NCBI GenBank assembly: GCA_041398985.1
Contig: JAWKTR010000016.1
Span: forward strand, 32,984 to 96,983
Reading direction: 5' to 3'
Source: Pirellulaceae bacterium
Lineage (GTDB): Bacteria; Planctomycetota; Planctomycetia; Pirellulales; Pirellulaceae
DNA length: 64,000 bases
Shown: one piece after another, positions 1 to 64,000 of the stretch
Layout of the letters: each line of letters opens with the position of its first letter
How positions within the stretch are numbered: position 1 is the stretch's first letter
The notes under the pieces: model-generated
The model's input: only the letters and a program-made list of their open reading frames with translations
The model's database searches: none
What the model was told of the DNA's origin: nothing
Translations under genes and position numbers: made by a program

Positions 1-225
1 CTGCCCGGCGGGAGCGTCGACAAATGCTGCATTCGAATTTGCAGCGCTGATCGCCTCGCGAAGGCTGATCATGCCATCAGCCGCATTGGAATCGTCGAGC
101 GTATCGACGATGTAGCTCGTCAGCACAATCCGGCGTTCGAGGCTCTCGCAGACTAGTTGCCGCCTAAAACTCTGGCGGCTTAGACTGAAATGCGGCTTGG
201 GCTTGATGATAGATTTAATAAACAC
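1..225 (-). CDS. 5' part of a planctomycete extracellular/CSLREA-motif surface protein (runs off the window; not in the ORF track)
   Basis: Manual translation from GTG at 225: MFIKSIIKPKPHFSLSRQSFRRQLVCESLERRIVLTSYIVDTLDDSNAADGMISLREAISAANSNAAFVDAPAGQ. It contains the planctomycete ESLERRxVLT leader and a SLREAI motif, and starts 11 nt after the TPR gene stop. Confidence 0.8.
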   Translation of the reverse strand, partial: MFIKSIIKPKPHFSLSRQSFRRQLVCESLERRIVLTSYIVDTLDDSNAADGMISLREAISAANSNAAFVDAPAGQ

Positions 226-236
226 GTTTTATCCCA

Positions 237-1595
237 CTAGTAATTGAGTCGTTGTTGTAGCTCGTTGAAGTCGTTGTAATAGGTGATCGAAAATCGGGGA
301 TTAACCTCAGAAATTCTTAGCGCGTATTCTCTCGCAGTTTGAATATTGCCTACGTGCTCCTCGATCAAGGCAGCATGGAAAAGCAGATTTAGATCGTAGG
401 GCATTGCAGCAAGTGCTTTTTCGGAGGCAATTTTCGCTTCTCTTGCCTGACCGTTCTTGAACAATGCCCAGGCTCGGCAGTCCCAAGCGTAGGTGTCTGC
501 GCGCTGGGTGAAATCGATATCACTGAGTTCGAGGGCTTCGCCTAAATTTCGATCGTGATCTGCATAGAACATGGCAACTTCTCTTGCATGAGCTACCTTG
601 GCGACCTTGGCTTCCTCGCGCATGACGGCCTCAGTTTCTTGCCACAACTGTTGCGCTCGTTCGGCGTTTCCCGCGATGGCAAGTGCATCGCCCAGCAACG
701 CGAGGACTGGCGGCGCATCACTTTCTGCAGCCACTTCGAGCGACTGAATGGCAGCGGGCAGGTTGTTATCAGCGAAATGTGCCATCGCTAATCCGACCAG
801 TGAAGCTTCAGCGTGCGGATTCGCCGATAGAACGGACTGGAATGCGTCCCGAGCCTGATCGGTTTGGCCATTCTTTAAGAGCAGAGTTCCTTTACGCCAG
901 CGATACCATGCCAAACATGCGTCTGTGGCATCGGTGGTATTCCGCAGGTCAACAATCGCTTCGTCCATCAGAGAGATTGCTTGCAGGCACTTGCCTTCGA
1001 GCTCCTCGATGCGTGCAGCTCGTGCAAGTACAGGAGCAGATCGTTCAAGCTTTAATAACCGCTCGAGCAAAGCTTTAGCCGACGCGTAGTCACCCAGTTC
1101 AATTTGGCAATCGACCAACCCTGCCAGGGTCGCTGGTCGCGACGGATACTGCTGATCCATTTCCTCAAGCAACCGTAAAGCTGCTTTGAACTCATGCTGC
1201 GCCATATACGCCGAAGCTAGCGCGAGTTTAGCTGGCAGATATTGCGGGTTAATTGCCAAGGCAGCCTCAAGGCTCTTCTGCGAAAGCGAGTACGACGGCA
1301 GATGGTCGTCGTTTTTCGCACGGCGCAGGAGTAACTCACCTAGCACGGTTCGGCTGGCAAAGTCATCCGGTTGAGCGGCGACCTTGTTTTCGAACAGTTC
1401 AATGGCAGCAACAGTATTTAAGGGTTCGCCGATCGGGACTGAGCCGGCAAGCGGCTCAAGCTCGATCGGATCAACCCAATCGAAATCGTTGAAGCTCACG
1501 GCGTACGGGTCAGCCGCAGGGGCTTGTGCCAGAACGCCTTGAGCAGCAAGCATACTGGCGAACATCAATCGCCATATCAGTTTCGGAGAGTGCAT
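237..1595 (-). CDS. Secreted tetratricopeptide-repeat protein (DUF4331 partner)
   Basis: Signal peptide (MHSPKLIWRLMFASMLAAQGVLA), repeated TPR-like helices, AHAREVAMFYADH segment; directly downstream of DUF4331. Confidence 0.8.
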   Translation of the reverse strand: MHSPKLIWRLMFASMLAAQGVLAQAPAADPYAVSFNDFDWVDPIELEPLAGSVPIGEPLNTVAAIELFENKVAAQPDDFASRTVLGELLLRRAKNDDHLPSYSLSQKSLEAALAINPQYLPAKLALASAYMAQHEFKAALRLLEEMDQQYPSRPATLAGLVDCQIELGDYASAKALLERLLKLERSAPVLARAARIEELEGKCLQAISLMDEAIVDLRNTTDATDACLAWYRWRKGTLLLKNGQTDQARDAFQSVLSANPHAEASLVGLAMAHFADNNLPAAIQSLEVAAESDAPPVLALLGDALAIAGNAERAQQLWQETEAVMREEAKVAKVAHAREVAMFYADHDRNLGEALELSDIDFTQRADTYAWDCRAWALFKNGQAREAKIASEKALAAMPYDLNLLFHAALIEEHVGNIQTAREYALRISEVNPRFSITYYNDFNELQQRLNY

Positions 1596-1653
1596 GTTGG
1601 CGTAATTCGTGAGTTGGGGAGCGGTGCGTTAGGCTGGGCGATTGTGGCTGCGT

Positions 1654-2601
1654 CTAGTGTGCGGCTGCCAAGTAGGGGAACTGGGCGCGGAAGGAAACGT
1701 CGTTCATGTTGACGCCGTCTCCGGTTAGGGCACCGTCGGTGATCAAACTGAGCTCAGCGTCAATCACATCGTCTGCAAGTCGGCGACCATTCAAGAAGCC
1801 ACTGGCATCCGCTGGATCGAAAGTAAGCACGTCGGGCAGTAGAACGCTCGTGAGCGATTCGGCTCGCGCCTGACTATTGCCTAAGCTTACGAGTGAAGCT
1901 TGCATATCGCTGGAGAAATTCGCAATGTCACCGGCGGGTGCAGACATGTTGAAGCTGTTTTTCTTAGCCGATGGAATGAGCACCGTGTTGATGGCGGGCC
2001 TACCCATACGATCGAATTGCCGACCCGCGACCACCGTCCGAGCAGAAATGCTAATCGGTCCTGCCGGAAGACTCGTACGCGGCACTTCGATAACAATCGC
2101 ACTGACGTTTGCGCCTGCAAAGAAATCATTGCCCGTAAATGCGAGCCCGTTGTTAAATCCATTAAGGTCGAAGAAGAATGGGTCGTCAAAGACACCTGCC
2201 GTCACGGAACCGCCGTTGTTTAGTGTCGATGCTGCGCCCGTTTGTCCACTTCCATTTGGGCGTCCATTCATGTCTACAACTACAAACCGCTGAGCCCCCC
2301 GACGTACATTCGAGAAATAAAACCGGTAGCCTCGGTCTGGAACGGCGTCGCCGTTCAAGTCGATCCCTAGTTCGTAGACTGCTCGCGAGTTGAATGACGT
2401 ACCGCTGAGTACGCCAGCCAACGGATTGACAGTCATCACCATTACAAAATTATTCGGATTCGACGGTGATTGAAATGCGTACAAGTCGTTGATATCCACC
2501 GAGTGGTCTGCCTGGACTGATGGGGAATCCAGGTGATCCGCCGCGTTGACAGATGGTGAAAGGACCAGCAACAGTAGTGTTAAACATCCGCACATTCGCA
2601 T
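1654..2601 (-). CDS. DUF4331 domain secreted protein
   Basis: Signal peptide followed by ADHLDSP..DINDLYAF, DDPFFFD, QFDRMGRPAINT and NGRRLADDVID motifs. Confidence 0.85.
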   Translation of the reverse strand: MRMCGCLTLLLLVLSPSVNAADHLDSPSVQADHSVDINDLYAFQSPSNPNNFVMVMTVNPLAGVLSGTSFNSRAVYELGIDLNGDAVPDRGYRFYFSNVRRGAQRFVVVDMNGRPNGSGQTGAASTLNNGGSVTAGVFDDPFFFDLNGFNNGLAFTGNDFFAGANVSAIVIEVPRTSLPAGPISISARTVVAGRQFDRMGRPAINTVLIPSAKKNSFNMSAPAGDIANFSSDMQASLVSLGNSQARAESLTSVLLPDVLTFDPADASGFLNGRRLADDVIDAELSLITDGALTGDGVNMNDVSFRAQFPYLAAAH

Positions 2602-2728
2602 GGTGGGCTCCGCAGAATCAATTAGAAGAAGGGACTGACTGTGAAAAAGGTGGATACAATCATTGCCAGGGTCGCAATTGGATGAAGCGACGTTCCTGAC
2701 CAGTGATGGGTGGCTTACTTACCAGTTG

Positions 2729-2756
2729 TTACGCGGAGCCCGGTCGCCTTGGATGT
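2729..2756 (-). promoter_or_regulatory. Candidate ECF-sigma promoter for the DUF4331 operon
   Basis: Minus strand reads ACATCC-aaggcgaccgggctccg(17 nt)-CGTAA, about 130 nt upstream of the DUF4331 ATG. Confidence 0.65.
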
Positions 2757-2900
2757 GAGGTTCTACTGGAATGCGCGAGTTTTATTAGCGTGATGAAAGA
2801 CACCTGCCCAATGATTGAATGCTCATCAATCAGTCAATGGTTGCGGATCGATCTGGGTGGCTGTCCGACGCGCATAATTGCGACATTTTCATTCAGGAGT

Positions 2901-2928
2901 GCATCCGCGAGGCTTGGTACCGTCGTAC
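2901..2928 (+). promoter_or_regulatory. Candidate ECF-sigma promoter for the DUF4864-sigma-anti-sigma operon
   Basis: GCATCC-gcgaggcttggtaccgt(17 nt)-CGTAC; same motif and spacing as the divergent promoter. Confidence 0.65.
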
Positions 2929-3041
2929 CATGTATAGATTCCAGGATTAGCGTCTTTCTTATCTGCGGCGGTTGCTACTCCTGGAGGGCTTTACCGAATC
3001 AATTCATCGAAGATTGGATTCCCTTGGACACAGCGCACCGC

Positions 3042-3659
3042 ATGCGGTCAAAATCGGGCTTTAATCGAGTTGCAATTTTCACGGTCTGCTTCCTAGTGGG
3101 AATTTGTGGCATGTTGCTCTATCGAGCGATCAAGGTGCCAATTGTGCGTGCCGCTGCTGCGCGGATGTCCCACCTAGAAGAAACGTCCATAGACACTCGG
3201 CCATCAGATCCAGCTTCGGCTTTTGTCGACTCGGATATCGCATCGCCGGAGCTAGAACCGCGCGAGGTTGTGTTACTTCAACTGGAATCTATGCGAGCCA
3301 GTCTCGACGATGTGGAGCAGCTAAAGGCGTGTTTCAGTCTTGCGTCCCCGTCGAACCGCGAGTTGACGGGGCCGTTCGAGCAATTTGCCGAAATGGTTTA
3401 CACCCCACCCTACGATGTCTTATTAGGAAAGGGACAACTGCAAGTGGGGTCGGCGGTGGTTGAAAATGAAGTAGCAGCGGTCCTAGTTACAGCCATAGAC
3501 ACGGCTGGACGTCCAAATGCATTTCGATTCGTGTTGGTCAAGCAGTCGCTGCCACCCTACGAAGACTGTTGGATGACGGAAGCGGTGCAACTTGAGTCGA
3601 TAGTTGCGCCGGTTGGTGCGGATGCAAAGCGGAAGGCTGAGGGTAATGTTGGTCGATGA
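3042..3659 (+). CDS. Membrane-anchored DUF4864-like protein
   Basis: N-terminal TM (VAIFTVCFLVGICGMLLY), then PREVVLLQL..FSLASPSNRELTGPFEQFAEMV..W. Start moved from 2703 to ATG 3042. Confidence 0.65.
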   Translation: MRSKSGFNRVAIFTVCFLVGICGMLLYRAIKVPIVRAAAARMSHLEETSIDTRPSDPASAFVDSDIASPELEPREVVLLQLESMRASLDDVEQLKACFSLASPSNRELTGPFEQFAEMVYTPPYDVLLGKGQLQVGSAVVENEVAAVLVTAIDTAGRPNAFRFVLVKQSLPPYEDCWMTEAVQLESIVAPVGADAKRKAEGNVGR

Positions 3660-4239
3660 CTCAAGCGAATTCGATCAACGAATGCTATTGCGGATCGCAG
3701 CTCGGGACGAAACCGCTTTGATGGAGTTGATCAATTTTTACGGCAGTCGCGTCCAAGGGCTGTGTGAGATGATCGCTGGTGATTTGTTGGACGCCGACAG
3801 TGTTACGTCAGACGTCTTTCTCGAGATTTGGAATCGACCCGAAGCGTATGACCGCTCGCGTGGGTCGCTAAGAACGTACCTGATGACCATCGCTCGCAGT
3901 CGTTCGATCGATCGTCTACGGTCCAATTCCGCTAGGCAGCGGCAGCAAGAAAAATTCTTGGAACTTTCTGCACGAGTGAATTCTACTGAAACTATGGATA
4001 CTCCCGAATCGCGAACGATATTGCTGGAAAAGCGACAGCGGATCCGCGCTGCTGTGGAGCACTTGCCGGCCGATCAACAGCAGGCATTGCAATTGGCTTT
4101 TTTTTCCGGTTTGACACACCGGGAAGTTGCGGAACGATTAAAGTTGCCCTTGGGAACTGTGAAGACGTATATACGCAAAGGTCTGTTGCACTTGCGTGAG
4201 GCTCTCGTTACGCAACTCGAAACAGGAGACCTTTCATGA
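3646..4239 (+). CDS. ECF RNA polymerase sigma factor (SigK-like)
   Basis: Region 2 (DVFLEIWNRPEAYDRSRGSLRTYLMTIARSRSID) and region 4 (LTHREVAERLKLPLGTVKTYIRKGL). Confidence 0.92.
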   Translation: MLVDDSSEFDQRMLLRIAARDETALMELINFYGSRVQGLCEMIAGDLLDADSVTSDVFLEIWNRPEAYDRSRGSLRTYLMTIARSRSIDRLRSNSARQRQQEKFLELSARVNSTETMDTPESRTILLEKRQRIRAAVEHLPADQQQALQLAFFSGLTHREVAERLKLPLGTVKTYIRKGLLHLREALVTQLETGDLS

Positions 4240-5033
4240 AGTGCGCTGAAGTACAGGATATCCTGGTCGAGTTTGTGTTGGATGAACTCGACGCTACTGA
4301 ACGCCAGGAGGTGCAGCAGCACTTAGCGTCGAATTGCGAATGCTGCCAACAACACTTGGCCGAATTAGTGGAAGGGGTGGGGCTGCTTTTTGAGATTGCT
4401 CCGACAGCGGAGTTACGTGCAGACCGTGCGGCAGCCATACTTTCTCGAGCTAGAGCTTCGCAGGCAGCCGCACCTTTAGGACGCGATTGGCTGACCCTTC
4501 CGGCCAGCTTGTTGGCCTTAGCCGCCGGGTTGTTCATTGCCGCGACGATTTGGCCTGCTACCCCGATTGGTGGTGGCGGTTCAACCTCGGTCCGGCAAGA
4601 ATCCGCGAAACGGGCCAATGAGGTTGGCGAGGGTACGCCGAGCAGCGAGCACCGTTTGGGAGATTTTCAAGATCTAGCGAGGCGCTTGCACCTCCCCAGC
4701 CAGACGAGCTATCAAACCACTTTTGTGGCATCACGCGCCATGCCGGGATCGACCGGCTTGCAGGGACTGGTCATTTGCGATCTGCTTGCCCGCGAGCTCC
4801 ATTTTTTTGGACGATCGTTTCCACCTGCTCCAGCAGGCCGCGACTATGTCCTATGGATTGGCGGAATATCGGTTCCGGCTCAACCTCTGGCAACATTGAC
4901 TGTCGGTGTCGATGGCAATTGTCGTTCCGTCGTTCCACTGCCGGACGGCGATTTCGAAGGCGTGTTTGTGACGCTCGAGCCAAGCGGAGATCCGCCTTCC
5001 AAGCCTTCGGGCGATGCGCAGCTAACTTTCTAG
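4236..5033 (+). CDS. Anti-sigma factor, RskA-like, with N-terminal zinc-binding motif
   Basis: ATGA overlap with the sigma gene; HLASNCECC (ZAS-like), a single TM, and C-terminal FPPAPAGRDYVLW..FVTLEPSG resembling RskA. Confidence 0.85.
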   Translation: MKCAEVQDILVEFVLDELDATERQEVQQHLASNCECCQQHLAELVEGVGLLFEIAPTAELRADRAAAILSRARASQAAAPLGRDWLTLPASLLALAAGLFIAATIWPATPIGGGGSTSVRQESAKRANEVGEGTPSSEHRLGDFQDLARRLHLPSQTSYQTTFVASRAMPGSTGLQGLVICDLLARELHFFGRSFPPAPAGRDYVLWIGGISVPAQPLATLTVGVDGNCRSVVPLPDGDFEGVFVTLEPSGDPPSKPSGDAQLTF

Positions 5034-5145
5034 ACGCGATCACCGCTCAGCGGGTAAATCATCGTAGCATCCGTTGAAACCATTGTGCGGCACCGTGACT
5101 CAGCTGTTCACCGGTGCCGACCGCCTGGTGATCAATTGGCAGTTT

Positions 5146-5252
5146 TGGGCATGGTCGTCTTTCGCTCCACGAAAGGGTGTATTGGGCATGGTCGTCTTTC
5201 GCTCCGCGAAAGGGTGTATATGGTGGACTTTCGCGGAGGAGCGAAAGGCGAC
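5146..5252. repeat. REP-like cluster (CTTTCGCTCCGCGAAAG family)
   Basis: Two tandem 37-bp units TGGGCATGGTCGTCTTTCGCTCCRCGAAAGGGTGTAT plus an inverted copy CTTTCGCGGAGGAGCGAAAGGCGAC. Confidence 0.8.
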
Positions 5253-5340
5253 ACTTATTTTCCGCTCCATCCTTGGTTATGATGGGAATAGCGGCTGAGG
5301 CCGTTCCCGCCTAACTATCCTGCCCTCCTGAGAACTTGCC

Positions 5341-8300
5341 ATGATTCCTTCGGCTGAGGTTCGGTCGTATTCATTCTTGATCCAGGTGCGAAGACATTGC
5401 ATTCGCACAGTTGTAGCTTTCCCACTGACGGCTTCTGGGCTGACGGCCATTCTATCTGCGTTTGCCTTTACGTCGGTTTTGTGGGCTGATCAGCCGCTGG
5501 AATACAACCGCGATATTCGTCCCATTTTGTCTGATCATTGTTTTGCCTGTCATGGCGCTGACAGCGCGGCACGCGAAGCCGATTTGCGGCTTGATGTGCG
5601 CGACGCGGCGATCGCAGGTGGGGTGTTAGAACCTGGCGATGCGGAAGCAAGCGCTCTGGTGGCTCGCATCACCAGTTCGGACAGCGATCTGCGGATGCCA
5701 CCACCGGAAACCAAGAAAACGCTGACGGCTGAGCAAATTGACCTGCTCCGTCGCTGGGTCGACGCGGGCGCAATATATCAGCCGCATTGGTCGTTTATCG
5801 CGCCCCAACCAGCGCAGCCCCCGCAAGTAGAGGATGACGCGTGGGTCAAGAACGATATTGATCGCTTCGTCTTGCATCGCCTGGAAGCCAGTGGGCTAGC
5901 TCCCGCGCCGGAGGCTGATGCGCGGAACCTCTTTCGCCGCCTGCACTTGGACATTACGGGCTTGCCACCCGCCCCCAGCGATGTTGATCGATTTGAGCGA
6001 GAATTTGCTCAAGGGGGCGACAGTGTCCTGTCTCAATGGATTGACCAACTGATGAACTCCCCGGCTTGGGGTGAACACCGCGCACGATATTGGCTAGATG
6101 CAGCGCGTTACGGAGATACGCATGGCTTGCACTTCGACAACTACCGTGAGATGTGGCCGTACCGCGACTGGGTCATTCGCGCGTTCAACAATAACCAGCG
6201 ATTCGATCAATTTACCGTTGAGCAATTGGCGGGTGATTTGCTTGACGATCCTTCGGAGGATCAGTTGATCGCCACCGGCTTTCAACGATGCAATATCACA
6301 ACCAACGAAGGCGGGACCATCGACGAAGAGAATTTAGCGTTGTATGCGACAGATCGCGTGCAGACTTTTGGCTGGGTCTTTTAGGTTTGACGACCAATTG
6401 TGCTCAATGCCACGACCATAAATTTGATCCGATCAGCATGCGAGACTACTATTCGCTGGCAGCTTACTTTCGCAATACGACACAGCCCGCCAAAGATGGC
6501 AATGTCAAGGACGGTCGTAGCTCTGTAATTCGCATACCGTCTAGGGAGGACCGACCGCGGTGGGAGGCGTTGCCTGGCGAAATCGCGGCTGCTAAGGCAC
6601 GTCGCGATGAACGTCGTCGTGAGGTTCAGCCAGAGTTTGAAGGTTGGCTCGCGGAAACTTCGCCTGAATCTCTAGAAGCCCAGATACCACAAGTCGGTTT
6701 GCTCGCACACTTGCCTTTGAACGAAGGCGTTGGAAATACGGTGAAGAGTTTTGCATTTGCAGAGTTGACGGCAAACGCCGGCGAATTGTCGAGCCAGACA
6801 GACGCGAACCAGGCAACGCCCGCTGCGGCCAACATCGACCACGTTGGGCCTGCGGTAAAGGCTACCGGCGAGCTTACCTGGGTGCCCGATGGGCAGCTTG
6901 GGCCGGCGCCGGTCATGGCACTCGGACGTAGCCTCGAACTCGGCGGCCTTGGGAACTTCCAATGGGACGAGAGTTTCAGTGTTGGTGCTTGGATTCGATC
7001 ACCCAACAAGAATATCAATGGCGGAATTATCGCAAGGATGGACGAGAAGGACGCTTACCGTGGTTGGGATTTGTACCAAGGCGGCGGCAAGATCGCTGTA
7101 CATATTATCCAATCGTGGTCGGACAACGCGCTGAAAGTCGCTACCAAACGTGACGTGATCACGCCGAACCAATGGCAGCATGTGTTGGCGACCTATGATG
7201 GCTCAGGCAAGCCAGAGGGAATCAAGATTTATCTGAACGGCCAGCCAGAAGAACTGCAGACGGAAGCAAACACGCTCAAATCCGACGCGAATGTTCGCAC
7301 TGCCACACCGCTCCGAATCGGACAACGCAGCGACACGCAAGCCTTTGACGGTGGAGCAATCCAAGATATGCGACTGTATGGGCGAGCGTTAAGCGCTGAA
7401 GAAGTTAGCGCAATTGCGGGCATCGGACCACTGCAGGCTCTCTTGACCACCCCGGCTGCCGAACGAACGGCAGAGCAGCAAGCGACTTTGCTGGAATTCT
7501 ATTTGACGAACTACGACGCGCAATTTCCCACGCTCGTCAAAGCACTTGCAGATTTAGAAGCTGAACGCAACGCGATTGAACAGCGCAGCCCGGTCACGCA
7601 TATTCAACAAGAGAAAATGGACTCGGCCCCGATGGCAAATATCCTGATGCGTGGTGAATACGATCAAGTAGGAGCGGAGGTACCTGCGGCGCCGCCAGCA
7701 GCCTTGCATGCCCTGCCCAGCGATGCCCCAAACAATCGTCTAGGGCTGGCGCAGTGGGTCGTGGACCCCGCCAATCCGTTAACTTCACGCGTGGTTGTGA
7801 ATCGCTTCTGGCAGCAGTTGTTTGGTCGTGGTCTGGTGGCCACTACCGAAGATTTTGGCACGACGGGCACGTTGCCTAGCCACCCAGAATTGCTCGATTG
7901 GTTAGCGATCGATTTTCGTGAGGGCGGTTGGGACGTTAAGCGGTTTTTCAAACAGATGTTGATGAGTGCGACGTATCGTCAAGCCGCGGTGACAACGCCC
8001 GAAAAGTTTGAGTTGGATCGCGATAACGTGCTGCTCTCGCGTGGTCCACGTTTTCGCATGGATGCCGAAATGGTGCGCGACTACGCCTTGTCGGCCAGCG
8101 GCCTGCTGTCGAGCAAGATGTTTGGGCCGGGCGTCAAGCCGTATCAGCCTGATAAGATCTGGGACATGGTCGGACTGCCTGGTGGTGATACCCGCGACTA
8201 CAAGCCAGATTCAGGCGAAGATCTATATCGTCGCACTGTGTATACGTTTTGGAAACGCATGGCGCCGCCGCCAAACTTGGAGGCCTTTAATGCGCCCAGC

Positions 8301-8681
8301 CGAGAAGTCTGCACCGTGCGTCGTGAGAGAACCAACACGCCGCTTCAAGCCCTGGTTACCCTCAACGATCCACAATTCGTCGAAGCCGCCCGGAGCTTGG
8401 CCGAAGTGTCAGTGACTGCAGCCTTGCAAGATGATTCCAGCATTGTTGATACGATTGCTCTGCGCGTCCTGGGTCGCAAGTTTTCCGAACGCGAACGACA
8501 AATTGTGATGGCTAGTCAGCAAGAAATAATGGCTTATTACCAAGCCCATCCCGAGGATGCCCAAGCCCTGCTGGACGTCGGCGATTCGAAACCTCAAGCC
8601 AACTTGCCATCTGCGACTTTGGCCACCTGGACGATGATCTGCAACCAGATCATGAATTTAGATGAGACCTTGAATAAATAA
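5341..8681 (+). CDS. Planctomycete cytochrome c / DUF1549 / LamG / DUF1553 protein (one frameshift near 6378; start uncertain)
   Basis: ORFs 5341-6384 and 6288-8681 join as ..TFGWVF|LGLTTNCAQCHDHKF if one T is added to the T-run. Two CxxCH motifs (CFACH, CAQCH), a LamG-like insert (WQHVLATYDGS), and PSHPELLDWLA / TNTPLQAL. Confidence 0.88.
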
Positions 8682-8832
8682 GTACAGATACGGATTGTAT
8701 CGCAATCCGACCTTGGCGCTCCGAGCTGATTGGACCGAGCTGATTGACCCTCGCGATAATCGTCGTGGGCACGTTATCCGGTTTAAGCAAGCGCTAGAAG
8801 TCAGATCCTCCAAAACTATACGAGTGCAAACC

Positions 8833-10257
8833 ATGATCAATCGACGACATTTCTTCGCCAGTGGAAGTCACTTGCTAGGCAGCGCAGCGCTGGCTTCCTT
8901 GGCAGGCAAGGCCTATGCGGAAGGAAGCCAGGCCAGCCAGGCAGTTGGACCACACTTTGCCCCCAAAGCGAAACGCGTGATTTACTTGCACATGGTTGGC
9001 GGACCATCGCAGATGGACTTGTTCGACTACAAGCCCTTGATGCAGGATTGGTACGACAAGGACTTGCCGGATTCGATTCGCCAAGGTCAGCGACTGACGA
9101 CGATGACCAGCGGACAAGCTCGCTTCCCCATCGCACCCTCCAAATTCAAATTCGAACAAGCCGGCCAGTGCGGTATGTGGATGAATACACAACTGCTTCC
9201 CAACTTGGCCAAGAAGGCTGACGAAATCTGCTGGATGCGGAGCTTGCACACCGAAGCGATCAATCATGAGCCAGCCATAGCAGCCATGCAGACGGGCAAT
9301 CAAGTTACCGGGCGACCCTGTTTGGGTGCCTGGGCATCGTACGGGCTGGGGACGATGAATGAAGACTTGCCCGCCTTTGTGGTATTGGTTGCCATCCCAC
9401 GCAACCGCGAACAAGAACAAGCCATTTCGTCACGTCTCTGGAGCGCCGGCTACCTTTCCGGTGAGCATGCAGGGGTCTCGTTTCGTAGCGGCGGCGATCC
9501 GATTTTGTATATCAACAACCCGCCGGGCGTTCCGACCGCCATTCGAAAACGCACGATTGCAAGCTTGAATGAGTTGAATGAAATCAACTATGCAGCGCTC
9601 GGTGATGCCGAAACGCACACTCGCATTCAGCAATACGAGTTGGCTTTTCGCATGCAAGCTAGTGTCCCTGAACTGACGGACTTGAGCCAAGAGTCGCAGC
9701 ACACGTTTGATCTGTACGGCGAAGACGCGCGGAAGCCAGGTAGTTTTTCCTACACGGCCTTGATGGCCCGACGGCTCGCCGAGCGAGGCGTGCGTTTTAT
9801 TCAGGTTTATCACAACAACTGGGATCACCACAGCAACGTGGGTGGACGCATGCCCGATCAATGCCAGGACGTCGATCAGCCCTGTTATGCATTATTGGAG
9901 GACCTCAAACAACGCGGCATGCTCGATGATACGCTAATCATTTGGGGCGGAGAATTTGGGCGCACCATCTATTCACAAGGTGGACTGTCCAAGGAAAATT
10001 ACGGTCGTGACCACCATCCCCGCTGTTTTTCCATGTGGATGGCTGGTGGAGGTGCTAAGGGCGGCGCAATCCACGGCGAAACCGACGACTTTAGTTATAA
10101 CATCGTCAAAGACCCCATCCACATTCGCGACTTCCACGCCACGGTGCTGCATCTGCTGGGGTTCGACCACGAGCGATTGTCGGTGAAGTTCCAGGGGCTC
10201 GACCAGCGATTGACGGGAGTGCTGCCTGCCAAGCCCATCCAAGCGCTAATGGCTTAG
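8833..10257 (+). CDS. DUF1501 family protein with Tat-like signal
   Basis: MINRRHFF leader; AKRVIYLHMVGGPSQMDLFDYKP, WDHH, WGGEFGRT, GRDHHP motifs. Confidence 0.9.
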   Translation: MINRRHFFASGSHLLGSAALASLAGKAYAEGSQASQAVGPHFAPKAKRVIYLHMVGGPSQMDLFDYKPLMQDWYDKDLPDSIRQGQRLTTMTSGQARFPIAPSKFKFEQAGQCGMWMNTQLLPNLAKKADEICWMRSLHTEAINHEPAIAAMQTGNQVTGRPCLGAWASYGLGTMNEDLPAFVVLVAIPRNREQEQAISSRLWSAGYLSGEHAGVSFRSGGDPILYINNPPGVPTAIRKRTIASLNELNEINYAALGDAETHTRIQQYELAFRMQASVPELTDLSQESQHTFDLYGEDARKPGSFSYTALMARRLAERGVRFIQVYHNNWDHHSNVGGRMPDQCQDVDQPCYALLEDLKQRGMLDDTLIIWGGEFGRTIYSQGGLSKENYGRDHHPRCFSMWMAGGGAKGGAIHGETDDFSYNIVKDPIHIRDFHATVLHLLGFDHERLSVKFQGLDQRLTGVLPAKPIQALMA

Positions 10258-10293
10258 TGTTTAGTCCCAACGACCAGTGACGCAACAACGGCG

Positions 10294-10347
10294 GAGACGT
10301 GGCAGCATGTAGCCGCCGGTGTCAACCGGCGGACCATCCCACGTCTC
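10294..10347. repeat. GTAG-type REP hairpin nested in a 9-bp inverted repeat
   Basis: GAGACGTGG..GTAG-CCGCCGG-TGTCAA-CCGGCGG..CCACGTCTC. Confidence 0.6.
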
Positions 10348-10528
10348 GGAAAACGGCGAAGCCGTGACAGCGATTCTCGGTCCGATAGTCGGCGAGGCCC
10401 GGCAAGAAGAAAATTCGGCTAGACTAACGCACTATCAGTTTTTGAACCGTGAACGGCTGCACTTACAGGAAACCACTTGGCTGACGGCCGACAAACAGGA
10501 TTGGATTTTGGAAAGAACGGAGCCCGCG

Positions 10529-11131
10529 ATGGCGAAGACGCGTCCAGTTAATGTAGAGGCTTTCTTGGCCGGTTTAGATCAATGGCAATCTGAACTGACG
10601 CACTTGCGAGAGCTATTGCTAAGCACCGGCATGGAGGAAGCGATTAAATGGGGAACGCCCGTGTACAGCCACGCAGGAAAAAACGTGGTCGGCATCGCTG
10701 GATTCAAGTCGTACTTTGGTCTTTGGTTCTACCAGGGTGCACTGCTCAACGATCCACATGGATTGCTTGTCAACGCACGGGAAGGAACCACCAATGCGCA
10801 ACGACAAATCCGATTTCATTCGAGCAAACAAGTCAAAGCTCGATTGCTCCGGCGTTACGTAATAGAAGCCATGGCGCTCGTTGAAGCGGGCAAGGAAATC
10901 AAACCCAATCGGAACCAACCTTTGGAGGTGCCTTTAGAGTTAGCCGCAGCATTGAAGAAGACGCCCAAAGCTGCGAGAAATTTCGAATTGATGAGCAAAT
11001 CATGCCGTCGTGAATACGCCGAATATATTGCCTCAGCGAAAAAAGATGAAACAAAACAACGTCGCCTCGATAAAATCATGCCAATGATTGTGGCCGGAGG
11101 CGGGTTAAATGATAGGTATCGGAATTGCTAG
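10529..11131 (+). CDS. YdeI/OmpD-associated family (DUF1801) protein
   Basis: EEAIKWGTPVY, WFYQGALL, RREYAEYIASAKKDETKQRRL. Start moved to ATG 10529. Confidence 0.85.
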   Translation: MAKTRPVNVEAFLAGLDQWQSELTHLRELLLSTGMEEAIKWGTPVYSHAGKNVVGIAGFKSYFGLWFYQGALLNDPHGLLVNAREGTTNAQRQIRFHSSKQVKARLLRRYVIEAMALVEAGKEIKPNRNQPLEVPLELAAALKKTPKAARNFELMSKSCRREYAEYIASAKKDETKQRRLDKIMPMIVAGGGLNDRYRNC

Positions 11132-11158
11132 ATTGTCTGTAGATGAGACTCAAGTAAC

Positions 11159-11188
11159 AAAACTGGCGCAACTCTCGTTGCGCCAGCC
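11159..11188 (-). terminator. Intrinsic terminator of DUF1559 copy 1
   Basis: CTGGCGCAAC-gaga-GTTGCGCCAG followed by TTTT on the minus strand. Confidence 0.75.
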
Positions 11189-11246
11189 TAAGGTTTACTT
11201 CTCTGACTGACCGTTTAAATCAGCGTTGCAATGCGGTCTGCTTGAC

Positions 11247-12311
11247 TTAGAAGCCTGTATCGCCAACGACTTCGTCGTCGTTGCGTGAGCCGAGACGTTG
11301 GTAGGTCAAGTAGTCGACATTCTCGCCAATGAAGTGAACGGACCCGTCGCCCAAAACGAACTGAGCTCCACCAGTGTGGTCCGACTTAAATCCGCCGGAG
11401 GTCATCCAGTTGCGATAGTCGAAGCAATCGTTGCTGCTGTCTGGCTGGCCGCGTTTGCCGCAGGTGTTGAAGTTGATTCGACAGGTAGTCGCGGTCCATT
11501 GTCCGTTCGTACCATACCAGCCGCCACCGCCACGATGGTGGTCGTGACAGCTAGGTAGGATTTCACCGCCCAGAATGACGTTGGACGTACCATCGGTCAT
11601 GTCCGCAAAGCGAGCTGACCAATCGCAGCGGCTGATCACACCACTAATGCCTTGCGGTCTTCCGTAGGGCCCGGAGTGCCCATGGCCGTTGCCACCATTA
11701 TTGAAGATGTTACCGCCGATAATTCCTGCAGCACGTGTTTGCCAAGTGTTACTGGGATGTTCGTTACACCAACTGCCATTGGAGTTCATGTTCTGGTTAC
11801 CAATCGACAGCGAGTAGTTGTAGAGTTGGTTCTGTTGGCCCAGTCGCTTGCTTGACGTACCGTCGCTAGGACACCGGTAAACAGACAAAGGCACGGTTCG
11901 CATGTCAAGTCGACCGGCTGTATTGAAAGGTGCGGTTGCGTTGAGTTGTGCCTCCACGTCAAAGCGGAAGTCAAGCTGATTGAACAATGGCGCTTGCTCC
12001 ACATAGGGTAGCAGCTTGACCAGGACGGTGCCCTTGCGGTGATTTCCCGCTTGCCATAGGCGAGCTGCCGCACCGGCAGGTTCTTTGGGGTCATTATCAA
12101 CGGACCCATTGGGTAGACGCTTATACGCATCCACATACGTATGACAGGCCAAGCCGATCTGCTTCAAATTGTTTGAACAACTCATGCGCCGGGCGGCCTC
12201 CCGGGCCGCTTGAACCGCTGGTAGTAGCAGTCCAACGAGAATGCCAATAATGGCAATCACGACCAATAACTCGACAAGCGTAAACGCTTGCCTTACGAAT
12301 CGTTTTTTCAT
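11247..12311 (-). CDS. DUF1559 prepilin-type protein, copy 1
   Basis: [48 protein letters not shown]; C-terminal H-x9-DG motif ([16 protein letters not shown]). Confidence 0.95.
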   Translation of the reverse strand: MKKRFVRQAFTLVELLVVIAIIGILVGLLLPAVQAAREAARRMSCSNNLKQIGLACHTYVDAYKRLPNGSVDNDPKEPAGAAARLWQAGNHRKGTVLVKLLPYVEQAPLFNQLDFRFDVEAQLNATAPFNTAGRLDMRTVPLSVYRCPSDGTSSKRLGQQNQLYNYSLSIGNQNMNSNGSWCNEHPSNTWQTRAAGIIGGNIFNNGGNGHGHSGPYGRPQGISGVISRCDWSARFADMTDGTSNVILGGEILPSCHDHHRGGGGWYGTNGQWTATTCRINFNTCGKRGQPDSSNDCFDYRNWMTSGGFKSDHTGGAQFVLGDGSVHFIGENVDYLTYQRLGSRNDDEVVGDTGF

Positions 12312-12675
12312 GAAAACATCTCCGAACTAAAATGAGGAAACCCTAGGAAAGACGTGAGGTAGAAGTGAGAAATGACCCTACCAGGCGTGAAGATAACAAT
12401 GCCCCCCGGTGGATTCAAAAGCTTTTTGGTTAATTAATGTTAAGTTTTTGCGGGGTGTCCCTACCAAGATCGCTCATGTCGCCTATTCGCGTAGTACTTT
12501 GGGGCTTCTGGGACCTCAAAACTGGCTCAGACTCTGTCGGTAATCCCATGCGTCCAAGAATTTAAGCCTTGGAATGTTAACGAACGTTAATGGTGCGTTG
12601 CCGCTGAGCGGGTAGCTTTCCAGACGCGGCAGACGAGAGATGCGGGCGAGGTCTGCACGGCGGTGTTGGGAAATG

Positions 12676-12707
12676 AAAAAGGCTGCGCAACATCTGTTGC
12701 GCCAGCC
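12676..12707 (-). terminator. Intrinsic terminator of DUF1559 copy 2
   Basis: GGCTGGCGCAAC-agat-GTTGCGC(-)AGCC-TTTTT on the minus strand; same stem as copy 1. Confidence 0.7.
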
Positions 12708-12741
12708 CAAAGTAGTCTGTTGAGTTTCGAAGCTTGAAGTA

Positions 12742-13806
12742 CTAGAACCCAGTTTCACCAACGACTTCGTCATCGTTGCACGAGCCTAGCCGCTGGTAGG
12801 TCAAGTAATCCACGTTTTCGCCAATGAAGTGAACAGAGCCATCACCCAAGACGAATTGAGCACCACCAGTATGGTCCGACTTGAATCCGCCGGATGTCAT
12901 CCAGTTGCGATAGTCAAAACAATTGTTAGCGCTGTCATTGACACCTTGTTTGCCGCAGGTGTTGAAGTTGATGCGGCAGGTCGTGGCGGTCCACTGACCA
13001 TTGGTGTTGTACCAGCCGCCTCCACCACGATGATGATCGTGGCAGCTAGGTAGGATTTCACCACCAGCAATCACATTGGAAGTGCCATCGGTCATATCCG
13101 CAAAGCGAGCTGACCAGTCACAACGGCTGATCACACCGCTAATGCCTTGAGGTCTGCCGTAGGGCCCCGAGTGACCGTGTCCATTGCCACCATTGTTAAA
13201 AATGTTTCCACCCAAGATACCTGCGGCGCGCGTCGCATAGGCATTAACTGGGTGCTCGTTACACCAACTACCGTTGGAGTTCATGTTTTGGTTACCAATC
13301 GATAATGAGTAGTTGTAGAGTTGGTTTTGCTGACCGAGCCGCTTGCTCGACGTACCATCGCTGGGGCAACGATAGACCGACATGGGGACTGTTCGCATAT
13401 CAACTCTGCCTGCCGTGTTGTAGGGGCGCGACAGCGTTCAACTGGTCTTCAATGTCAAAGCGGAAGTCGAGTGAGTTGAACAGGGAGCCTGTTCAACATA
13501 GGGTAGTAGTTTGACGAGAACGGTTCCCTTTCGGTGGTTGCCGGCTTGCCATAAGCGGGCATTGGCACCGGCAGGCTCCTTGGGGTCCTGGTCAACTGAG
13601 CCATTGGGAAAACGTTTAAACGCATCTGAATAGGTGTGCGTCGCCAAACCGATTTGCTTTAAGTTGTTGGAACAACTCATGCGGCGGGCGGCTTCGCGGG
13701 CTGCTTGGACGGCTGGCAGCAGCAGCCCGACCAGGATGCCGATGATGGCAATCACCACCAGCAATTCGACAAGCGTAAAGGCCTGTCTTGGGGGATGTAC
13801 TCGCAT
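12742..13806 (-). CDS. DUF1559 prepilin-type protein, copy 2 (indels in C-runs at about 13430-13490)
   Basis: ORFs 13438-13806 and 12742-13398 are collinear with copy 1 and span the same 1065 bp. Confidence 0.9.
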
Positions 13807-14146
13807 TGGGATTCTCCCGTTTAAAAAGAAATGAATGGCATTGGGTGTGTGGACTCCACGCCGAGATTCAGGAGAAATTAAATGCTTCTAGACGAATACG
13901 CAAAGGGTTTAGCGTTACAAATGTGACGGCAAACGCCGGCTTCGGTGCTCTAGATCATTATCTTTTGCAGTGACTTTTCTGTTGAGATTGCCTGATTCGC
14001 TAATCTTGCACGCGAACGTGGTCGATATTCAGCCGTCTTGATACGCAGAACGGTCTTCCGCAAGTGGATAATGGCAAAAGATGGCGAATACGCAAGCATG
14101 TGTATCTCGGTTTGTTTATTACGCAAGTAGCGCACTTAGGCAAACG

Positions 14147-14180
14147 AAAAAAGGCTGGCACAACACACGTTGCACCAGCC
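14147..14180 (-). terminator. Intrinsic terminator of DUF1559 copy 3
   Basis: GGCTGGTGCAAC-gtgt-GTTGTGCCAGCC-TTTTTT on the minus strand. Confidence 0.75.
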
Positions 14181-14227
14181 TGAGGTTTAGAGGTTTGTCA
14201 GCTGTTCTTGGCAGCTAGGCTACGGCC

Positions 14228-15284
14228 TTAGAAGCCTGTGTCACCAACGACTTCATCGTCGTTGCGAGAGCCTAGTCGCTGGTACGTCAGGTAATCGACA
14301 TTTTCACCGATGAAGTGAACGGAACCATCGCCTAAGACGAACTGGCTCCGCCGGTGTGGTCCGACTTGAAGCCGCCGGAGGTCATCCAGTTCCGAAAATC
14401 AAAGCAATCGTTGGCGTTGTCTGGCTGGCCGCGTTTGCCGCAGGTGTTGAAGTTAATGCGGCAGGTAGTAGCCGTCCACTGGCCGTTGCAGGCATACCAG
14501 CCACCACCACCGCGATGGTGGTCATGGCAACTTGGTAGGATCTCACCACCGAGGATTACATTGGAGGTACCATCGGTCATGTCGGCAAAGCGAGCTGACC
14601 AATCGCAGCGGCTGATTACACCGCTGATGCCTTGCGGCCTTCCGTAAGGGCCTGAGTGGCCGTGGCCATTGTTGCCATTGTTAAAGATGTTACCACCTAG
14701 GATCCCGGCAGCCCGGGTTTGCCAAGAGTTGCTGGGGTGCTCAGCACACCAGCCACCGTTAGAATTCATATTCTGATTACCAATCGACAACGAGTAGTTG
14801 TAGAGTTGGTTTTGGTTGCCCAGTCGCTTGCTGGAGGTACCGTCGCTTGGGCAGCGATAGACGGACATGGGTACCCTGCATGTCAAGTCGACCAGCAGTG
14901 TTGAATGGAGCCACGGCGTTGAGCTGATTCTCCACGTCAAAGCGGAAATCAGTTGATTGAACAATGGGGCTTGTTCAACGTAAGGCAGCAGCTTTACTAG
15001 TACGGTCCCCTTGCGGTGATTGCCTGCTTGCCAGAGCCGTGATGGGGCGATTTCCTTGGGGTCGTTATCGACGGTGCCGTTTGGCAATCGCTTGTAGGCG
15101 TCAACGTACGTATGACAGGCCAAGCCGATCTGTTTCAAGTTGTTTGAACAACTCATGCGCCGGGCCGCTTCCCGTGCTGCTTGTACTGCCGGTAATAGCA
15201 GTCCAACTAGGATGCCGATGATAGCGATTACCACCAGCAGTTCGACAAGCGTGAATGCCTGTCTGTCAAATCTTTTTGACTCAT
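14228..15284 (-). CDS. DUF1559 prepilin-type protein, copy 3 (several indels)
   Basis: Likely start ATG at 15284 after GGAG ([16 protein letters not shown] with one A restored). Compensating shifts near 14880-14950 and a shift near 14335; the 3' end to TAA at 14228 matches copy 1. Confidence 0.88.
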
Positions 15285-15665
15285 TGGGCTCTCCAGGACT
15301 AGAAAATAAATATAAAGTCACCTAACGAATTGGCAACATTACGGAAGTGTAGTAAATCGGCTATCGGGAAGCAATTACTCTGTAAAATATTTTTAGGGTG
15401 TGTTTTGTCGCATTATGGCCGTTTCTAGACCCTTGAAATGCTGTTTTTGCAAACAAAACAGTTGTGGAATGGCAGGTAGTCCGCCTGTAGGGCATTGAAA
15501 ATGCTTTTTGGAATCGTCGCGCGTTTGTCAAGAGTGGCCAGTTGTCGCACTTGCGCGCACGAACGGCAGTCCTTAAATTCGCCAGAGCAAGCGAGGAAAC
15601 TCTCTGAACCGAGTTCTTTGTGAGCTAGTCGCCGCAGGGTGCGTCAGCGCATGCACAAGGCTTGT

Positions 15666-15810
15666 TTGACAAGGTCGGGAGTCTTTTCAGCCCGAAATTA
15701 CTTAACCATTAGCAACGATGTTTTCCTGCCCGTGGTATCACATCGGAGGCGGGGCGCCGCTGAAAGGCTCCGGACCCCTTTCCTGTCCGACGGACCCCTT
15801 TCCTGTCCGA
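15666..15810 (+). mobile_element. MITE-like element copy A (degenerate)
   Basis: AAGGTCGGGAGTCTTTTCAGC..GCTGAAAGGCTCCGGACCCCT; ends in a 20-bp tandem duplication CGGACCCCTTTCCTGTCCGA x2 (15771-15810). Confidence 0.65.
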
Positions 15811-15977
15811 TCACGTTTGTGAAGTGCAAGCAACTTCTAATTTGTTGCGTCACTTGACTTGTTGCGGTAACCTGAAGACACAACGCATGTGCGGAACCCT
15901 GAGGCAAGAGAGCAATCTCTGGTTCCCGCTGGTGGTATTTCTTATCCGGAACAGACCATTTCACAGGAGGGCTCGCC

Positions 15978-17492
15978 ATGCGCGTTCCTAGGCTCCATTG
16001 CGCATTGATGGCCATTGCCGTTATTGCGATTATTACTGCGATCGGATTTCCTGGGCTGAATATCACCCAGGCCCAAGACTCCGGAACATCGCCAACTTTG
16101 CCAGACGCAAATGCGTTCGGCGATCGCGGACTGGATACGCCCGCTGTGTTGCCGGGCGGAGCGGCCATGGCTGACTTTGGTACATTGATCGATTTGATTC
16201 AAAACACAACGGATGTCGATACTTGGGTACTCAACGGGGGCAACAGCGACATTCGACCTTATCCAGCGGGTGTCTATGTTGACCCGACCGGCCAGTTGCG
16301 TCGTGTGCAAACCGTGTCGAATCGTGAACTACGGCCAACGCTGGCTCGCGCCGCCGCAGCTCATCTAGCGCATCCCTGGCGAAGGCCGTCGCCGATGCGC
16401 ACAGTGTCACTCAAGGCACTGAGCGAGTCCATCATGGCAGCTCAGCGTAGCGGACGCAGGCAGAATTTAGAGCTTTCGCGTTTGGCGGGTTTGTCCCGGG
16501 TTGAATTGGTGCAGATCGATGTCGAGCACGAGGATGTACTGATTGCTGGGCCAGCAAACCAAACCGCCTTCGGATTTCGGTTGGAAGACGTGGCTGTGGT
16601 TGCTAGCCTGATCAATCATCAGACGCCCCCATTCGGATGCTCGATCGAACCTGAAGATGCGGGGCTGGAAGCCGCCAGTCGCATGCTTCAACGCTCGGGG
16701 ACGTTGGAGCGATTAGCGAAATCACCTGAGGCGGTGTGCGATGAGTTGCAAGCTGCGATTGGTCCTCACCAAATTCATGTGTTTGGTATGAACGCGCGTT
16801 CTGCCACCGCCATTGCGTTGATCGACGCTGATGAACACATGAAACGCGTTGGCTTTGGCACAACTGCCACACGGCCAAGAATCAAGAGTTACTTCGACTT
16901 CCTCGATCAGCAGGCGACCATTCCCGAGCAAAGCCTGGTACGCTGGTGGTTTGCCTATGCGGATGAGCCGATCCAGTCGAACGAACAACGCAATGTGTTT
17001 CGGCTTCCCGACAATTGCATCCAAGTGCTGAGTGAACAGCAGTGGGTTACAGGCCAAGGGCGTGCGCCGACGGGTAAGAGCGATCCGGCTGCCGACGCTT
17101 TTGCAGCCGAGATGAGCCAGCATTTGCCCGAGCTGCGAGAAAGTCACGAATCGTATGCTCGCCAAAGCAGTGTGTTTGAGACGGCATTGGCGCTACAGTT
17201 GGTCTTGGAGGCGACCGGTCAGCCGTCGCTCGAGGCCTGGTTTCCCGCATTGTGTGCATTCGGGAGGAGCCAAAACACGCGGACGGCGGAGCCCAAGCGC
17301 GTGGGTGGCTTGACCACTTGGCATCGTACTCCCAAGGGGACAATCGTAGCCGTCGTCAGCGGCGGAGTTAAAGTAGATGCGGCCAGCCAAGCTTCAGATA
17401 GCGCCTGGCAAGTCTCAGCCGCGCTCGAGCCAGGTCGCAATCAAGCTCCGCTGCAGCCTAGTTCGGTTCACGCCCAGTGGTGGTGGGATTGA
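15978..17492 (+). CDS. DUF1598-like secreted protein
   Basis: Signal/TM anchor; LAGLSRVELVQIDVEHEDVLIAGPA, FGCSIEP, ADEHMKRVG, RWWF motifs. Confidence 0.75.
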   Translation: MRVPRLHCALMAIAVIAIITAIGFPGLNITQAQDSGTSPTLPDANAFGDRGLDTPAVLPGGAAMADFGTLIDLIQNTTDVDTWVLNGGNSDIRPYPAGVYVDPTGQLRRVQTVSNRELRPTLARAAAAHLAHPWRRPSPMRTVSLKALSESIMAAQRSGRRQNLELSRLAGLSRVELVQIDVEHEDVLIAGPANQTAFGFRLEDVAVVASLINHQTPPFGCSIEPEDAGLEAASRMLQRSGTLERLAKSPEAVCDELQAAIGPHQIHVFGMNARSATAIALIDADEHMKRVGFGTTATRPRIKSYFDFLDQQATIPEQSLVRWWFAYADEPIQSNEQRNVFRLPDNCIQVLSEQQWVTGQGRAPTGKSDPAADAFAAEMSQHLPELRESHESYARQSSVFETALALQLVLEATGQPSLEAWFPALCAFGRSQNTRTAEPKRVGGLTTWHRTPKGTIVAVVSGGVKVDAASQASDSAWQVSAALEPGRNQAPLQPSSVHAQWWWD

Positions 17493-17652
17493 GTCGACGG
17501 GAAAGGATCGGAGGGGCGGGAGTCTTTTCAGCAGCGCCCGCCACCGTTGAGATGCCGCGGGTAGGAACATGCGGTTGCTAATGGGTTAAGCGATTTAGCA
17601 GCTGAAAAGACTCCGGCCCTGTCACAGAAACCAACACATCGTGGACGTTTGC
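17490..17652 (-). mobile_element. MITE-like element copy B
   Basis: Inner inverted repeats at 17512-17532 and 17601-17620; internal sequence matches copies C and D. Confidence 0.75.
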
Positions 17653-17666
17653 CTTTTCTCAGAATG

Positions 17667-17746
17667 GCGGACGGCACACGGAGTGTGCCTGCTACTTTTT
17701 AACAACTTTTCAGGATGGCGGACGGTACACAGAGTGTGCCTGCTAC
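17667..17746 (-). repeat. Two GTAG-type REPs (GTAGCAGGCACACTCCGTGTGCCGTCCGC family)
   Basis: Copies at 17667-17695 and 17718-17746; GTAG followed by a GGCACAC/GTGTGCC palindrome. Confidence 0.85.
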
Positions 17747-18960
17747 TTTTGCACAGCACTTGATGAATAGCTCGCAAATCGTCCGGAAGGATCGATGGCT
17801 CGTTGAATGCGTTCCGCGGTCGGGCACCAAGTGCGATTGCCAAGGAAGATTGTTGGCGCATCTTCTGCGAATTTCATGATGGTTTTCGCGCCACCATCGG
17901 CGATCACGACTGCTGACAGGCCAAGTGCCTGCAGTAGGAGGTCTAAGTCTTGTAGCCGAGCTGCCGGGACCTCAAGCCACGCGACCGCGGCCGCGTTTGA
18001 GAACCGCAATCGAGTATTCCAGTGGGCCAGCGCCTCGGCGAGCGCTGACGCTTGGTTGGGATTAGTTGCGATGCGTACTAAGCAATTCTCCTCTGGCAGG
18101 TCCACTTCGGGGTCGCGCCACAGGGATTGGCTTGGAGTCGGCAAACTGCGTTGCAACTCACTCGGAGGATTTTTGTCGCCATCGATGGCAAGCAGAGGAC
18201 GCGTGATTCGCGCTGCAGCGGCTTGTACAATTTGCCTCGCCCGCTCCAGGACGCGTGGCATGGAACCTACCGGACCTGCAAAGCGAACGAGCATTGCATA
18301 GACCGGCTGGTTGTCAGGGACGCTGGCGAATTCAATCGCGGCGATGGGCAACGGTTGAGCTTGCAACGCAGTAGCTACCGTCAAGCAGTCGATGATGGTC
18401 ATGCGGTTGTCATCGCCACCGATCCACATACTTGCGCTGCTGGCTGGCTGGGGGAAGACTTTAATGGTTACTTCGGTCAGAATCCCCAAGCGACCGTAGC
18501 TACCGACGACCAGTTTGGGTAGATCGAAACCTGCCGCGTTCTTTACGACTTTGCCTCCCCCGCGCACGAGGTTGCCGAGTCCGTCAATCATTTCGACTTC
18601 CATGACAAAATCGCGCAAGCCGCCGTAGAGTAAACGATTGGGGCCACTAATGCCGGCTGCCACGCAACCACCTAGCGTTGAGCCTCCTGCCACGAAAAGT
18701 GGGTCGAACGGCAAGTACTGCGAATACTCTGCGAGTGCGCTGACTAGATCGCGCAGCGGAGTGCCAGCCTTGGCTGTGATCAGGAATTCGCTGGGGTCAT
18801 ACGTCACCACACCTGTGTGAAAACGCATGTCAATTGAATTAGCAGCGTGTGCGAGCGCCAAAGGTCGCTTGGTCAAGCTGCCGTGCGGTAGGCATTTCGA
18901 AGTTGCGGATGCAACGCGTTGGCATAATTGTTCAACTTCGCTCATAGCGGTCGTCGTCAT
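17743..18960 (-). CDS. glcE: FAD-binding oxidoreductase, glycolate oxidase GlcE-like
   Basis: YDPSEFLITAKAGTPL, STLGGCVAAGISGP, RGGGKVVKNAAGFDLPKL..GSYGRLG. Confidence 0.8.
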   Translation of the reverse strand: MTTTAMSEVEQLCQRVASATSKCLPHGSLTKRPLALAHAANSIDMRFHTGVVTYDPSEFLITAKAGTPLRDLVSALAEYSQYLPFDPLFVAGGSTLGGCVAAGISGPNRLLYGGLRDFVMEVEMIDGLGNLVRGGGKVVKNAAGFDLPKLVVGSYGRLGILTEVTIKVFPQPASSASMWIGGDDNRMTIIDCLTVATALQAQPLPIAAIEFASVPDNQPVYAMLVRFAGPVGSMPRVLERARQIVQAAAARITRPLLAIDGDKNPPSELQRSLPTPSQSLWRDPEVDLPEENCLVRIATNPNQASALAEALAHWNTRLRFSNAAAVAWLEVPAARLQDLDLLLQALGLSAVVIADGGAKTIMKFAEDAPTIFLGNRTWCPTAERIQRAIDPSGRFASYSSSAVQK

Positions 18961-19021
18961 TCCGATTTCTTTGGCATGCGCCCGCTTGTCGGACCCTGGG
19001 AGAAGATTCTAGAGTCAGCCA

Positions 19022-19759
19022 CTAGAACCGCGAGCGGGGCGCACTGGTTTTGGCCTTAGCATCTGAGGCGGCAGCCGTTTGAGCTTCATCCGCGCGGCGT
19101 GCGACAACTTGTTGGTAGCGAGCTATCATCTGAGGCGTCATGGCTTGTAGAGCCATCCGATAGTAGACCCGTGCGCTTTCGATACGGCCTAAGTCTTCGG
19201 CCTGCTTGGCACGTTCCAAATAGTAGCGAATGTCGCTTTCCTCGTCCGTCGATGGGCGTTGTGATTCCCGTACGCCGCCGGCAGCCCGCTGCCAACCGCC
19301 AGGTTGTTGGACAGGACGTGGCACTTGGATTCGCGAGGTGCTGTTGAAGAATTGGTGAGCCGGATCGCCGGCGAGTTTGGCTGATGGGCGGCTGCCATTG
19401 ACGGTTGCGCCGATCGGATTCGCAGGTTGGATTCCCGACGTAGACGGAGCGGAGTTGTTCGAAAGGTCTTGGCCGAGGATTGCTTCGTCGAGTGCCTGGA
19501 GGTCAATGATTTGGGCGGAGAGGCTGATCGAACCGCCACCTGCCCTGCTTCCGCCAGTGCGGCTGCTATACGGCCCCCAGCCCCGCGATGTGGAACTACT
19601 GGCTCCGGAGCCAAGGCCGCCAAGTGACATTGTGCCTCCATCCGGCACCGACACGCTGGTCGAAATGCTGAAGTTGTGATAGCTGGGCAGTTGTACAACT
19701 TGCGCGTGGACACCCGTGCAGGCGCTGAAGATAGCTGCGGCAAGGAAAAAACGCGTCAT
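19022..19759 (-). CDS. Secreted hypothetical protein with a secretin-like C-terminal-type motif at its N-terminus
   Basis: Signal peptide, VVQLPSYHNFSISTSVSVPDGGTMSLGG, low-complexity linker, one TPR-like helix pair. Confidence 0.65.
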   Translation of the reverse strand: MTRFFLAAAIFSACTGVHAQVVQLPSYHNFSISTSVSVPDGGTMSLGGLGSGASSSTSRGWGPYSSRTGGSRAGGGSISLSAQIIDLQALDEAILGQDLSNNSAPSTSGIQPANPIGATVNGSRPSAKLAGDPAHQFFNSTSRIQVPRPVQQPGGWQRAAGGVRESQRPSTDEESDIRYYLERAKQAEDLGRIESARVYYRMALQAMTPQMIARYQQVVARRADEAQTAAASDAKAKTSAPRSRF

Positions 19760-19901
19760 GGCTAATGCCTTTCGAAAGTTCAGTTTTGAATGCCAGGCAA
19801 CATCCTTAATTCGCCCCTAGTTGCCCTAGCTAACGCTGGGGCCAGATTTAATTTGAGGATAGCTGGAGTCGCTAGACTTCAGGAACTAGTTCAAAAGAAC
19901 C

Positions 19902-19923
19902 GAACTCTGGCGAGTCCGGCTAC
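19902..19923 (-). repeat. GTAG-type REP
   Basis: Minus strand GTAGCCGGACTC-GCCA-GAGTTC; same GCCA loop as the 36.5-kb repeats. Confidence 0.55.
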
Positions 19924-20132
19924 GAAGTCCAATTATGCTATATTTTTGCGAAATTGCACATCGCGGGCACAAATCGAGCTTGAAACGGGTTGGCCTTGCG
20001 CAACAATTGTCTCTACTTAACCCACCGGATCGACGACTGCCAGCTATCGTAGCAGCGGAATCACAGTTCGATCGCACACGAGAGCAAACAGCACTTGCAT
20101 TGCTCGACAACAATGTTTTTGAAGGAAAACTC

Positions 20133-20825
20133 ATGCGTTCGAATTTACTCGCTGTTCTTTGGCACTTACTGCTTGTGCAGCCATTACTTGGGCTCAAGAG
20201 CCGATCAAAGTCATTCAGCCAGGGGCGGCCAAAGTCGCCGATCCAGCCAGTTATGGGATTGGCTACGACATCGGCATGCAAATATCCCAGGGCGGACTGA
20301 AGGCGGAAGATCTGAGCAAGAATGACCTGCTTGCAGGGCTCATTGACGCACTCTCTGGAAAGGACCCCGCTGTCCGGGGGCGGAAGTGGAAGCTGCCATG
20401 AAAGTACTGGGCGAAAAGGTCATGGCTCGCGCGAAAGCCGCAGCCGCACAATTGGTCAAGTCCAATGCCTACTTGGAGCAGAACAAGAAGCAGATGGCGT
20501 CCAAACAACGAGACACGGGGTTGCAGTATAAGGTCGTCAAGAGTGGGAACGGAAGCTGCCCAGCAATGCCGATACCGTTAATCCATTATGAAGGCAAGCT
20601 GATCGATGGGACCATTTTTGACAGCTCCATCAAGCGTGGTGAGCCAGCCGTATTTGGTGTTGGCCAAGTAATTCCAGGTTGGACCGAGGCGGCGCGTGCA
20701 TGAAAGTTGGCGATAAATGGCAGCTGTTTATTCCTTAAACTTGACACGGCGAGGCTGGTTCGCGCGTGCCATTGGACCAAACGAAGCGTATCTTCGAAGT
20801 CGAATTACTCGAAATCAAGAAGTAG
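20133..20825 (+). CDS. FKBP-type peptidyl-prolyl isomerase (FkpA/Mip-like), multiple indels
   Basis: Fragments across frames: [59 protein letters not shown]-stop. Confidence 0.85.
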
Positions 20826-20870
20826 GCAACCCATCCCCTCTGCAACCACGCGTTGCTGTGTTGAGCTTGC

Positions 20871-21264
20871 CTAAGTATCCAACGCACTCGTTTGGAAATA
20901 GCGGCGGCGACGCGACTGCGTCGTCGCTGGCTGCTCTGTATTCTGCGACTGCAAGTCATCGAGGTTGGCCCTACAAATGCGACAACCAATCTTTTCGAGG
21001 TGGAATTGCACATAGTCCCGCAGATTATCCTCCATCGCACCGAGAGGTAGCTGCCAGTTGTTGTCCGGCTGGGGCAGCTAAGGCGATGGCGCCCGCCAGA
21101 TTTCGCCTAAGCCATGTATGCCAGCCTCGCGCATACCTGCCACGTGTAGCAATCGCTCCCGGAGCACCGTGTCGTCACGCAGTTCTTTCTCCACGGCGTT
21201 CATCAGGTCGGCGGCCAGTGTCTCGTCCAGATAGGCTTGGAGCTGTTGGTCAGAAAAAGTTCAT
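20871..21264 (-). CDS. Small hypothetical protein with HxxxxGCxxC motif (indels; not in the ORF track; 3' end approximate)
   Basis: Manual reconstruction: M.FSDQQLQAYLDETL..GEIWRRHRLSCPSR.QLGSYLLGAMEDNLRDYVQFHLEKIGCRICRANLDDLQ..RRRRYFQTS. Confidence 0.65.
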
Positions 21265-21403
21265 CGTTGGCTCTTTATTGTCAATTGCCTCTGCAAGTTC
21301 TCACGTTTCCAATCAAATCAATATAGTCGGTGTCCGCAGTAAGTTACTGAATTGAATTGATAGCGGCAGGGCGAGCGGATTGTTGGTTTAGTGCCGCCGC
21401 TGA

Positions 21404-21611
21404 TGAACCTCAGGCGCTTAGCCGTGGGCTCTAATGGCCGAGTTCGCTGGGGCTCCACAGTCACTCTAAGGGCCCTGACGCGCTGAGGACTGCATAAGGG
21501 CCCACGGCTAGCATCTGGTCCACTGTGGGCCCACGGCTGGCTGAGGTCCACTGTGGGCCCACGGCTAGCACTGAGTTCACTAAGGGCCCACGGCTAGCGC
21601 TGAGGTTCACT
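21404..21611. repeat. REP/BIME-like cluster (GTGAACCTCAGGCGCTAGCCGTGGGC family)
   Basis: One forward copy and four inverted copies at about 29-bp period; same family as 33620-33761. Confidence 0.85.
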
Positions 21612-21626
21612 AGGGGCCGCGAGTTT

Positions 21627-22325
21627 TTAGCCGCCGACGGTATGTTGGAGGCTGACCTCCTCAAACGGTTGGACAACTACAAAACCATCTCCTCTGAACT
21701 CCATTTGAATCGATTCGCCGCTCCCACGACCAAAGAAGCTCTTAAGTGTTACGTCGGTCTTGAATTCTGGGGTGAGGTTGCCTGACCAGGCTATGGTAGC
21801 GTTCGGGTCCGTGCGGACAGGCATATCCGGCCGTACGCGCAGCGTTATAGGTTCGAAGTGGGAGGTGATGGCGACCAGCCCGCAACCGCTCAAGCGCACA
21901 TTGAAAAAGCCGCCGGAAACGACCGCAGCCAGCTTCCGCATCATCTTGATTTCCCATTGTACGGTGGGTTCAAAGGCAAGCAGGTCGCTTCCGTTTACGA
22001 ACAGCGCGTCATTGTCCAGCTTCAGGATGCGAATTGTCTTGCCGCTATCGGCCAGATAAAGTCGGCCGTGACCCTCTGCCTTGGTTAGCTTTGCACCTTC
22101 GCCTGTCACCGAGCGTTTGATGAGTTTGCCGATGCCCTGGTCGAGCAAGCCTTCGCGAGTGAATTTAATCTGACCGACGTAGGCGACCATGGCGCCAGCT
22201 TTCATCCAGACCATCGAGTTCAAGTTGACTTCCAGCATTCGCTCGTTCTCGAGCTGAAAGAACTCGTTGGCCGAATCATCTTGGGCCGTCGATTTGATGA
22301 ATTCTTCGATTGAGTAGCGCGTCAT
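21627..22325 (-). CDS. AIM24 family protein
   Basis: VWMKAGAMVAYVG, GEG..LTKAEGHGRLYLAD, SFFGRGSGES..FRGDGFVVVQP; start at MTRYS. Confidence 0.85.
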   Translation of the reverse strand: MTRYSIEEFIKSTAQDDSANEFFQLENERMLEVNLNSMVWMKAGAMVAYVGQIKFTREGLLDQGIGKLIKRSVTGEGAKLTKAEGHGRLYLADSGKTIRILKLDNDALFVNGSDLLAFEPTVQWEIKMMRKLAAVVSGGFFNVRLSGCGLVAITSHFEPITLRVRPDMPVRTDPNATIAWSGNLTPEFKTDVTLKSFFGRGSGESIQMEFRGDGFVVVQPFEEVSLQHTVGG

Positions 22326-22494
22326 GCAAATTGCTTTCCAAAAGGGGTTTGGGGTATGCATCTAGTTTGACGATTTTGCCTAGAAAATCAAATGCTTGTC
22401 ATATTGGCAGTCCGGCGGCCGAGCGAGCTTGGTGGTAGAATTCTCCGACGCAAGACAGGGCTGGCCCACGGATTCTAAGCGGTCAATCCCCAGA

Positions 22495-22540
22495 TTGAAT
22501 CTGGACATGTGGGTTGAATCTGGACACAGCGGACACAGCA
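22495..22540 (+). promoter_or_regulatory. Direct repeats, candidate upstream activator site
   Basis: TTGAATCTGGACA at 22495 and 22514; GGACACAGC at 22522 and 22532. Confidence 0.45.
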
Positions 22541-22596
22541 CTTGGAATTGTAGTGCGGGTGTTTGTGGGGAGCATAAGTTCTGCTTTGCCACGACT

Positions 22597-22613
22597 CTGG
22601 CACGACTTTTGCT
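22597..22613 (+). promoter_or_regulatory. Sigma54 (-24/-12) promoter upstream of groES
   Basis: CTGGCACG-ACTT-TTGCT, a full match to YTGGCACG-N4-TTGCW. Confidence 0.75.
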
Positions 22614-22779
22614 ATCCATTGTCGGGATTCACTCTGCGTGCCTTTTTGACTGTACGGCGATTTCGGTGTCCGTTCCTGTTGAGGTTGCAGATTGATCCGA
22701 ATAACGTTTGCCGGGTAGCTTTGCCCGTTTATTCAATCCGAATCCCACTTTTGCAAGAAAACCTGTGGAGGTGCCGCAC

Positions 22780-23103
22780 ATGGCGACGGCTACGAAGAAG
22801 AAGAACGCACAACAAATTAAGTTGCAGCCGCTTGGCGATCGTTTGGTTGTGCAACGCGACGTCTCTGGCGACAAGACCGAAGGCGGTATCTTCCTGCCCG
22901 ATTCGGCCAAGGACAAGCCGACGCGTGGGACCGTGATTAGCATTGGCGACGGGCGTTTGCTCGATGACGGCAGTCGCGGCCCGATGCAAGTCAAGGCTGG
23001 CGATCGTGTACTTTTCACAAGCTATGCAGGTGAAACGATCGAAGTCGGCGACGAAGAATACATATTGATGGGTGAAAGTGAAGTATTGGCGGTCCTCGAG
23101 TAG
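22780..23103 (+). CDS. groES: Co-chaperonin GroES
   Basis: KLQPLGDRLVVQR..TEGGIFLPDSAKDKPTRGTVISIGDG; GGAG RBS upstream. Confidence 0.97.
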   Translation: MATATKKKNAQQIKLQPLGDRLVVQRDVSGDKTEGGIFLPDSAKDKPTRGTVISIGDGRLLDDGSRGPMQVKAGDRVLFTSYAGETIEVGDEEYILMGESEVLAVLE

Positions 23104-23164
23104 GCTATGAACGACCTGTGTCAGGTCCCTTTTCCGAACCATATTCTTTATTGGAGTAGTACTA

Positions 23165-24776
23165 ATGGCAAAGATCATCGCATTTGATCAGGAAGCACGA
23201 AGCAATTCGTCGCGGCGTCTCTAAATTGGCTCGTGCCGTCAAGGTTACCTTGGGACCGAAGGGTCGCAATGTCATCATTCAGAAGAGCTTTGGGAGCCCC
23301 ACGGTGACCAAGGACGGCGTTACCGTCGCCAAGGAAATTGACCTGGAAGACGTGTACGAAAACATGGGCATACGCGTATGGTCCGTGAAGTAGCTAGCAA
23401 GACCCAGCGATGCCGGTGATGGCGATACCGCTACGGTGATGGCCGAGGCGATCTTCAACGAAGGTCTCAGTCGGTGGTAGCTGGTTACCGTCGATTCAGA
23501 TGAAGGCTGGCATGGAACAGGCCGTGGCCGACATCACGGACAAACTCAGCAAGATGTCGATCAAGATACGCGACAAAAGCGAAATGGCCAACGTGGCGTC
23601 AATTGCTGCCAACAACGATCGCGAGATCGGCGACTTGCTGGCGGATGCCATGGAAAAAGTTGGTAAGGATGGTGTAGTCACCGTTGACGAAGGCAAAGTC
23701 TCCATACGGAGCTCGAATTCGTAGAAGGTATACGGATTTGATCGCTATCTTTCCCATGCTTCGTAACCGACTCTGGCTTGGTATGGAAGCGGTACTCGAA
23801 GAGCCGTACATTTGGTATTCGAGAAGAAGATCTCGAGCATCAAAGACTTGGTTCCCGTGCTGGAACAGATTGTTCAGCAAGGCAAACCACTTTTGATCGT
23901 GGCTGAAGATGTGGACAGCGAGAAGCTCTGGCAGCATCCTCAAATATTGCGTGGAACGCAATGTTGGCCGCCGTCAAGGCTCCAGGCCCTACGAGCGATC
24001 GTCGCAAGGCGATGATGGAAGACATTACTATCCTGACCGGTGGCGTTGCCATCTTTGAAGCCCTGGGTACAAAGCTTAGATCTGTCGGCCTGACCGAACT
24101 TGGTCGTGCGAAGAAGGTGATTATCGACAAAGATAATACCACCATCATCGAAAACGCCGGCAAGAGTGCTGATATCAAGGCCCGCATTGACCAAATTCGT
24201 CGCGAAATTGAAAACACCACTAGCGATTACGATCGTGAAAAGCTGGACGAGCGGCTTGGCTGCAAGTTGGCCGGTGGTGTTGCCAAAGTCAGCGTGGGTG
24301 CAGCCACCGAGCGAAATGAAAGAGAAAAAGGCTCGCGTGGAAGATGCGCTGTATGCTACGCGCGCCCGCCGTTGAAGAAGGCGTATTGCCTGGCAGTGGT
24401 GGCCTTGCTGCGTGCCAGCACGGGACTAAAGCCTAGCAGCGAGTTGTCAGCTGACGAGCAAGTCGGCTTCAATATCATCATTCGCGCTTGCCGCGCTCCT
24501 CTGTCCATGATCGCTGAAAATGCGGGCAAAGATGGCGGCATCGTCTGCGAAAAAGTGGCTGAAGGCAAGGGAAACACCGGCTACAATGCTCTTACCGATT
24601 GCTACGAAGACTTGGTGAAAGCTGGCGTGATTGACCCCACTAAAGTCACGCGTACCGCACTTGCCAACGCGTCCAGCGTAGCTACCTTGCTGCTCACCAG
24701 CGATGCCTTGATTGCTGACAAGCCGAAGGATGACAAGGGCGGCAAGGGGCACGGCGGCGACCACGATATGTACTAG
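23165..24776 (+). CDS. groEL: Chaperonin GroEL (many indels, probably sequencing error)
   Basis: [72 protein letters not shown]. Confidence 0.92.
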
Positions 24777-24807
24777 GACACGTTCCACGTGTGCTGTAGA
24801 AAACCTC

Positions 24808-24838
24808 AAACGGTGCGGCGAGCGGCGCACCGTTTTTT
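24808..24838 (+). terminator. Intrinsic terminator after groEL
   Basis: AAACGGTGCG-gcgagcgg-CGCACCGTTT-TTT. Confidence 0.8.
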
Positions 24839-24899
24839 GTTGCCGCTCCAGGGTCGTAACGCTGGTTGTGAATGTGCTCGAAGTGCGGTTGATTTCAGT

Positions 24900-26744
24900 A
24901 TGACGAGTACGTACTTCGACAAGCTCGTGAATGACCTGCGGCATGGAAAGTTGCTGGTGATCGACGAGCCAGTGGACCCGCATCTGGAACTCGTAGAAAT
25001 ACAGCGGCGCGTGTATCACAATCAAGGCCCCGCGTTGCTGTTTCAGCAGGTGATTGGTTGCAAGTTTCCCGTGGCGACGAATCTGTTCGGTACGCTGGAG
25101 CGTGCGCGGCTATATTCCGAAACACATTTGATTCAGTCCAAGCAGCGGTGCGGTGGAAGACAATCCCGCAGAGGCACTGCACGCGCCCCTGGCAACTGTG
25201 GCGGAGCCCTTGCGATCAGGTGGCGAATGCGCCCCAACACGCGTATCGTCAGCTGCCGTCATGCAGTCCACCTGCCAAGCTCGGCGATTTTACATATCCC
25301 TTGTTGGCCCGATGATGGGGGGGCCTTTGTGACATTGCCCCAGGTGCTTTCGCAAATGCCAAGTGCGACTGGCCAGGCTGCTCCCAGCCTGGCAGGAATT
25401 AATTTGGGCATGTACCGCGTTCAGTTGTCGGGCAACAGCTATGACGCGGACGAGTGTGGACTCCATTATCAAATTCATCGCGGGATTGGTGTTCATCATG
25501 CGGCCGCCATTCGCGATGGCCAACCGCTGCGCGTGAATGTCACGGTGGGAGGCACACCCGCCATGACTGTCGCGGCGGTGATGCCGCTGCCCGAGGGAAT
25601 GAGCGAGTTGACGTTTGCCGGTGCACTGGCTGGGCATCGAATTCGCCTCGCACAAATCTCCAACGCAGCGCCCATCTATGCGGATGCAGATTTCTGCATT
25701 GTGGGGCAGGTCGATCCTCAAGCACTTAAACCCGAAGGCCCGTTTGGCGACCACTTGGGGTACTACGCCAAAGTTCACGACTTTCCCGTCTTGAAAATTG
25801 CTCGGATCTACCATCGACGTGATGCGGTGTGGCCGATGACAGTCGTCGGTCGGCCGCCTCAAGAAGATACGACCTTTGGAGAGCTCATCCACGAGCTGAC
25901 CGCACCGGTGATACCAACCGTCCTGCCCGGTGTCCAACAGGTGCATGCCGTCGATGCGGCGGGCGTGCATCCGCTGCTTATGGCTGTCGGCAGTGAGCGT
26001 TACACGCCATATCGGCGCCCGAAACAGCCCCAGGAATTGTTGACACAAGCAGTCGCTATTCTCGGGCAAGGTCAATTATCACTCGCCAAGTATTTATGGA
26101 TTATTGATGGCAGCGATGCAGTTGCCCCGCGGGCAGACAACATCGCAGACTTTTTTGAGTATGTTCTGCGGCGAGTCGATTGGCGCCGTGACCTGCATTT
26201 TATTACACAGACCACCATGGATACGCTCGATTACAGCGGACACGGTTGGAACCAGGGTTCGAAGTTGATTGTCGCCACAGGGCAAGTACCGCAACGCGAG
26301 CTCTCTGGGCAATTGCCAGCCCGCCTACGCTTGCCCGATGGTTGGACCGCGCCGCAAGTTGCGTTACCAGGAGTGCTCGTTGTCAACGCTCCGCCACATT
26401 CAGGCGAAAGTTCGACCATTGCTTTGCAGAGACAATGTGATGCTGAAGCAAGTCGTAGTGAGCTTAACGGATTTCCGTTGGTTGTGGTCGTCGACGACAG
26501 CCACTTCACCGCTCGCACGCTGGAGAACTTCTTGTGGACGACCTTTACGCGCAGCAATCCTGCCGTCGACGTGTATGGTTTTGGGGCGTCGCTCGAACAC
26601 AAGCACTTCGGTTGCACCGGTAGTCTGGTAATCGATGCGCGCAGCAAACCCCACCATGCGCCTGGTTTGATGGAAGCCCCCGAAACAATGGCAAAAGTCG
26701 ATGCTCGGGCTACTCGCGGCGATGCGCTAGCAAAGTGGTTGTGA
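24900..26744 (+). CDS. ubiD: UbiD family prFMN-dependent decarboxylase (5' part garbled by indels)
   Basis: GPALLF..V.G.KFPVATNLFGTLER, NLGMYRVQ, EGPFGDHLGYY, VVGRPPQED, DTLDYSG. Confidence 0.85.
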   Translation: MTSTYFDKLVNDLRHGKLLVIDEPVDPHLELVEIQRRVYHNQGPALLFQQVIGCKFPVATNLFGTLERARLYSETHLIQSKQRCGGRQSRRGTARAPGNCGGALAIRWRMRPNTRIVSCRHAVHLPSSAILHIPCWPDDGGAFVTLPQVLSQMPSATGQAAPSLAGINLGMYRVQLSGNSYDADECGLHYQIHRGIGVHHAAAIRDGQPLRVNVTVGGTPAMTVAAVMPLPEGMSELTFAGALAGHRIRLAQISNAAPIYADADFCIVGQVDPQALKPEGPFGDHLGYYAKVHDFPVLKIARIYHRRDAVWPMTVVGRPPQEDTTFGELIHELTAPVIPTVLPGVQQVHAVDAAGVHPLLMAVGSERYTPYRRPKQPQELLTQAVAILGQGQLSLAKYLWIIDGSDAVAPRADNIADFFEYVLRRVDWRRDLHFITQTTMDTLDYSGHGWNQGSKLIVATGQVPQRELSGQLPARLRLPDGWTAPQVALPGVLVVNAPPHSGESSTIALQRQCDAEASRSELNGFPLVVVVDDSHFTARTLENFLWTTFTRSNPAVDVYGFGASLEHKHFGCTGSLVIDARSKPHHAPGLMEAPETMAKVDARATRGDALAKWL

Positions 26745-26971
26745 TTCCGTTTTGACTCTTGAGCCGCTTGATCGCCACCCTGCAGTTGTGCGTAGCGGAA
26801 TGCATCAAGACTATGGTCGGCGAGTCCGACAACGCTGGGATTGGGAGCGCAGCGAGTGCTCGCTGGGGGAGGAAAAATCGGTCTAGGGGGAATTCGGGCT
26901 AACTGCTAATATCTCATCAGTCCGCTGTTGGGCTCGTTCCTCAATTCAGCCGCCACCTCGCGTCATGGAAG

Positions 26972-28108
26972 ATGCACATGTCCCGGTTTTCCCGCCTAAC
27001 TCGTTGTGGATTAGCTAGTTTGGCCACGCTCGTTTTGCTTCAAACGGTTGGTAAGGCACAACAATTAGGTCAATCGCAGCCGCCTCAACAAAATGCAGGC
27101 AACCCGAATCCGACCGTCCAAGTGCCGATTATGAAGGCCGACGCAGCAATCCAACAAGGGCTCGCCCAAACGGCTCCACCACAGCCGTTTCCTGCCCTGG
27201 ACGCTAAAGTGCAAGAGTACTTGGACACGGTCTTAGTGGCTTGGGAGCAACGTACGGCACAAATCAATCAATTCAAATGCGACTTCCGCCGCTGGGACTT
27301 CGATTCCGGCAAACATCCGACGGCGTTCTATCAAAAAGCGGAAGGGATTATCAAATTTGCCAAGCCCGACAAGGGGCTTTTTCGTGTCGACAAACTAGAA
27401 AGCGTGGCTGATAACAATCCGAATCCGCAGTATGCGGCCAATCCACGCCGACCTTTTGGGGACTACTGGATTTGTGATGGGCAGTGGGTACACAATTTGG
27501 ACCGCAACGAAAAGAAGGCAGTTAGGACAGAGTTGCCACCGGTGATGCGCGGCAACCAAATCCATATGAGTCCTATCCCGTTCCTATTTGGAGTCAAAGC
27601 GGCTGAACTCAAGCAACGCTATTGGCTGCGCCCCGTAGCCCCACCCCAAGGCAACACGGACATTTGGATCGAAGCCTACCCGAAGCGAGCTGATGATGCA
27701 GGCAATTACAGTCAAGTAATGATTGTGATCGATCGCGCCGATGTATTGCCAAAGTCGCTGACTGTCTTCCTGCCGAATTCCAAGCCGGAGAATCCAACGC
27801 GCGAAGTGTATGAGTTCTCCAATCGCGATCAGATGGGAGGCTTGCTCGACGCCTTTAAGCAGAAATTCCTTGAAGATTTTATCAACACGAAAGTCGGCAA
27901 GGACTGGGAAGTTATTGAAGAACCATGGGTAGATGCTGAGGCACAAGCGTTGCAGGAAGCAGCGTTACAGGGGCAAGGACGCCCCGCTTTTAATCAAGCC
28001 GCCCAGTTTGGTCAAACTCAGCCTGGACAAACTACTCAGCCTGGGCAAACGCAACAACGTGTCGCCACGCAACCGGGGACTCAACCGGCGAACTCAGTGC
28101 GTCGCTAG
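26972..28108 (+). CDS. Planctomycete TIGR03009-type secreted protein (LolA-like fold suspected)
   Basis: Signal peptide; L.AWEQRTAQINQFKCDFRRW, GIIKFAKPDKGLF, WICDG, PFLFGVKAAELKQRY; Q-rich termini. Confidence 0.7.
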   Translation: MHMSRFSRLTRCGLASLATLVLLQTVGKAQQLGQSQPPQQNAGNPNPTVQVPIMKADAAIQQGLAQTAPPQPFPALDAKVQEYLDTVLVAWEQRTAQINQFKCDFRRWDFDSGKHPTAFYQKAEGIIKFAKPDKGLFRVDKLESVADNNPNPQYAANPRRPFGDYWICDGQWVHNLDRNEKKAVRTELPPVMRGNQIHMSPIPFLFGVKAAELKQRYWLRPVAPPQGNTDIWIEAYPKRADDAGNYSQVMIVIDRADVLPKSLTVFLPNSKPENPTREVYEFSNRDQMGGLLDAFKQKFLEDFINTKVGKDWEVIEEPWVDAEAQALQEAALQGQGRPAFNQAAQFGQTQPGQTTQPGQTQQRVATQPGTQPANSVRR

Positions 28109-28128
28109 ATGTTTGGGAGCTGTGGCCG

Positions 28129-29455
28129 TTATTTCATAACAAAGTTGTCGGGCAGCATCGCGTCCTTAAGTAGAATCGGCAGGCCATCGCGGATCAAACA
28201 GGGTTCAAATTGATCGCTCTCATCAATCCCGGATGCGTTTTCGACGACCACGTTCGAGCCAACTCGGCAGTTTTTATCAAGGATGGCGCCAAGAATTTTC
28301 GATCCATCGCCGATCCCCGTGTTCGGCTCGCCAGCTTGGGCGAATCGATGTAGGTCTTCGTCATTGTCCAAGTAATCCGAGCCCATGATGATGCTGTTGC
28401 GAATCGTGACGTTCTCGCCAATTACACAGCGCAGCCCGATGATGCTGTTCTCGATCACGGTTCCGGCCCCGATGCGGCAGCCATCTGCGATAAGACTATT
28501 GTTGACGGTGGCTCCATCCAATCGAGACGGTGGTAGATATCGCGCTCGGGAGTAGACAGGATTGCTGGGACAGACCAGATCGAAAGGCGCATTTTGGCGA
28601 GTCAATTGCAAGTTGGCTTCGTAAAAGGCGCGGATAGTCCCGATATCCTCCCAGTAGTCGTCAAACAAATGCACTTGGACTTTACGACTGCGAATCGCAG
28701 CGGGAAAAACTTCTTTACCAAAATCTTCGTACGACGTTTTCTCCAAGATTTCGAAAAGTAAGTCGCGATTAAAAATATAAAGTCCCATACTTGCGAGACA
28801 TTCGCGGCCTCTGGATTCCAGACCTTGTCGGTCAATCCAAGCCGGATCCATCTTCACCATTTCGACTTCAGCGTCGGTCTGCGGTTTTTTCAAGAAGCCG
28901 GTAACGCGGCCGCTTTCGTCGCTGCCGCATGACGCCTAGAGCGTGCACTTCCTTACGATCGACTGGTATGGCGGCGATCGTTACATCAGCATTGTTCTCG
29001 ATGTGTGTTCGCAGCATAGCTCGATAGTCCATGCGGTAGAGTTGATCGCCGGACAAAATCAGGACATGTTTAATTCCCTTTTGATCCAAGTGCCTCAGAT
29101 TCTTGCGTACGGCATCGGCGGTTCCCTGGTACCACTCTTTGCCGCCTTCCATGGTTTGCTGAGCGGCCAGCAGTTCGACAAAGCCACCAGAAAAATAGTC
29201 GAACTGATAAGTTTGACGGATGTGGCGGTGCAAAGAGTTCGACAAGAATTGCGTCAACACAAAAATCTTCTTGATATTGCTGTTGATGCAATTCGAGATG
29301 GGAATATCAATCAAGCGGTACTTGGCCGCTAGCGGTACCGCAGGCTTGGCGCGTATTTTCGTCAGCGGGTACAAACGAGTACCACGCCCGCCGCCGAGGA
29401 TCAAAGCCAATACAGTGCGTGGGTCAATTTCGGTAATTGTTGATTTGTCAGCCAT
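28129..29455 (-). CDS. glgC: Glucose-1-phosphate adenylyltransferase (frameshift near 28880-28930)
   Basis: [59 protein letters not shown]. Confidence 0.93.
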
Positions 29456-29671
29456 TTTAGCCTTGCCTGTCGTTTGGTAATCGCGCTATGCGTAGGGTGA
29501 TTTGCCGATTTCGCTTGGGAATGGGCTGCGCGGGCAAAGTAAGCAGCATACCAAGCCGCGTTTCGTTTCAACAGCACCAATCATGCCAAGAATGGTCGCT
29601 ATCCGATGAGAGTCTTGCTCATTAACACCATCGAGTCGATCGGGTAGGATAGATGAGCCCTACACTCCATT

Positions 29672-29840
29672 GTTACCGTTCACGATGTGTTGGCTCGTTT
29701 GACAGGGTCGGGAGTCTTTTCAGCCTAAATCGCTGAGCCCATTTGCAACCATATGTTCCTAGCAGCGGCATCTCATCGTTCGCGGGCGCTGAAAAGACTC
29801 CCGACCCTCTCCGGTCGACTCCAAGTTCGTGAACGGCTAC
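29672..29840 (+). mobile_element. MITE-like element copy C (complete, flanked by a direct repeat)
   Basis: Outer IR GTTACCGTTCACGA / TCGTGAACGGCTAC; inner IR AGGGTCGGGAGTCTTTTCAGC; ACTCCATT on both sides. Confidence 0.85.
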
Positions 29841-29870
29841 ACTCCATTTATACCCTTCCGAGCTACGACT

Positions 29871-31034
29871 ATGGACATGTGCGACACGATTGAAATCGCG
29901 AAGAAGTTGATCGCCGTCGACTCGGTTACGTCGCATTCCAACTTGGAAATTGCTGAACTTCAGCAGGTATTCTTAGAGGAATTGGGGTTCACGGTCGAGC
30001 GATTGCCGTTTCGTGACTTACACGGTACCGAGAAAGTCAGCCTGGCCGCTAGCAAGCTGCCGTCTGTTGAGTCATTAAAGCCCGGTATTGCATTCTTTTG
30101 CCATAACGATGTGGTGTCTGTCGACGGTTGGAGTTGTGTCCATGGTGGACCCTTCGAGGCTGCCATTGCGGACGGGCGGTTGTGGGGACGGGGGGCATGT
30201 GACATGAAAGGCCCGACAGCGGCTGCCTTGTCGGCGCTGGGGCGGTTGCAGACGCAAACGGATCACGTTCGGGCGCAGACTGCACCCATCCATTTCTTCG
30301 TCACCGGCGACGAAGAGTGTGGCATGGCAGGTGCCAAAGTGCTGGTCGAACAGTCCAGCATCTTCCGTGCGATGGTTGTTTCGCAGCCGGTTGCTGTCAT
30401 TTGCGAGCCGACGGAGTTGCGGGTGGTTAATAAGCACAAGGGCGGTTGTCATTTTGACGTTTCAAGCCATGGAGTGGCGGCGCACAGCAGTACTGGCGAC
30501 GGCTTGAACGCGAATTGGCAGTTGATTCCGTTTCTAACTTACCTGCATGAGCTATCGCACCGCTGCAGTACCGAAGCTGAGTTGCAAAACAGTGAGTTCG
30601 AGAACCCGACGTTGTCGTTAAATGTAGTGGTGGTCAATGAGCCTGCGACATTTAATATTACCGTTGGCCGCGCAATATGCCGGATTTTTTTTCGACCGAT
30701 GCCAGGGACCGCCTGGGAAAGCATGCTTGAAGAAATTAAACGCAAAGCCCGCGACTTGGAACTCGAGATCAGCTCGATTCGCTGCCTACAGCCTCTGTGT
30801 ACGCCCGCCGATCGGCCATTTGTAAAGCAGACGCTGGAGTTAGCGGGCCAGGATCGAACGTATAGCGTGGGATTTGCTACCGATGGCTGCTGTTTCGAAG
30901 ACTTGCAGAACATGCTGGTCATCGGCCCAGGTAGCATCGAGCAAGCACATCGTGCCGACGAGTGGATTGACTTGGAGCAATTGCACCGTGGTGCGGACCT
31001 TTACCAACGACTACTCGAACACTTCTCGTACTGA
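29871..31034 (+). CDS. argE: M20 family metallopeptidase, acetylornithine deacetylase-like
   Basis: CHNDVV, GRGACDMKG, DEECG, CEPT, GPGSIEQAHRADE. Confidence 0.8.
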   Translation: MDMCDTIEIAKKLIAVDSVTSHSNLEIAELQQVFLEELGFTVERLPFRDLHGTEKVSLAASKLPSVESLKPGIAFFCHNDVVSVDGWSCVHGGPFEAAIADGRLWGRGACDMKGPTAAALSALGRLQTQTDHVRAQTAPIHFFVTGDEECGMAGAKVLVEQSSIFRAMVVSQPVAVICEPTELRVVNKHKGGCHFDVSSHGVAAHSSTGDGLNANWQLIPFLTYLHELSHRCSTEAELQNSEFENPTLSLNVVVVNEPATFNITVGRAICRIFFRPMPGTAWESMLEEIKRKARDLELEISSIRCLQPLCTPADRPFVKQTLELAGQDRTYSVGFATDGCCFEDLQNMLVIGPGSIEQAHRADEWIDLEQLHRGADLYQRLLEHFSY

Positions 31035-31424
31035 CATCACGTACCATGCGATTCTGCCGCGAAGTTCCTGCGCGGTTGGTTTTTGGCCGTGCTACATCTT
31101 GAATCGCTATTTCGCTAGCTGCGGGCTCGCATAATTTCTCTAGAAATTCTCCAGAAGTCCGCTCAAACGCCGTTTCCGCCTGGACGGAATGGATCGTAAC
31201 CGGAACAATGTGCGGCGTCGTTTGGCTTGGCCAAGAGTCAACGACGAGAAAACGCTGCCACTGAGCTGCATTGTCTCCAAAGTGCTCAAACGCAGCTGAT
31301 GCCATTCAGGATTGGATACCTGGATTGCGACTGCTGGACTTGGCGGGCTTCCAGTTGGATTCTCAAACAGGCGGTCGTAGTTTTGGCCCCGCAAAACTAG
31401 AACCTAGGAAAAGCGAAGAAACCT

Positions 31425-32432
31425 ATGTCGACGAAAAGAAGCCAGCGTTCGACGCGCCGGCATTATCGGCAGGCGACTGGCCCCCAAGTTCAGCCGGTAT
31501 CGGAAAAGGACGTCGCCCAGTTGCTCAGCGGTGGCTCACCCACTGAAGCCTCTACCACGTTGAAATGGAACTCAGGCAGGCCGAACACGGCTCGGGTCAA
31601 CAATATAAGTTGGGCGGCTACGGTTTGGCTGTTGATGATTCACGCGGGTGCACTCGCTGCGCCGTGGACGTTTTCTTGGTCTGGACTGGTCTTGGTAATT
31701 GTTCTGCATTGGGTGTGTGGCGGAATAGGTATTTGCTTGGGGTACCATCGTTTACTGACTCATGCTAGCTTTCTGACGCCCAAATGGATGAAGCGTGCCA
31801 TTGCCACGGTTGGTTGCTTGGCAGGCGAAGGTCCACCGATGATGTGGGTGGCCAATCATCGTCTGCACCATGCGCGTAGTGATCAAGAAGGCGACCCGCA
31901 CTCGCCGCGTGAAGGCTCGTGGTGGAGTCACGCTTTTTGGCTGGCCTTTCGCGTAGGTGGGAAAGATCCGAGCGAGTATTTCCGCAAATGGGCGCCGGAT
32001 TTGTATCGCGATCGATATATGCGCATGTTGGACTATGCATTCATTCCACTCAACGTGTTCAGTTCGCTGGCGATCATGGGGGCAGGATACCTGTATGGTG
32101 GTTGGCCTTATGCTGTCTCGTGGCTTGTGTGGGGTGTTGGTGTGCGAATGGTATTCGTGCTCCATTCTACCTGGCTCGTCAATTCGGCCAGTCATATGTG
32201 GGGCTACCGCAACTATGAGACTCGAGACGATAGTCGCAACAATTGGTGGGTAGCACTTTTGACGTACGGTGAAGGTTGGCACAATAATCACCATGCTCAT
32301 CCGCGCATGGCCAAGCATGGCCACAAGTGGTGGGAATTCGACTTTACGTTTAATACGATTCGCTTGATGAAAGCACTTGGCTTGGCTTCGGAAGTCGTTG
32401 ATTATCGCAGTCGAAGTGAAAAGCAGAGTTAG
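31425..32432 (+). CDS. Delta-9 acyl-lipid/acyl-CoA desaturase
   Basis: His boxes HRLLTH, HRLHH and HNNHH; GEGWHNNHH. Confidence 0.93.
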   Translation: MSTKRSQRSTRRHYRQATGPQVQPVSEKDVAQLLSGGSPTEASTTLKWNSGRPNTARVNNISWAATVWLLMIHAGALAAPWTFSWSGLVLVIVLHWVCGGIGICLGYHRLLTHASFLTPKWMKRAIATVGCLAGEGPPMMWVANHRLHHARSDQEGDPHSPREGSWWSHAFWLAFRVGGKDPSEYFRKWAPDLYRDRYMRMLDYAFIPLNVFSSLAIMGAGYLYGGWPYAVSWLVWGVGVRMVFVLHSTWLVNSASHMWGYRNYETRDDSRNNWWVALLTYGEGWHNNHHAHPRMAKHGHKWWEFDFTFNTIRLMKALGLASEVVDYRSRSEKQS

Positions 32433-32497
32433 GGCTTCGCGACATGTGGCATGCCAGTACTTCGAGTGCTTCATCAAGATCAGGATTGCGGTTGGAG

Positions 32498-32615
32498 GTA
32501 GTGGATCTTGCGAAAGATCCCTGCAGGACTTTGCCAAGTCCACTACCCTAAGATCCAGCTGGGCAAGCTTGGCTGGGAGCGACAGTTGTTGTCCGTCTCG
32601 GAGAGACTGACCTAC
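32498..32615. repeat. GTAG-type REP doublet plus a single REP
   Basis: GTAGTGGATCTTGCGAAAGATCC..GGACTTTGCCAAGTCCACTAC (32498-32546); minus-strand GTAGGTCAGTCTCTCCGAGACGGAC (32591-32615). Confidence 0.75.
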
Positions 32616-33430
32616 GTGGGGCTACGGAATATGAAGTTGTGAGTGCCCAGAGTTTCGTTGCGTGTGTGAGCAACTCTCCGAACCTCGTCCAGTGACACCG
32701 ATCGCGGTACTTCTTCGGCGGTTTCTGCGCAATAGCCAGCATCGGCGAACAACTGAAATGTCTGGAGCAAATTGGGGTTGATGACCGTCCCGGCGGGTTG
32801 GTGTTCGTTGACCGAGATTTCGACCATCCAGACGGGTTTGGGCGAGTGGTGAAGTAGTTTCGTTGCGCCTTGGAGCATCTGCCATTCTGCGCCTTCGATG
32901 TCGACCAGAACCAGACATTTTCGGCCCTGCAGACGCTCGCCCAGGACGTTGTCGACCGTTGACATGGGGACCAGCAAGGGCTTGTCGGACTGCCCTGCCC
33001 AGCCCCGAATGAGCGAGGCCCCTGTTCCACTTCCGTAAATCTCAGCAATGCCGATCCGCGAACTTAGAGCCATTGAGAAAATCTCGATCGAGTCCTGCCA
33101 TCCGTTGAGCTGCATGTTGAGCATTAATCGCTCCAGGTTGCTCGGGATAGGTTCGAAGGCGATGACATGTTTCTGCTGCGCGAGCGCCAAACAGCAGTAA
33201 TAACCAACGTTTGCTCCGATGTTTACCAACACGTCCACGTCCAAGATCAGACGTTGGAATAATTGAGTTTCAACCGGCTCGAAATTCCCCGATTGCATCG
33301 CTTCATCACCAGCCAGCCAAAATCCATGTGGAGTCTGGACTGGCGGGCGAAGCAGATGGCGGCTCGCGCGATAGGCTCGATAGGTTGCGTTGAGTCGGGG
33401 GAATCGTCGCAGTACTTGCTTGCCAATCAT
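32612..33430 (-). CDS. FkbM family methyltransferase
   Basis: VNIGANVGYY, VIAFEP, LVDIEGAEWQMLQGA. Confidence 0.88.
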   Translation of the reverse strand: MIGKQVLRRFPRLNATYRAYRASRHLLRPPVQTPHGFWLAGDEAMQSGNFEPVETQLFQRLILDVDVLVNIGANVGYYCCLALAQQKHVIAFEPIPSNLERLMLNMQLNGWQDSIEIFSMALSSRIGIAEIYGSGTGASLIRGWAGQSDKPLLVPMSTVDNVLGERLQGRKCLVLVDIEGAEWQMLQGATKLLHHSPKPVWMVEISVNEHQPAGTVINPNLLQTFQLFADAGYCAETAEEVPRSVSLDEVRRVAHTRNETLGTHNFIFRSPT

Positions 33431-33619
33431 GCGAAATTCCTTAGGCTTGGCCCACGATTTGGTTCCTTGGTCATGCCGTCATGGTATCAAGGCGTTGGTG
33501 TGCGGGCCTACCCCAAAGTCTGAGCAAATTGAGGCTCAGTGCGTTCCCCGGCAACGCAATGTTTGTGTCACAGCCTGGGCGGAATCGCGGGCAGTTGATC
33601 TAGTGAGCCGCAACTTCGA

Positions 33620-33761
33620 AGTGAACCTCAGGCGCTAGCCGTGGGCTCTTACAGCTCCTAACCTCAGGACTGAGGACGGGGGAGCCCACGGCTAGCGCCT
33701 GAGGTTCACTGAGGTAACCCAAGAAGCCCACGGCTAGCGCCGCTAGCGCCTGAGGTTCACT
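33620..33761. repeat. REP/BIME-like cluster
   Basis: Perfect 28-bp inverted pair at 33620-33647 and 33683-33710, plus a third copy with an internal duplication. Confidence 0.88.
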
Positions 33762-33788
33762 GGCAGATAGATCAGCCGACAATAGGAT

Positions 33789-34901
33789 TCAAGCCAACTG
33801 AATGCGTTGCTCACCCAGCCAGCTTGCGTAGGTGCCTGCCGCAATTTGTTCGCGGGCGGCGGCCATCAACTGCTGATAAAAAGTCAAGTTGTGATGGGTT
33901 AACAGGATAGGCCCGAGCATTTCTCCAGCGATGAACAGGTGCCGTAAATAGGCTTTGCTGTGTCGGCAAGCTAGGCAGGGGCAGTGCTCGTCAATCGGCG
34001 TCGGATCGTCAGCGTATTGAGCATTGCGCAAGCGCAGGCTGCCGGTCCAGGTGAAGCCCAGCGCGTTGCGACCGTTGCGGGTTGGCATCACGCAATCGAA
34101 CATATCGATCCCATGCGCGATGCCTTCTAAAAGGTCAATCGGTCGGCCCACGCCCATCAGGTAGCGTGGTTTGTCCGTTGGGAGATGCGCAGTCGTGGCT
34201 TCGATGATTCGTACCATTTCCTCGGGTGGTTCACCGACGCTCAGCCCGCCGACCGCGAAACCATCGAAGGGTAGCGCGGTTAGGCCCGCGGCGCTAGCGA
34301 TTCGCAAATCGACGTCTAAACCACCTTGCACGATAGCGAACTTGGCTTGTTCGGGGCGTTGGGCTGCGGAGAGGCAGCGTTGGGCCCAGCGGGTCGAACG
34401 CTGCATGGCTTCTTCAACCAGCGGACGTTCCGCTGGTAACGCGACGACATGGTCTAGTACCATGGCGATGTCGCTTCCCAAACGCTCTTGGATGGCGATC
34501 GATTCCTCAGGCGTTAATTCCAATCGTCGCCCATCGATATGCGACTGAAAAACGGCACCTTGCTCGGTGATTTTGGCGACCTTGGACAAGCTAAAAATCT
34601 GAAATCCGCCACTGTCAGTCAAGATTGGGCCATTCCAGCCCATGAACCGATGTAGTCCGCCGAGCCGCTCAACACGATCGCTTCCAGGGCGAAGTTCCAG
34701 ATGGTAGGTATTGCCCAGGATGAGCTGGGCACCAGTCGACCTCACATTGTCAATGGTCATTCCCTTGACGGTGGCGAGGGTGCCAACCGGCATAAAAACC
34801 GGCGTTGGCAGGCTGCCACGAGGTGTCGTCAGCGTTCCCAATCGCGCTGAGCAATGCGGGTCGGTCTGGCGTAGTTCGAAACCGAACCCGATAGCGGCCA
34901 T
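33789..34901 (-). CDS. tgt: tRNA-guanine transglycosylase
   Basis: [44 protein letters not shown], Zn ligands CPCLAC..H. Confidence 0.97.
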
Positions 34902-34904
34902 AGC

Positions 34905-36230
34905 TTAGTCACCGCGAAGCTTGAGGCCCATGATTTCTAACTTGGCGCGGACTTCATTCAAGCTGGTCACGCCAAAATTCTTGGACTCGAGCAAGTCGTC
35001 GCCCGTCTTGCGAATCAATTCGGAAATGGTGTTGATGCCCAAACGGACCATGCATTTGCGCGCCCGCACCGAAAGGTTCAAGTCCGAAATCGGACGATCC
35101 AGCACGGCCTGCTGATCGGGTGTCATGCCCGAAGTATCCAATGGTGGATCAGGTTCCCGCTGATGCTCGGCCAATTGCCCCAAGGAAAGACCTTTGTAGG
35201 ACAGCATCTCGCGGATTTCTACCAAACTCGTCTCGCCAAAGTTCTTGCTGGCCAGCAACTGTTGTTCGGTGGTGCGAACTAAGTCCCCCAAGGTCTCGAC
35301 GCCCATTTTCTGCAAGCAGTTGCGACTCCGTACGGACAGTTCGAAGTCGTTTACGGAGATACTGAGCAGTTGTCCCATGCGCTCCGATTGCCGCGCATTG
35401 TCTTCGTCGTAATAGACATTGCCAGAAGCGGACGCGTCCTTCATATACAGCCGAGCCCGAGGGTGATCGGGATAGACATCTAAAATACGCTTGTAGCAGG
35501 CTTGGGCTTTGGTGAAGTCGTTACGATCTTCGTAGACAATGCCCAAATTGATGAGCGTGCCCACGTGGGCGGGAAAGCAGGACGCGGCTCGTTCATACAA
35601 TCGCAGCGCTTCGTCGTCATTTCCCTTACGATCGTTTTCCAGAGCCAATCCAAACAGCGCGCCAGGATGCCGATCGTCGTACTGCAACGCTCGGTTGTAC
35701 AGCCGAAGTACTTCATCAAAGTTGGCATCGCGGGTAGCGACTGTCGCACCACGCTGGTAGTTGTATTCAGCAGTCTGTTCAGCTGGACCAAAAATATTGT
35801 CCAGAATGTCCATCGCCTCCTGCAACTTGCCCTGGTAACGCAGCACTTCGGCACTGGCGATTTGGCATTGATCCGCATCGTATCCAGCCGTCTTGGCCGA
35901 CTGGAAAGCCTCCAAGGCCTCCGCGTAGTTATCCAGCTGGAAATGGCTCTTGGCCAAGTAGTACAACGCCAAAGCGCTGCCGTCGGCGTGCGAAAGAGTC
36001 TCCTGCGCTTCGCTGAATTTGCCAACCAAATACTGACTTACGCCCAAACGAACCGCTTGCGCAGGACTGGCATTCTCGATTTGACTGAGCTCATTCACCG
36101 CATCCCGCAGTACGCCAAGCTGGCTGTAGTCCTCGGATATTGTCTTGCAAATACGCTGAATTTCACCGGGCCCGAAGGATTGGTTGGAGACGACAATGTC
36201 TCGCACATCTAGCACCGAAGTTTCCGTCAT
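34905..36230 (-). CDS. TPR protein with two RNA polymerase alpha-CTD-like domains
   Basis: TPR array followed by ELSVRSRNCLQKMGVETLGDL..KNFGETSLVEI and NLSVRARKCMVRLGINTISEL..KNFGVTSLNEV. Confidence 0.9.
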   Translation of the reverse strand: MTETSVLDVRDIVVSNQSFGPGEIQRICKTISEDYSQLGVLRDAVNELSQIENASPAQAVRLGVSQYLVGKFSEAQETLSHADGSALALYYLAKSHFQLDNYAEALEAFQSAKTAGYDADQCQIASAEVLRYQGKLQEAMDILDNIFGPAEQTAEYNYQRGATVATRDANFDEVLRLYNRALQYDDRHPGALFGLALENDRKGNDDEALRLYERAASCFPAHVGTLINLGIVYEDRNDFTKAQACYKRILDVYPDHPRARLYMKDASASGNVYYDEDNARQSERMGQLLSISVNDFELSVRSRNCLQKMGVETLGDLVRTTEQQLLASKNFGETSLVEIREMLSYKGLSLGQLAEHQREPDPPLDTSGMTPDQQAVLDRPISDLNLSVRARKCMVRLGINTISELIRKTGDDLLESKNFGVTSLNEVRAKLEIMGLKLRGD

Positions 36231-36333
36231 CCTGAAATGACTCCTGGGATTGCAAAGTAAAGTTGCGGCGAATGAGCGACAACGCTGGTTTGGGAAGGCA
36301 AGCCTTTGACCAAACTCTGTAGCTATTTATGAG

Positions 36334-36407
36334 AGCCAGCGGCGGGAGTCGAACCCGCAACCCCCGCATTACGAATGCGGTGCTCTGCCAATTGAAGCTA
36401 CGCTGGC
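36334..36407 (-). tRNA. tRNA-Thr(CGT)
   Basis: GCCAGCG acceptor stem, CCGCA-TTCGTAA-TGCGG anticodon arm, GGTTCGACTCC T-arm; no encoded CCA. Confidence 0.95.
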
Positions 36408-36528
36408 GACCTAAGTTAAAGCAGTGCGGTCACTTGGGGAATCCAGAAGTTTAACCCCAGACCCCCGAAATGGTCAAGTGCCGTTAGAAGTACGGCAGGG
36501 CAACAGGGCAACGCAGTTTTTTCAATCT

Positions 36529-36664
36529 GTAGTGGACTTCGCCAGAAGTCCCTTCCGTGGACTTCGCCAGAAGTCCCTTCCGTGGACTTCGCCAGAAGTC
36601 CCTTCCGTGGACTTCGCCAGAAGTCCCTTCCGTGAAACCAGAGACTTCTGGCGAAGTCTACTAC
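36529..36664. repeat. Tandem 25-bp REP-derived array with an inverted closing copy
   Basis: GTGGACTTCGCCAGAAGTCCCTTCC x4 (36532-36631) and inverted GACTTCTGGCGAAGTCTACTAC (36643-36664). Confidence 0.9.
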
Positions 36665-36779
36665 AACACTTAGCGCAAGTTGTAAAACTGAGTGGCCCTG
36701 AGGAGGACGGCAATCACGCGGAGACTAAGCGGTTATATCACTTGTGGTGGTGCCCATTTCTCGTTGGGGGGCTCCTGGC

Positions 36780-38104
36780 CTAGCTGGCAGGCGATTGGGC
36801 TCGAGCCACCCGGAGACCAAGTTCTGGTTTGGTCTCGGTCAGGATTTCTGTTAGCTCACGGCGGATTTCGGGCGTTAAATGGGCGAATTGTTCAGTCGCC
36901 ATTTCGCCGCTAAGTATGCGTCCAAGTTTGTCGACAATTTGCGAGCGAACTTCCGGTGGCAAGCCGTCAAATGCAGGGTTATAAATCAAATAGCTGCAGG
37001 GATAGCGGAAAACGCGGGTCGTTAAATCCAAGTCTCGCAAGCTGCGACCCTGCGTATCTCGCTGGCCGCGAGCCTCGAATTCTTGCTGAAAATTGCTGCT
37101 ACCCGATACGGGAGCTGTCAATTGGAACTCGCCGCAATGCAGTAAATACTTGAGCACATTGTCCGCCGCTGCATCAATCCTGCATGCGCACTGTCGCTGA
37201 TAAAATCCGGGGCGCGTTCCAGCAACTCATTCATCTGATACGACTGGTGCAAGGCGACGCGCGTTCATAGTTAGCTGCCGCGAGCATTGTGCATCTGAGT
37301 TTGATGCTCCATCACCATTAAAGCGACGATGTCACTGTGGGCAGACAAGTAGGGCTCGGTAGAAACCAAGTCTTCCAGACTTTCGCGATTGGCTCCCGCA
37401 TCAAGGTTTGCGCCGCGCGTGTTGTCCTCGGTAAATACTTGGTTGCCCATGTGCCGCATGCTGCCATGTTTTCCGGTTACATACCAGCCTCCCCACCGCT
37501 CCTGCATAGGGCTGGTATGGTCCGTCGTGTAGGTGCCGCTGCCCAAGATCGGTTGGCCACTACGGTCGGAGTAGACGCTGCGCACGAGGTAACCCGGTAC
37601 TCCTTGCGTACGATTCGTCGCATGACAAGCGAGACATTGGCCTTGGTCGCGGACAAACTTGGGCTGCCCATCTGGCGATTGCTTCAGCGTATAAAAGGTT
37701 GCGCCCTGCTTAGCATCCGTCGCAGCGAACTCCAGCACATCACCACGCTGGCAATAACCCACATACACGTCGTCGCTGAAGTACAGGGCGCGCGGGCGGC
37801 GCGGCGAAATGCGGTGCAGTTGCAGACTAGTTTTTGAAAAGACAAGTGTCTGTGAACTGATCGGTACGTCCAAGGCCTTAAGCACTGCAGGTAGATAGCC
37901 ATGCTCTGGGTCATATTCGAGTTGTGTTTTGCCCGCCGCCAATTGGGAGGCTAGCTCGGCGACTGGATCATGAACCTCAGCTTCAAGGTACCGAATCGGC
38001 TCGCCCTCATAGGCCACCTGCCCAAAGGCCATGGCGGCTGCTGTCGAAAGTACCAGAGCTGCAACCAGACTCAAGATTTGATGCGGGTTGTTCGGTAATC
38101 GCAT
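36780..38104 (-). CDS. Secreted protein with a single CxxCH motif (about three 1-nt deletions at 37160-37290)
   Basis: Signal peptide; FSKTSLQ, PRALYFSDDVYVG, CLACH, RWGGWYVTG, SDIVALMVMEHQ. Restored bridge MHNALAAANYETR..DNVLKYLL. Confidence 0.75.
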
Positions 38105-38442
38105 GGTCGTGCCTCGCGTAAGGTGGGATATTTCCGGCGAGATAGAGTGGGTTACTGTACTCTTAGCATAGAAACGATAATTCTATACGTCAAGATGTAT
38201 TTTATGGCGTCAGGTGTTTAAGTATGGTAGAAAAGGTTGTTCCGTTCCAGGATCTCGATCCCAGCCCACTGGAGTTTGACCATGTGTGCTATTCTGCCGT
38301 CGTTGGGTGTGTGGCTTGGCTCCTGAGCCCATCGCTGTTGTACGCCCAGTTGCTCGACGACCGGCAATTCGGGCGCTGGCCCGTGAAGCCAAGACAATCC
38401 GTTTTGCGGAGACTGACCTGAATCAACTTTCGCCACACTGGA

Positions 38443-39159
38443 ATGTCGCTCCGCTTGTCGTTTCGGGCGCAGCATCCGCAAGCGGCGATCGAGGCGATGA
38501 ATAAGCATGTTGAGTACATTGTGGTAGAGTACGGCCTGCTGTACGGCCTGTCGCCTGGGCAACAATCGAAATTGCTAACGGCTGCATTGCTGGATGCCCG
38601 CAAGTTCATGCGGCGATTGCGCGGCGACGAAGTACCCGATCCGCCAGACCTGATCCAAGCGAAAATGCAAGCCGAGCGAATTGGAGTGCAGCTCAGTGTT
38701 CCGCCATGCATCGTAGATCAAGACATTTTAGGAGCGGATTCGTATTTTGCGAAGATGCATGCGCAATTGGTTACCGCCGAGCAACGCAAATTCGCCGAAC
38801 AACGGCTGGTTGTATTGCGCAAGAGCTGGGTCGAGGCTTCGACTTGGGGAGACTTGCTGAATTGGCTTAGCCGTCGCAGTCGACTGTCCGTGGGGCAAAA
38901 AGCGCGGTTGAATTCAGTCCTGCTTCGGTCTGGGCCCAAGGTTGGGATGCGCACAGCCACGGATCTGCTTGCCCAACTAGGCACGCTCGCGCCAGAGCAG
39001 CTCGGTGCAATTCTGAGTGAACATCAATTGACGGAGATTGATATGCTGATGCAGGCTTGCGGTATCTCACGCCAGAATGAGACATCGAGTACGATTACCC
39101 AGACAGACGGCAGTCCAATAACGACAGACGGCAATCCAATAACGAAAGTGCGGCCATGA
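38443..39159 (+). CDS. Hypothetical protein (may extend 5' to about 38224 across an in-frame stop)
   Basis: 238-aa ORF overlapping the next gene (ATGA); the upstream same-frame ORF has a signal-peptide-like stretch. Confidence 0.5.
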   Translation: MSLRLSFRAQHPQAAIEAMNKHVEYIVVEYGLLYGLSPGQQSKLLTAALLDARKFMRRLRGDEVPDPPDLIQAKMQAERIGVQLSVPPCIVDQDILGADSYFAKMHAQLVTAEQRKFAEQRLVVLRKSWVEASTWGDLLNWLSRRSRLSVGQKARLNSVLLRSGPKVGMRTATDLLAQLGTLAPEQLGAILSEHQLTEIDMLMQACGISRQNETSSTITQTDGSPITTDGNPITKVRP

Positions 39160-39419
39160 GTGATCCGCGATCGCCTCAAATAGTTGCTTCCTTTGCGCAC
39201 GAAATGCCTGCTGGTATTTTGGCCAACGAGCTACAGAGCCACGGCATCGAGGCTCGGGTGGTTGGTGCTACGCTCGCGGGGCTCGCGGCGGAAGCGCCGG
39301 CCGAGGTATCGGTGGTGGTACCCGCCGAGCAGTTTGCGGCCGCGCAGGTGATCGTGCGCGAGTTCGAAGGAGGCGACGTTGATTGGTCGCAAGTTGACGT
39401 CGGCGAGCCCTTAAACTAA
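39156..39419 (+). CDS. DUF2007-like small protein
   Basis: AGILANELQSHGIEARV..VSVVVPAEQFAAAQVIV. Confidence 0.7.
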   Translation: MSDPRSPQIVASFAHEMPAGILANELQSHGIEARVVGATLAGLAAEAPAEVSVVVPAEQFAAAQVIVREFEGGDVDWSQVDVGEPLN

Positions 39420-39461
39420 CCAACCCCGTGCGTTTTAGGCAATGACGTTGGCTGAAGCGTC

Positions 39462-40553
39462 ATGGCCGTCATCAGAGAAGTTATCGCAGTTATGTCCTCG
39501 CTCAGTGTCGGATACATTCGCAACCCGCTCGCAGATTGGTTTTGGTTCATTCTCTTGCCGCCATTGGCAATAGGCTTTGCTTTGCTCAGTGAAGCTTGGC
39601 TGAGCTTCGTAGCCCTGGCTTCTGTAAACTTGTGGATTACCGTTCCGCATCACTTCGGTACTTGGTGTCGCACCTATGGGTTACGCGAAGACTGGCAGCG
39701 ATTTCGTTCCCGAGTGGTCATAGGACCGATCGTAATTGTGTTGGCTGTCTTGTCTGGTTTGGTTTGGGCTCCGCTGACAATTTTCTTGGTGACGATGCTG
39801 TGGGACCACCAGCACAGCGTCATGCAGCAACATGGATTGGCGCGGATTTACGATTTCAAAGCGCAAGCTGGCGGACCACAGACCGGCAAGCTGGATTTGT
39901 GGTTGAACATTGTGCTCTTTGTGAACCACTTGGTTACTGTTCCCCTGTGGACAGAGATTTGGGTGCAACAGTGTTATACGTGGAGGTTACCCATCGACGC
40001 GCCAACTGTGCAAATGATTCAAGCGTTCAGCTACCTAGGCACAGGTTGTTTCGTGATCTATTACCTTCTGCAGTTATCGCAGGCGATCAAGAGCGGCTAC
40101 AAAGTCAACCCAATGAAGTACGCGTTCTTGCTGTCCAGCTATGCACTATGGTATTACGCAGGCTGGCACACGGATTCGATTTTGGTGTATGGCGTCGCGC
40201 ATCGGATCATGCACGGGTTGCAATACTTGGTAATTGTCTATTGGTTCTTGGAACGCAAGCACGCGACTAGTAGCACTAAGCCGTGGATGTTGCCGAAACT
40301 GAATGTATGGTTTTTCGCAATCGTTGGATTGGCTTATTCGCTGGCTTTCCAACTATTACTCCTGAAACCGCTTAGCGACTTCGGATTTGGATTACCGCTG
40401 TTGCCAGCATCCCCATCTACTGATGCGATAGCGATTAACCGTAGCTACGAGATCTACGCGGCGACCCTCATTGCGTCGACCGCCTTGATTCACTACTACT
40501 TTGACTCGTTCATTTGGAAAATCCGCGATGAAAAAACGCAACAAGGGCTCTAG
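39462..40553 (+). CDS. Multi-pass membrane protein with several His motifs
   Basis: About 8-10 hydrophobic segments; PHHFGT, WDHQH, AHRIMHGLQY, IHYYFDSFIWK. Confidence 0.75.
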   Translation: MAVIREVIAVMSSLSVGYIRNPLADWFWFILLPPLAIGFALLSEAWLSFVALASVNLWITVPHHFGTWCRTYGLREDWQRFRSRVVIGPIVIVLAVLSGLVWAPLTIFLVTMLWDHQHSVMQQHGLARIYDFKAQAGGPQTGKLDLWLNIVLFVNHLVTVPLWTEIWVQQCYTWRLPIDAPTVQMIQAFSYLGTGCFVIYYLLQLSQAIKSGYKVNPMKYAFLLSSYALWYYAGWHTDSILVYGVAHRIMHGLQYLVIVYWFLERKHATSSTKPWMLPKLNVWFFAIVGLAYSLAFQLLLLKPLSDFGFGLPLLPASPSTDAIAINRSYEIYAATLIASTALIHYYFDSFIWKIRDEKTQQGL

Positions 40554-41061
40554 CCAGCCGGCGCACACCGCTGTTTCCCCGCGCGGTCCCATGTTTCTCT
40601 TGCGAGACTACAAATTTCTCGGCGTGGTCTTGTTGCTTGCGATCCCCCTTGGGATCATCGAAGCCTCACGTAACGATTTGCCACGTTCCAATGGCGAAGT
40701 GCCGCCTGAATGGTTGTTGGATGCCAACAAGAATTTGCCGCAGACGTTAGTGGAGTTGTACCCGCAGCGAAGCCAAGGGTATCTACTGCGTTCATTTCAA
40801 GCTGGCATGTGTTGGGATAATGGCTATCAGATGGAGGTTTGCGAGCAGTTTCCATACAAAGACCTGCGCGATGTGCGCGCAGCCTTGCAAGTCGCTATTG
40901 ATTTGGGCGGTGCCAAAGACCAAGAGGAGCTGTTTCACTTTTATGCCTTCACACTGGCAAAGTTCGGCGAGTCGCCGGAGGTTGTAGATCAAGCCGTTGC
41001 GCTGTGGCGCAAGCATTTTCCACACTCGCGGAAGCCCGATCCACGCACGCTTGTCAACTAG
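40528..41061 (+). CDS. Hypothetical membrane-anchored helical protein
   Basis: Single TM followed by a helical domain; overlaps the previous stop. Confidence 0.6.
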   Translation: MKKRNKGSSQPAHTAVSPRGPMFLLRDYKFLGVVLLLAIPLGIIEASRNDLPRSNGEVPPEWLLDANKNLPQTLVELYPQRSQGYLLRSFQAGMCWDNGYQMEVCEQFPYKDLRDVRAALQVAIDLGGAKDQEELFHFYAFTLAKFGESPEVVDQAVALWRKHFPHSRKPDPRTLVN

Positions 41062-41079
41062 AGAAACTGGACGCCTGTC

Positions 41080-41901
41080 TTATGGCGTCTTGGCAGTGCG
41101 ATTCGCGCGGCGAGCTCTAATACGTTTTCGCAGTATCAACATCAGGTCGCGATGATGAAATTGCATATAACCCGAACGTAGCCACAATCTGGCTTGAGCG
41201 GGTGTCATGTGCCGCCAGTGGAATTCGCGAATCACCAAGTACAGAAGACAAGCCACGATCAAGACGCTTGGGCCAGGCCACAGAATTGATGAATTGGCCA
41301 GCGAAGCGTCGAACCATTGTTGATTGGCTTGGCTTCGTATCGGCAGGAAGCCGAGCACAATCGCGGCGAAGACTACCACCCCATTGAATACAATGAATTG
41401 CACCAGAACCCGACTCCATGAACTAAAGTTGATTGCCAATTTCCGCCCCGTAGATTGGCCCATTCGGTCGTGGGTTAGGTGCGATCCAGTGGCAGGCGAA
41501 CTCGACGGTTGCCCGACGAGTTGCATGATGACGGCAGCCATCCAACGGCTCACGCGATGGCCGGTTCGACGTGCGCTGAACGCATAGGCAACTACCGCAA
41601 TAGCAATCAAGCAATACAAATAGGCAGCGAGCGAAAGTTCGAGCTCGCGACTGCGGGATTCACTAAGGATCAAGCACATTTGTAGCGAAATTAGGACCAG
41701 CCATCCTTGAGCACGCGCGACTCCGGCTAAGAGTACCGCAATGACAATCACCCGCACGCGCGCATCCACCTCTGTGCCCGTGAACAATAGGAATTCTAGC
41801 AACAGCCCAACCGATAGTAGCTGCAGACAGTCGGCACCGATACGCGCCCAACGCTCAACTGGAGAGATAACGGTCGTTGGTACATGTGGTGCATCGGTCA
41901 T
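41080..41901 (-). CDS. Hypothetical membrane protein, last gene of the MoxR cluster
   Basis: Multiple TMs; 4-bp overlap with the DUF58 gene. Confidence 0.65.
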   Translation of the reverse strand: MTDAPHVPTTVISPVERWARIGADCLQLLSVGLLLEFLLFTGTEVDARVRVIVIAVLLAGVARAQGWLVLISLQMCLILSESRSRELELSLAAYLYCLIAIAVVAYAFSARRTGHRVSRWMAAVIMQLVGQPSSSPATGSHLTHDRMGQSTGRKLAINFSSWSRVLVQFIVFNGVVVFAAIVLGFLPIRSQANQQWFDASLANSSILWPGPSVLIVACLLYLVIREFHWRHMTPAQARLWLRSGYMQFHHRDLMLILRKRIRARRANRTAKTP

Positions 41902-43775
41902 GAACGAGCTCCATGAACGCGGCTGCGCCCGGCGCGAGCTAGATCCATCTCGGACAAAACCATTTGGATGGCCGAACGCTCGCCAGAGTAAGTCACGGCG
42001 GCACCCAGGCGGACCAATTCGCGTTTTAGATAGGCTTTCAACTCTCTCGCCCGCGCTTGTTCGGCTACACGCAGTAGTTCGCCGACACTGTCATTGCGTG
42101 GCGTAATGGCACCCGGTTGTGGGCGCTCAAAAGTTGGTGTGGGACACACGAATGCTACGCGGTGGTGTTTGGCCAAGGCGAGTTTGACGGCTGGTAGCAG
42201 GTGATCAAGATGTTGCGCGCATGCATAGGGGTCGGCCAGAATAACAAAGACTTCGTTGTCGCGAGCGCGGGCAATGGATCGGCTAATGGCGGTCGCGAAC
42301 AGACCCATCGATTGCGCATGGGTTTCTTCGGTCGTATAGTCTTCGGCCAGCAGCGGTGCCATCCATGGCAGGCCAGCGGCGAACAGTAGCCGACCGATGG
42401 TGTTGGCCAACAGACGGTCATCGATGTAGCATTCGGCTTGCTCACGCGGTGTGAGCCGTAGTACCTCGGCTAACACGCCGACCAATCGATACTTCTCACG
42501 CGTCGCTGCAAAGAAGCTAAATGGTATCGAGTAGTAGGGACGCTCCAGTAATTCTGGATAGCGCTGCTGACAAATGGCCATCGCGTAGATCAACATGCGT
42601 GGGGTCAAACGCGGCGTGGTTGGTGGCGGGCGATCGGCAAACTCTGCCAGTGAACGCAGCATCCGCAGAAATCCCAAATCGCCAGCTAGCCAAGGCAAAC
42701 GTTGGCAGCGAGATTCGTCAATCAATGAACCCGTAATCGGATCGCCTACCGCTATCGCAGCCTTGGCCACGCTGGCTACCACATAATTCTGCTGGTCGAG
42801 CAAGCGCAGACCATAACCTCCAACGCGAGTGCTGACCGAACCATCGATAAAGAACTGGACTCGGACGGGAACTTCCGATTCGTATTGCCGAGTCATCAAT
42901 GTCTCGCGTCGAGCCGAAGCTTTCCAAGCAATTGATTTGGGTGGATCTCCAGCCACGTATTCGCGTAGCTCCAACAATTCGGAACTGACACCAGAGCGTT
43001 TGAGACGATGGATACCGTGAGAGGGTAATGAATTGTGGCGTTTGACATCGGGCCGCAATTCGGCGGACTGAAAAAAGTCAGGCAAGATCCGAAACGTCTG
43101 CTCCAGGGCAATGAATCGATCTAGCTGAAAGAATCCGAAACTATCGACCATGGTCAAACGCACGCCTGGAAAGGTTACTACACCTGCGGCGCGAGTGGTA
43201 ACCTGATATTGAAACCGCTCACGGTCCTGATCGGCAGACCACCAATTACCACTGGGGGGCAGTCCATCCGGAATCGGGGTCGGCGACCACAATCCAAAAA
43301 TTCGTCCCATTTTCCAAGCTATACGGTGTGGCAGGTTCTGCCATGTCTTGGCGGCCAATTCGCTCCACATCGTCGTTCCAGTAGCTGGTCCGAATTGCAA
43401 TCCGAAAATTTCCGGCACGACATCTTGCAAGATGATGTTGTGGAGATGATGCAAGTCTCGAACTGGCACCAAGTCTAAAGGTTGGTTGGTGCTTGATCCG
43501 ACCGACGTTCTTGGGGCAGTGGCCAGCTGTAGTTCCACTTGTACTTGACGGCCAGCCCATAATGTTCCCGTTTGATCATCACGTTGGTTGACCAGTCGTC
43601 GAAGCTTCAAACGCGGTAGGAGGACGCGCACCCGGAATTGAAACCGCAGCCATTCCGCCAACACCCAGATAAACGCGGACAGCGACAGATAGGCAACGGT
43701 TGGCTGTCCACGCAGGACGCCGGCCGCGAGTCCCGTGAGGCTCAAGATCAACAGCCATCGTGCGCGATTACTCAC
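41898..43775 (-). CDS. DUF58 family protein
   Basis: SSELLELREYVAGDPPKSIAWKASAR..LMTRQYESE, FFIDGSVS. Confidence 0.88.
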   Translation of the reverse strand: MSNRARWLLILSLTGLAAGVLRGQPTVAYLSLSAFIWVLAEWLRFQFRVRVLLPRLKLRRLVNQRDDQTGTLWAGRQVQVELQLATAPRTSVGSSTNQPLDLVPVRDLHHLHNIILQDVVPEIFGLQFGPATGTTMWSELAAKTWQNLPHRIAWKMGRIFGLWSPTPIPDGLPPSGNWWSADQDRERFQYQVTTRAAGVVTFPGVRLTMVDSFGFFQLDRFIALEQTFRILPDFFQSAELRPDVKRHNSLPSHGIHRLKRSGVSSELLELREYVAGDPPKSIAWKASARRETLMTRQYESEVPVRVQFFIDGSVSTRVGGYGLRLLDQQNYVVASVAKAAIAVGDPITGSLIDESRCQRLPWLAGDLGFLRMLRSLAEFADRPPPTTPRLTPRMLIYAMAICQQRYPELLERPYYSIPFSFFAATREKYRLVGVLAEVLRLTPREQAECYIDDRLLANTIGRLLFAAGLPWMAPLLAEDYTTEETHAQSMGLFATAISRSIARARDNEVFVILADPYACAQHLDHLLPAVKLALAKHHRVAFVCPTPTFERPQPGAITPRNDSVGELLRVAEQARARELKAYLKRELVRLGAAVTYSGERSAIQMVLSEMDLARAGRSRVHGARS

Positions 43776-44800
43776 GACTGGCCTCGATTGGCCGCCGGAG
43801 CGCCCGCTACGACTGGTGGAGGCAACGCGCTTGATCGCAGGCCATCTTTTAAGACTGGCACCGATTGGATCAACTGCTCCACTACGGATTCAACCGACTT
43901 GCCGTCCATTTCTGACTCGGGACGCATAATAAGCCGGTGCGCCAAGACGGGCAGCGCGATCGCTTGGATATCTTCGTGAGTCAAGAACGACCGTCCATGT
44001 AGCAGTGCATGTGCTTGCCCCGCTTTCATCAAGCTGATCGCGGCGCGCGGACTAGCTCCGAGGATTAGATCCGTGTGGGCACGACTCTGCCGGGCCAAAT
44101 CAATGATATAGGCTTTTAGTTCCGGCGCACAATACACTTCGTCTAACTGTTGTTGAATCTGCATGATCTCCGCAGCGTCTGATAGTGCGCTCAACTCGAC
44201 GACTGGGCTACTATGCAATTCCAACATCGCAATCTCTTGTTCACGCTGCGGATAGCCCACATGCACGCGAAATAAGAAGCGATCCAACTGGGCTTCCGGC
44301 AGTCGATAGACGCCTTCCTGCTCGATTGGATTTTGTGTGGCGAGCACCATAAAAGGCTTCGGCAACTGCAACGTATTGCCTTCGATGGTGACTTGTTTTT
44401 CCTGCATTGCCTCCAACAGCGATGACTGCGTCCGAGCTGGAGCGCGATTGAGTTCGTCCGCCAAGAGCAGTTGGCAGAATACCGGACCCTTCCTAAGCAC
44501 AAAATCGCTCGTCTGCCGATCGAGGACCTGGGTTCCAGTAACGTCAGACGGTAGCAGGTCGGGAGTGAATTGGACTCGCTCAAAATCGATGCCCAACACC
44601 GTCGAAAACGCTCGACAAAGAGTTGTCTTAGCCGTGCCGGGGACGCCCTCGAGCAGAACGTGCCCGCCCGCGATCATGGCCATGAGCAGTTGATCGACGA
44701 TTGGTGCCAACCCCACCACCACGCGTCCAATGGACTGCTGCGTATTAGTCCGCAGCTCGTTAACGCGCTGCGCCAGTTGAGTCAATTGATTCGAGTTCAC
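43772..44800 (-). CDS. moxR: MoxR family AAA+ ATPase
   Basis: GHVLLEGVPGTAKT, RVQFTPDLLPSDVTG, LADELNRAP, ATQNPIEQEGVYRLPEAQLDRF. Confidence 0.95.
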   Translation of the reverse strand: MNSNQLTQLAQRVNELRTNTQQSIGRVVVGLAPIVDQLLMAMIAGGHVLLEGVPGTAKTTLCRAFSTVLGIDFERVQFTPDLLPSDVTGTQVLDRQTSDFVLRKGPVFCQLLLADELNRAPARTQSSLLEAMQEKQVTIEGNTLQLPKPFMVLATQNPIEQEGVYRLPEAQLDRFLFRVHVGYPQREQEIAMLELHSSPVVELSALSDAAEIMQIQQQLDEVYCAPELKAYIIDLARQSRAHTDLILGASPRAAISLMKAGQAHALLHGRSFLTHEDIQAIALPVLAHRLIMRPESEMDGKSVESVVEQLIQSVPVLKDGLRSSALPPPVVAGAPAANRGQS

Positions 44801-44898
44801 TAATACAAAATCTCAGAGGGGTGTGCGGAATTGGTAAGCGCTAATCATACTCGCCAACCTGTCTCAACATAACAGGTGGTGGAGCAGACTGCCTGAGT

Positions 44899-46305
44899 TC
44901 AGCTAGCAACGAGCCGTTGACGTAGCGACTGGATGCTGCGGCCCAGCATCTGAAATTCAATGCGCGTCATCGGTGCATGGCACCCGCGCGATGCAATGTC
45001 AATAATGCGTGCCAAGTTGTTCCGCACTTGCAACTCACGCTGGTCTGTCCGTTGGGCCGGATCGGCAACCCATCGCGATAGGTACTCTTGCCAGTCGGCC
45101 GCGCGCGTCGACCCCGTGAGCTCGAAACAGAATTCGCGGGCCACATAGGCAGCCGAATTGCGAAAGTCGCCACCAGCCAAACCCTCTCGCCCCCGAATTT
45201 GAAAGGCAGCTTGCATCGGGCGTGGTGCGACATATATTGCTCGCCCCTGACGTTGAGAAAACAGGAACCTTAGGAAAAAGTACAGGAGCACACACCCCAG
45301 TCCGATGATCGCAGCTCGGTAGTAGCGCGTCCTGGGGATGCCGCGCGGGTGCGCAGCCAGCGCTTCATTCATCAGATTTGTCTGTTCAACTTCTTGGATC
45401 ACCGCGTTGGCCAATCGCAACGCCTTGTCGAGCTCCGGTTGGGGCAAGGGTAGGTCATCAGGAATGTCTAAGGGCGGCGAAGCGGCTTGCATTTCAGGGC
45501 GGTCGCGGTAGCTGCCTAGCGCCCGAGCATCGGACAGGAACACAAACTGTTGTTTGTCGGGTGTACACAACAATTCGGCTATTCGAATTGCCACCACCGC
45601 GTTATGTTCATGCCACAACATGCCGTTGCTTAGCAGGCTGGCGTCGGCTGCCGCAATGGCCAAACCACCGCTTTGCGTACCTACCCGACCAATGGCTAGC
45701 AGCGGCTGAGCGCTAGCATGACCGGGCTGGCAATCCACTGGCAGATCAACCAAAGTCTGCCAATTGAGCCAGCTCACTGGATTGGGCTCAAACCAGCCCG
45801 AACGATTGGTGACCACGTATCTGGCATTCGCCAATGTCTCCGTTGCATCATTACGGACTGGCAATTTGAGGCAGTCGTCAAAGCCCTGGTATTGATTTTC
45901 TGCCGCCAGCGTCTTGACTGGGCCGACGTAAAACGTACCAAATCCAGGACCTCGAACTGGACTATCAGAGGCAACCAGCAGCGTCCCGCCGTGACGTACG
46001 AAATCAATCAACCGCTGCCAATCCGAGTTTGAGAATTGTCTGGGTAACGCACCGATGATGACCACGATCGATGTCCGTGGCGACGTGTAAGACTGGCTAA
46101 GATCGGGCAGGACCCGCAAGCCGCGCTCTTCTAGCAGCATTTGAAACATGTCGTGTCGAAAGGGCCAATTGCTGACGGGGGCGGCGGTGCTAGCGGCGGA
46201 GGGTGGGGCCGCCTGCCCGTATGTCTCTTCGGCAACTAAAGCCCAACCGACGAGCAGGAAAAAGAGTAGGTATCGACTTGGGTATGCAGTCATAGCTTGC
46301 AGCAT
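44899..46305 (-). CDS. DUF4350-like membrane-anchored protein
   Basis: Signal peptide, WQRLIDFVRHGGTLLVA, ADASLLSNGML..N, C-terminal TM; first gene of the MoxR cluster. Confidence 0.65.
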   Translation of the reverse strand: MLQAMTAYPSRYLLFFLLVGWALVAEETYGQAAPPSAASTAAPVSNWPFRHDMFQMLLEERGLRVLPDLSQSYTSPRTSIVVIIGALPRQFSNSDWQRLIDFVRHGGTLLVASDSPVRGPGFGTFYVGPVKTLAAENQYQGFDDCLKLPVRNDATETLANARYVVTNRSGWFEPNPVSWLNWQTLVDLPVDCQPGHASAQPLLAIGRVGTQSGGLAIAAADASLLSNGMLWHEHNAVVAIRIAELLCTPDKQQFVFLSDARALGSYRDRPEMQAASPPLDIPDDLPLPQPELDKALRLANAVIQEVEQTNLMNEALAAHPRGIPRTRYYRAAIIGLGCVLLYFFLRFLFSQRQGRAIYVAPRPMQAAFQIRGREGLAGGDFRNSAAYVAREFCFELTGSTRAADWQEYLSRWVADPAQRTDQRELQVRNNLARIIDIASRGCHAPMTRIEFQMLGRSIQSLRQRLVAS

Positions 46306-46335
46306 CGTTGGTTGACCTCCACACTTGCGATCCGC

Positions 46336-47994
46336 TCAATTGTATTCGATAGCGTTCTCTAGCAATTGGGAAATCAGAGGCAGCAATTGTTTTTTGCGGC
46401 TAACGACATCATCTAGCTTATACAAGTACCGTTCTACCCGCGGATAATTGATCTCCTCCCAGAAATCGGGCTCGCGGGACATGAGCAGCAGGCTCCCATT
46501 GCTAATAATATCTGTGACCAACAACGCCGAGAAATCCAAGTCGTTTTCTTGGGTAAGCGTTGTTAGGGCCTCGAGAAGTTCATCACGTCTCTCCCAGAAT
46601 AGCTCAAAGCCGATTTCTTCAATCTGCGAGATGGAGAAGCGATGGCCCCGATCCTCAAATTCCTTGCAGTCTTCTCGAACTACCTTGGCTGCCGACTGCG
46701 ATCGGAGCGACGATCCGACTTCGAAGAAATCTCGCACAAAGGCGTCCATGTCAACTGCGCAGAAGCGTTTGAGCCAAGTCAAAATCTCTCGATCTACATC
46801 GGTGGTCGTGGGAGAGCGCAAATGCAACGTGTCAGAGATGATTCCCGAGGCCATGCATAATGCGATGCCTGGAGTTGGGTCGATACCCGCAGCGCGGAAT
46901 TGTCGCGCGACCAGGGTGCAGGTCGATCCTACCGGCTCGTTGATGAAACGAATCGGCTGATCGGATTTTAGATTGCCACCCAGTCGGTGGTGGTCCAGGA
47001 CTTCGATGATTTCTGATTCAGCAGCGCCCAAGACGGCTTGGCTCAGTTCATTGTGATCGACCAACACGAGCTGAGTTTTGGGTGGATTGACCAAGTCACT
47101 CTTGGATAGAACCCCAAACAACTTGCCGTGATCATCGAGCACAGGGAATAGCTTTTGGTGCGAACGCGCTACCAAAGTGCGCGCATCGGCCACCGGTAAT
47201 TTGGACGAGAGTGAAACGCAGTCTCTTTGAATCGCACCGTCTACGCGCCTCGCAGACTTGATACGCATCGTCGTTGTTGCGGTATCAAAGCTGCTCTTTA
47301 TCACCGTAACGTTGTTGAGTTTTGCCAATTGCATTAAGCCCGGGGACAGCTCGTATCCCCCGGTCACGACTAGCACGCGGACGCCGTGTTCCAAGGCAGG
47401 CAATTGAATGGTGGGCCGATTGCCGCTGACTACCAACAATTGGGACGAAGGAAACTGGTGCAGCCGTTTCGTAAACCCTTCGGCGCTCATGGCCCCGACC
47501 ATGACCATCAACTCCGTCTTTTCGTCCGGTGCAATGGCATGCTGCATTTCGCCATTAAGAACTGCACAGATTTTACCGACCGAACTGCTGATTTGCCGAG
47601 AGAGAATTGGATCGGCGTCGCCTTCGAAGATAACTTTCAGCAAGTCGAGCAGGGTCAGCAAGCCTACGAATTTTTGTTGACGGTCTAGCACGGGGACGGC
47701 CCCGATGCCGTGCTCCTTCATACGCTCATAGACTTCGGCGAATACTTCGTCGTCGTAGGCTACGATAGGATCGCGCCGGCACACATGTTCGACTTCTGGA
47801 CGTACGTCCATGACGATGCGTGGTGGTGCCAGACGCGCCTGTTTGAGCGCGTACTCGGTGCGTTGATTGGGAGCACCGCAACAGGCTGCTACTGCGTCTG
47901 GACGCGTCGTGCGTTGCAAGAGGTCCGCATAGGCCAACGCCGAGCAGATAGCGTCCGTATCCGGATTGCGGTGCCCAAAAACGTAGACTGTCAT
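46336..47994 (-). CDS. ppaC: Mn-dependent family II inorganic pyrophosphatase with CBS-DRTGG insert
   Basis: GHRNPDTDAI, LVDHNE, VLDHH, IISDTL, VVSRKKQLLP; two CBS domains. Confidence 0.92.
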   Translation of the reverse strand: MTVYVFGHRNPDTDAICSALAYADLLQRTTRPDAVAACCGAPNQRTEYALKQARLAPPRIVMDVRPEVEHVCRRDPIVAYDDEVFAEVYERMKEHGIGAVPVLDRQQKFVGLLTLLDLLKVIFEGDADPILSRQISSSVGKICAVLNGEMQHAIAPDEKTELMVMVGAMSAEGFTKRLHQFPSSQLLVVSGNRPTIQLPALEHGVRVLVVTGGYELSPGLMQLAKLNNVTVIKSSFDTATTTMRIKSARRVDGAIQRDCVSLSSKLPVADARTLVARSHQKLFPVLDDHGKLFGVLSKSDLVNPPKTQLVLVDHNELSQAVLGAAESEIIEVLDHHRLGGNLKSDQPIRFINEPVGSTCTLVARQFRAAGIDPTPGIALCMASGIISDTLHLRSPTTTDVDREILTWLKRFCAVDMDAFVRDFFEVGSSLRSQSAAKVVREDCKEFEDRGHRFSISQIEEIGFELFWERRDELLEALTTLTQENDLDFSALLVTDIISNGSLLLMSREPDFWEEINYPRVERYLYKLDDVVSRKKQLLPLISQLLENAIEYN

Positions 47995-48019
47995 CCTGTA
48001 TTCCGTAAGGTGTTCGTAA

Positions 48020-49738
48020 TCAGCGAGGAACTGTCCTATTCTTGCTGATAAAACCCACGATGCCCAGGAGTAGTAAGACTACCAAGGCGCCAAACATGAC
48101 TTTGCCGATTGGAAATCCGGCAACCGATTTGTCGAGCATGCCCCAGCAGGAGCCGAACAGGGCGACGGCGGTGGCCAAGCCCATCAACACATTCCATTTG
48201 ATGCGATTGAATCCTGTCGGGAGCGATTCGCCTAGAACGCTGCGTGAGTTCATCAATAAGAAAAAAGCGACGTAGGCGATTGGTAACATCGCCCCGCAGA
48301 TCACGCTGGTGGGGGTAGCTAGGGCCGGAGCGGCTTGCCCCCACACGAATGGCCCCAATACGCCAATGGCTGGAAACAAACTTCCAATGCGGTGCATCGA
48401 CCCTTCGGCAGGTACGCCGAGCATCTCGCAAAACGCGAATCCATTGATCAGCATCAAAATGATAATGGTTGAAAGCGCCATCCCCAGCACGCCCACACCG
48501 AACAGGCCTTGGGAAATCTGGGGCCCAACCAAGGGCTCCAACGTCTTGGCCAGCGCCAAATTGTCGCGTTCAGCCAAGGCCGCCGCCAAATTGCGTTCCG
48601 CTTCCGGCAAGGCGGCTCGCAGTTGGACCAATTCTGGGGCGGCACCCGATTTTCCACCGGCTTCCCAAACGCTTAGTTCATCGCTGAGTGTGGCAAACCG
48701 CTCAGGGCCGACATCATGCTTGATGCGGTTGTCGATGATCCCATAGTACGACTTTACTTCTTTGCCCGATCCGGCTTCAACCAGTAGCATCACGTCATTG
48801 GGCTGGCCATGGAACTGGCTGGCAGATGCAATTACCACGCAACCAGTGGCCAACACGAACGGCACAATCAAGCCGATTGACAAGTCAAAGATCGCCAGGC
48901 CGCGATGGTCCCTTTCCCAGCCTTTGCGAAGCATCGAATAGGGCAGCAAGAATGTCATATTAATGCCCACTGCAGTTGCGAAAGCAGTAATGATCTTGTC
49001 TTTCTGAGTCGCTGCGATGGTGGTTCGCCAATAGCCTTCGAAGCTGCCAGTGGCTTCGATCTGTGGCATCAGCGAGGGTACGGGATTAAATAAATTTGAC
49101 AGATTCGGAATCAGACCAGCCAGGATCTTGCCCCAGTCGAGCACACCGTGATACGTCATGGCCAGCACCACGCCAAAGAAACTGAGCACCACAATCCCGA
49201 CCAGAATCTTCAAGATAATTTCAAATAGACGGATACCCCAGCTACCCGAGTTGTAAAACCAGACGACGCACGCAGCAACAACTAACAAAGAAACCGCCAC
49301 GACAATCTTGCCAATGGAGCCCCCGGTCGCTTGTGGCAAGAGGTTCTGCTGCACGGCCGCGGTGCCGAGCGCAAACTGCGGCAGACACCACACAATATTA
49401 GCCATCATCGTGGCCAACAACCAAGCCCACGCTAACGCGGGACTTACGTGCGTCTTGATCGCTTCGAATGGCCGTTTGCCAGTTGAAAGCGTTACATAGC
49501 CGATAGCGCTTAACATCACTACGCCAAGAATCATGGCTAACGGCTGCAGCCACATCATGTTATAGCCAGTGATCACGCCCAGATATAAAGCGCCGGCCAG
49601 CGAACCACCGCCGAGCGTAATAGCGCCTTGTAACCAACCGGGACCCGACAGACGCACGTACGTAGCCAGGGTCGCCAGAGGGCCGCGCTGCCGCGCTGCC
49701 AAGATTAATTGACGTTCTTTTTCGGCTGCATTCGTCAT
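48020..49738 (-). CDS. NRAMP-family divalent metal transporter
   Basis: SGPGWLQGAITLGGGS, AVGINMTFLLPYS; about 11-12 TMs. Confidence 0.75.
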   Translation of the reverse strand: MTNAAEKERQLILAARQRGPLATLATYVRLSGPGWLQGAITLGGGSLAGALYLGVITGYNMMWLQPLAMILGVVMLSAIGYVTLSTGKRPFEAIKTHVSPALAWAWLLATMMANIVWCLPQFALGTAAVQQNLLPQATGGSIGKIVVAVSLLVVAACVVWFYNSGSWGIRLFEIILKILVGIVVLSFFGVVLAMTYHGVLDWGKILAGLIPNLSNLFNPVPSLMPQIEATGSFEGYWRTTIAATQKDKIITAFATAVGINMTFLLPYSMLRKGWERDHRGLAIFDLSIGLIVPFVLATGCVVIASASQFHGQPNDVMLLVEAGSGKEVKSYYGIIDNRIKHDVGPERFATLSDELSVWEAGGKSGAAPELVQLRAALPEAERNLAAALAERDNLALAKTLEPLVGPQISQGLFGVGVLGMALSTIIILMLINGFAFCEMLGVPAEGSMHRIGSLFPAIGVLGPFVWGQAAPALATPTSVICGAMLPIAYVAFFLLMNSRSVLGESLPTGFNRIKWNVLMGLATAVALFGSCWGMLDKSVAGFPIGKVMFGALVVLLLLGIVGFISKNRTVPR

Positions 49739-49814
49739 GTCAGATGAGTCTTCGGTTGGAAATGGAGGTGGGACGCCAACGGGTGTGGCTTCGATTGATT
49801 TAAGAGGGTGGATT

Positions 49815-49951
49815 GCACGCGGAGTGTGCTTGCTCCGTTCCCAAATGCGGACGGCACGCGGAGTGTGTTACTTGGTTCCCAAATGCGGACGGCACGCGGA
49901 GTGTGTTACTTGGTTCCCAAATGCGGACGGCACACGGAGTGTGCCTGCTAC
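49815..49951 (-). repeat. Tandem 38-bp REP-derived array
   Basis: TTCCCAAATGCGGACGGCACGCGGAGTGTGTTACTTGG x2 plus one intact GTAGCAGGCACAC REP and a partial unit; same family as 17667-17746. Confidence 0.88.
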
Positions 49952-50028
49952 TTTGTGCCCCTACTATAAGTTCACTTAAGTGTAAAGCCTAGTGTGCTGA
50001 AGCTCAAAATGGCTTCGGTTGCGGCTTC

Positions 50029-50904
50029 TTACTCAAACACAATTCCACTATCGTCAATGTCAAAGCGGAGTGTGTGACTAGCTGCAAAGCTGCCGCGATG
50101 TTTGGCAACGTACAGCCCGCGGGACATCTTGCCATCTGCCAAAATACGGCCCATCAGAATCACGGTGTTGGCGCCTGCCGCCAAATCGCCATCGCTGAGC
50201 GGCTCCGTCATTAATTGCTCCAACATCGTTTGTTTGGTGGTAACTAAGACCATTGCTGATGACTGCCGATGATCATAGGCCTGCTGCTGAACCCGCGCGG
50301 CATTCTTCAAGTAGCCCTCTCGCAAGACCTCACGTGCCAGCCAATCGTGTTCCGTGCGGAGCATGCGATGGTAGATCAGCTCAAGTAAATCTAATTGCAG
50401 GGAGTCATCCGAGCGTCCCAGCGGCTCGATGCCATCGACGATGAACCGTCGAGTTCCGTGTACCAAATGGCTATAGACGAAGCGAAACAACTCAGGCGTG
50501 CGACGGTTCATTTCCGATTGCCAAGCATGCCATTGATCGACGTCCATTTGACTCCGGAGCACTCGCCTTCCGCTATAACCCAGGAAGTTAAACAAGTCGG
50601 CGGGCCGTTCGCCATCAAACATGTCCCGCACTGGCTGCCCATGGACTCCCGCGACCGTTAATGGGGCCTCGAACATGCGCTGCATGTAGTTCGAGTGATT
50701 CTGCGAATCACCTCGGCTCGACAGATCCACGATGGCACCGCGCTGGCCTTCGGCCTGCAAGCCGGCTTGGCTAAAGTGCATTCCAAGCTGGGTTTTTCCA
50801 ACACCCGTAGCCCCGATGATCATAATCAAGCTATTGGGTAGAAAACCACCGTCTAAAGCTGCGTCGAGTGTCGTCAGGCCACTGGAAAGTTTGTTGCTTG
50901 TCAT
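50029..50904 (-). CDS. Single-domain KaiC/RAD55-like RecA-superfamily ATPase
   Basis: SSGLTTLDAALDGG, Walker A GATGVGKT, FIVDG, VAKHRGS. Confidence 0.8.
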   Translation of the reverse strand: MTSNKLSSGLTTLDAALDGGFLPNSLIMIIGATGVGKTQLGMHFSQAGLQAEGQRGAIVDLSSRGDSQNHSNYMQRMFEAPLTVAGVHGQPVRDMFDGERPADLFNFLGYSGRRVLRSQMDVDQWHAWQSEMNRRTPELFRFVYSHLVHGTRRFIVDGIEPLGRSDDSLQLDLLELIYHRMLRTEHDWLAREVLREGYLKNAARVQQQAYDHRQSSAMVLVTTKQTMLEQLMTEPLSDGDLAAGANTVILMGRILADGKMSRGLYVAKHRGSFAASHTLRFDIDDSGIVFE

Positions 50905-50952
50905 TTCTGGTTTCGGTCAGTAGGTGGGGCTCATTCTTTAAATTCGGCGCGC

Positions 50953-52065
50953 TCAGGAACTCGTGTACAGCGCTTGATATCGCGCTAGTTGTTTTTCCAA
51001 CAGGAAGTTATTCGCCACGCGGTCGAAATTATGTTGGCTACAAGTGTTGCGTAATGTTGGGTCGTGTGCCAGACGTTCGATGGCTGCGCTAAACTGCGCA
51101 AAGTTGCCTGGCGGGATAGCTTGGTTGTCCGCGACTGGTCCGGTACCTAGCAATTCCCGGACACCTTCGACATCAAACGCAACTACGGGTTTACCACACG
51201 CCATGGCTTCCAGCACCACGTTGGGCATCCCCTCATATTCTGCGGGTAGTAGCAACTGTTCACAGCGCTGAATCCACGCCAACGGAATGCTAGACCAGCC
51301 AGGCAGGTGAATTCGTCTGCCAGAACCGGCTTGGCTGCGAATCTGCTCAAGTCGGCTTTGCAATCGACCGTCGCCCACGATCACGAGTTCGTGTCTGGGC
51401 AGCGATTCGAGCAATGCGTCGGCCTGCAACATGAGAGCTTCGATCCCCTTTTGTTCTGTCAGTCGTCCGACAAACAGCAACAAGCGAGTTGCGGGAGATA
51501 TCCCGAGCTTATTGAGTTCTGTATCCAGCTCGGTGGCTGGGGGAACTGGTACAGGCAGAGCAATGCCATTGGGAATCACGGCTAGCTTGTGATCTGCGAT
51601 ATGCTCGACTTGCCGACAGTGATCGAGTACACCATGGCTCACGCAAATGAGTTTTTCCATCCGCCAAGATGCAATTTTTTGCAATCGCTGGCGAAAACGT
51701 TCGGGTTGCCGCACTCGTGCGCCACCGAACAGTCGCCACGGACGATTGCGGGACGCGAAGGCGGCCGCTAAATTCCCGTGGAACAAGAATGCTTGAACGA
51801 CATCGGGTGCAAAGTTGTGCAGTTCCTTGCGCAGCCAACGTGCCGCAGTCACAAAATGCCATGGTCTTACTGCGCCACCACTCTTCCACACGATACCTTC
51901 CTGATCGAGGCGATTTGTTAACCGGCGTTTATCGGCAGGTGGGGGGGGCCAAAGTTCCCATACGGCCACTTCATGCCCTTGATCTCGTAAGTAGATTGCC
52001 AAGTTGACAAAGCATGTTTCCGCGCCACCAGGATGCAGTTCAGTAATGATCAGAGCAATTCGCAT
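50953..52065 (-). CDS. Glycosyltransferase family 4
   Basis: IITELHPGGAE, FVGRLTEQKG, EGMPNVVLEAMACGKPVVA; start at MRIAL. Confidence 0.9.
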   Translation of the reverse strand: MRIALIITELHPGGAETCFVNLAIYLRDQGHEVAVWELWPPPPADKRRLTNRLDQEGIVWKSGGAVRPWHFVTAARWLRKELHNFAPDVVQAFLFHGNLAAAFASRNRPWRLFGGARVRQPERFRQRLQKIASWRMEKLICVSHGVLDHCRQVEHIADHKLAVIPNGIALPVPVPPATELDTELNKLGISPATRLLLFVGRLTEQKGIEALMLQADALLESLPRHELVIVGDGRLQSRLEQIRSQAGSGRRIHLPGWSSIPLAWIQRCEQLLLPAEYEGMPNVVLEAMACGKPVVAFDVEGVRELLGTGPVADNQAIPPGNFAQFSAAIERLAHDPTLRNTCSQHNFDRVANNFLLEKQLARYQALYTSS

Positions 52066-52281
52066 AGATGCTGTCAGGTCGGTCCAGCGCGGTGAAGTGG
52101 ATTGGAAAAGGGACTTGATGAGCGGACAGTAAATTGTGGATCTGAGAGTAACTCGCACCGCTGCTGCATACCGCAACCTTTCCGAGGCTTACGGTTATTG
52201 TTTTGTGTGCGTGGTTGTTTCGCATTCTACCGTGTGCGGTTATCTTGATGGGCAGGATATTTGAACAAACGGAGTAACTCT

Positions 52282-53352
52282 ATGAAACAAGTCGACGTCG
52301 ACCAAGATAGCCTCGAGCTTTACGATTTCCAATTGCCGCGAGAACTAATCGCGCAGCATCCGGTGGAACATCGCATCGATTCACGGTTGATGTTGATTCG
52401 CCGAGAGACTGGCGAGATCGAACACTTTTATGTTCGCGATTTGCCAGACTTGGTCCAAGTCGGCGATGCCCTGGCGCTGAATAATTCGAAGGTCATTCCG
52501 GCACGGCTAACGGGTGTGCGGACTTCCACTGGTGGACGTTGGGAGGGGCTATACTTGCGCGAAGAGGCGGGTGTGTGGGAGATCCTCAGCAAGACACGCG
52601 GCAGTCTGACTGTTGGCGAAACGATTTCATTGCGTGATCGGGATGGTCGCAACTGTCCAGCGTTAATGATCGCGGCGAAGCTGGACGATGGGCACTTGGC
52701 GGTTCGCCCACTTCTCGAAGGCTCAAGTGAGGAGATATTGGCCAGATTTGGTCGCGTGCCATTGCCGCCTTATATTCGTGACGGCCAGATGGTTGATAAA
52801 GACACGGAGACTTATCAGACCGTTTACGCCAAAGAGCCCGGCTCGGTGGCTGCACCTACGGCTGGCTTGCATTTTACCACGGATTTGATTCGTCATTTGC
52901 AGAAGCGAGGCACGATAACAGCTGCCCTTACGCTGCACGTGGGCTTGGGCACCTTTCGTCCGATGAATGGTCAGCGCCTAAGCGACCACAAGATGCACAG
53001 CGAATGGGGCGAATTGCTTGAAACTTCTTGCGCAAAACTTCGGCACTGCCGTGAAAACGGGGGGCGAGTGATTGCGGTGGGAACCACGTCCGCGCGAGTG
53101 CTCGAATCGGCCGCTGCGCAGACAGGCAGCGTCTTCCAGCCCTGGCGGGGCTCCACCGATATTTTTATTCGTCCACCCTACGAGTTCGTAGCCCTAGATG
53201 CGTTGATGACGAACTTTCATTTGCCCAAGAGTACGCTGTTGGCCTTGGTCAGCGCATTTGCTGGTCGCGACCTAATCATGCGCGCTTATCATATCGCCAT
53301 CGAGCAGCGTTACCGCTTTTACAGCTACGGTGACTGCATGCTCATCGTTTGA
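52282..53352 (+). CDS. queA: SAM:tRNA ribosyltransferase-isomerase
   Basis: YDFQLPRELIAQHP, YQTVYA..GSVAAPTAGLHFT, LHVGLGTF, NFHLPKSTL, YRFYSYGD. Confidence 0.97.
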   Translation: MKQVDVDQDSLELYDFQLPRELIAQHPVEHRIDSRLMLIRRETGEIEHFYVRDLPDLVQVGDALALNNSKVIPARLTGVRTSTGGRWEGLYLREEAGVWEILSKTRGSLTVGETISLRDRDGRNCPALMIAAKLDDGHLAVRPLLEGSSEEILARFGRVPLPPYIRDGQMVDKDTETYQTVYAKEPGSVAAPTAGLHFTTDLIRHLQKRGTITAALTLHVGLGTFRPMNGQRLSDHKMHSEWGELLETSCAKLRHCRENGGRVIAVGTTSARVLESAAAQTGSVFQPWRGSTDIFIRPPYEFVALDALMTNFHLPKSTLLALVSAFAGRDLIMRAYHIAIEQRYRFYSYGDCMLIV

Positions 53353-53395
53353 TCGCCACCGAATTTCAAGTTAGATCGTTAACAAAGGAAGAACT

Positions 53396-53992
53396 GTGTC
53401 TGAAGAGCATGTCTTGGTGATCCCAGAAAGCCGCCTGCACACGTTGGGGGCATTCAGCGGCTTTCGCGCATTTTGTCCTGACGCGTTTGACGCCTTGCTC
53501 AATCCTGAATTCATGGAGTTTCGTCCACGTAGTACCGTCGAAGATGACCCGACCTTTAAGCAGTTGATTCCTTACGCGATCCTTCAGTCGGACAACGAGG
53601 GAGAAACCTGTATTTTTCAATACACGCGTGGGAAAGGCCAAGGGGAAAAGCGTCTGCACGCTAAACGCAGTATTGGGATTGGCGGACATATCTCGCGCGA
53701 AGACGCCGAAGGCGAAGACCTCTATCGCTCGGGGATGCTTCGCGAACTGACCGAAGAGATGGTCGTGGATGGAGATTATCAAGAAACTTTGGTTGGCTTT
53801 ATCTACGATGATACTTCGCCAGTCGGACGTGTTCACTTGGGGGTCGTACATCAACTGGTGCTCAAGCAGCCGACCGCCAGAGCCCGCGAGTCCGACTTGG
53901 TTGACAGCGGGTTCGAACCATTAGCTGCATTAAAGAGTCAGCTCGACAGTTTTGAAACTTGGTCACAATTGTGTCTGGACAACCTTTATTGA
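53396..53992 (+). CDS. NUDIX-like phosphoesterase
   Basis: EDDPTFKQLIPY, EKRLHAKRSIGIGGHI, RELTEE, VGRVHLG. Confidence 0.75.
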   Translation: MSEEHVLVIPESRLHTLGAFSGFRAFCPDAFDALLNPEFMEFRPRSTVEDDPTFKQLIPYAILQSDNEGETCIFQYTRGKGQGEKRLHAKRSIGIGGHISREDAEGEDLYRSGMLRELTEEMVVDGDYQETLVGFIYDDTSPVGRVHLGVVHQLVLKQPTARARESDLVDSGFEPLAALKSQLDSFETWSQLCLDNLY

Positions 53993-54064
53993 GTTTTTGG
54001 TGAGGTCGTCGTCTCGTAACGACGGGCCAATGGCCTCTGGGTGGCTAACGCAAGAATTGGACAT

Positions 54065-54084
54065 TCGCGCTTACGCGTCGGGTT
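54065..54084. repeat. Possible single REP-like unit
   Basis: TCGCGCTTACGCGTCGGGTT in intergenic DNA; only one copy in the window. Confidence 0.3.
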
Positions 54085-54116
54085 CCGATTAAGCAAACCT
54101 CGCACTCTCAATTGCT

Positions 54117-55298
54117 ATGATCTACTTAGACCATCATGCGACGACGCCGCTCGACCCTCGGGCGCTTGAGGCGATGCTACCACTGTTGGGCGAACACTAT
54201 GCCAATCCTGGTAGCATTGCCCATGCGGCTGGCCGACGTGTAGCCGAAATGACTGGAGATGCGACCGCTCGGTTGGCTGCGCTGCTGGGAGCAGAGGCTG
54301 ACGAATTGGTGATTACCAGTGGTGCAACGGAAAGCAATAATCTGGCACTCTTCGGTGTCTGCCTGCATCCCAGGCAAAAACGGCGGCGCGTCGTTAGCGT
54401 CGTGAGTGAACACCGCGCGATTCTCGATCCATTAAAACGCCTCGCGCAGGTTGGTTTTGACGTAACACTAGCTCCGGTGCATTCAAACGATTCACCTCTG
54501 GCCGGCCAAGTCGATATGGAGCAACTCGCCGAAGCAATTACTCCAGAAACCGCGCTAGTGTCTGTGATGCTGGCCAATAACGAGATCGGCGTAATCCAGC
54601 CGCTGCGACAGATTGCAGAACTGTGTCGTGCCAACGGTTGTTTATTGCATACCGATGCAACGCAGGCTGTGGGACGCCTCCCCGTGAATGTGGATACGGT
54701 CGATGTCGATCTCTTGAGTTTTTCGGCGCACAAATTCTATGGGCCCAAGGGCGTTGGTGGATTGTATGTACGGCGTCGTGGTCGACGCATCAAGTTGTTG
54801 GCGCAGATCGTCGGTGGAGGGCAACAGCAAAACTTTCGTTCGGGAACACTCAACTCGGCAGGGATTGTCGGTATGGCAGCTGCGTTGACGAGCACGCTCG
54901 AAGGGTTAGTCGACGATACAGTCAGAATTCAACGGCAGCGTGATCGCCTTTTTCAACTCTTGCAGCAGGGGCTGGATTTTGTTCTGCTCAACGGACCACC
55001 GCTGCATGGCCAAGACAATCCACGCTTGTCTGGTAATTTGAACTGCAGCTTCTTTCCCCTCGAAGGTCAAAGTCTAATGTTGGCAACGCCCGACCTAGCG
55101 GTTAGTAGTGGCAGTGCGTGCACTACGGCGGAACCGATGGCCAGCCACGTTCTCCGCAGCTTGGGACTCAGCGAGGAGATTTCGCGCAGTAGCCTACGAT
55201 TCGGAGTTGGGCGATACAACACGGACCGTGAAATTGAACAGGCCGCCCAGTGGTTAATAGCGGCGGCAACCGATCTCGGCAAATTCTTAGCCAACTGA
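54117..55298 (+). CDS. iscS: Cysteine desulfurase
   Basis: IYLDHHATTP, TSGATESNN, HTDATQA, SAHKFYGPKGVG, SSGSAC. Confidence 0.92.
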   Translation: MIYLDHHATTPLDPRALEAMLPLLGEHYANPGSIAHAAGRRVAEMTGDATARLAALLGAEADELVITSGATESNNLALFGVCLHPRQKRRRVVSVVSEHRAILDPLKRLAQVGFDVTLAPVHSNDSPLAGQVDMEQLAEAITPETALVSVMLANNEIGVIQPLRQIAELCRANGCLLHTDATQAVGRLPVNVDTVDVDLLSFSAHKFYGPKGVGGLYVRRRGRRIKLLAQIVGGGQQQNFRSGTLNSAGIVGMAAALTSTLEGLVDDTVRIQRQRDRLFQLLQQGLDFVLLNGPPLHGQDNPRLSGNLNCSFFPLEGQSLMLATPDLAVSSGSACTTAEPMASHVLRSLGLSEEISRSSLRFGVGRYNTDREIEQAAQWLIAAATDLGKFLAN

Positions 55299-55560
55299 GC
55301 GTGGCGAACGCGTTTGGCCATGTGTTCTGCATGTTGATTTCTTGCATCAGGCATGCCGCGTGTGGCAAAAATACTACGCTCAATTCGTAAAATTATTCTG
55401 ACTTTGGCAGGAATACCAAGCTAGATTTCCAATAGCGGGTCGGAAACTCACGGTGAGCTCGGATCCGAAATCGCACACGATCCAGGCTGTCGGCAACGGT
55501 GCGCGGAAAGCTGCAAGAAGTTGCTGCCCCCAAGAAAACGTACCTGAAAGGTCAAACCTC

Positions 55561-55896
55561 ATGATCAAGAGAACGAATCGCAAACGTAAGGCATTTTCAC
55601 TGATCGAAGTGATCGCAGCCGTGGTTATCCTGGCTGTTGTGGCAACCGCTACAGTCGCTACGATCGCACCCATGCGTGAAAAGTCGCGGGTCAAGTTGGA
55701 CCAGCAGAACATCGCCAAATTGAATGGTATCGTTCAGGCTTACTACATGGAGTATGGGACTTGGCCAGATCGTGGCATGACTTACCTGTATTCCCGAGGT
55801 TATACCAGCACGCGTACGACACCGACTCCGTATGGCGGATACTACCAGTTTGATTCGACAAATTTGACTGTCATTAATCCATACAAGCCTAGCTAA
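55561..55896 (+). CDS. Small type IV pilin/pseudopilin-like protein
   Basis: RKRKAF-SLIEVIAAVVILAVVATATV class III signal; 111 aa. Confidence 0.8.
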   Translation: MIKRTNRKRKAFSLIEVIAAVVILAVVATATVATIAPMREKSRVKLDQQNIAKLNGIVQAYYMEYGTWPDRGMTYLYSRGYTSTRTTPTPYGGYYQFDSTNLTVINPYKPS

Positions 55897-55984
55897 CGAG
55901 CTTCGCCAACTGAACTTCGGTTATTCAGAAAAACAACAGTGGGGTGGCAGGACGTTAGTCTCGTCACCCTGCTTTCGTTTCAGG

Positions 55985-56158
55985 GTAACCGTTCACGAAC
56001 TTGGCGTCGACAGGAAAGGGTCGGGAGTCTTTTCAGCAACGCCCGCCACCGATGAGATGCCGCTGGTAGGAACACGTGGTTTCTAAATTGGCGAACGATT
56101 TAGGCTGAAAAGACTCCCGACCCTGTCACACAAAAGCCAACACATTGTGAAAGGTTAC
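55985..56158 (-). mobile_element. MITE-like element copy D (complete)
   Basis: GTAACCGTTCACGA..TTGTGAAAGGTTAC with perfect inner IR AGGGTCGGGAGTCTTTTCAGC; reverse orientation of copy C. Confidence 0.85.
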
Positions 56159-56264
56159 CACCTGCATTTGCTGCCAGAACGAATTGGACAAGATTGGCAA
56201 GGAGCAGCAGGCAGCACCCCAGACGCCGCCTAAGAATTTCGCCGTTTTCGCTCTGCCTAACTTG

Positions 56265-57848
56265 TCAGACAGGATTGATGGTTGCGTTACCAGATTCCAC
56301 AGCGAATACTGCTCGCGAAGATGTCTTGCCGCCGGGTTCAGTGACTTGGTCAACGACGCGGTAGTCAGCTTGCCAAGTCTGGGGCGTGACATCGCAGAGT
56401 ATGTAACCTCGTTGCAAATTGTGAAACTTGACACACGGATTTGCGTTTAGCAACTGTTCCATGTTCTCCGGTTGGTCGACTCCATTACCACCGCTGCTGA
56501 GCGAAGTTGCCACAAATTCCGTGGCGACAGGTTGACTATCGAATTCTCGATCATCGATGCGCAGTTCATTGGCCCAGTTGCTGTGAATGTCGCCGGTCAG
56601 CACAACTGGATTGCTGATGCGGCGTTCCTGCATAAATCGCATCAGGGCTATTCGCTCGGCTGCGTAGCCCGGCCACTGATCCATTGAGTATTCGGGTTTT
56701 TCGATGCTGCCAACTCGGTTAACCATGCCCATCATGACTTGTTGAGCGAGCACATTCCATTCGGCACGCGAACGCAACAGGTTTTGATAAAGCCACCCGC
56801 GTTGCTCGTTGCCGAGCATCGTCTGCTGCGGATCAAGTGCATAATCATTGAGCGGCGAACGTCGGTCATTGTTGGGTTGGTTTGAACGATATTGACGCGT
56901 GTCGAGCACTTGGAAATCAATCAAGCGACCGAAGGTGGCTTGACGGTAAAGTCGCATGTCGTGACCGGTGGGCATACAGCTAGAGCGAATTGGCATCATT
57001 TCATAGTAGGCTTGGTATGCGTTTGCCCGTCGCGCCAAGAAAGCGATGGGATCCACATCATCTTCCTCCGAAATGTCACTGGCACAGTTGTTGTCGAACT
57101 CATGGTCATCCCAGGTGACGATCCACGGCGCCACAGCGTGCATTCGTTGAAGGAGTGGGTCGAGTCGATACTGCGCGTGGCGGATCCGGTAGTCGTCTAA
57201 AGAATTGATTTCAGCCCCAAGGTGTGTACGGACTTTGCCATTGCGTCCCGCTTCATATTCATAGATGTAGTCGCCAAGATGAAATACCAAGTCGACATCG
57301 TCTTTCGCCATTTGCTCGTAAGCGGTAAACAAGCCCTGTTCGTAATTCTGACAAGAGGTAACTGCAAACCGACATTTGTCCGCCAAAGTATCTGGCGCAG
57401 GCAGGGTGCGAGTACGTCCAACAGGACTCTCTGCATCACCGACACGAAAGCGATAGAAGTACCAATGATCTGGCTGCAGCCCAGCGACTTCGACGTGAAC
57501 CGAATGGGCAAGATGGGGCGTCGCAGCATAAGTACCTTGGCTGATAATGTGCGTGAAGTTCTCGTCGTCTGCAACTTCCCAATGTACATCAACGATCCTT
57601 GCCTGAATTCCGCCACCCGGCTCATCCGGCGCCGTCGCCAACCGTGTCCATAACACGACGCTTTGATGGTCCGGATCTCCTGAGGCAACACCCAGTGAAA
57701 AAGGCGTGCTCTTGAACGTCGGGGCAGCTTCGCCGCGTGCGCCAGCCAGCGTCCATGAGTACGCAGCCAGCGCAGAAGTGAACTGCAAGAATCGACGCCG
57801 GGAATAGTTTGCAAAATCCATCGAATGAAACTGTTGCTTGTTTGTCAT
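56265..57848 (-). CDS. phoD: PhoD family alkaline phosphatase, Tat-exported
   Basis: SRRRFL, FSLGVASGDP, FHLGDYIYE, WDDHEFDNN, LDTRQYR, MDQWPGY, LTGDIH. Confidence 0.95.
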   Translation of the reverse strand: MTNKQQFHSMDFANYSRRRFLQFTSALAAYSWTLAGARGEAAPTFKSTPFSLGVASGDPDHQSVVLWTRLATAPDEPGGGIQARIVDVHWEVADDENFTHIISQGTYAATPHLAHSVHVEVAGLQPDHWYFYRFRVGDAESPVGRTRTLPAPDTLADKCRFAVTSCQNYEQGLFTAYEQMAKDDVDLVFHLGDYIYEYEAGRNGKVRTHLGAEINSLDDYRIRHAQYRLDPLLQRMHAVAPWIVTWDDHEFDNNCASDISEEDDVDPIAFLARRANAYQAYYEMMPIRSSCMPTGHDMRLYRQATFGRLIDFQVLDTRQYRSNQPNNDRRSPLNDYALDPQQTMLGNEQRGWLYQNLLRSRAEWNVLAQQVMMGMVNRVGSIEKPEYSMDQWPGYAAERIALMRFMQERRISNPVVLTGDIHSNWANELRIDDREFDSQPVATEFVATSLSSGGNGVDQPENMEQLLNANPCVKFHNLQRGYILCDVTPQTWQADYRVVDQVTEPGGKTSSRAVFAVESGNATINPV

Positions 57849-57915
57849 GCCAAGTTGCTCCGAAAAAAAGCGTTAGATGAACTGCAGTCCTATGGCCAAC
57901 GTCGTGCGTCGCAAG

Positions 57916-57988
57916 GTAACCGTTCACGATGTGTCGGCTTGTGTGTCAGGCTCGGGAGTCTAATCAGCCTAAGTCGCTTAACCCATTA
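57916..57988 (+). mobile_element. MITE-like element copy E (left half)
   Basis: GTAACCGTTCACGATGTGTCGGCTTGTGTGTCAGGCTCGGGAGTCTAATCAGCCTAAGTCGCTTAACCCATT. Confidence 0.7.
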
Positions 57989-58251
57989 CTTCGCAAGACC
58001 GACTACTTTAGCACAGCCCTTATGGTTTCAGCAGTCGCCGCCCAAGGCAAGTATCCATTCGCCGCAAATAACACTATTTCATATCATCTTCAACAAACCG
58101 TTCATCCCGGCAGCCTGGACCGCCGAGCCACGAAAAAGCAGGATTATAAAAGTGGAGCGAGAGGCGTTGAACACCAGCCAGCATTAGACTGATGGACTGA
58201 TTACAATATGCCACGGGACGTGTTAGCGAGCTGGGATTCCAGGAGAAATCG

Positions 58252-59265
58252 ATGAATTTGGAAACTCTCGATCTTTTGTTGTCATTCGCCAGTCTGTTAT
58301 TAATTCCGTGCGTAATCGTCATTGGCGGTGCTGCGATAGCGAGTGGCTGGTTCAAGAAGGAGTGGCCTCGGGGTAAAGATTTGTTCAAAACCTGTATGCT
58401 ATCGGCTGGTATTACCGTGGCGATCACTTTGTTTATTTGCTTGGTTTTTCAGTGGACGGGGTTTTTCGAGGCTCAATTCTATCGTCCTTCCAAACGCGAT
58501 TATGGTCGCGCGGCGGAACTTGGCCTGAGCCCTGAAGCCGTTACGTTTGCAAGCTCTGACGGGACGAAATTGGAAGGTTGGTTCTTGGCAACCGACGAGG
58601 CTATCGGAACGGTCATCTGTTTTCATGGCAGCGACCGGAATATCACCGACACGGTCAAGAACACAGTTTGGCTTACGCAGTATGGACTGAACCTATTTGT
58701 ATTTGATTACCGAGGATACGGGGCATCGGAGGGAGTCCCCGATCGAAAGGGATTGGTAGACGACTCTGTCGCAGCAATTGACTATGTGCGAAGCCGTAGC
58801 GACGTGGATCAGAGCCGGATTGTACTTTATGGCCAGAGCATGGGCGGGCAATTAGCGATCCAAGCTGCGTCCTCTAGCGCCCCAGGGATCCAATTGGTCG
58901 TTTCTGAGGCGACTTATGCCAAGCACAGCCTGCACGTCAGTGACAAGCTCGGCCGTATGGGTCCGCTATGGCTTGTAAAATGGGGAGCTTGGTTGTTAAC
59001 CAGCGACGAGTATTGTGGCGAGGATGCGATCTCACGCATTGCCACCACTCCGGTCTTATTCATCCATGGAACTGAGGACGTCGGAGTGTCAGCCTATCAC
59101 AGTCAACGTTTGTTCGTCGCGGCTGCGGAGCCCAAAGATCTATGGATTTACGATGGCTATGGCCATCTTCAAATTTTTACCCAAGTTGAAAATCAGAAGC
59201 GACTGGCGAATTACATTTTGGACCAGCTAGGTGACAACTCGTCCATCGACCGAGGCGACGATTAA
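58252..59265 (+). CDS. Membrane-anchored alpha/beta hydrolase (YfhR-like)
   Basis: Two TMs; FDYRGYGASEG, YGQSMGG, FIHGTED, GYGH. Confidence 0.88.
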   Translation: MNLETLDLLLSFASLLLIPCVIVIGGAAIASGWFKKEWPRGKDLFKTCMLSAGITVAITLFICLVFQWTGFFEAQFYRPSKRDYGRAAELGLSPEAVTFASSDGTKLEGWFLATDEAIGTVICFHGSDRNITDTVKNTVWLTQYGLNLFVFDYRGYGASEGVPDRKGLVDDSVAAIDYVRSRSDVDQSRIVLYGQSMGGQLAIQAASSSAPGIQLVVSEATYAKHSLHVSDKLGRMGPLWLVKWGAWLLTSDEYCGEDAISRIATTPVLFIHGTEDVGVSAYHSQRLFVAAAEPKDLWIYDGYGHLQIFTQVENQKRLANYILDQLGDNSSIDRGDD

Positions 59266-60590
59266 ACCACATTATATCCGCGGTCTTCAAGCTCTTTTTG
59301 CAGGGCAGCTTTGGCATCATCTTCGCCATGAACCAAGCGAATTGCCTTGGGACGCTCCTGCATGCCCTCGACAAATCGCAATAGATCGGATTGATCGGCA
59401 TGAGCTGAGTAGCCGCTGAGTTGGTGGGTCGCAGCCCGTACGTCGTAACGTCGGCCATCGAGTTTGACCCAGTCCGTATCCTGGATGTAGCGTCCCGGGG
59501 TACCGCGAGCCTGAAAGCCAACGAACACGATGTCCGCCGTAGGATCGCCGATAAACTCTTTTAAGTAATTGACGACACGACCACCGGCACACATGCCGCT
59601 GGCCGCGATAACGATGGCCGGGATCTTACTTGCTTTTAAGTATTCGATGGTATCGCGGTGCTCTCGGTGGTCCGCGATATTGACCAAGTTCTCAAACACC
59701 AGCGGTTGATCGTCATAGGTTAGGACATGTTGCGCCTCGTCATCCCAATACTCGCGCATGCTCTCGTAGAGTTCGGTGAAGCGGCTGGCCAGCGGCGAGT
59801 CGATAATCACGTCTACGGCTTTCATCATGGAACACCCCAAGCTACGTTCCATATGTTCAAAGATAATATTCATTTCATAGAGCAACTCTTGTGTGCGACC
59901 AACACTAAAGGCTGGGATGATTGTCACGCCTTTGTTCTGCAGTGTCCGACATAACACTTTCTCCAGTTCTTCGACTCGCTGTTCGCGGCCAACGTGGTTG
60001 CGATTTCCATAAGTACTCTCCAATACCAAGAAATCAGCTCTTTCAGGACTGATGGGGTCTTTCAACAGGGGCTGGTGTCGGCTGCCTAGGTCACCGCTGA
60101 ACACAAACCGCTCGGATTGGAATGCGACTTCGACGATAGCTGATCCCAGCACATGACCGGCTGGACTCAAACGCAGTTCGATACCACCGTCGAGCGAGTG
60201 CCATTTGTTGTATTTAAGCGGTCGCATATGCCCGCGCAGATCACTTAAGAATCGTTCGATCAACCGCTTGTTTCGAGTAACGCCAACCCGCATGGCGTCT
60301 TCCAGCATGAGTGGCAGTAGTTTGGCGGTGGGCGGACTGCAGTAGATCGGTTTGTTGAATCCAGCGGCGATTAGGTGCGGTATCCGACCGACGTGATCCA
60401 AGTGAACGTGCGTGACAATCAAGCCTTGAATACCCTCGAGCGAAAACTCGATCTTTTCTTGATCTCTATCTTTGGCATCCGCTCCTTGAAACATCCCGCA
60501 GTCGACTAGCAGAGACCGCTTGTCATTGATGATGAGCTGGTGGCATGAACCCGTGACTCCGTGCAAAGCACCGTGATGCATGACTTCCAT
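59262..60590 (-). CDS. Metallo-beta-lactamase / beta-CASP ribonuclease
   Basis: LLVDCGMFQG, VTHVHLDHVG, AGHVLGS, VLESTYG, ASGMCAGGR, YSAHADQ. Confidence 0.92.
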   Translation of the reverse strand: MEVMHHGALHGVTGSCHQLIINDKRSLLVDCGMFQGADAKDRDQEKIEFSLEGIQGLIVTHVHLDHVGRIPHLIAAGFNKPIYCSPPTAKLLPLMLEDAMRVGVTRNKRLIERFLSDLRGHMRPLKYNKWHSLDGGIELRLSPAGHVLGSAIVEVAFQSERFVFSGDLGSRHQPLLKDPISPERADFLVLESTYGNRNHVGREQRVEELEKVLCRTLQNKGVTIIPAFSVGRTQELLYEMNIIFEHMERSLGCSMMKAVDVIIDSPLASRFTELYESMREYWDDEAQHVLTYDDQPLVFENLVNIADHREHRDTIEYLKASKIPAIVIAASGMCAGGRVVNYLKEFIGDPTADIVFVGFQARGTPGRYIQDTDWVKLDGRRYDVRAATHQLSGYSAHADQSDLLRFVEGMQERPKAIRLVHGEDDAKAALQKELEDRGYNVV

Positions 60591-60640
60591 GAAAACGTCC
60601 TGTAAGTTGAATGAGCGATCTGGGGACAGGCCAGGGACTA

Positions 60641-63600
60641 CTATGTGCTGGTCACAAGCTTTTCGCCAGGCAGTGTGGTGGGCTGTACGACCGAGTGGGC
60701 TTCGACACTGGTTTGGCCAGGATCGAATCCAAGAGCCCGACTAAAGATCAAGTATATTCGAAAGAAAACTGGCACTTGAAACAAGACTAGAACAGTGGAT
60801 AGCATTAGGCCAAATGCGATGCTGGTGGCCATCGGAACCAAGAACTGAGCCTGGAAGGATGTTTCCATCAACATGGGAAAAAGGCCGCCAATTGTAGTCA
60901 AGCTGGTCAGGAACACTGGACGCAGGCGACGTCGGCCGGCTTCGAGCAGCGCTTGCTCCTGATCCATACCCTCGCGCACGCGATGGTTAATGAAGTCGAC
61001 AAGCACAATCGAGTCGTTGACGACCACACCGGTCAGCGCGACGATTCCGAAAAAGCTAAACAGAGTGACTTCGATGCCCATAATGCCGTGTCCCCAAATC
61101 GCACCGATGATGCCAAACGGCACAATGGCCAGGATGAGCAATGGCTGAAAATACGAGCGAAATTCGACAACGAGCAATACGTACATGCCAAGAAAGGCCA
61201 TGGCACACCCCCAGCCTAAACTGGATAGAGATTCCATGGTCTGTTTCTGCTGCCCTTCCCAGTTCACAGTCACCGCAGGATACTTTTCTCTGAATTCGGC
61301 GGAGCCAAATACTCCTTTCAATTCATCAATGATCTGTTGAGCGTTTGCCTCGGTCGTATCCAGATCGGATGTAATCGTGATGGATCGGCGTTGGTCCAAG
61401 CGATTGATTTCTGAGTAGCCTTTGGTTACCGTGATTTCAGCCAATTCGGTAATAGGTCTTTCCACGCCGTCGTTTCCGCGAACGCGAATCTCGGAGAAAC
61501 TGGCTAACGAATTGCGTTCGTCTTGTGGATAGCGAACCATCAGTTTGACTTCGTGGCGTCCGCGTTGTAGCCGCATGACTTCGGCACCGTAGTAAGCAGC
61601 ACGAATTGTTTCAGCGAGATCGGCGTCGCTAACACCCATAGATTGAGCGCGATCTTTGACGCGGATTTGGAATTCCGTCTTTCCCGGCGTCGCATCGTCG
61701 CGAATATCATAGACTCCGCTATAGTTGCCCAGCTTGGCTTTGGCGTCTTCGACCGCAGCCACCAATTGTTCATGGTTTGCCGAAGGAGCTAACATTTTGA
61801 ATTCGATCGGATTACCACCAGGGCCGATCGATGCAGAATCGAAGGTCACACGTTCGGCACCGTTGAATTCGCCAGCAGCCTTTCTCCACAGGGCGATTAA
61901 TTCTGTGCTACTGATCGCGCGCTGACTCGAGTCATGCAACTCCACGAACACTTGGCCCACATGGCTGCCACTGCCATTGCCAGTCGAGCCCATCGCCCCC
62001 TGTGCCGTGACTTCACCAACTTGCCGGAATGTCAACTTGACTGGTCCGCGAGGCGACGTACCAGTGCCTTGCTGAACGGCCAGTGATTCGGCAGTTTCCT
62101 CGTCGCTGCGATTGTCAAAATAGTCCTCACTGACTTTACGAATGGCCTCCGCAAGTCTGGATGTGGCTTCATTAGTGATCTGGACAGGCGTGCCGTCTGG
62201 GAACACGATTTGCGACAAGATTTGATTGCTATCGCTTTTGGGAAAGGGATCGAACGGGATATAACCAGCTCGAACGACGCCAAAAGTGACACAAAGCAGG
62301 AACAATCCGATTCCTGGACCGAGCGCGGGGTATTTCAACAGGAAGCTGAGTGTTGGCAGATAGACTCGATCGCCAAAGCGGTCCATTAGGCCGCCACAAA
62401 AAGCGCTGCCTCGATCAAAGATTGCTATGACTGGATTGAAAACTCTCGACAGCTGCGCGCTGATATGCTGCGGAAGCGTGGTGGGCTTTTCAACGACCCC
62501 GTGCGACAAGTGACAGGGCAACGCCGTAGAGGCTTCGAAGAGTGAAATGATGAGCATGGCAATGATCGCCACAGGCATAACCGCAATGAATTTACCCATC
62601 ACGCCCGATACGAAGAAGAAAGGCAAGAAGGCAATGATGGTCGTACACACGGCTGTGATCACACTGGGCAGCACCTCCACGGTGCCGTCGATCGCGGCAG
62701 TTGCGAATGGCTTCCCCATTTTACGATGCTCAAAGATATTCTCACCGACCACGATTGCATCATCGACGACAATGCCCAGCGCCATCAAGAACGCAAACAT
62801 GCTCAGCATGTTGAGCGTCTGACCTGTGAACAAGAGAATCAACCCGGCCCCCAACACACAGATTGGAATTCCCAGAGAGACCCAGAACGCGAGTCGAAAT
62901 TCCAGAAATAATGCCAGCAGTATAAAAACGAAGGCGAGTCCTTGGATGCCATTGTCGCGGAGCATCCGCATGCGATCCGCCACATCGACACTGGTATCTC
63001 CCCAGACTTGTAGTGTATATCCGGGCGGCAGCTCCGCTTCAGCTGCATACTGGTGGACTTCTTTGGCGATTTGCAACAAGTCTTCTTCGGCTGTCCGATC
63101 AACGCTGATGACCAACGCGGGCATGCCGTTGACTTCGTTAATGACCGACTTGTCTTCGAATTCATCTTGAACCTCACCTAGATCGGAGATGGTTAGGATG
63201 ACCCCGTTGGGTTGGGTGAGCACTGGCAATTGTTTAATCTCTTCGCCAAACTCACGCCGGTTCTTACCGCGCAACAGAATCTCTTGGCCATCGGCCTTGA
63301 GCTGACCGCCAGGCAATTCGATATTTTCGCGACGCAGGATTTGCGCGACGTTGGAAAGAGTGAGTCCATATTTGCGAAGCGTGTCTTCAGAAATTTCGAC
63401 ATCGATTTGAAAGAGCTTGGCCCCCAGGATATTGGCCTGGCTGATTGTCTCTTGTTCTAGGAGCGACTCCCGTACCTGCTCAGCAACTTCGCGCAACTTG
63501 ACTTCCGCGTCTGGTGAGGCCGTTTGGGGACCAATGACCGCCACTCGAATTGCCGCTTCACGAAACGTGATCTGTTCAACTTGCGGATCTTCGGCGAGAT

Positions 63601-63964
63601 CTGGGAAGTTCGTAATGCGCTGCACTCGCGAGCGAATTTCAGTGACGGTTTTTTGAACGTCGTTCACATTGGAATTGAGTTCTACCAGCACATAACCGCC
63701 GCCTTCGCGGGCGATGCTGACTAGTCGTTTGATGCCATCTAATGCGCGTACAGCCTCTTCTACAGGTTGGCAAACTCCCTTTTCCGCATCGGCAGGAGAT
63801 GCTCCAGGGTAGGGCACGGTCACCAGAATGACTTCCAGTTCAAACTCTGGAAATACTTCACGACGAAGCATCATGAAACTAACGAACCCTGCGATCAAGG
63901 TGGCCACAACCATCACGTTGATGGCTGGCGAGTTGTCAACGGCCCAGCGTACTATCGATCTCAT
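60641..63964 (-). CDS. RND efflux permease (AcrB/AcrD/AcrF family)
   Basis: ALGIVVDDAIVVGENI, GVVVNDSIVLVDFIN, RLRPVFLTSLTT. Confidence 0.95.
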   Translation of the reverse strand: MRSIVRWAVDNSPAINVMVVATLIAGFVSFMMLRREVFPEFELEVILVTVPYPGASPADAEKGVCQPVEEAVRALDGIKRLVSIAREGGGYVLVELNSNVNDVQKTVTEIRSRVQRITNFPDLAEDPQVEQITFREAAIRVAVIGPQTASPDAEVKLREVAEQVRESLLEQETISQANILGAKLFQIDVEISEDTLRKYGLTLSNVAQILRRENIELPGGQLKADGQEILLRGKNRREFGEEIKQLPVLTQPNGVILTISDLGEVQDEFEDKSVINEVNGMPALVISVDRTAEEDLLQIAKEVHQYAAEAELPPGYTLQVWGDTSVDVADRMRMLRDNGIQGLAFVFILLALFLEFRLAFWVSLGIPICVLGAGLILLFTGQTLNMLSMFAFLMALGIVVDDAIVVGENIFEHRKMGKPFATAAIDGTVEVLPSVITAVCTTIIAFLPFFFVSGVMGKFIAVMPVAIIAMLIISLFEASTALPCHLSHGVVEKPTTLPQHISAQLSRVFNPVIAIFDRGSAFCGGLMDRFGDRVYLPTLSFLLKYPALGPGIGLFLLCVTFGVVRAGYIPFDPFPKSDSNQILSQIVFPDGTPVQITNEATSRLAEAIRKVSEDYFDNRSDEETAESLAVQQGTGTSPRGPVKLTFRQVGEVTAQGAMGSTGNGSGSHVGQVFVELHDSSQRAISSTELIALWRKAAGEFNGAERVTFDSASIGPGGNPIEFKMLAPSANHEQLVAAVEDAKAKLGNYSGVYDIRDDATPGKTEFQIRVKDRAQSMGVSDADLAETIRAAYYGAEVMRLQRGRHEVKLMVRYPQDERNSLASFSEIRVRGNDGVERPITELAEITVTKGYSEINRLDQRRSITITSDLDTTEANAQQIIDELKGVFGSAEFREKYPAVTVNWEGQQKQTMESLSSLGWGCAMAFLGMYVLLVVEFRSYFQPLLILAIVPFGIIGAIWGHGIMGIEVTLFSFFGIVALTGVVVNDSIVLVDFINHRVREGMDQEQALLEAGRRRLRPVFLTSLTTIGGLFPMLMETSFQAQFLVPMATSIAFGLMLSTVLVLFQVPVFFRIYLIFSRALGFDPGQTSVEAHSVVQPTTLPGEKLVTST

Positions 63965-64000
63965 GCGAAATTCCTAAGTCGGTCAGCCTAGGCTCTGTTT

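Follow-up and report, generated by a model that had tools for sequence, protein, structure and literature searches.

Several described systems provide a frame for the locus reported here. Among the closest, the mpt83-sigK-rskA cassette of M. tuberculosis belongs to ECF19 (Veyrier et al. 2008, as described in PMC7509140), and RskA-like anti-sigma factors are common to ECF214, ECF18 and ECF19 (PMC7826278). A conserved pair of cysteines occurs in the sigma factors of 94% of ECF18 and 56% of ECF19 members (PMC7509140). For ECF18, the ECF Hub consensus promoter combines a -35 element GCATCC with a -10 element CGTAT (PMC13492112, Table 4), and autoregulation is found in most ECF sigmas (PMC3817407).

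Against this background, we analysed a stretch of 64,000 nt (the window) from a Pirellulaceae bacterium (GCA_041398985.1, contig JAWKTR010000016.1, positions 32,984-96,983 of the forward strand), which probably carries an ECF sigma module of the SigK/RskA type (ECF18/19-clade-like) with a small, mostly local regulon. The minus strand encodes three cargo genes: a DUF4331 exported protein (1654-2601; PF14224, 153.1 bits, cut-off 27), an exported TPR protein with a signal-peptide-like N-terminus and matches to many TPR Pfam families (237-1595; TPR_19, 1.1e-23), and the 5' part of a CSLREA-type surface protein (1-225), whose GTG start lies 11 nt past the TPR stop and whose gene runs on to the left of the window. 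Divergently, the plus strand encodes a DUF4864-like protein (3042-3659), a SigK-like ECF sigma (3604/3646-4239) and a membrane-spanning anti-sigma (4236-5033). A GTG-initiated ORF at 2703 was rejected as a gene start, being an artefact of ORF calling; the DUF4864-like gene spans 3042-3659. This gene content is as given in a sequence-only reading of the same DNA, which our analysis followed up. Two of its domain names survive in the weaker form of DUF4864-like and CSLREA-like, as the window proteins score under the curated cut-offs (21.3 vs 27.1 bits for PF16156; 16.9 vs 25 bits for TIGR04214 CSLREA_Nterm). In the case of DUF4864, 11 of 15 orthologues do match the profile, the best at 3.9e-9. 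The CSLREA-type product combines a planctomycete ESLERRxVL leader and a CSLREA-like ISLREAI motif, both seen by eye, with beta-helix GGAI repeats. In the continuation of its gene (contig C16) the frame is repeatedly broken within 930-bp tandem repeats; by eye, a terminal ORF bears a PEP-CTERM-like tail. In two related loci (L121 and L123) the TPR gene is followed by intact orthologues, 1088-1130 aa long and with Dockerin_1.

The sigma factor, for which TTG 3604 is the earliest possible start and ATG 3646 the more likely one, has the composition that defines ECF (group 4) sigmas, namely regions sigma2 and sigma4 only in about 200 aa (Sigma70_r2, 48.9 bits; Sigma70_r4_2, 55.3 bits; TIGR02937, 93.9 bits, cut-off 42.9). 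Its best NCBIfam models, PRK12519 (150 bits, cut-off 222) and SigK PRK09646 (136.4 bits, cut-off 226), both remain below cut-off; its best PDB match is M. tuberculosis SigK (4nqw_A, E 7.5e-24). The genome holds about 60 ECF-like candidates, and this sigma has no other homologue in it at E<=1e-20. The cysteine pair of SigK is absent from the sigma, which has a single cysteine (C54), and the SigK cysteines are unmatched in the 4nqw_A alignment. Directly downstream, with an ATGA overlap between sigma stop and anti-sigma start, lies the RskA-like anti-sigma, an arrangement that places the pair with SigK/RskA-type systems. The anti-sigma comprises an N-terminal anti-sigma domain, a single TM segment (approximately residues 87-107) and an extracytoplasmic RskA_C domain, and is matched by PF10099 RskA_C (30.9 bits, cut-off 29.4), zf-HC2 (24.9 bits, cut-off 22.2) and NF052375 (1.6e-14). 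With SigK as the best solved relative and RskA_C above its cut-off, the pair is SigK/RskA-like.

The sequence-only reading had further proposed that the sigma is released through a Cys/His zinc site of the anti-sigma. A trigger of this kind, cytoplasmic redox or thiol stress acting on zinc-binding residues as in a ZAS-type switch, would fit the zf-HC2 match at the anti-sigma N-terminus, the retention of C3, H29, C34 and C37 in most anti-sigma orthologues, one of which (L044) has canonical spacing, and the redox sensitivity of SigK-RskA of M. tuberculosis (PMC7826278, PMC8103513). We nevertheless consider it unlikely on several counts. The residues are arranged as C3...H29-x4-C34-x2-C37, whereas the canonical ZAS motif is H-x3-C-x2-C with an upstream Cys or His, and the zf-HC2 alignment ends short of the Cys pair. 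In locus L038 the anti-sigma orthologue retains neither the His nor any Cys, although the twin promoters described below and DUF4331 are both kept. SigK itself senses redox through the two sigma cysteines that the window sigma lacks, and zinc motifs occur in about half of the membrane-bound anti-sigmas, where their role is often held to be structural (PMC7406223). The proposed zinc-site release is not supported. Because the anti-sigma crosses the membrane once and has RskA_C on the extracytoplasmic side, an extracytoplasmic cue is the more likely trigger.

The divergent intergenic region of 440 bp contains two copies of CATCC-N17-CGTA, one per strand and each facing an operon, exactly as had been read from the sequence alone. 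The minus-strand copy (2730-2755; -35 CATCC 2755-2751, -10 CGTA 2733-2730) is the predicted ECF promoter, of SigK/ECF18 type, of the DUF4331-TPR-CSLREA operon, with its TSS expected at about 2723. The plus-strand copy (2902-2927; -35 CATCC 2902-2906, -10 CGTA 2924-2927) is the predicted autoregulatory ECF promoter of the DUF4864-sigma-anti-sigma operon, with a TSS expected at about 2934. Their -10 elements end 128 nt before ATG 2601 and 114 nt before ATG 3042, respectively, within the 110-130 nt previously estimated, and the -35 elements of the two back-to-back promoters lie 146 bp apart. No strong competing sigma-70-like promoter was found in the intergenic region, where the sole match is weak (9/12, at 3025-3054). 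The motif equals the published ECF18 consensus GCATCC/CGTAT (PMC13492112, Table 4), in agreement with its original attribution to SigK-like or ECF-type promoter elements.

CATCC-N17-CGTA occurs nowhere else in the 64-kb window, for which 0.37 matches are expected and two are reached in 5 of 100 shuffles. Over both strands of the 7.49-Mb genome together, 35 matches were counted, with 31 for the reversed control pattern. Given the genome rate of about 2.3e-6 per oriented position, the chance of finding one copy per strand in a given 440-bp region is about 1e-6, which bears out the claim that the pair is unlikely by chance. In a whole-genome PWM scan, the minus-strand promoter (22.4 bits) is the second-best site of the genome, and the plus-strand promoter (tgCATCC-N17-CGTAc at 2900-2928), which is without the A/T-rich flank seen at most orthologous sites, scores 16.7 bits. 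Since only seven sites genome-wide reach at least 18 bits, the DUF4331 promoter among them, the earlier description of the regulon as self-contained is reasonable.

Among close relatives, a dyad search of 21 orthologous upstream regions, from which the window was excluded, ranked CATCC-N17-CGTA first (7 regions; never more than 3 in shuffles). All ten DUF4331 orthologues of the clade are preceded by the motif, which lies on the coding strand in every case, 90-230 nt from the start codon, with a fixed spacing of 16-17 nt and a free spacer sequence; in four of these loci, L121 and L123 included, it precedes DUF4331 although the fetched stretch holds no sigma gene. Sites equivalent to the plus-strand promoter were found upstream of the sigma operon in ten orthologous loci, and twin divergent sites in five loci, counting the window and L038. 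In a further locus (L035), a divergent CSLREA orthologue of 1118 aa has its own CATCC-N16-CGTA. The scan of relatives suggested by the sequence-only reading thus found the motif conserved before both the sigma operon and the DUF4331 operon, and the retention of an ECF18-type motif upstream of the sigma operon in orthologous loci agrees with autoregulation in the SigK/RskA clade.

Whether these promoters are read by the adjacent sigma is a separate matter. They could be genuine ECF-type promoters served mainly by another ECF sigma of the genome: some 60 candidates are available, high-scoring PWM sites genome-wide outnumber those of the control, and cross-talk is possible among ECF11-, ECF18-, ECF26- and ECF37-type motifs with CGT-rich -10 elements (PMC13492112), similar CGTA elements in several ECF groups making cross-recognition possible. 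We regard this as very unlikely, since the genome encodes no SigK-like homologue (E<=1e-20) other than the adjacent sigma, the motif accompanies the DUF4864-sigma-anti-sigma triad across genera and families, DUF4331 occurs within the genus only in genomes with a close triad (7/7), and the RskA-linked ECF18 group has this very motif as its consensus. That the two copies arose by coincidence, or serve as half-sites for a DNA-binding regulator, is more improbable still: the motif was picked after the sequence had been seen, and the shuffles and the genome count close to its control leave some room for chance, but both copies fall correctly oriented in one 440-bp region, the motif was recovered de novo with the window excluded, and its fixed spacing, free spacer and constant strand before DUF4331 starts are the signature of a -35/-10 promoter rather than a dimeric operator.

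Of the proteins encoded by the two operons, the DUF4864-like one is the most constant companion of the sigma, its gene lying directly upstream in every triad locus examined (16/16, 28/28 and additionally in Crateriforma). Its AF2 model (pLDDT 84) shows a helix at residues 9-43, corresponding to the N-terminal TM helix, followed by an alpha+beta NTF2-like cone whose top Foldseek matches are MlaC/Ttg2D lipid-binding and SnoaL/KSI-like proteins (probability ~1.0, target TM 0.4-0.6). The protein may take part in signal sensing. The DUF4331 model (pLDDT 85, pTM 0.85) found no PDB fold match, and DUF4331 was named nowhere in the literature searched. Its predicted mature N-terminus is Ala-Asp-His, and the signal-peptidase context AXA|ADH is shared by 107 of 110 close homologues and, in a set spanning at least five phyla, by all 75 loci that bear the motif. 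This near-invariant predicted N-terminus hints that DUF4331 may bind Cu(II)/Ni(II) outside the cytoplasm.

Beyond the close relatives, triad loci from other genera provided an independent set of 28: a site is present in 15 (1.6 expected, P=2e-10), and 13 have none at the threshold used. The genes downstream of such sites in related planctomycetes encode DUF4394 with PEP-CTERM, CHRD or DUF4331; in Crateriforma conspicua, for example, a 23.8-bit site separates a CHRD/dockerin gene from that of the anti-sigma. The triad is a cassette with exchangeable cargo (DUF4331-TPR, DUF4394 with PEP-CTERM, or CHRD) in related planctomycetes. Across DUF4331 loci from at least five phyla, 44 of 80 have [ACG]AT[CG]C-N16-17-CG[TA]A within 300 nt upstream (background 3.2%, P=5e-44), and the TPR gene directly follows DUF4331 in 57 of 80, in several phyla. 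ECF-type promoters of the same kind precede DUF4331-TPR in Actinomycetota and Chloroflexota. Neither the motif nor a nearby sigma accompanies DUF4331 in Stieleria, in Fuerstiella or at most other planctomycete loci with this gene, so that the wiring is lineage-specific within the phylum. The switch itself is of an ordinary kind; its main cargo, DUF4331, is uncharacterised and very widespread, and to judge from these upstream sequences a switch of this type apparently controls it in several phyla.

Collectively, these observations are consistent with the following mechanism. At rest, the single-pass anti-sigma would hold the sigma at the membrane through its N-terminal anti-sigma domain, as its family suggests. 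A cue, most likely sensed outside the cytoplasm by RskA_C and possibly with participation of the membrane-anchored NTF2-like DUF4864 protein, would then put the anti-sigma out of action, either through proteolysis or through a change of conformation, as happens in other systems of the RskA type. The freed sigma would then bring RNA polymerase to the two GCATCC-N17-CGTA promoters, a step for which sequence and comparative evidence both speak. From the plus-strand promoter, it would exert positive autoregulation of DUF4864-sigma-anti-sigma, and from the minus-strand promoter (2755-2730) it would drive the exported cargo, namely DUF4331, its TPR partner and the CSLREA/beta-helix surface protein. 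On the strength of the conserved sites, the sigma thus very probably switches on its own operon and the adjoining exported-protein operon from two back-to-back promoters. Of the original proposal of co-induction, the part resting on a motif conserved upstream of both operons, including before DUF4331 genes without a nearby sigma, is supported; the zinc-site release coupled to it is not.

The locus most resembles SigK-RskA of M. tuberculosis, with which it shares an ECF sigma directly followed by a membrane anti-sigma with RskA_C, an autoregulated operon and a small, largely local regulon; in mpt83-sigK-rskA, too, the pair has as its neighbour a secreted or surface protein of unknown function with a binding site for that same sigma. 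Unlike SigK, the window sigma lacks the two cysteines and falls below the NCBIfam SigK cut-off (136 vs 226 bits), the anti-sigma has a Cys/His motif on which RskA does not rely (PMC7406223), the locus has an extra conserved first gene (DUF4864-like), and DUF4331-TPR-CSLREA takes the place of a fasciclin protein as cargo. With the ECF18 group (e.g. RpoP of Cupriavidus metallidurans; ECF Hub / Casas-Pastor et al. 2021), the likeness lies in the identical promoter consensus and the RskA-like anti-sigma, whereas the cysteine pair of 94% of ECF18 members (PMC7509140) is missing and phylum and conserved neighbours differ. MlaC/Ttg2D and SnoaL/NTF2-like domains, the best fold matches of the DUF4864-like model, typically form a hydrophobic ligand pocket, but identity is just 10-16% with modest TM-scores, and the DUF4864-like domain, unlike them, is tethered by an N-terminal TM helix and encoded in a sigma operon. 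A further comparison system is CnrY-CnrX-CnrH of Cupriavidus metallidurans, a three-component ECF module with a periplasmic sensor. There, as here, the operon combines a sigma and its membrane anti-sigma with one more membrane-anchored protein that has a domain outside the cytoplasm, and the output is an adjacent envelope system (see also PMC7826278); CnrX, a helical metal sensor, has no sequence or fold relationship to the NTF2-like DUF4864 protein. As for the cargo, the predicted mature DUF4331 N-terminus after the AXA site resembles an ATCUN motif (NH2-X-X-His, Cu/Ni), cleavage and metal binding both being predicted. The 'signal-strapping' N-terminal-histidine metalloproteins are exported metal binders found by the same logic (PMC12537917), with the histidine at position 1 rather than at position 3 as in DUF4331, whose locus here contains no metal permease.

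The 440-bp gap separating the divergent start codons at 2601 (minus strand) and 3042 (plus strand) carries two exact copies of CATCC-N17-CGTA, one per strand and each aimed at an operon, just as the sequence-only reading had described. The copy at 2902–2927 on the plus strand (tgCATCC...CGTAc; 16.7 bits in our promoter weight matrix) is a predicted ECF promoter of the sigma operon, and that at 2755–2730 on the minus strand (caCATCC...CGTAa; 22.4 bits) a predicted ECF promoter of the DUF4331 operon. Their -35 elements lie 146 bp apart, 114 nt and 128 nt separate the -10 elements from the respective start codons, and the sole sigma-70-like match in the intergenic region is weak (9/12) and overlaps the start at 3042. 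These two copies are the only motif matches in the whole 64-kb window, where 0.37 were expected and 5 of 100 shuffles gave two or more. Across the 7.49-Mb genome, we counted 35 matches versus 31 for the reversed control pattern, so there is no genome-wide enrichment of the motif as such. Given the genomic frequency of 2.3e-6 per oriented position, the chance of one copy per strand within a single 440-bp region is about 1e-6.

The plus-strand operon, hereafter the triad, comprises a DUF4864-like gene (3042–3659, ATG start; 21.3 bits, below the cut-off), a SigK-like ECF sigma gene (3604 or, more likely, 3646 to 4239) and an anti-sigma gene (4236–5033) that shares an ATGA overlap with the sigma gene and encodes zf-HC2 and RskA_C domains, the latter above its cut-off at 30.9 bits. 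The best NCBIfam models for the sigma, PRK12519 and the SigK model PRK09646, both score under their cut-offs, and its closest solved relative is Mycobacterium tuberculosis SigK (4nqw_A, E 7.5e-24). On the minus strand, the cargo operon consists of DUF4331 (1654–2601; PF14224, 153 bits), a TPR protein gene (237–1595) and, starting 11 nt beyond it, the 5' part of a surface-protein gene (1–225) with an ESLERRxVL planctomycete leader and a CSLREA-like motif that falls below the TIGR04214 cut-off. This CSLREA/beta-helix gene extends to the left of the window (C16:26036-33211 in the genome's own contigs, locus L062), where it shows about five tandem 930-bp repeats of 90–95% identity and at least seven frame changes, followed by a last ORF with a PEP-CTERM-like tail. 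The frame breaks fall inside the tandem repeats of this assembly, and CSLREA-type orthologues are intact at 1088–1130 aa; the gene is either affected by assembly indel errors in the repeats or decayed. At 5341–8681 on the plus strand, a PSCyt1-PSCyt2...LamG-PSD1 planctomycete protein is likewise read in two overlapping frames near 6288–6384, with its PSCyt2 domain shared between the ORFs (HMM positions 2–174 and 153–208), indicating an apparent frameshift. Together, the CSLREA frame breaks and the split PSCyt2 domain make assembly indel errors plausible.

Scanning the genome and its relatives for the motif upstream of orthologous genes, the check proposed alongside that reading, revealed that the motif is conserved there. 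When all 5-mer/N14–20/4-mer combinations were searched in 21 upstream regions of orthologues, leaving out the window, CATCC-N17-CGTA ranked first, occurring in 7 of the 21 regions and never in more than 3 in 30 shuffles. The flanks of the sites are conserved (g[C/A]ATCC[g/a] and CGTA[a/t], with an A/T-rich stretch upstream) and the spacer is free, which is the footprint expected of a -35/-10 promoter. Among 60 relatives searched at genus level, 16 loci have the triad, and in four of these DUF4331-TPR adjoins it. All seven genomes of the genus that encode DUF4331 contain a close triad, and the motif lies 90–230 nt upstream, on the coding strand, in 10/10 clade DUF4331 orthologues, including three further metagenomic loci. 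In four of these ten (L053, L056, L121 and L123), the retrieved locus contains the motif upstream of DUF4331 and lacks a sigma gene; the genomes of L053 and L056 carry the triad on a different contig. Like the window, four relatives (L032, L038, L039 and L122) have twin divergent sites, and in a further one (L035) five genes are collinear behind one site. The L035 CSLREA protein (1118 aa, Dockerin_1), encoded divergently, has its own CATCC-N16-CGTA, so that, with the other loci, every one of the three cargo genes is motif-linked somewhere.

Two further observations were made among these relatives. Beside its twin intergenic sites, L122 carries an 18.9-bit CATCC-N16-CGTA antisense inside the DUF4331 coding region (L122:6253, minus strand), which may reflect chance or an internal antisense promoter. 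Locus L034 has a pair of SigK-like sigma genes on the minus strand (4992–5630 and 6879–7514), spaced by about 1.3 kb and sharing 44% and 48% identity with the sigma of the window, which suggests a local duplication of the module.

The motif belongs, as judged from its sequence, to a known, ECF18-like promoter type: the ECF18 consensus of the ECF Hub, quoted in a 2026 Cupriavidus paper, is -35 GCATCC and -10 CGTAT (PMC13492112, Table 4). ECF18, ECF19 and ECF214 form one clade that has RskA-like anti-sigmas in common (PMC7826278), and most ECF sigmas are autoregulated (PMC3817407). Overall, the locus is very probably a genuine SigK/RskA-like ECF mini-regulon, comparatively well supported, that is autoregulated and has twin promoters facing opposite ways.

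When the genome was scanned with the weight matrix, seven sites reached at least 18 bits, versus none in the reversed control, and the DUF4331 promoter is among the seven. The top-scoring site, C17:139263-139292 on the plus strand of another contig (locus L061; 25 bits, ccgCATCC-N17-CGTAtg), is intergenic, and over 430 nt separate it from the next ORF downstream, which encodes an HMGL-like protein (citramalate/isopropylmalate synthase-type); the leader had no Rfam match, and the site may mark a further target, serve as the promoter of a small RNA or have arisen by chance. The remaining sites at this threshold are mostly inside ORFs, and no further site of at least 18 bits, C17:139263 included, was counted as a regulon member. 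With seven such sites genome-wide and one candidate extra target, the earlier description of the regulon as self-contained is a fair one. Planctomycetota are rich in ECF sigma factors, and to our knowledge almost none of their ECF regulons have been mapped; the locus provides a testable sigma–promoter–target assignment in this phylum.

Beyond the genus, an order-wide search identified the triad in 33 of 401 genomes, spanning 14 genera; in a phylum-wide sample of 400 genomes, it was found in the window's own genome only. We assembled an independent set of 28 newly fetched triad loci, none of which had been used in building the weight matrix. DUF4864 and the sigma are present in all 28, and 15 carry a site scoring 14 bits or more in the stretch from -700 to the sigma start, versus 1.6 expected (P=2e-10). 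Many of these sites aim away from the triad, at divergent genes encoding DUF4394+PEP-CTERM, CHRD or DUF4331+PEP-CTERM proteins, and in Crateriforma conspicua a 23.8-bit site lies between the anti-sigma gene and a gene for a 1472-aa CHRD/dockerin protein. Since the triad is constant and the targeted cargo genes vary, the unit is best described as a cassette with exchangeable exported cargo, a logic that opens DUF4331, DUF4394 and CHRD, several of them domains of unknown function, to study through one regulator.

We surveyed DUF4331 loci across Planctomycetota, Chloroflexota, Actinomycetota, Acidobacteriota and other phyla, 80 in all. A TPR gene directly follows DUF4331 in 57 of them, and a homologue of the window's sigma lies within 3.5 kb in 19/29 Chloroflexota, 4/26 Planctomycetota and 3/18 Actinomycetota loci. 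The degenerate motif [ACG]AT[CG]C-N16-17-CG[TA]A occurs within 300 nt upstream in 44 of the 80 loci, versus a background of 3.2% (P=5e-44); by phylum, it is found in 15/18 Actinomycetota and 20/29 Chloroflexota, but in just 5/26 Planctomycetota. These results make DUF4331-TPR a recurrent predicted ECF target in several phyla, whereas the low planctomycete counts indicate that the wiring seen here is lineage-specific within planctomycetes. Motif variants were observed about 80–250 nt upstream of DUF4331, namely aAATGCaaa-N16-tgCGTAt in Anaerolineae (Chloroflexota L142, L153, L156, L161, L162, L187 and L188) and AATCC-N16-CGAA in Acidimicrobiia (L132, L141, L146, L170, L173 and L178), and the Chloroflexota variant loci are often collinear in the order sigma, presumed anti-sigma, DUF4331, TPR. 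The DUF4331 genes of Stieleria varia and Fuerstiella marisgermanici have neither the motif nor a nearby sigma, and the idea that this sigma controls every planctomycete DUF4331 gene was accordingly rejected. Giant Dockerin_1, GEVED or beta-helix surface proteins flank DUF4331-TPR in S. varia (L059/L060) and in L121 and L123, and such flanks persist without a nearby sigma, a hint that DUF4331-TPR and large cell-surface proteins are functionally connected. An uncharacterised pair of many phyla is hereby tied to one type of envelope-signalling sigma; our literature search found no papers on DUF4331, DUF4864 or DUF4394.

The predicted DUF4331 model (pLDDT 85, pTM 0.85) comprises a beta-sandwich and a helical part, and against the PDB it gave no fold match (TM ~0.1, antibody structures only) and no sequence match. 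In 107 of 110 close homologues, an invariant His23 sits three residues past the AXA signal-peptidase site, and the AXA + His context is present in 75/75 motif-bearing loci across phyla (72 ADH, 3 SDH). An NH2-Ala-Asp-His terminus is the ATCUN pattern, which binds Cu(II) and Ni(II); the predicted mature end of DUF4331, Ala-Asp-His, may accordingly form an ATCUN-like site, and its near-invariance offers a concrete biochemical hypothesis of metal binding. In the DUF4864-like model, a transmembrane helix at the N-terminus leads into an NTF2-like cone, with MlaC/Ttg2D lipid binders and SnoaL/KSI-like proteins as its best fold matches. The charge distribution in most orthologues suggests that this domain would lie outside the cytoplasm. 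Across 15 orthologues, C97 and C176 hardly vary, which would fit a disulphide in an extracytoplasmic domain. The fixed placement of DUF4864 before the sigma gene suggests that it may act on RskA_C as an accessory sensor or modulator. A broader joint reading, which we consider possible but rather unlikely, would make DUF4331-TPR a conserved but so far unstudied module that handles Cu(II)/Ni(II) outside the cytoplasm, bears an ATCUN-like end and is a core target of SigK/RskA-like ECF sigmas in Planctomycetota, Chloroflexota, Actinomycetota and Acidobacteriota; the planctomycete switch would have gained an obligatory third part, the membrane-anchored NTF2-like DUF4864, which would act jointly with RskA_C in sensing an envelope cue that is hydrophobic or linked to metals.

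As to the trigger, an extracytoplasmic cue acting via RskA_C, with or without DUF4864, is more likely than the zinc/redox release through a Cys/His site of the anti-sigma that had initially been proposed. The anti-sigma does carry a Cys/His motif, but it reads H-x4-C-x2-C rather than H-x3-C-x2-C, and L038 has lost the motif yet retains both DUF4331 and the promoter pair. In M. tuberculosis, RskA does not depend on zinc, and the zinc motifs of membrane-bound anti-sigmas are regarded as largely structural (PMC7406223). Taken with the absence of redox cysteines from the sigma, these points leave the zinc/redox proposal weak. Redox sensing of the SigK type, through the sigma itself, was rejected: the redox cysteines of M. 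tuberculosis SigK are absent from the window's sigma. As a switch, the locus is of an ordinary, textbook kind, in which an ECF sigma/anti-sigma pair regulates itself and acts on a local target, and its informative part lies in the cargo families of unknown function and the conserved DUF4864 partner.
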